24,000 nucleotides of DNA from positions 423,254 through 447,253 of the forward strand of contig NC_023062.1 of NCBI RefSeq assembly GCF_000508245.1, in the 5' to 3' direction. How positions within the stretch are numbered: position 1 is the first letter of the stretch; each line of letters begins with the position of its first letter. Under the pieces are notes generated by a model. It was not told the DNA's origin. It saw only the letters and a program-made list of their open reading frames with translations, and ran no database searches. The translations under genes were made by a program, and so were the position numbers. This stretch comes from Mycoplasma ovis str. Michigan (GTDB lineage Bacteria > Bacillota_I > Bacilli_A > Mycoplasmatales > Mycoplasmoidaceae). Shown here piece by piece: positions 1-24,000 of this stretch.

Positions 1-9004: not shown

Positions 9005-9049
9005 CGATAATATTCAACAAAACTTACCCTAGAGTTAATTAAAGAAGGA

Positions 9050-9460
9050 CTAAGAAGGAAGTTTAAACTCAACAGAAGCCCCTATAGCTTCAAATTTAGA
9101 CTTCAGTTCTTCGAATTGTGAAGCGGGAATATCAGCTTTCACCAAAGAAGGAGCGCTATCAACAATCTTTTTGGCTTCCATTAATCCCAGAGAAGTCAAC
9201 TCTCTTACTAACTTAATAACCCCAATCTTATTTCCCCCAGCGGAAGTTAAGTGAAGATCTTTATTTACATCAGCCTTTTTTTCAGTTGATTCTTCTGCTT
9301 TTGCAGAGGAAGCTCCAGCAGAAAAGTTTGCCGCACTTACTTTAAACTCACTCTCTAATCCTCTAACCAATTCATTTAGTTCTAGTACAGTAAACCCCTT
9401 AATTTGATTTATTAAGTTTTGAGTTTTTTCTGTTAAGTTATTTTTGTTATCTTCAGACAT
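9050..9460 (-). CDS. rplL: 50S ribosomal protein L7/L12
   Basis: ORF with the L12 architecture: N-terminal helix, Ala/Ser/Glu hinge, and C-terminal GGNKIGVIKLVRELTSLGLMEAKKIVDSAP...ELKSKFEAIGASVE. The ATG at 9458-9460 is preferred over the upstream TTG at 9472. Confidence 0.9.
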   Translation of the reverse strand: MSEDNKNNLTEKTQNLINQIKGFTVLELNELVRGLESEFKVSAANFSAGASSAKAEESTEKKADVNKDLHLTSAGGNKIGVIKLVRELTSLGLMEAKKIVDSAPSLVKADIPASQFEELKSKFEAIGASVEFKLPS

Positions 9461-9493
9461 AGAGGAAATCAATATTAATACTAGAAATTAAGT

Positions 9494-9979
9494 TTATTGT
9501 TTTTCTGAAATACTTTTCAGCAAAAATATTAGGGAAATTATAGGAGTCATTAGCAAATATACTAGCTTTGCATAGGCATCTTCCTTCTCTGTTCAAGAAG
9601 CAAGATATCCTTTTTGTTCTTCATTTAATAATTGATTACCGCAACAAACAACTCCCAGTTTAAGCAACTTATATTTGTTGACCAAATCTCCAAATAATTT
9701 CAGAGGAGCAATCTTCTCTGAATTAACGATCAAAATCAAATTTTGACCACTTATATTAACAGGGGTGTCAAAAACATTTTTAAATGCTCTCCTTAGTACG
9801 TTATTGGAAATAAACTTAATTTCTCCATCAAATTTCTTTACTTCCATTCTTAGTCATCTAGAAGACTTTGCTCCTAATTCACTGTAATTAAGGCTTGCAA
9901 AAGAATACGCAGACTTTAATTTTTGAGAAAGCTGTTCTACTTGATTTGACTTTATTGAGTGATACTTTCTTACTCTCAT
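9494..9979 (-). CDS. rplJ: 50S ribosomal protein L10
   Basis: ATG 9977-9979. MRVRKYHSIKSNQVEQLSQKLKSAYSFASLNYSELGAKSSRWLRMEVKK... continues through TGA 9593-9595 to TAA 9494-9496. It lies immediately upstream of rplL. Confidence 0.85.
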
Positions 9980-10054
9980 AAAAGCCTTAAAAACTCCCTT
10001 AAAACTTACTTTAACATATATAAATAGGGTGCTGAGGGTTAGATTTTAACCCTC

Positions 10055-10472
10055 TTTAGATAATTGAGTGGAATGGTAGGTAGCTTCTCGGCTAACTATC
10101 TTATTGTAGTTTAGTTGAGTGAGAGGAAAGTCCATGCTTACATAGTCTGAGATGACTATAGTGATTGTGTGAGTATATAAGAAATAAAACTCAACGGCTA
10201 GTTCTACTAGTTGATGGCGGAGAACCTTTCTAAATAAGCCAAAGGCTTACATGAGTAATTCTCTGTAAAGTGCCACAGAGACGAGCTTTATAGAAATATA
10301 GAGAGTGAAACGAGGCAAACCCCGCAAGTAAGAAACCTAAATATTGGTGAGGGAACTTAAGCTGAGGAAATGAACGAAGCTTAGGGATCGAATTTGATTA
10401 GATTAATTACCTACTTTTATCTGATTTACAGATAAAAACAGAACATGGCTTATTGTTTTACTTAACTCTAAA
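10055..10472 (+). ncRNA. rnpB: RNase P RNA, Bacillus/Mollicutes type B
   Basis: Conserved P4 strands are gagaGGAAAGTCCatgc (about 10122-10138) and ACAGAACATGGCTTA (about 10437-10451). Also present are GTGCCACAGAGACGAG and the aaaccccgcaagtaagaaacc module. Hand-folded helices: P1 (10055-10073 with about 10456-10472), P2 (ggtaggta with tacctact) and a P3 hairpin. The ends are approximate. Confidence 0.8.
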
Positions 10473-10503
10473 GTGCCCTAACTATTTACTGGAAAAAAAT
10501 TCT

Positions 10504-11043
10504 TTAAATATTCTGAGATCATTGTTTATCTGGTGTTCCATTATTTGGCACTTTGCAAATTAATTTGTAATTTGTATCTTGATCTTTTTTAGTAATTTCG
10601 CAGTGCTCTTCAGAAATAAATTCTGCTTTGCCTCATTTATGAAGTCATACAGGTGAATTTCATAAATCTTTGGTTTTATTATTGTCAAACTTCATTGTTG
10701 AAATTAAAGAATATTTTCGAGTTAAGCTCTTGATTCTATTTAGTTTTTCTTTTGGATCACTACTCCTCCAATCGTAGTAATAGAAAATTGGCTTATTTAA
10801 AGCATCTTTTTTAGCGCAAACAAATAAAACAGTACTAGATCTTCCCTCTAAAGAAACACAACCCTGATAACCTGTTTCTCCCTTTTCCTCTAGTAACTTC
10901 TATATCTTTAATGCGCCTTCGCCCCCACCAGAAAGAAATATATTAATCTCTTGCTCTTTAGGGTCGCTAGCTAAAGTGAAGGGAATTGTTGCAATAACTC
11001 CTGCACCTGCAAATCCTTGTAAGATTTTTGTCAAAAAAGACAT
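10504..11043 (-). pseudogene. Hypothetical secreted Cys-containing protein, interrupted by an in-frame TAG (codon 48) just after the signal peptide
   Basis: 180-codon frame open under table 4 except for TAG at 10900-10902: MSFLTKILQGFAGAGVIATIPFTLASDPKEQEINIFLSGGGEGALKI*KLLEEKGETGYQGCVSLEG...KLICKVPNNGTPDKQWSQNI. Re-derived codon by codon from the + strand. Confidence 0.5.
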
Positions 11044-11137
11044 TCCTTATAAACTAATTTTTTCTGAACTGGTATTTGTGTTTCTAAACATAATAATTGT
11101 GACTAACCACCTAAATTTTATTCAGACTTAACTAAAT

Positions 11138-11764
11138 TTATTTTGGTTTGCTGTCGGTAGAAGGTATTCTAAAAATTGCCTTTGGATTAAAAGTATCTGT
11201 CCATTTTAAGCCAACAGAATCAGAGACTTTAATTGAACATTCCTTTCTTCCGCCCTTTTCCACACAATCTTCCAGTTTAAATTTAATCGAAGAGGCCTCT
11301 TTTTCTCAAAACTTATTTTCGGTATTTGGCAACATATTCCAATTAACGACTTTGAATACATTTCCTGTACATGTAAAGTCACCATCATCACCATAACTAC
11401 CATCTTTTCGGCCATCTAAACTTCCTAACCTAGCTGTTCCAGAAGGAAAGATTGTTAATCTTCATACTTTTTCAGATTTATTATCACCAGTAACAATGCT
11501 TTCTTCCAAATCAATCTCTTTTTCGCTATAATGATAAACCCCTTTTAAATAAAGTTCTTTCTCAGTAGAATCTTCCTTATCCCTGAAACCTATGAAAAGA
11601 TCATAAGTATTTCTCGAGCTCTTGCAACTTAAAACTGGGTGCGAAAAATTAACTCATTGATTTTCATGAGGTTCAGATAACTTATCATGAAGTGTTAAAT
11701 AAACAGATCCTCCACTACCAGCGCCTAAAATCGCAACATAACCTAATCTAGAAATTAGAGACAT
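11138..11764 (-). CDS. Hypothetical secreted or anchored Cys-containing protein (208 aa)
   Basis: Continuous table-4 ORF with 4 TGA codons: MSLISRLGYVAILGAGSGGSVYLTLHDK...DFTCTGNVFKVVNWNM...LEDCVEKGGRKECSIKV...STDSKPK. Gly-rich hydrophobic leader and 4 Cys. Track ORFs 11148-11396(+) and 11206-11415(-) are other frames of this gene. Confidence 0.65.
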
Positions 11765-11805
11765 AAGATTAAGTTATTTTAAACAAGAAATTTAAAGTGA
11801 CTTAA

Positions 11806-14205
11806 CTATTTGTTAGAAAACAATTCATTATAAAGCTCTGAATAGTGTTTTATAGGTTTTAATTGAATCTTATTTAATATTTCTGAAGGGATATCTTCTA
11901 GATATCTTTCACTTTCCTTGGGATAGAAAATAGTATCCACTCCTCCCCTCACAGCAGAAATAACTTTTTCTTTCAATCCCCCAATAGGTAACACTTTACC
12001 TCTAAGAGTCATCTCTCCAGTCATAGCAATGTTGCTAGGAATAGGAACTTTTCTAAAAGCTGACAATATAGCTGTAGTTATAGTAATTCCAGCTGAAGGT
12101 CCGTCTTTTGGAACTCCCCCAGTAGGAACGTGCAGGTTGATATCTATATCTGATCATTTAGTATCGCTTAACTTAAATTCACTTTCATTGGCTTTTATGT
12201 AGGAAAGCGCAACATTTGCAGATTCCTTCATAGTGTCTCTGAGATTTCCAGTAAGAATTAAATTACCTTTTCCTGAGTAGTAATTTATTTCTACTGGAAG
12301 AAGATCTCCTCCATACTCTGTATATGCCATTCCATTAACAACACCTGGAATTGAAAGTTCATCTTTAACTGTATGTTCAAACTTTTCTTTTGAAAGATAT
12401 TCTTTAACAATCTCTACATTAACTGTTAAAGATTTCAATTCTTTATCTAGTTCTTGTCTTTGGATGAATTTTCTAGCTATTTGTGAAAGAGACTGTCTTA
12501 AACTTCTAACACCAGCTTCCCTAGTGTACCTTTGAATAATATATGTGATGGCTTCATCAGAAAAGATTAGCTCATCACTTTTTAAACCATGTTCTTGTAG
12601 AACTTCAGAAACTAAGCTATTTTTAGCAATAGCTAATTTTTCCTTTTCTGTGTATGAAGTTAACCTAATTATTTCCAATCTATCCAGAAGGGCTTCGGGA
12701 ATATTGTCTTCATAGTTAGCTGTAGCTATAAACATAACTTTTGACAAGTCAACCTCTTCCTCTATGTAGTTATCTATAAATTGGTGGTTTTGTTTAGGAT
12801 CTAAAACCTCCAATAAAGCTGATAATGGGTCTCCGTGACTGTTGCTAACCATCTTGTCTATCTCGTCTAGTATCATAACTGGATTATTAACCTTAGCTTG
12901 CTTCAGTCCCTTGATAATTCTTCCCGGCATAGATCCTACATAAGTTTTTCTGTGTCCTCTTATTTCAGCCTCGTCATTTAAGCCACCCAAAGATATCTTT
13001 ACACACTCTCTTTTAAGTCCTTTAGCAATTGACTGCGCTAAAGAAGTTTTTCCAACTCCTGGAGGGCCAGAAAGACAAATAATTGTTCCCTGCAAATTCT
13101 TTGTCTTCTTTTGTACAGCAACAAATTCCAAAATTCTTTCCTTAGCTTTATCCAATCCAAAGTGATTTGCATCCAATTCCTTTTTCACTTTGGCAATGGC
13201 CTGTTGATCTTTGGAACTTTTACCCCAAGGTAAAGAAATTAGTCAGTTTAGATAGTTGTGAGTAATCAAGCCTTCACTATTGGACATGTAACTTGAATAC
13301 TCTAATTTCTTTAATTCTTCTCTAACTCTGTCTCTAATATATTCAGGAGCTTTTTCCTTTTTTAACCAATCTTTAAATTTTTGTAATTCTACATCTTTAG
13401 AAGCTCCTTCCCCTAACTCTTCTTTAATTACTTTCATTCTTTCTCTAAGATAAAACTCTCTTTGTTGTTTAGAGATATTCTTATTTACCTTCTTTGCAAT
13501 GGAACTATTGATCTCATCTTTTTCTGCCTCAGTTAAATATTCGTAATCCAACATAAGAGTAATTCTTTTTGATACGTTTAACTCTTCCAACCATTTTTGC
13601 TTCATATCAACTCCATCTCTGTCGCTCTGCGGTCAGATGTTACACAACTGATCTAGTAATTCTGAACAAGAATCTTTAGTTGGGTTTTGACTTTCTTGGT
13701 TAAACATTTTTTTGATTTTTTCGTATCTTTCTCCCTTCATTTCGAAGAGCTCTTCGAAATACTTAAACAATTGTTCTAGATCAGATTTGTTTTTCAGAAA
13801 AGAGGCATTCTTTTCTTTTAACAATTCAAAATTAGAGAATCACATAGAACCCACATTCTCCAAGCCAGCATATTTCATTATCTTTGGGTTTTCTATCTTT
13901 ACTCTCTGTAGACCCTCAACCTTAACTGTTAATGATCCATCTTTATGCTGTTTAAGAACACTTACTTTTGAAAGTGTTCCGATCTTATACAGATCTACTG
14001 GCAAGGGGAAGTCTACGTCATAATCTTTTTGAGCAATAATTATTATCTCTCCATCAAATGATGCGAGAGAACACTTAATGGAAGCTAGAGAACAATCTCT
14101 ACCAACTTCAATAATGTTTTTGGAGTGCGGGAACACAACCATATTTCTAGCAACTAATAAAGGTAAAGAGCTATGCAATGCTGGTAGATTCAATTTTTCA
14201 GCCAT
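11806..14205 (-). CDS. lon: ATP-dependent Lon protease
   Basis: Five track fragments (11806-12066, 12154-13188, 13243-13605, 13633-13824, 13840-14244) share one frame and join through TGA codons. Walker A is GPPGVGKTS. The catalytic Ser motif PKDGPSAGIT lies in the 12067-12153 gap. NYLN-TGA-LISLPWG matches the conserved Lon Trp. The ATG at 14203-14205 (MAEKLNLPA...) is preferred over TTG 14244. Confidence 0.93.
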
Positions 14206-14252
14206 GGCTAACCCAATTGAATTAGTGGATGGAAAATATTTCAAAGTTCATT

Positions 14253-14279
14253 TTAGCAGATTAAGTCTTTGATTGCTAA
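14253..14279. promoter_or_regulatory. CIRCE-like inverted repeat (candidate HrcA operator) upstream of lon
   Basis: TTAGCAgat-N9-gatTGCTAA has the exact 9+9+9 geometry of CIRCE (TTAGCACTC-N9-GAGTGCTAA). The outer 6 nt of each arm match; the inner 3 nt do not. It lies 9-48 nt upstream of the candidate lon starts. Confidence 0.4.
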
Positions 14280-14463
14280 ATTAAATTTAGAAGACTTACT
14301 GAGTAATTCCTCAGACTAAAGATTCTAGGAAATAAAATTTAAATTAATTGTTATTTCTCCCTTATATATTAGTTCTTGCAATTAAGGGACTGGGTGTATT
14401 CAATTTATAAAAGTTTTGAATTAATTAATTTGTCTTTTAGAATTTTGGCAATAAGTTAAATAG

Positions 14464-14916
14464 GTGTCTACTGAAATTAGAGCTTTTTCAAAAAGAAAAA
14501 AGAGCAGGGTGAATATTATTCTAACCCAACTTCCAAAAACAGAAGTTTCTGATGAAAAGTCAAAACATGAGTTACTTATTTATGTTAAAAAGGATGGAGA
14601 GTATAAGGTAGTTAGTCCCTTGGAATACTTTAAAGATGAATACCTTATGCCTGTTCTCTTAAGTCCTTTTTCCTTTCTCCCCGCAAGAGTCTTGGGAGAA
14701 AGATATTCTGTAAAGGCATATACTAAAGGGGGTGGGGTTAGTGCGCAAGCTCAAGCAATTATGTTAGCTATTGCTAGGGCTCTTCTGGAATACTATCCTG
14801 AGATAAGAGTTCCTCTAAAAAAAGCAAAATTATTAACTCAAGATCATAGAGTTAAAGAAAGAAAGAAAATTGGAAAATACAAAGCCAGAAGATCTCCTCA
14901 ATTTACCAAGAGATAG
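14464..14916 (+). CDS. rpsI: 30S ribosomal protein S9
   Basis: 150-aa ORF with a GTG start. The C-terminal part is canonical S9 ([20 protein letters not shown]...[20 protein letters not shown]). The N-terminal half carries an insertion. Confidence 0.9.
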
Positions 14917-15746
14917 TGTCCAAGGAATCAACATATGTTCCAAAAATTGGTTTTGGAACTGAGTCTTTAAGAATTATTGAAATTCTTTCTCCTTATTTAA
15001 AATCGGCTAATTCAAATAATTATGATTTCGTGGATTGTAGCTGAAAATATGGAAATGAAGCTATTATTGGATTAGCACTTAGGAGTCTAAAAAGATCGGA
15101 ACAAAATTTTGAATTTACTCCATATTTTCAATCCAAAGTTTGACCTTCTCAATTTTCTGGCGGAATTGTCAAATCTCTTAAGTTTTCCCTAAGCAAGATA
15201 GGTGCGGATACTGTAATACATACATATTTCTTGCATAGACCTTCTAGCAATATGGAATTGAACTTATCTGCTTACAAACAATTAATATCTTGTAAAAATA
15301 ATTCCTTAACTAAAAGAATAGGTTTATGTAATTTCGATAAGGACTTAATTAATTGATTTCATAAATTAACTGGAGTGATGCCAGATGTTGTGCAATATGA
15401 ATGTTCTGTCAATAATATGAGATGAGACAGAATCTCATATTGTAAGCAAAATAACATAGAGATACAAGGTCATACTGTTTTTGGTAACTATGCCAAAAAT
15501 GAGCAAAATCCTGTTTTACTGGATATGGCCAAAAAATACAATGTATCCCTTAAGACTTTATTGGCGGCTTATTTAGTAAATCTTGAAATTGTTCCTATTG
15601 TTGTTCCTAGCTCTGAAGAAGAAATAGGAGAATTAATTAAAGCTAAGGGGGTTAAATTAGATGAACAGGATTTAGAAACTTTAAAGAAATTAAATGAATA
15701 CGATAATCAATCTTTTGAGACTTTGCAAATTGATTATCCAGAATAA
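14916..15746 (+). CDS. Aldo/keto reductase family oxidoreductase
   Basis: GTG 14916 overlaps the rpsI TAG (TAGTG). The table-4 ORF joins to track ORF 15525-15746. AKR tetrad context: DCSWKYGNE (Asp, Tyr), QSKVW (Lys), FLHRP (His). Confidence 0.85.
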
Positions 15747-15755
15747 AAACAATTA

Positions 15756-16079
15756 ATGAGTAATAAGAAAATGGAATTATGTTTTGAAATTAGAAACAAG
15801 CAATATCTTTGTAATGTTGGGGATAGAATAATATCTGATTTTTTGAATAATGTTAATTTGGGAGATGAACTTAAATTTTCCAATGTATTGCTATACAAAG
15901 AAGAAGTAGGTAGGCCTTATATCCCTAATTTAGAAGTTAAGTGTAAGGTAATTAAGCAATTGAAGCATAAAAAGTTACATATCTTACACTTAATTTCTCA
16001 AAAAAGACACAGAAAGAGAATGGGCTTTAGGGCAAAACATACTTTATTAGAAGTTACTGAAGTTAAGAAACTTTCATAG
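15756..16079 (+). CDS. rplU: 50S ribosomal protein L21
   Basis: 107-aa ORF with L21-like layout. The C-terminal KKLHILHLISQKRHRKRMGFRAKHTLLEVTEV resembles [26 protein letters not shown] of E. coli L21. Confidence 0.8.
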   Translation: MSNKKMELCFEIRNKQYLCNVGDRIISDFLNNVNLGDELKFSNVLLYKEEVGRPYIPNLEVKCKVIKQLKHKKLHILHLISQKRHRKRMGFRAKHTLLEVTEVKKLS

Positions 16080-16564
16080 TGTCAGTATTTAATAAAACAA
16101 AAAAAGACGAAACAGCATTCCCAGTTAAAAGTACTGTTTACAGATATTTCTTTTCAGGGACTTATATAGAAAGAGTAGATGGAAAAAATAGAGTTTTTAT
16201 CCCTCTCACTTGGAGACATATTTTCAAAGACAAGTTGATTATCACTAAAAATGAAGTTGGTTGTTTAACTGTTTGAACTCCAGGATTTTTCCAATGATTC
16301 GCTTATTCAAGAATGGATGCTTGTTCAAGCGAACAAGAAAAGAATATTGTTAGAAGAATGTTTATTGGTAGCGCTACAACTCTATATGTTGATCCAAAGG
16401 CTAGAGTAACTCTACCACATGATTTATTGTCCAGTTTGGCACATCAAGATGGCGCTCTTTATTTTGTAGGAGCTGGCGATTACGTGGAAATTTGATCTAA
16501 AAGTTTATTTGAAAGTTGGAGATCAAAACAAATGCCAAAAGATATGAAACACGAAGAACTTTAA
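16079..16564 (+). CDS. mraZ: Transcriptional regulator MraZ
   Basis: GTG 16079 overlaps the rplU TAG (TAGTG). Fragments 16079-16276 and 16313-16495 join through TGA codons. There are two SpoVT/AbrB-type repeats (DGKNRVFIPLTW and DPKARVTLPHDL) and the conserved VEIW motif, with that W encoded by TGA. Confidence 0.85.
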
Positions 16565-16622
16565 TTTAGTCATTATTTCCTACTCCAACGGGAGTAGGAT
16601 TGGACCAGATTAAATTAGAAAA

Positions 16623-17552
16623 TTGGAAGATTGTGTTCACTATCCAGTACTTAAAGACCAAGTTTGTGAACATTGAATAACTTCTAAAAAAGGATTCTAT
16701 ATCGACTGTACTTTTGGCCAAGGGGGGCACTCGCAAGCTCTTTTAGAGTTACTTGAATCAGAAGCTTCTCTTCTGGGAATTGACATTGATCCTGATTGCT
16801 CATCTGTTGGTCTGGAATTATCCCGGAAAGACTCGAGATTTCATTTTGAAAATATAAATTACAGTTCATTGCATAATTATTGAATTAAAAATAAACTGCC
16901 AAAAGCCTCTGGAATCCTGTTTGATCTAGGTTTTTCTACTGCACAACTAAAAGATCCAAGCAGGTCTTTTAGTTACAATTCCAACTCTTCTGCTCTAGAA
17001 CTGAGATATGGATTGGATGGAACAAGTGTTTATGAGATTCTCAATGAATACACTGAACATAAGCTCAGTTGAATCTTTAAAAATTATGGAAATATAAAGG
17101 AATCTAAAGATTTGGCTCTAGCCATAATTAGAGAAAGGAAAAAAGCACCTATTAACAACACTGAGCAATTAAAGTCAATAATTGAAAAATATAGGATTTT
17201 TCAAAGAACTAGATACAACAAAAATCAAATTAAGCTATTATTCCAAGCCCTAAGAATAGAAGCAAATAATGAATTAGACAATTTAAAACATTCATTGGAA
17301 AAAGTCAAAGACATTCTAGAAGTTGGGGGAAAGTTGTTAATTATTACCTTTCAATCTTTAGAAGATGAATTGATAGAAGATTGAAGGAGACAATATTCCC
17401 GACCCATAAAGATTCCTGATATTATGGAGACTATACCTCCTCTTTTTCAGATTAGCCCTGATTCTCCTATTCTTCCTAATAGAGAAGAAATAGAGTTAAA
17501 TTGAGCCTCGAGAAGTTCTAAATTATGAGTTTTTACAAAACTAAGAGATTAA
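16623..17552 (+). CDS. rsmH: 16S rRNA (cytosine1402-N4)-methyltransferase RsmH (MraW)
   Basis: HYPVLKDQV...GFYIDCTFGQGGHSQALLE...GIDIDP...ILFDLGFSTAQL...LRIEANNELDNL. Single frame through TGA codons. TTG start at 16623 (ATT 16614 is an alternative). TAA at 17550-17552. Confidence 0.88.
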
Positions 17553-17685
17553 TTTGTTTTGTTACTTATTTATGGTAAATATTTAAAACTTAGTTTTTTA
17601 TTTAGTTAAAAAATTGAAACTTATGAATCTATGTGTCTTTTATTTAATACTATACTTCCCTACTTATAAAAATTCTTAAAAATAA

Positions 17686-17874
17686 CTAACCTTTTCTCTT
17701 CACTAATCATCATCCACTACTACTCAATGTTTGACCTGACTCCCCATTAACAACTTCCAAATTAGACAAATTAATTTCTGGCTTAAAAGAATCATTACGT
17801 AAATTGGAAGCTACCATTAATCCACCTCCCCCAGCAACTATCATAGGCAAGAAATATTTAACAGACAGCATCAT
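17686..17874 (-). CDS. Hypothetical 62-aa protein with a hydrophobic Gly-rich N-terminus (paralog A)
   Basis: MMLSVKYFLPMIVAGGGGLMVASNLRNDSFKPEINLSNLEVVNGESGQTLSSSGWWLVKRKG under table 4 (two TGA codons). Absent from the track because the standard-code ORF is under 60 aa. Its N-terminus is paralogous to 18041-18229. Confidence 0.45.
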
Positions 17875-18040
17875 AGACTAAAGAAATAATTTTTAAACCC
17901 TAAAAGATTTTATATTTAAATTAATTTTTTTGTGAATAAGTTAATTAAGCAAGTTAAATTTACCGATTTTATTTTATATATCAAAACCAATTAACTACTT
18001 TAATTAACTTATAAAACTTATCTAAGGTTTTAATCTACTT

Positions 18041-18229
18041 TTACTTACCTGAGCCTTTGTATCCTGGAAATGGTAATTCAGTAATAGGACGGATAGTACT
18101 ACTATCTGCAACAAAAGACTTATCCAAAGTTCGACTACCGCCTTCACGAGCTGACCATTGGTTAGCCGCTGTAAATCCGCCAAAAAATATACCTATCATA
18201 GGCATGAAATATTTCAAAGGTAACATCAT
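18041..18229 (-). CDS. Hypothetical 62-aa protein with a hydrophobic Gly-rich N-terminus (paralog B)
   Basis: Track ORF MMLPLKYFMPMIGIFFGGFTAANQWSAREGG... It shares ATGATG...AAATATTTC(A/T)TGCCTATGATAG with paralog A at the DNA level. A TATAAT-like box lies about 35 nt upstream. Confidence 0.5.
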   Translation of the reverse strand: MMLPLKYFMPMIGIFFGGFTAANQWSAREGGSRTLDKSFVADSSTIRPITELPFPGYKGSGK

Positions 18230-18389
18230 AGTCTAAAAAGGTAACTAATTAAACTTACTTAGATTATATATGAGAAACATTTAATTTCAAATATTTGATT
18301 TACCTGAAACAAATGAATTAAATATTTGAAATCATTTGAACCTTGGAGTATTTTTCTAAAGTAATGGTTTGTCTCTCAGCATTTAGTTA

Positions 18390-21300
18390 ATGGATTACCA
18401 AGATCTAATAGAACTATCTGAAGAGATAGAAATTAATAAATCTAAGCCAGTAACTGAAGAAGAATTAGAAAGCTACATAATATCTTTATTTGAGTCTCAA
18501 GGATACTTTCACTCTAAAGGTAGTGATATCAAGAGAGAGAATTATTATGAAGTTTTACTAATAGAAGATCTCACTAACTTTTTAAAACCTAGATATCCAA
18601 AGTTAGATACATACTTTGAAATCTATTCAGATATCAGACACATTGCTGATGATCTGCATAGAGACGATAAAAACTTCTATGAATTCAATAGAGACTTCTT
18701 TAAAAAATTAAGTGATGAAATAATCTACACTAGGGAAAGAGATGGAGAGAAACTCCCCATTTCATTAATAGATTTTCAAAATCCAGAAAATAATATTTTC
18801 AGAATTGTTAATCAATTTGCAGTTGAAGGAAAAAACCCTAGAAGAGTAGACTTAGTAGTCTATATTAATGGGATTCCATTAGTTGTCTGAGAACTTAAAT
18901 CTCCTAGTGATGGGCATGTTGGATTAGTTACAGCCCATCAACAGCTCCAGCTTTATCAAAAAGAAATACCAGATCTTTTCAAATACAATGCCTTCTCAGT
19001 GCTATGTGATGGAATTCATCATGTCAAATATGGAGTTAACTGAGAATCTCTTGAAAACTTCATGGAATGAAAAAAGATCTCAGATGAGGTTAGTTCGGAG
19101 GGAAAAGATAGACTAGATGTCTTAATACAAGGACTTTTTGCGAAAGAAAGAATTATTAAGTACATTGAGAACTTTATTTGATTCAAAGACAGCGATCCCA
19201 AAGAAAAGATTATTGGTAGATACCCTCAATTCTTTGGAGCTACAAAGATGTTTGCAAGTATTTTGAAAAACTTGAAACCTAAAGGATCTGGAAAGGGAGG
19301 AATATATTTTGGAACTACAGGGTGTGGTAAAAGCTACACTATGTTATTCCTTTCTAGGCTACTCCTTAATTCGGAGTCTCTAAACACACCTTCAATTCTC
19401 ATAATCTCTGACAGAGTAGAGATTAGTGAGCAATTATGTAAATTATTTCAAAGTTCTACTAATTATCTTGGAGACAAGAATATTGAAGATATTTCTTCTA
19501 GACAAAAATTGACTTCATCTTTAAAGAAATTAGTACAGGGGGGAGTATTCTTAACTAATCTACAGAAATTTGAAGAAAGTTGTGAGATACTTTCTGAAAG
19601 AAACAATATTATTTGCATTTCCGATGAAGCTCATAGATCAAACCATAATTTTGATGTTGAGCTGAAAGAAGGGGGAGGAGAAACTTGTCCATTTGCTAAA
19701 AGACTTCACGAGTCTTTACCTAATGCAACTTATGTAGGTTTCACCGCTACACCCATAGATCAAACTATGGATGTATTCGGAGAAATAGTTGACCGATATA
19801 CGATGGACGAATCCATCAGTGATGGATTCACTGTGAAACTTAAATTGGAAGTTAAAAAAGGATGATTAAAGCTTCAAGATGAGATCGCGCTAAAAATTAT
19901 AGAAAAATACAGAGAAGCGAGGGAAACGGGAACTAGTGAGGAATGCATTGAAGAGGATCAAAGAATAAGAACAAAACTAAAGGCTATTTGTAATGTTCAA
20001 AGCAGAATAGAAAAAATAACTGATGATATTGTTGAACATTATGAAGCCAGAGTTAACTCTGGTGAAACTGTTTGCGGAAAAGCAATGATAGTTACTGTTG
20101 GTAGAGATATTGGATATAAAGTTTGAAGAAGGATCAGGGAAATAAGGCCAGAATGAACAATTAAAGAAAATGAAGCGGGAATGTCAAAGGTTCAATTGGT
20201 TATGACAAGAGCCAAAAGTGATGGGGAAGAAATGTACCAATTAATAGGTAATGATGAGTACCAAAAAAAATTAGCTAGAGAGTTCAAAAAGGAAGATTCT
20301 GATTTCAAGATAGCAATTGTTAGTGATAAGTGATTAACTGGATTTGATGCTCCTTGTTTAGACACTATGTACCTAGACAGAATATTTCAAGATAAAACGC
20401 TTATTCAGGCTGTATCCAGAGTTAATAGGAAATATCTAAGAAAAAACTATGGTTTAGTTGTTTCTTATTGGCCTATTGAAAAATACTGAAAAGATGCTAT
20501 TAACAAAGTAGGGGGTAGTCAAAGAGGTGGATGTACCTTGGAGGAAGTCATCTCTGCAACTAAAGATAAATTGGAGTTGTTGAATAAACTGTTTCACGAT
20601 TTTGATAGAAAAACATTTTTAAGCATCCACAACGAAAATGATCAATCAGGTATGGTAGTTAGTTACATAAGGGAAAAAGGTAAACAGTTTCAAGACAAAT
20701 TTAGTGAATTATATTTCGAATTCATTCACTGATATGACAGTTGATCTAGTGTTGAATTAAGTAAGGAATTAGGTCAAGAAAGGGCTTTCTATAAGCTAAT
20801 TTACAAATACTGATCAAGACATATTAAAAAAAGCTGGACTCCTATGTCAGAAAAAACTAAACAAGAAATATCAGAACATATGCAAAACATATTTTTTTCT
20901 GGGGAAATGTCCCAGCATTCTTTTGGTTATTTAAATGTTTCTTTCCCCTCCGAGCAAGAATATAAAAATAAAGAAGTTACCAGAGATGACAAACAAAGAA
21001 AAGCTAAAAAATTAGGAGAAGCTCTTGCGAAAATACATAAAAGTTTTGGGAGAAACTTTTTAGAAAGATTGGCTAAATTGCAAGATGAATATGAATCTCT
21101 GTATGAGGCTCAAGGTAGGTTAGAAGCTATTGAAGATGAGGAAGAAAGAAAAAAAGCTATGCAGGAATTTAATTTAGAAGAAAGACTTAAAGCTCTTGAT
21201 GAAAAAAGAGATGAGTTAGTTGATGAGGGTTACAGAAAAATGAAAGAGCATGAAATTAAAGGATGAACTCAGGAAGAGCAAGTCTTCTTTGATCAACTGA

Positions 21301-21569
21301 AAGAATTTAATGAAAATTTTGGTTTTGGACTAGAAGAGAAACAATTGTTAGATTTCACAAGAGATCTAAATGAACTTTGAAATGAAAGAAAGGGATGAGG
21401 AGATCCAATCAAAAGATTCACTTTATTATCTCAGTTAAAAATGGATATATATAACCTAATAGATAAATACAACTTTTATATTTCAAATGAAACATTTGAT
21501 AACACAGATGTTGTGATTGTTGAAGAACTAGTGGATTGTTTTAGAAGAATGACTGAATCAAGTTTGTAA
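18390..21569 (+). CDS. hsdR: Type I restriction enzyme, R (endonuclease/helicase) subunit, 1059 codons
   Basis: Track fragments 18390-18890, 19248-19865, 20538-20732 and 20844-21266 are in one frame, and the gaps contain only TGA stops. Nuclease motif VDLVVYINGIPLVV-W-ELK. Helicase motifs GTTGCGKSYT (I), DEAHRS (II), FTATP (III), LTGFDAP, QAVSRVNR (VI). Coiled-coil C-terminal region. Confidence 0.92.
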
Positions 21570-21667
21570 TTTATACTTCTCGAAAAATATAACTTAAGTT
21601 ATCAGAAAGAAGTTAATTTTTAACTCTCAAGTAGGTTAGTGCCTAGTAGTCTAAAATCCAACAAACC

Positions 21668-22034
21668 ATGTTTCTCTGATTAAAAGTTTTAGTTGGAGTA
21701 ATTGCCAAAGGGGCTGGAGCTTTTGCTCCCTTTAAATTGATGGCAAGCCCAGATTCGACTATTAAAGAATAATGCATATCTTGAATTAGATCTTTTAGGA
21801 GATACAAATAAGGCAAAGATTTCTTTGGAAGAAGGGCCTAGTAGTTGAAGATATTTTCATAATGTTTATACACAGGATGTTTGTAAAGTAATAACTCCTA
21901 TGTCTGGGGAAGATAGATTACGTTGTCAACTCATGGAAGGGTGAAATCACATCGTTATAAACTTCGAAATTTTTAGTGGGCATTTAAGGTCAAAAAGTGG
22001 CTTTAAAGCCACTTTTATCTGGTTATTTTTTTAG
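21668..22034 (+). pseudogene. Possible frameshifted remnant of a leader-bearing secreted protein gene
   Basis: A 34-codon ORF (ATG 21668, TAA 21770), MFLWLKVLVGVIAKGAGAFAPFKLMASPDSTIKE, resembles the leader of 10504-11043. It overlaps a 110-codon table-4 ORF in another frame (21702-22034, ...AYLELDLLGDTNKAKISLEEGPSSWRYFHNVYTQDVCKV...) that has no ATG near its 5' end. Confidence 0.35.
21993..22032 (+). terminator. Intrinsic terminator-like hairpin downstream of hsdR
   Basis: Perfect 24-nt palindrome aaaagtggctttaaagccactttt (21993-22016), flanked by an A-run upstream and followed by a T7 run at 22026-22032. Confidence 0.55.
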
Positions 22035-22306
22035 CTGTGAGTAACTAGGAGAAAGGGGAAAGTTAGTCTTAAAAGGACTGATTGGTCCTTCTTCTTCTTT
22101 CGGGCCTATAAGTTAATGTTCTTCGTGCACACACTTTTTATAGGAATTCTTTTAAAACTTATTTTCTACTAAACTATTTGTTTTTGTCTAGTAAGCAATT
22201 AATCTTTCAAGTCTTAAAGACAGAACAATAAATAAAAATACTAATAACTTTTAAAAAACCTATTCTTTAGTTAAATTTAAGGAATTCCAGCGAACTCAAC
22301 ACTGGC

Positions 22307-22339
22307 AAAAAATATAAAGGCGGCGCCATTCTGGGCGCC
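22307..22339 (-). terminator. GC-rich hairpin plus T-run downstream of hsdS
   Basis: GGCGCC-attctg-GGCGCC (22322-22339), an all-GC 6-bp stem in an AT-rich spacer. On the minus strand it is followed by gcctttatatttttt. It lies about 80 nt past the hsdS stop. Confidence 0.45.
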
Positions 22340-22420
22340 AAAATTGATTATATATCATTCATTATTTTTTATGCAAAAAATAAAAGATTTATTTGAAAAT
22401 TAAAAACTCTAAAAGTAAAT

Positions 22421-23594
22421 CTATTCTAAGTCCTCTATTCGGCATTTTTGTAATCTCAAACACTTAGAAATTATTTGTTCATTATTTTTTTGTAGTTCAA
22501 AAATTGGACTACAAATTTGGTTGAATTTGTCGATTAGGTGCTGGGGCGGAAGTTTGACTTTAAAGCTTTGGAATTTTAAAAGATTAAAGGAAACTATATC
22601 AGTCGAATTGTTCAATAATCTCTTTAATTTTGTGACATTTTCCCTAATCAAAAAGTAAATATAAGAAATAGGCAAATTGTTTTTGCCCCCCCCACTCAAT
22701 GACCCACAAATTGGGAGAAATAATTAATGTCTTGAGTTGATTGATTAATAAACGCCCACCTTGACGACCAGCCGTTCCAACAAATATCAATCCATTTTCG
22801 GGAATTAATTTAGCTTTGCATCTTTTAAATCCGGCTTCAGTCAATTGTTCAGAAGTTGAATTTAAAAACTTGCATTCAAAAATGTCTTTTGTTCTTAAAA
22901 AAGGTATTCCCCCTTGCTTACAAAAGTAGAGTTTTTCTAAATAAAAATTGGATTTAGGGGGCTGAGAGCCTTTCAAAACTTGAAACAAATTACCTAGAAT
23001 TTCACTGGTGAATTCTTCTAAATTGTCGAACAAAATATGGTAATAAGATTTCATCCACCCTTCAAGTAATTCGTTAATTTTTCTTTTGTTTTGTATTAAC
23101 TTCTCGATTGTTTGATATTTGTAGACTATCTTTTTTTGTTCTTCTAATGCAGGAACTACAATCGGTATAGAACAAAATCTTTCATAGGTCAATTCTTCTC
23201 TTACCCCCCCCGTAGAGAGATATCTAGCAAGCTTATCGAATGCAATTCTTTTAATTCACAATTCCAGATAATGATTTATTAATTTATCTGGTTGTTTTAT
23301 GTAGAAAACTACATAAGTATTAGAAATTTGAATAGCATCTAGTTGACTGTTGAGAGCGATGGAGAGTTTATCTCCATTCCTTGCTGTAGATGGTTTGTAA
23401 CAAAACTGATCTCTTTTGACAATTTGTAATTTATTCTTAATGTTGGATAAATTTACAATGCGACTTTCCACAAAACATTTTTCAATACTTAATCCCTTAA
23501 TTGGTATGTTTTTGTTATAAATCGCTACCCCTTTAACTCTTTCAATATAACCTCCTAATTTATTCATCCTCTTTAAAAAGCTATTTTTGACCAA
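22421..23594 (-). CDS. hsdS: Type I restriction-modification specificity subunit, frameshifted at a G8 tract (currently truncated after TRD2)
   Basis: ORFs 23256-23594 and 22644-23192 join in frame through TGA 23256-23258. The central conserved region is CSIPIVVPALEEQKKIVYKYQTIEKL. ORF 22421-22699 carries the distal conserved region (FKVKLPPQHLIDKFNQICSPIFELQKNN) but is in another frame. The frames meet at the G8 run (C8 on +, 22686-22693), and G7 would fuse them. Confidence 0.85.
22686..22693 (-). repeat. Homopolymer G8 on the coding strand (C8 on +) at the hsdS TRD2 / distal conserved region junction
   Basis: Read directly: ttttgccccc cccactc. The two overlapping hsdS ORF fragments change frame exactly here. 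Confidence 0.95.
23204..23211 (-). repeat. Homopolymer G8 on the coding strand (C8 on +) at the hsdS TRD1 / central conserved region junction, currently in frame
   Basis: Read directly: ttaccccccc cgtagag. It encodes ...LSTGGVREEL... Confidence 0.95.
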
Positions 23595-23772
23595 AATAAT
23601 GAAAATCCTGCCCTTGAATACTTATACCTTCCTTTAAAAAATTATTAATAATTACTTTTTTAAAAATAAGCAACAATTAATGGCTTTTTACAAAATATGG
23701 AAAAACTAATGGTCTAAGGGCATTAATTAGTTTCCGACACAACAAGAAAAAACAAATTAATTAATAATTAAG

Positions 23773-24000
23773 TTGAAGTTTTCGGGGGGGGCATTAACGA
23801 AGGGGAAAATTGCTGGTGGGTGTGTAGTACTTCTGGGTGGTACTACTTTTACAGGCTTAGTTTGTACAGAAATTTATAAAAATGGAGTATCTAGTGCTTT
23901 AGCAAAACTAGGAGGTTGGGTTGTTGAAATTTTTAATTGAAATGGAACTTCTTCTTCACAATCTTCATCACAACCTATAGATCCTATCCCAGCAATAACT
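23773..24000 (+). CDS. Hypothetical surface or membrane protein (possible lipoprotein), 5' part, with a G8 tract in codons 4-7; continues past the right edge
   Basis: The frame is open from 23761 to the window end: (TTG)KFSGGALTKGKIAGGCVVLLGGTTFTGLVCTEIYKNGVSSALAKLGGWVVEIFNWNGTSSSQSSSQPIDPIPAIT. There is a basic n-region, a hydrophobic Gly-rich h-region, a Cys, then a Ser-rich stretch. No ATG is present. Candidate starts are TTG 23773, ATT 23767 and ATA 23764. Confidence 0.5.
23784..23791 (+). repeat. Homopolymer G8 inside the leader-coding region of the 23773 gene
   Basis: Read directly: ttcggggggg gcatt. Confidence 0.95.

What the first reader, a model, noticed from the sequence alone, without database searches (positions are those of the whole stretch)
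22644..22699. hsdS is split by a G8 tract between TRD2 and the distal conserved helix; G7 would restore a full-length specificity subunit
Seen: the upstream frame reads ...NLWVIEWGGQKQFAYFLYLLFD* and stops at 22644. The overlapping frame reads SGGGKNNLPISYIYFLIRENVTKLKRLL...FKVKLPPQHLIDKFNQICSPIFELQKNN...EDLE, the typical distal conserved region of HsdS. Removing one G gives ...VIEWGGKNNLPISY..., a continuous HsdS of about 390 aa. Established: the distal conserved helix pairs with the central one to build the HsdS scaffold. As I recall, a homopolymer in hsdS of the gonococcal NgoAV system changes specificity through truncation. Inference: the locus is in a truncated, probably OFF or altered-specificity, state and can revert by slippage.
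Basis: partly seen in the sequence, partly recalled or inferred. Interest (0 to 1): 0.7.

Follow-up and report, generated by a model that had tools for sequence, protein, structure and literature searches.

The report
Poly-G frameshift switch in hemoplasma hsdS
In the sheep blood parasite Mycoplasma ovis, the gene that sets the DNA target of a type I restriction-modification system is broken only by a run of eight G's, and related copies and neighbouring genes indicate this is a reversible on/off switch rather than a dead gene or a sequencing error.

Summary
The window is Mycoplasma ovis str. Michigan (genetic code 4). On the minus strand, hsdS (ATG at 23567) reads 294 native codons, meets a G8 tract (C8 on the + strand, 22686-22693), then 13 missense codons and a stop (22644-22646). 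G7 or G10 gives a clean 381/382-aa HsdS ending at 22424.

Correction: the tract lies inside the last third of TRD2, not at the TRD2/helix border. The G8 allele loses about 47 TRD2 residues plus the distal helix.

Support for a slippage switch:
- A G7/G8 tract sits at the same position in three M. wenyonii copies (two off, one on), and at a second TRD2 site in three other copies.
- Four off copies have no other lesion.
- The out-of-frame distal segments show dN/dS of about 0.08-0.25.
- The tracts are built from rare codons.
- G/C runs spike at exactly 8.
- The only indels between near-identical genomes are poly-G length changes that turn neighbouring genes on or off.

Not shown: length variation at this tract itself. 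The one independent assembly ends exactly on it.

HsdR next door is intact, and an intact hsdM lies elsewhere in a near-identical isolate. I rate this a new variant of a known kind: an on/off switch within TRD2, unlike the NgoAV-type specificity switch.

The parts
22644..23567 (-). hsdS reading frame A as it stands (G8 allele). It has 294 native codons (TRD1, central conserved helix at about 23028-23147, and most of TRD2), then 13 missense codons (QKQFAYFLYLLFD) and a stop at 22644-22646.
   Evidence: Table-4 translation. Pfam PF01420. 51-53% identity to M. wenyonii HsdS.
22686..22693 (-). G8 homopolymer (C8 on the + strand) encoding W292-G293-G294 as TGG GGG GGG. This is the frameshift point: G7 and G10 are in frame, G8 and G9 are out of frame.
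   Evidence: A homologous G7/G8 tract is present in M. wenyonii L014, L002 and L003. The rare-codon composition has P of about 0.005. An independent assembly's contig ends exactly here.
22421..22685 (-). Distal hsdS segment in the shifted frame. It holds the remainder of TRD2 (about 22544-22684; residues 295-341), the distal conserved helix (about 22430-22543; residues 342-379), and the stop at 22421-22423.
   Evidence: The frame stays open to ...LRLQKCRIEDLE*. It aligns to 1YF2 and to P0002 helices H303-322 and H346-383. Against the M. wenyonii copies pN is 0.22-0.35 while pS is 0.70-0.85.
23204..23211 (-). A second G8 tract inside hsdS, currently in frame (ACG GGG GGG GTA = T-G-G-V, residues 119-122, at the end of TRD1). 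It is a second potential off-switch.
   Evidence: The same residues are encoded ACA GGA GGA GTT in M. wenyonii L002. P(ACG GGG GGG) is about 0.0007 from local codon usage.
22321..22340 (-). GC-rich terminator-like hairpin about 80 nt downstream of the distal-frame stop. It is consistent with one transcription unit covering the whole 381-codon gene.
   Evidence: a consensus scan only.
18390..21569 (+). hsdR, intact at 1059 aa under code 4 (15 TGA-Trp codons), convergent with hsdS.
   Evidence: It is 100% identical to P0015, 'type I restriction endonuclease [Mycoplasma ovis str. Michigan]', with HSDR_N, ResIII, SWI2_SNF2 and T1R_D3-like domains.

Best explanation
This is a contingency (phase-variable) hsdS. 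A G8 tract inside the coding sequence of TRD2 changes length by slipped-strand mispairing during replication.

At G7 or G10 the gene encodes a complete 381/382-aa specificity subunit: TRD1, central helix, TRD2, distal helix. That subunit can assemble with HsdM (encoded elsewhere in the genome) and with the adjacent intact HsdR.

At G8, the majority allele in the sequenced in-vivo population, or at G9, translation leaves the frame after residue 294. The product then lacks the last ~47 residues of TRD2 and the whole distal helix that pairs with the central helix. It is most probably inactive, so the type I activity that depends on this subunit is OFF for both methylation and restriction.

A second in-frame G8 (23204-23211) gives an independent route to OFF.

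What is shown: the anatomy of the gene; conservation of the tract across species and paralogues; selective maintenance of the shifted distal segment; and mutability of sibling tracts. What is inferred: switching at this tract itself, and that the truncated product is a functional null.
For: 1. One-base repair gives a full-length HsdS colinear with the intact homologue P0002 and with solved HsdS structures.

2. The same alignment position carries G8 in M. wenyonii Massachusetts (L014 14076-14083, out of frame, needs G9), G7 in INIFAP02 L002 (out of frame, needs G8) and G8 in L003 (in frame). A second TRD2 site carries G8 in L004, L005 and M. ovis hsdS2 (L017).

3. After adjusting only the tract, the window copy, L014, L002 and L004 read through cleanly for 381-391 aa with no other lesion.

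4. The distal segments downstream of the frameshifts are under purifying selection. pS is 0.44-0.85 against pN of 0.06-0.35, and dN/dS is about 0.08-0.25 in most pairs, including OFF-versus-OFF pairs.

5. The copies need corrections in opposite directions (-1 here, +1 in L014, L002 and L004). That fits stochastic slippage, not a fixed recoding signal.

6. The tracts are made of rare codons. GGG is 13% of Gly codons, and 0 of 25 Gly-Gly pairs in housekeeping genes are GGG-GGG. G/C run lengths are bimodal with a spike at exactly 8: 3, 6 and 19 observed against 0.02-0.05 expected.

7. Sibling tracts are directly seen to change length. Michigan versus ENA isolate ERZ27230476 differ by 5 SNPs and a single indel in 16,923 nt, and that indel is G7/G8 at 6660-6666, which turns a 138-aa gene OFF/ON. 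M. wenyonii L015 versus L016 differ by 7 SNPs and a single indel, G9/G8, with the same effect.

8. The partner genes are alive. HsdR is intact next door. HsdM is intact in the 99.97%-identical isolate (L017).

9. The genome was assembled at about 1,500x plus 1,000x Illumina coverage from blood-derived DNA (PMC3907730), so G8 is a real majority allele.
Against: No second sequence spans this tract. The only independent M. ovis contig (L012) stops on it with error-like bases, so length variation at this locus is not demonstrated.

Nearly all tracts are exactly G8 whether or not G8 is in frame. A freely drifting hypermutable tract might be expected to show more spread in length.

The hsdM-linked hsdS2 of M. 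ovis, and L015 of M. wenyonii, carry additional lesions. So some hsdS copies in these genomes really are decaying.

I could not inspect the whole Michigan genome for hsdM or for other hsdS copies.

The TRD2 part of the structural model has low confidence (pLDDT below 50 for residues 209-301).
Confidence: 0.62

Rival explanations
1. This is a plain, recently inactivated pseudogene. The G-run is merely a mutational hot spot that killed a redundant orphan hsdS in a reduced genome, and there is no selected switching.
For: Other hsdS copies are clearly decaying. M. ovis hsdS2 has a stop in the YLEELYFC motif plus two frameshifts, and L015 has two frameshifts. Hemoplasma papers note many truncated or orphan hsd genes (PMC3196708, PMC3091866). 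Most copies are OFF: 5 of 6 copies with a single tract lesion, or none, are out of frame.
Against: Four OFF copies in two species have no lesion other than the tract. Distal segments show dN/dS of 0.08-0.25 with synonymous sites saturated. The tract is retained at homologous sites across species despite that saturation, and it is built from rare codons. One copy (L003) is in frame through its G8.
Confidence: 0.2
2. The G8 allele is expressed anyway. RNA polymerase slippage or ribosomal frameshifting on the G-run yields some full-length HsdS from a genetically fixed out-of-frame gene, as at the poly(A) tracts of insect endosymbionts.
For: This would explain why exactly G8 predominates irrespective of frame, and why the downstream frames stay under selection.
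Against: Homologues need shifts in opposite directions: +1 ribosomal equivalent here, -1 in L014, L002 and L004. There is no conserved slippery-site or stimulator context beyond G8-CA. DNA-level length changes are directly seen at sibling tracts. Slippage on G/C runs of 8 is, to my knowledge, much weaker than on A/T runs of 9 or more.
Confidence: 0.07
3. The truncated 307-aa product is active as a half-HsdS, as in NgoAV. Two copies would pair through the central helix and give a symmetric specificity, so the tract would switch specificity rather than turning the system off.
For: The mechanism is proven for NgoAV and proposed for many SSR-bearing hsdS genes (PMC9577141, PMC7383803). The product retains TRD1 and the central helix.
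Against: The tract is not between the TRDs. The product carries about 110 residues of an incomplete TRD2 plus 13 missense residues, which are likely to misfold or clash. NgoAV's active fragment ends right after the central region (208 of 410 aa).
Confidence: 0.08
4. This is an assembly or sequencing error. The true length is G7 and the gene is simply intact.
For: Homopolymers are error-prone. An independent assembly fails exactly at this tract.
Against: Coverage was about 1,500x HiSeq plus 1,000x MiSeq. The same kind of out-of-frame G7/G8 is found in three other independent assemblies made on different pipelines (CP003703, QKVO01, Logan).
Confidence: 0.04

Closest known systems
NgoAV type I system of Neisseria gonorrhoeae FA1090 (poly-G in hsdS; Adamczyk-Poplawska 2011; PMC9577141)
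   Same: Both have a poly-G tract inside hsdS whose length decides between a full-length and a truncated specificity subunit. In both, the reference genome carries the truncated state, and a one-G deletion fuses the two ORFs.
   Different: In NgoAV the tract lies after TRD1 and the central region. It yields an active 208-aa half-subunit and switches specificity (GCAN8TGC to GCAN7STCA). Here the tract is at residues 292-294 of 381, inside TRD2. The truncated product has a broken TRD2 and no distal helix, so ON/OFF is expected.
SSR-containing hsdS genes catalogued from REBASE (Atack et al. 2019/2020, PMC7383803), including the AG[n] hsdS of Mycoplasmataceae
   Same: They rest on the same principle: a simple repeat in hsdS in host-adapted bacteria, multiple hsdS copies per genome, and a proposed phasevarion role.
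   Different: That survey required mononucleotide runs of at least 9 and full-length annotated genes, and it reports SSRs 'invariably between two TRDs'. The hemoplasma tracts are G8, mostly in frame-shifted (unannotated or truncated) genes, and lie within TRD2. No hemoplasma is mentioned in the main text.
Poly-G/C contingency loci of Campylobacter jejuni, Helicobacter pylori and Neisseria
   Same: All show a genome-wide excess of G/C homopolymers in surface-protein and R-M genes, frame-dependent ON/OFF switching, and length differences between near-identical isolates.
   Different: The organism is an uncultivable, AT-rich, code-4 Mollicute. The length spectrum is unusually sharp, at exactly 8. 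This comparison rests partly on my own knowledge of those systems.
Mycoplasma pulmonis hsd inversion system and S. pneumoniae ivr/SpnD39III shufflons
   Same: These are phase-variable type I specificity genes in a mycoplasma or another host-adapted pathogen, with multiple hsdS genes.
   Different: Those systems switch by site-specific inversion between hsdS genes flanked by inverted repeats, with a recombinase. No credible inverted repeats flank this hsdS, and here the switch is a frameshift.

Membership tests
Type I R-M specificity subunit (HsdS, Pfam PF01420) | Two target-recognition domains matching Methylase_S | tested here: met
   The repaired 381-aa protein hits PF01420 at E=1.7e-13 with 2 stretches. 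1YF2 aligns to both halves.
Type I R-M specificity subunit (HsdS, Pfam PF01420) | Central and distal long conserved helices that pair to form the scaffold | tested here: met
   The AlphaFold model of the colinear homologue P0002 has helices H141-180 and H346-383, with HsdS structures as top PDB matches. These map to window residues 141-180 and 342-379. TRD2 of the model has low confidence.
Type I R-M specificity subunit (HsdS, Pfam PF01420) | Cognate hsdM and hsdR present in the genome | tested here: met
   hsdR is adjacent and intact. An intact 521-aa hsdM is on another contig of the 99.97%-identical isolate ERZ27230476. It was not verified in the Michigan record itself.
Type I R-M specificity subunit (HsdS, Pfam PF01420) | Directs a bipartite m6A methylation motif | not testable with these tools
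   This needs SMRT or nanopore methylome data, or expression of the G7 allele with HsdM.
SSR-driven phase-variable (contingency) gene | Repeat within the ORF whose unit changes shift the reading frame | tested here: met
   G7 and G10 are in frame; G8 and G9 are out of frame.
SSR-driven phase-variable (contingency) gene | Tract over-represented and maintained against codon and base composition | tested here: met
   The tract is at a homologous position in two species.
SSR-driven phase-variable (contingency) gene | Tract length varies between or within populations at this locus | tested here: inconclusive
   The only independent contig ends on the tract. No other sample spans it.
SSR-driven phase-variable (contingency) gene | Sibling tracts in the same genome vary in length with ON/OFF consequences | tested here: met
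   G7/G8 at 6660-6666 (Michigan against ENA) and G9/G8 in M. wenyonii L015/L016. Each is the only indel in 12-17 kb.
SSR-driven phase-variable (contingency) gene | Sequence downstream of the frameshift kept as coding sequence | tested here: met
   The frame is open to the conserved C-terminus in all copies, and dN/dS is 0.08-0.25.
NgoAV-type specificity-switching hsdS | Repeat located between TRD1/central region and TRD2, so that truncation leaves a clean half-subunit | tested here: not met
   The tract is at residues 292-294 of 381, within TRD2. The truncated product carries about 110 residues of partial TRD2.
Inversion-type hsdS shufflon (M. pulmonis, S. pneumoniae) | Inverted repeats within or flanking hsdS, and a nearby recombinase | tested here: not met
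   Only short AT-rich chance matches were found in 21400-24000. No recombinase ORF is in the window.

The most novel reading that the evidence does not exclude
The M. ovis / M. wenyonii clade of hemotropic mycoplasmas may run a previously undescribed genome-wide 'G8 phasome'. About one G8 tract per 3-6 kb would independently switch paralogous surface-protein genes and each of several scattered hsdS genes. A single HsdM (with HsdR) could then be re-targeted or silenced combinatorially, giving a slippage-driven multi-hsdS phasevarion coupled to antigenic variation during chronic blood infection. The in-TRD2 placement would be a distinct ON/OFF design that the REBASE SSR surveys missed, because their threshold was 9 or more and they examined only full-length genes.
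Probability: 0.4. Interest if true: 0.72.

Novelty: new variant of a known kind. Interest (0 to 1): 0.55.

Why it matters
Hemoplasmas cannot be cultured, cause chronic cyclic bacteraemia, and have almost no known regulators. A set of slippage switches that gate type I specificity subunits would give them a stochastic epigenetic and defence switch.

It would also explain why their hsd genes look 'truncated' or 'orphan' in every published genome. These loci are easy to dismiss as pseudogenes and fall below the thresholds of existing phase-variation surveys.

Practically, it means methylomes and restriction barriers in these organisms are population mixtures. It also means G8 tracts are the places to look, at read level, for in-host variation, including in the surface-protein paralogues that are vaccine or diagnostic candidates.

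Tried and rejected
I worked around this with TGA-free genes and with ids from homology searches.

2. I looked for an independent M. ovis contig spanning the tract through rplB, L21, HsdR and a 62-aa neighbour. Every contig either stops short or ends on the tract.

3. A metagenome DNA pattern scan for the tract flanks with a variable G-run found nothing.

I modelled the homologue P0002 instead. Its TRD2 has low confidence, so domain borders rest on the 1YF2 alignment plus the model's secondary structure.

5. An inversion (shufflon) mechanism is rejected: there are no meaningful inverted repeats.

6. Rfam and tRNA scans show nothing at the locus.

7. The protein search with the repaired HsdS found no M. 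ovis HsdS in the database at all. The gene is therefore probably annotated as a pseudogene or not at all, and the absence of an ON allele there is uninformative.

8. A literature search for hemoplasma plus homopolymer found no relevant paper.

Full report
**Identity and code.** The window has 32.7% G+C, and its genes are only intact when TGA is read as Trp. Its HsdR is 100% identical to 'type I restriction endonuclease [Mycoplasma ovis str. Michigan]' from a 702,511-bp genome. [quoted passage not shown] Under code 4, hsdR (18390-21569, +) is a single 1059-aa ORF. hsdS lies convergent to it on the minus strand.

**The observation.** The + strand carries C8 at 22686-22693.
- On the coding strand, hsdS starts at ATG 23567 and reads 294 native residues up to W292-G293-G294, encoded TGG GGG GGG.
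- It then reads 13 missense residues (QKQFAYFLYLLFD) and a stop at 22644-22646, giving 307 aa.
- The other frame continues from the tract as KNNLPISYIYFLIREN...LRLQKCRIEDLE* to 22421.
- Removing one G gives 381 aa, adding two gives 382 aa, and adding one gives a 314-aa dead end.
- The repaired protein matches Pfam Methylase_S. It is colinear with a full-length 385-aa homologue, P0002, which has no G-run at that place (QGANLQLPITFIYFLIREN).

**Where the tract sits in the fold.** The alignment to the M. jannaschii HsdS structure 1YF2 puts the tract at about residue 119-126 of a TRD. That is well before the TRD's last helix and strand and before the conserved helix.
- An AlphaFold model of P0002 has pTM 0.61. 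TRD1 and the helices are confident, and TRD2 is poor.
- The model shows the central helix at H141-180. After the tract-equivalent position it shows H303-322, E339-343 and the distal helix H346-383.
- Its best PDB matches are HsdS subunits: PacII S, 1YF2, M. genitalium 1YDX, 3OKG and EcoKI.
- Mapped to the window protein, residues 295-341 are the rest of TRD2 and residues 342-379 are the distal helix.

So the G8 allele loses part of TRD2 as well as the distal helix. The tract is not at the domain border.

**Relatives.** The closest database protein is a 306-aa 'restriction endonuclease subunit S' of M. wenyonii, truncated at the same place. The DNA of the related copies shows the following:

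| Copy | Tract | Site | State |
|---|---|---|---|
| M. wenyonii Massachusetts, hsdR-linked hsdS (L014) | G8, 14076-14083 | same as window | out of frame; G9 restores |
| INIFAP02 L002 | G7 | same as window | out of frame; G8 restores |
| INIFAP02 L003 | G8 | same as window | in frame, 393 aa |
| INIFAP02 L004 | G8 | earlier TRD2 site | out of frame |
| INIFAP02 L005 | G8 | earlier TRD2 site | out of frame |
| M. ovis hsdM-linked hsdS2 (L017) | G8 | earlier TRD2 site | out of frame, plus a stop codon and another frameshift |
| INIFAP02 L015 | C8 | a third site | second frameshift as well |

After changing only the tract length, the window copy, L014, L002 and L004 read through cleanly for 381-391 aa. 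They carry no other lesion.

**Is the shifted distal part still a gene?** Codon-aligned comparison of the post-tract segments shows synonymous sites near saturation and few non-synonymous differences.
- pS is 0.67-0.85 between species. pN is 0.06-0.35 across all pairs, and dN/dS is about 0.08-0.25 for most pairs.
- This includes pairs in which both copies are currently out of frame, for example L014 against L002 at 0.076.

That is not what an old pseudogene looks like.

**Are the tracts accidental?** In 4,519 housekeeping codons of this window, GGG is 13% of Gly codons, ACG is 4% of Thr codons and TGG is 27% of Trp codons. None of 25 Gly-Gly pairs is GGG-GGG.
- The chance encoding of W-G-G as a G8 run is about 0.005, and of T-G-G about 0.0007.
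- The second hsdS tract (23204-23211, in frame, ACG GGG GGG GTA) encodes the same T-G-G-V that M. wenyonii writes as ACA GGA GGA GTT.
- G/C run lengths fall to about zero at 6-7 and then spike at exactly 8: 3 in the window, 6 in L014 and 19 in 66 kb of INIFAP02, against 0.02-0.05 expected.
- Most have a G8-C-A context. Many sit in the first 1-17% of paralogous membrane-protein ORFs.

**Do such tracts actually change length?** Yes, at sibling loci.
- The window and an independent M. ovis assembly (ENA ERZ27230476, L012) differ over 16,923 nt by 5 substitutions and one indel. That indel is the poly-G at 6660-6666, which is G7 in Michigan and G8 in ENA.
- On the minus strand, the ATG at 6670 then reads MSPPRYWKRYWLH* in Michigan (OFF), but the full 138-aa paralogue MSPPTLLKKILTS... 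in the ENA isolate (ON).
- The M. wenyonii pair L015/L016 differs by 7 substitutions and one indel over 12,312 nt. The indel is G9 against G8, and it gives a disrupted ORF against a 210-aa ORF.

For the hsdS tract itself no second observation exists. The ENA contig ends exactly at window 22693 with error-like bases. The Logan contig L018 likewise ends on the hsdS2 G8, and the SPAdes contig L004 ends 7 nt past a G8. Such breaks fit read-level heterogeneity, but they also fit sequencing difficulty, so I count them as neutral.

**Partners.** HsdR is intact and adjacent. An intact 521-aa HsdM, 74% identical to the M. wenyonii HsdM, is present on another contig of the 99.97%-identical isolate. The hsdS next to that hsdM is decayed. 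Of the two M. ovis hsdS copies I could see, the window copy is therefore the only one that is a single slippage step from being intact.

**Mechanism proposed.** Slipped-strand mispairing at the G8 tract toggles hsdS between an in-frame state (G7/G10) and out-of-frame states (G8/G9).
- The in-frame state gives a full specificity subunit, so type I methylation and restriction are possible.
- The out-of-frame states give a product with a broken TRD2 and no distal helix, which is probably null.
- The second in-frame G8 gives an independent OFF route.
- Mollicutes are known to lack MutSLH mismatch repair, which should raise slippage rates. That statement is background knowledge and was not tested here.

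I put this explanation at about 0.62.

**Rivals.**
- A recently dead pseudogene: 0.20.
- An active half-HsdS with altered specificity: 0.08.
- Expression through transcriptional or ribosomal slippage on a fixed G8: 0.07.
- An assembly error: 0.04.

The opposite shift directions needed in different homologues (-1 here, +1 in L014, L002 and L004) argue against a programmed recoding signal.

**Comparison with known systems.** Poly-G control of hsdS is established for NgoAV. There the tract follows TRD1 and the central region, and truncation yields an active 208-aa half-subunit with a different specificity (PMC9577141).

The REBASE survey of SSRs in type I genes (PMC7383803) found such repeats 'invariably' between the two TRDs. 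It used a threshold of nine or more for mononucleotide runs and examined only full-length annotated genes, so these G8, frame-shifted hemoplasma genes fall outside it.

The hemoplasma genome papers mention truncated or orphan hsdS genes. For M. haemofelis they speculate about phase variation through tandem repeats (PMC3196708, PMC3091866, PMC3958358). I found nothing in the searchable library on homopolymer tracts in hemoplasmas.

The present case is therefore a new variant of a known kind. The principle is the same, but the placement is different (inside TRD2). The expected outcome is ON/OFF rather than a specificity switch. It is also embedded in what looks like an undescribed genome-wide set of G8 contingency loci.

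**Limits.**
- I could not read the rest of the Michigan genome, could not obtain reads, and could not model the repaired protein directly.
- The TRD2 model has low confidence.
- The dN/dS estimates come from short (about 84-codon), saturated alignments of paralogues that may exchange sequence by gene conversion.

Noticed in passing
window 6660-6666 (gene on the minus strand, 6255-6670): A poly-G/C tract sits right after the start codon of a 138-aa paralogous protein gene. It is C7 in Michigan, which puts the ATG out of frame (MSPPRYWKRYWLH*). It is C8 in the 99.97%-identical ENA isolate, which gives the full ORF. This is the only indel in 16.9 kb between the two genomes, so it is a directly observed ON/OFF polymorphism.
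   Followed up: yes
window 23784-23791 (+), ORF from 23773 running off the window end: A third G8 lies 11 nt into an ORF that starts MKFSGGALTKGKIAGGCVVLLGG..., a hydrophobic, signal/TM-like N-terminus with a TTG start. It resembles the G8 tracts that encode GGG in the N-termini of M. wenyonii paralogous membrane proteins (for example L003 9027-9034 and L004 8649-8656). It is probably another contingency gene, divergent from hsdS.
   Followed up: partly
window, L014, L002-L005, L015-L017: The G/C homopolymer length spectrum is bimodal with a sharp spike at exactly 8, more than 100-fold over expectation, and almost no 7- or 9-mers. The usual context is G8-C-A/G. Why the mode is so sharply 8, whether or not 8 is in frame, is unexplained.
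   Followed up: partly
window 5818-6207 and 6255-6670 (minus strand): Two tandem paralogues (about 77% nt identity) of an unknown small protein are inserted inside the ribosomal-protein operon, between rplW and rplB. The ~98.8%-identical DRR8465xx strains carry only one copy.
   Followed up: partly
window 21570-23567 compared with L014 13179-14350: In M. ovis, hsdS is convergent with hsdR and separated from it by about 850 nt. That spacer contains a 110-codon ORF with no Pfam hit (21702-22031) and two terminator-like hairpins. In M. wenyonii Massachusetts, hsdS overlaps the end of hsdR on the same strand. So the locus has been inverted or rearranged between the species, and no inverted repeats were found.
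   Followed up: partly
L017 353-3110 (M. ovis isolate ERZ27230476): A second M. ovis type I locus has an intact hsdM (521 aa) followed by a decayed hsdS2. That hsdS2 has a stop codon in the conserved YLE(K/E)LYFC motif, a G8 frameshift at 2721-2728 and a further frame change. The Logan contig L018 of the same locus ends exactly on that G8.
   Followed up: partly
L014 1-3592 and 14452-15662; L015 8464-9658: M. wenyonii Massachusetts carries a second hsdR-hsdM pair followed by a 571-aa protein whose C-terminal half is HsdS-like, about 6.4 kb upstream (its end at 3592 against the hsdR start at 10001) of the hsdR-hsdS studied here. Both M. wenyonii strains have an NgoFVII-like restriction endonuclease split into two ORFs (RE_NgoFVII and RE_NgoFVII_C) close to G8 tracts.
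   Followed up: no
L014 16565-16572: A G8 tract lies 13% into a 98-aa ATP-synthase subunit C paralogue (PF00137) in M. wenyonii Massachusetts. So the tracts are not confined to surface-protein and hsdS genes.
   Followed up: no
window 17686-17874 and 18041-18229 (minus strand): Two paralogous 62-aa ORFs (MMLSVKYFLPMIVAGGGG... and MMLPLKYFMPMIGIFFGG...) lie between rsmH and hsdR. Several short-read contigs of other M. ovis samples end in this region.
   Followed up: no
window 10072-10457 and 8931-9004: RNase P RNA class B (219.7 bits) and tRNA-Thr(GGT). These are ordinary housekeeping RNAs, noted only for the map.
   Followed up: yes

What the first reader, a model, noticed from the sequence alone, without database searches (positions are those of the whole stretch)
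23204..23211. Second G8 tract in the same hsdS at the TRD1 / central conserved region boundary allows a multi-state specificity switch
Seen: a second G8 (ACG GGG GGG GTA, LSTGGV) lies just upstream of the central IPIVVPALEEQ region and is currently in frame. Inference: slippage here would terminate HsdS after TRD1, producing a half-HsdS. Half-HsdS proteins are known to be able to dimerise and recognise symmetric targets. Together with the distal tract, this one gene could sample at least three products: TRD1 only, TRD1-TRD2 without the distal helix, and full length. In the mycoplasma type I systems I recall (for example M. pulmonis hsd loci), specificity is varied by DNA inversion. Two independent homopolymer switches placed at both domain boundaries is a different design.
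Basis: inference. Interest (0 to 1): 0.65.

Follow-up and report, generated by a model that had tools for sequence, protein, structure and literature searches.

The report
Second slippery G8 tract in hsdS
A run of eight G's inside the DNA-specificity gene (hsdS) of a sheep blood mycoplasma changes length between otherwise near-identical samples, so it is a real slippage-prone switch, but it most likely turns the gene off rather than creating a new half-size specificity protein.

Summary
The G8 tract is real. It lies at 23204-23211 on the minus coding strand, as codons 119-122 ACG GGG GGG GTA (T-G-G-V), and is in frame. It is not a chance feature: the window has three G8/C8 runs against 0.02-0.08 expected, and local codon usage gives P about 6e-4 for this spelling. 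The M. wenyonii orthologue writes the same four residues as ACA GGA GGA GTT.

The window matches Mycoplasma ovis str. Michigan. Two other M. ovis-like assemblies are 99.2-99.95% identical here, yet carry G7 and G6 at this site with identical flanks. None of about 40 A/T runs of 6-8 nt changed length. The tract is therefore length-polymorphic in nature.

The half-HsdS idea fails. The tract sits in a loop inside TRD1, 20 residues before the central helix (141-185). G7 gives an immediate TAA and a 121-aa product. G6 or G9 gives a 42-residue out-of-frame tail. Neither product keeps the helix that known half-S proteins (about 185-208 aa) need.

The best reading is an ON/OFF gate stacked on the conserved distal tract. 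All three samples are currently OFF overall. This is a known mechanism with unusual number and placement of tracts, so interest is moderate.

The parts
23204..23211 (-). Proximal G8 tract, codons 119-122 (ACG GGG GGG GTA; T-G-G-V), in frame in this genome
   Evidence: Length is G7 in L006 and G6 in L007, with identical flanks.
23201..23203 (-). TAA that becomes the in-frame stop when the proximal tract is G7 (or G10), giving a 121-aa (122-aa) product
   Evidence: P0030, 121 aa, ends ...YLSTGG.
22686..22693 (-). Distal G8 tract (TGG GGG GGG; W292-G294), currently out of frame with the C-terminal 88 codons; G7 or G10 would be ON
   Evidence: Allele GA+G7 in L007 and GA+G8 in L008. The same Gly-Gly column carries G7/G8 in M. 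wenyonii L002 and L003.
22421..23567 (-). hsdS, full-length coding potential (381 aa if the distal tract were G7); the current product is 307 aa, ending at stop 22644-22646
   Evidence: Pfam Methylase_S; PDB HsdS matches; closest relative is the M. wenyonii restriction endonuclease subunit S.
23013..23147 (-). Central conserved helix (residues 141-185), lost in every proximal-OFF product
   Evidence: AF2 model: helix 141-185, with TRD1 pLDDT 80-94.
23190..23192 (-). TTG (codon L126) just after the G7 stop; gene callers start a downstream ORF here. A possible re-initiation site (speculative).
   Evidence: the ORF listing ORF 22644..23192; called gene 5234-5548 in L006.
22321..22340 (-). Terminator-like GC hairpin about 80 nt after the full-length stop codon (22421)
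18390..21569 (+). hsdR, intact (1059 aa, 15 TGA-Trp codons), convergent with hsdS; no hsdM in the window
   Evidence: Pfam HSDR_N/ResIII/SWI2_SNF2/T1R_D3-like on the identical protein; tblastn with an HsdM finds nothing.

Best explanation
The tract is a slipped-strand-mispairing hotspot inside the type I specificity gene hsdS of Mycoplasma ovis. It was created by spelling a conserved Thr-Gly-Gly-Val loop of TRD1 with G-ending and G-rich codons. Only lengths 8 (or 5 or 11) keep the frame. G7 or G10 puts a TAA directly after the tract, giving a 121/122-aa product. G6 or G9 adds a 42-residue out-of-frame tail. All OFF products lack the last 20 residues of TRD1 and the whole central helix that holds HsdS together and docks HsdM, so they are predicted to be inactive. 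The proximal tract therefore acts as an ON/OFF gate for the whole subunit. It is layered on a second, evolutionarily older G tract in TRD2, which decides between the 307-aa truncated protein and the 381-aa full-length protein. Shown: the tract, its frame consequences, its non-random codon spelling, its natural length polymorphism, and its position in the fold. Inferred: reversibility within a population, inactivity of the short products, and any effect on methylation or restriction.
For: Tract and frame. Non-random origin: 3 G8 runs against 0.02-0.08 expected, and P = 5.6e-4 from codon usage. The M. wenyonii orthologue has ACA GGA GGA GTT at the same T-G-G-V, and four other paralogues have no tract there. 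Natural variation: G8 in the window, G7 in L006 and G6 in L007. L006 (1129 nt) has 0 substitutions, one 6-nt intergenic indel and the tract change. L007 has 4 substitutions. L008, from the same sample as L006, is 99.95% identical over 8304 nt. None of about 40 A/T runs of 6-8 nt, and neither G6 run, changed length. The window genome was sequenced with Illumina at 1000-1500x (PMC3907730). Fold position: the tract is in a loop after helix 108-117, and the central helix is 141-185. The Foldseek and HMM matches to HsdS chains cover TRD plus helix. The gene is not simply decaying. Every frame disruption in the M. ovis samples and in M. wenyonii L002 and L004 sits at a G tract. The 88 codons downstream of the distal tract are open and 65% identical to L002, with pN 0.23 against pS 0.83. 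A terminator-like hairpin follows the full-length stop. G7/G8 tracts recur in all four M. wenyonii hsdS paralogues.
Against: No sample has a complete ORF. Michigan is proximal ON and distal OFF. ERZ27230476 is G7 OFF and distal OFF. SRR5812416 is G6 OFF and distal OFF. There are only three samples and no read-level data, so switching within a population and reversibility are not shown. No hsdM lies within the 24 kb or the 5 kb beyond it. The proximal tract is absent from every relative examined, so selection for it, as opposed to a recent accident at a Gly-Gly site, is not established. Inactivity of the 121-aa product rests on a model and on analogy, not on an assay.
Confidence: 0.7

Rival explanations
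1. One reading: slippage at the proximal tract yields a TRD1-only half-HsdS that dimerises and recognises a symmetric target. With the distal tract, one gene would then have three specificities.
For: Truncated HsdS can work as dimers in NgoAV and in engineered type IC systems (PMC9577141, PMC7383803). Slippage does terminate the ORF after most of TRD1.
Against: The functional truncations keep the central coiled coil (NgoAV 208 of 410 aa). Atack et al. note that the coiled coil lies immediately before the SSR in their cases. Here the stop is at residue 121 and the helix is 141-185. Half-size S chains in the PDB are 184-196 residues. The tract also lies inside the Pfam Methylase_S match.
Confidence: 0.07
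2. hsdS is a decaying pseudogene in M. ovis. The tract differences are neutral indels at a mutable site with no biological role.
For: All three samples are OFF overall. No hsdM is nearby. The proximal tract is lineage-specific.
Against: All disruptions are confined to G tracts. There are no other stops or indels in the 1.15 kb in any sample. The out-of-frame tail shows pN/pS of about 0.28 against M. wenyonii. hsdR next door is intact and identical in two samples. With two tracts each drifting over three frames, roughly 1 in 9 genomes would be fully ON, so 0 of 3 is unremarkable.
Confidence: 0.15
3. The length differences are sequencing or assembly artefacts at a poly-G run.
For: Homopolymers are error-prone, and the two comparison sequences are short metagenomic or Logan contigs of unknown coverage.
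Against: These are three independent assemblies, and the reference is Illumina at 1000x or more. The neighbouring G8 at 23784-23791 and the C8 in the DUF31 protease gene have the same length in every sample that covers them. No A/T run changed length. Errors would not normally give both -1 and -2 as consensus.
Confidence: 0.05
4. Split-subunit or re-initiation model. After the G7 stop, translation restarts at TTG codon 126. In G6 alleles it may instead start from an upstream TTG in the other frame. The result is an N-terminally truncated CCR-TRD2 protein that acts alone or re-associates with the 121-aa fragment.
For: Gene callers predict such ORFs: L006 5234-5548, and P0029, which enters the main frame through the G6 tract. 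The break falls in a surface loop.
Against: The support is only non-ATG starts chosen by software. The distal tract is OFF in the same samples. No experimental precedent was found in the papers read.
Confidence: 0.03

Closest known systems
NgoAV type I system of Neisseria gonorrhoeae (poly-G in hsdS1)
   Same: A poly-G tract inside hsdS whose length differs among isolates (6-9 G) and decides between truncated and full-length HsdS (PMC9577141).
   Different: The NgoAV tract lies after the central conserved region, so the 208-aa product is active and the switch changes specificity. Here the proximal tract is 20 residues before that region and the distal tract is in mid-TRD2. There are also two tracts in one gene.
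SSR-containing hsdS genes surveyed in REBASE, including AG[n] hsdS of Mycoplasmataceae (Atack et al., PMC7383803)
   Same: Simple-repeat frameshift switching of hsdS, common in mycoplasmas; some strains have several repeat-bearing hsdS genes.
   Different: In that survey the repeats are reported to lie 'always' between the two TRDs, and the cut-off was at least 9 for mononucleotides. G8 tracts such as these would not have been counted. No hemoplasma is mentioned ('wenyonii' and 'ovis' both have 0 occurrences).
Ca. Mycoplasma girerdii HsdS loci with two length-variable dinucleotide repeats (PMC5476646)
   Same: More than one length-variable repeat per HsdS locus in an uncultivated mycoplasma, with the majority allele often OFF. 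Variation was shown within a population.
   Different: Those are dinucleotide repeats rather than poly-G, in a different lineage. The paper says the consequences for HsdS are hard to predict. Whether both repeats sit in one ORF was not checked here.
Poly(G) switch in M. agalactiae CpG methyltransferase genes (PMC9465063)
   Same: A mid-gene poly(G) of 6-11 G that varies by -2 to +1 within populations and truncates the product before its active domain: an ON/OFF switch in an R-M-related gene of a ruminant mycoplasma.
   Different: It is a type II-like methyltransferase gene, not a type I specificity subunit, and has a single tract.
hsd inversion systems (M. pulmonis, S. pneumoniae SpnD39III)
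   Same: Phase-variable type I specificity in host-adapted bacteria.
   Different: Those systems use recombination between several hsdS copies. The window has only one hsdS and no further hsdS-like sequence.

Membership tests
Type I R-M specificity subunit (HsdS) | Methylase_S (PF01420) target-recognition domains | tested here: met
   The 307-aa product gives E 1.1e-9. The frame-repaired 381-aa sequence gives E 1.7e-13 with two stretches.
Type I R-M specificity subunit (HsdS) | TRD - long conserved helix - TRD - helix architecture resembling solved HsdS structures | tested here: met
   Profile search against the PDB: 1yf2 E 6.9e-39, plus 7vru, 7bst, 5ybb, 2y7c. AF2 model: TRD1 1-140 plus helix 141-185. 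Foldseek matches the same chains. TRD2 in the truncated product is modelled poorly (pLDDT below 50).
Type I R-M specificity subunit (HsdS) | Genomic association with hsdM and hsdR | tested here: inconclusive
   An intact hsdR is convergent and 850 bp away. No hsdM is in the window or in the 5 kb beyond it. In M. wenyonii one paralogue follows an hsdM-like ORF that I identified by eye and did not test (L005).
Simple-sequence (homopolymer) phase-variable gene / contingency locus | Repeat tract within the ORF, long enough to slip, whose length sets the reading frame | tested here: met
   G8; the frames for G5-G11 were enumerated.
Simple-sequence (homopolymer) phase-variable gene / contingency locus | Tract length differs among otherwise near-identical isolates | tested here: met
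   G8, G7 and G6 in three samples at 99.2-99.95% identity. Other homopolymers are stable.
Simple-sequence (homopolymer) phase-variable gene / contingency locus | High-frequency reversible switching within a clonal population | not testable with these tools
   This needs read-level or single-cell data. No reads are available here.
NgoAV-type specificity-switching hsdS (truncated half-HsdS active as dimer) | Tract located after the central conserved (coiled-coil) region, so the truncated product is TRD1 plus CCR | tested here: not met
   The proximal stop is at residue 121 and the helix is 141-185. The distal tract is at residues 292-294, inside TRD2.
NgoAV-type specificity-switching hsdS (truncated half-HsdS active as dimer) | Different methylation motifs for different tract lengths | not testable with these tools
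   No methylome data are available.
Inversion/shufflon-type hsdS variation (M. pulmonis, SpnD39III) | Several hsdS copies or TRD cassettes able to recombine (inverted repeats and a recombinase were not searched for) | tested here: not met
   tblastn of six hemoplasma HsdS sequences hits only 22421-23567 in the window.

The most novel reading that the evidence does not exclude
The two tracts form a true combinatorial epigenetic switch with three functional states in M. ovis. The states are: null; a 307-aa TRD1-CCR protein acting as a symmetric half-S dimer; and the full-length asymmetric HsdS. A fourth state may arise from re-initiation at codon 126. One orphan hsdS would then give an uncultivable blood parasite several methylomes or restriction barriers from two independent poly-G clocks placed inside TRD folds. 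This layout is not covered by published hsdS repeat surveys.
Probability: 0.12. Interest if true: 0.6.

Novelty: new variant of a known kind. Interest (0 to 1): 0.4.

Why it matters
Hemoplasmas cannot be cultured, and how they persist in blood is poorly understood. Poly-G contingency tracts appear to mark their variable genes: hsdS paralogues and small membrane proteins. This hsdS shows natural length variation at two tracts. If the switch is active, M. ovis populations would be mixtures of cells with and without this type I specificity, which would alter the barrier to foreign DNA and possibly methylation-dependent gene expression. It also shows that surveys requiring at least 9 nt and a between-TRD position miss a class of intra-TRD G7/G8 switches.

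Tried and rejected
I modelled the 307-aa product instead.
- A second homologue search, with the 121-aa fragment, returned nothing, so it added no samples.
- A JGI metagenome scan with a pattern bridging the tract found 0 matches.
- Exact look-ups of ten predicted alternative products (G5, G6, G9, G10 and G11 proximal states; G7, G9 and G10 distal states; two alternative starts) found none in the collection.
- The genome-contig scan returned only M. wenyonii INIFAP02. The window's own genome was not returned, so no other hemoplasma species could be compared.
- Two more M. ovis-like Logan samples (SRR35836840, SRR9040418) were found through the neighbouring protease gene. Their contigs stop in a paralogue repeat before reaching hsdS.
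- I considered that hsdS might be inverted relative to the M. wenyonii arrangement, where hsdS and the membrane gene are co-directional. I rejected this as untestable, because the flanks share no detectable similarity.
- A search for the sample accessions in papers found nothing, so the hosts of the two comparison samples are unknown.

Full report
**What is there**

The window uses the mycoplasma genetic code (TGA = Trp) and has 32.7% G+C. Read with table 4, the minus strand from ATG 23567 encodes a type I specificity subunit:
- Pfam Methylase_S matches it.
- The best database relative is 'restriction endonuclease subunit S [Mycoplasma wenyonii]' at 51% identity.
- A profile of the family hits solved HsdS structures, with 1yf2 at E 6.9e-39.

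Window 23204-23211 is C8 on the plus strand, which is G8 in the gene. It spans codons 119-122, ACG GGG GGG GTA (T-G-G-V), and is in frame.

[quoted passage not shown] The annotated product is therefore 307 aa, and G7 or G10 would give 381/382 aa.

An intact hsdR (18390-21569, 1059 aa) converges on hsdS. No hsdM is present in the window.

**Source organism**

Exact look-ups of window proteins place them on a 702,511-bp contig. A neighbouring protein's cluster carries the name Mycoplasma ovis str. Michigan. The genome paper gives the same chromosome length and reports Illumina coverage of 1000-1500x (PMC3907730).

**Is it more than chance?**

- The window has three G8/C8 runs, all within 1.1 kb, against 0.025-0.083 expected.
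- In 6367 codons of confident genes, GGG is 13.8% of Gly codons and ACG is 2.9% of Thr codons. The spelling ACG GGG GGG therefore has P = 5.6e-4.
- Only 1 of 33 Gly-Gly pairs in those genes is GGG-GGG.
- The Gly-Gly itself is a conserved HsdS motif (consensus SxGGVRE), so the amino acids are constrained. The closest orthologue (M. wenyonii INIFAP02, L002) writes the same T-G-G-V as ACA GGA GGA GTT.
- Four other hemoplasma paralogues have no run at this site.

The homopolymer is thus a derived state in the M. ovis lineage, requiring three synonymous A-to-G changes in a row.

**Natural variation (the decisive result)**

The 90% cluster of the window's HsdS has two other members from independent samples:
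- P0030 is 121 aa and ends ...YLSTGG. It comes from ENA assembly ERZ27230476, contig L006.
- P0029 is 198 aa and comes from Logan SRR5812416, contig L007.

Their DNA is 99.4% and 99.2% identical to the window. At the proximal tract the window has G8, L006 has G7 and L007 has G6, with identical flanks.

Over 1129 nt, L006 differs from the window only by this G and one 6-nt intergenic indel. A second contig of the same sample (L008) is 99.95% identical over 8304 nt, with no gaps.

The distal tract varies too. The window has GAG-T-G8. L007 has GA-G7 and L008 has GA-G8 on a shared allele. Both of those are out of frame, because that allele needs G6 or G9.

Across these comparisons none of about 40 A/T runs of 6-8 nt changed length, and neither did the two G6 runs. 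The third G8 (23784-23791) is unchanged. The instability is therefore specific to the hsdS G8 tracts and is not generic assembly noise.

**Consequences of slippage**

- G7 or G10 puts TAA (23203-23201) directly after the tract, giving 121 or 122 aa.
- G6 or G9 adds 42 out-of-frame residues, giving 163 or 164 aa.
- G5 or G11 stays in frame, with one Gly fewer or more.

An AlphaFold model of the 307-aa product is confident for residues 1-170 (pLDDT 70-94). It shows helices at 98-105 and 108-117, the tract residues in the following loop, a short strand, helix and strand at 125-135, and the long central helix at 141-185. Foldseek matches this TRD-plus-helix unit to HsdS chains and to the half-size S protein Esub1, whose chains are 184-196 residues.

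Proximal-OFF products therefore lack the end of TRD1 and the whole central helix. The documented active truncation, NgoAV HsdS1, is 208 of 410 aa and retains that region (PMC9577141). Atack et al. state that in their surveyed genes the repeat lies between the TRDs, immediately after the coiled coil (PMC7383803). The half-HsdS reading is not supported for this tract. The simplest prediction is loss of function.

**Switch or pseudogene?**

No sample has a complete ORF, which keeps the pseudogene model alive. Four observations argue against simple decay:
- Every frame disruption in the M. ovis samples, and in M. wenyonii L002 and L004, is at a G tract. There are no other stops or indels.
- The 88 codons downstream of the distal tract, out of frame in both species' assemblies, are the best-conserved segment: 65% identity, pN 0.23 against pS 0.83.
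- A terminator-like hairpin follows the full-length stop, not the truncated one.
- All four M. wenyonii hsdS paralogues carry a G7/G8 in TRD2. Two of these are in the same Gly-Gly column as the M. ovis distal tract.

G tracts of 7 or more are 16 in 52 kb of those loci against about 0.3 expected. Many sit at the N-termini of small membrane proteins. This is the pattern of contingency loci.

**Comparison with what is known**

The mechanism, homopolymer slippage switching an R-M gene, is well established:
- NgoAV (PMC9577141).
- Many SSR-bearing hsdS genes, including AG[n] in Mycoplasmataceae (PMC7383803).
- Poly(G) of 6-11 in M. agalactiae CpG methyltransferase genes (PMC9465063).
- Two length-variable repeats per HsdS locus in Ca. 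M. girerdii (PMC5476646).

What differs here is that two poly-G tracts lie in one hsdS, both inside TRD folds at Gly-Gly sites rather than after the coiled coil, and in a hemoplasma. The REBASE survey required at least 9 nt for mononucleotide repeats, so these G8 tracts would have been missed. Hemoplasma genome papers mention repeat-rich HsdS paralogues only in general terms (PMC3196708).

**Verdict**

The tract is a real, naturally length-variable site. Novelty is a new variant of a known kind, and interest is moderate (0.4).

Noticed in passing
window 23784-23791 (+), ORF from TTG 23773: A third G8 lies in codons 4-7 (S-G-G-A) of a divergently transcribed 258-aa glycine-rich gene. No signal-peptide or membrane prediction was run. 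The gene belongs to a paralogue family, with a second copy at the far end of L006. The tract is G8 in both the window and sample ERZ27230476.
   Followed up: partly
window 6255-6671 (-) and 5818-6222 (-); tract 6660-6666: Two tandem paralogous small ORFs sit between ORFs I took, by eye, to be the ribosomal protein genes rplW and rplB. [quoted passage not shown] C8 would give MSPPTLLKKILTS..., matching the paralogue's MLLKKILTS start. This looks like another OFF-state homopolymer switch.
   Followed up: partly
L002-L005 (M. wenyonii INIFAP02): All four hsdS paralogues carry a G7/G8 in TRD2, at two different positions about 40 codons apart. Small ORFs starting with glycine-rich hydrophobic segments carry G8/C8 tracts too. 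In total there are 16 tracts of 7 or more in 52 kb, against about 0.3 expected. L002 is one G short of full length, and L003 is in frame.
   Followed up: partly
L008 end (= window 22693-22697): The 30-kb contig of ERZ27230476 ends 4 nt past the distal tract. The other contig of that sample starts only at window 22878. This may be an assembly break caused by heterogeneity at the tract, or it may be low coverage.
   Followed up: no
window 23697 (intergenic, between hsdS and the divergent gene): There is a 6-nt TATTTT indel between the window and L006 in the shared 200-bp divergent upstream region. It could alter promoter spacing.
   Followed up: no
L006/L009 beyond the window end (about 24000-28400 in genome terms): The neighbourhood continues with a DUF31/Myco_protease gene that carries an invariant C8 (Pro-Pro) in four samples, and with an NgoFVII-like restriction endonuclease. 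ORFs with a similar N-terminal sequence also flank hsdS in M. wenyonii (similarity by eye, not tested). This suggests a conserved defence and variation island.
   Followed up: partly
L007 318-914 (P0029): In the G6 allele a gene caller starts an ORF at a TTG in the other frame, 12 codons upstream. The ORF reads through the tract into the main frame, predicting an N-terminally truncated CCR-TRD2 protein. This is probably a software artefact, but it would be an alternative product if real.
   Followed up: no
window 22685-22695 versus L007 and L008: The distal tract exists as two allele types. Michigan has GAG-T-G8 followed by CAAAAAC. The other two samples have GA-Gn followed by CAAACAC. The in-frame length therefore differs between alleles: G7/G10 for the first and G6/G9 for the second.
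   Followed up: yes
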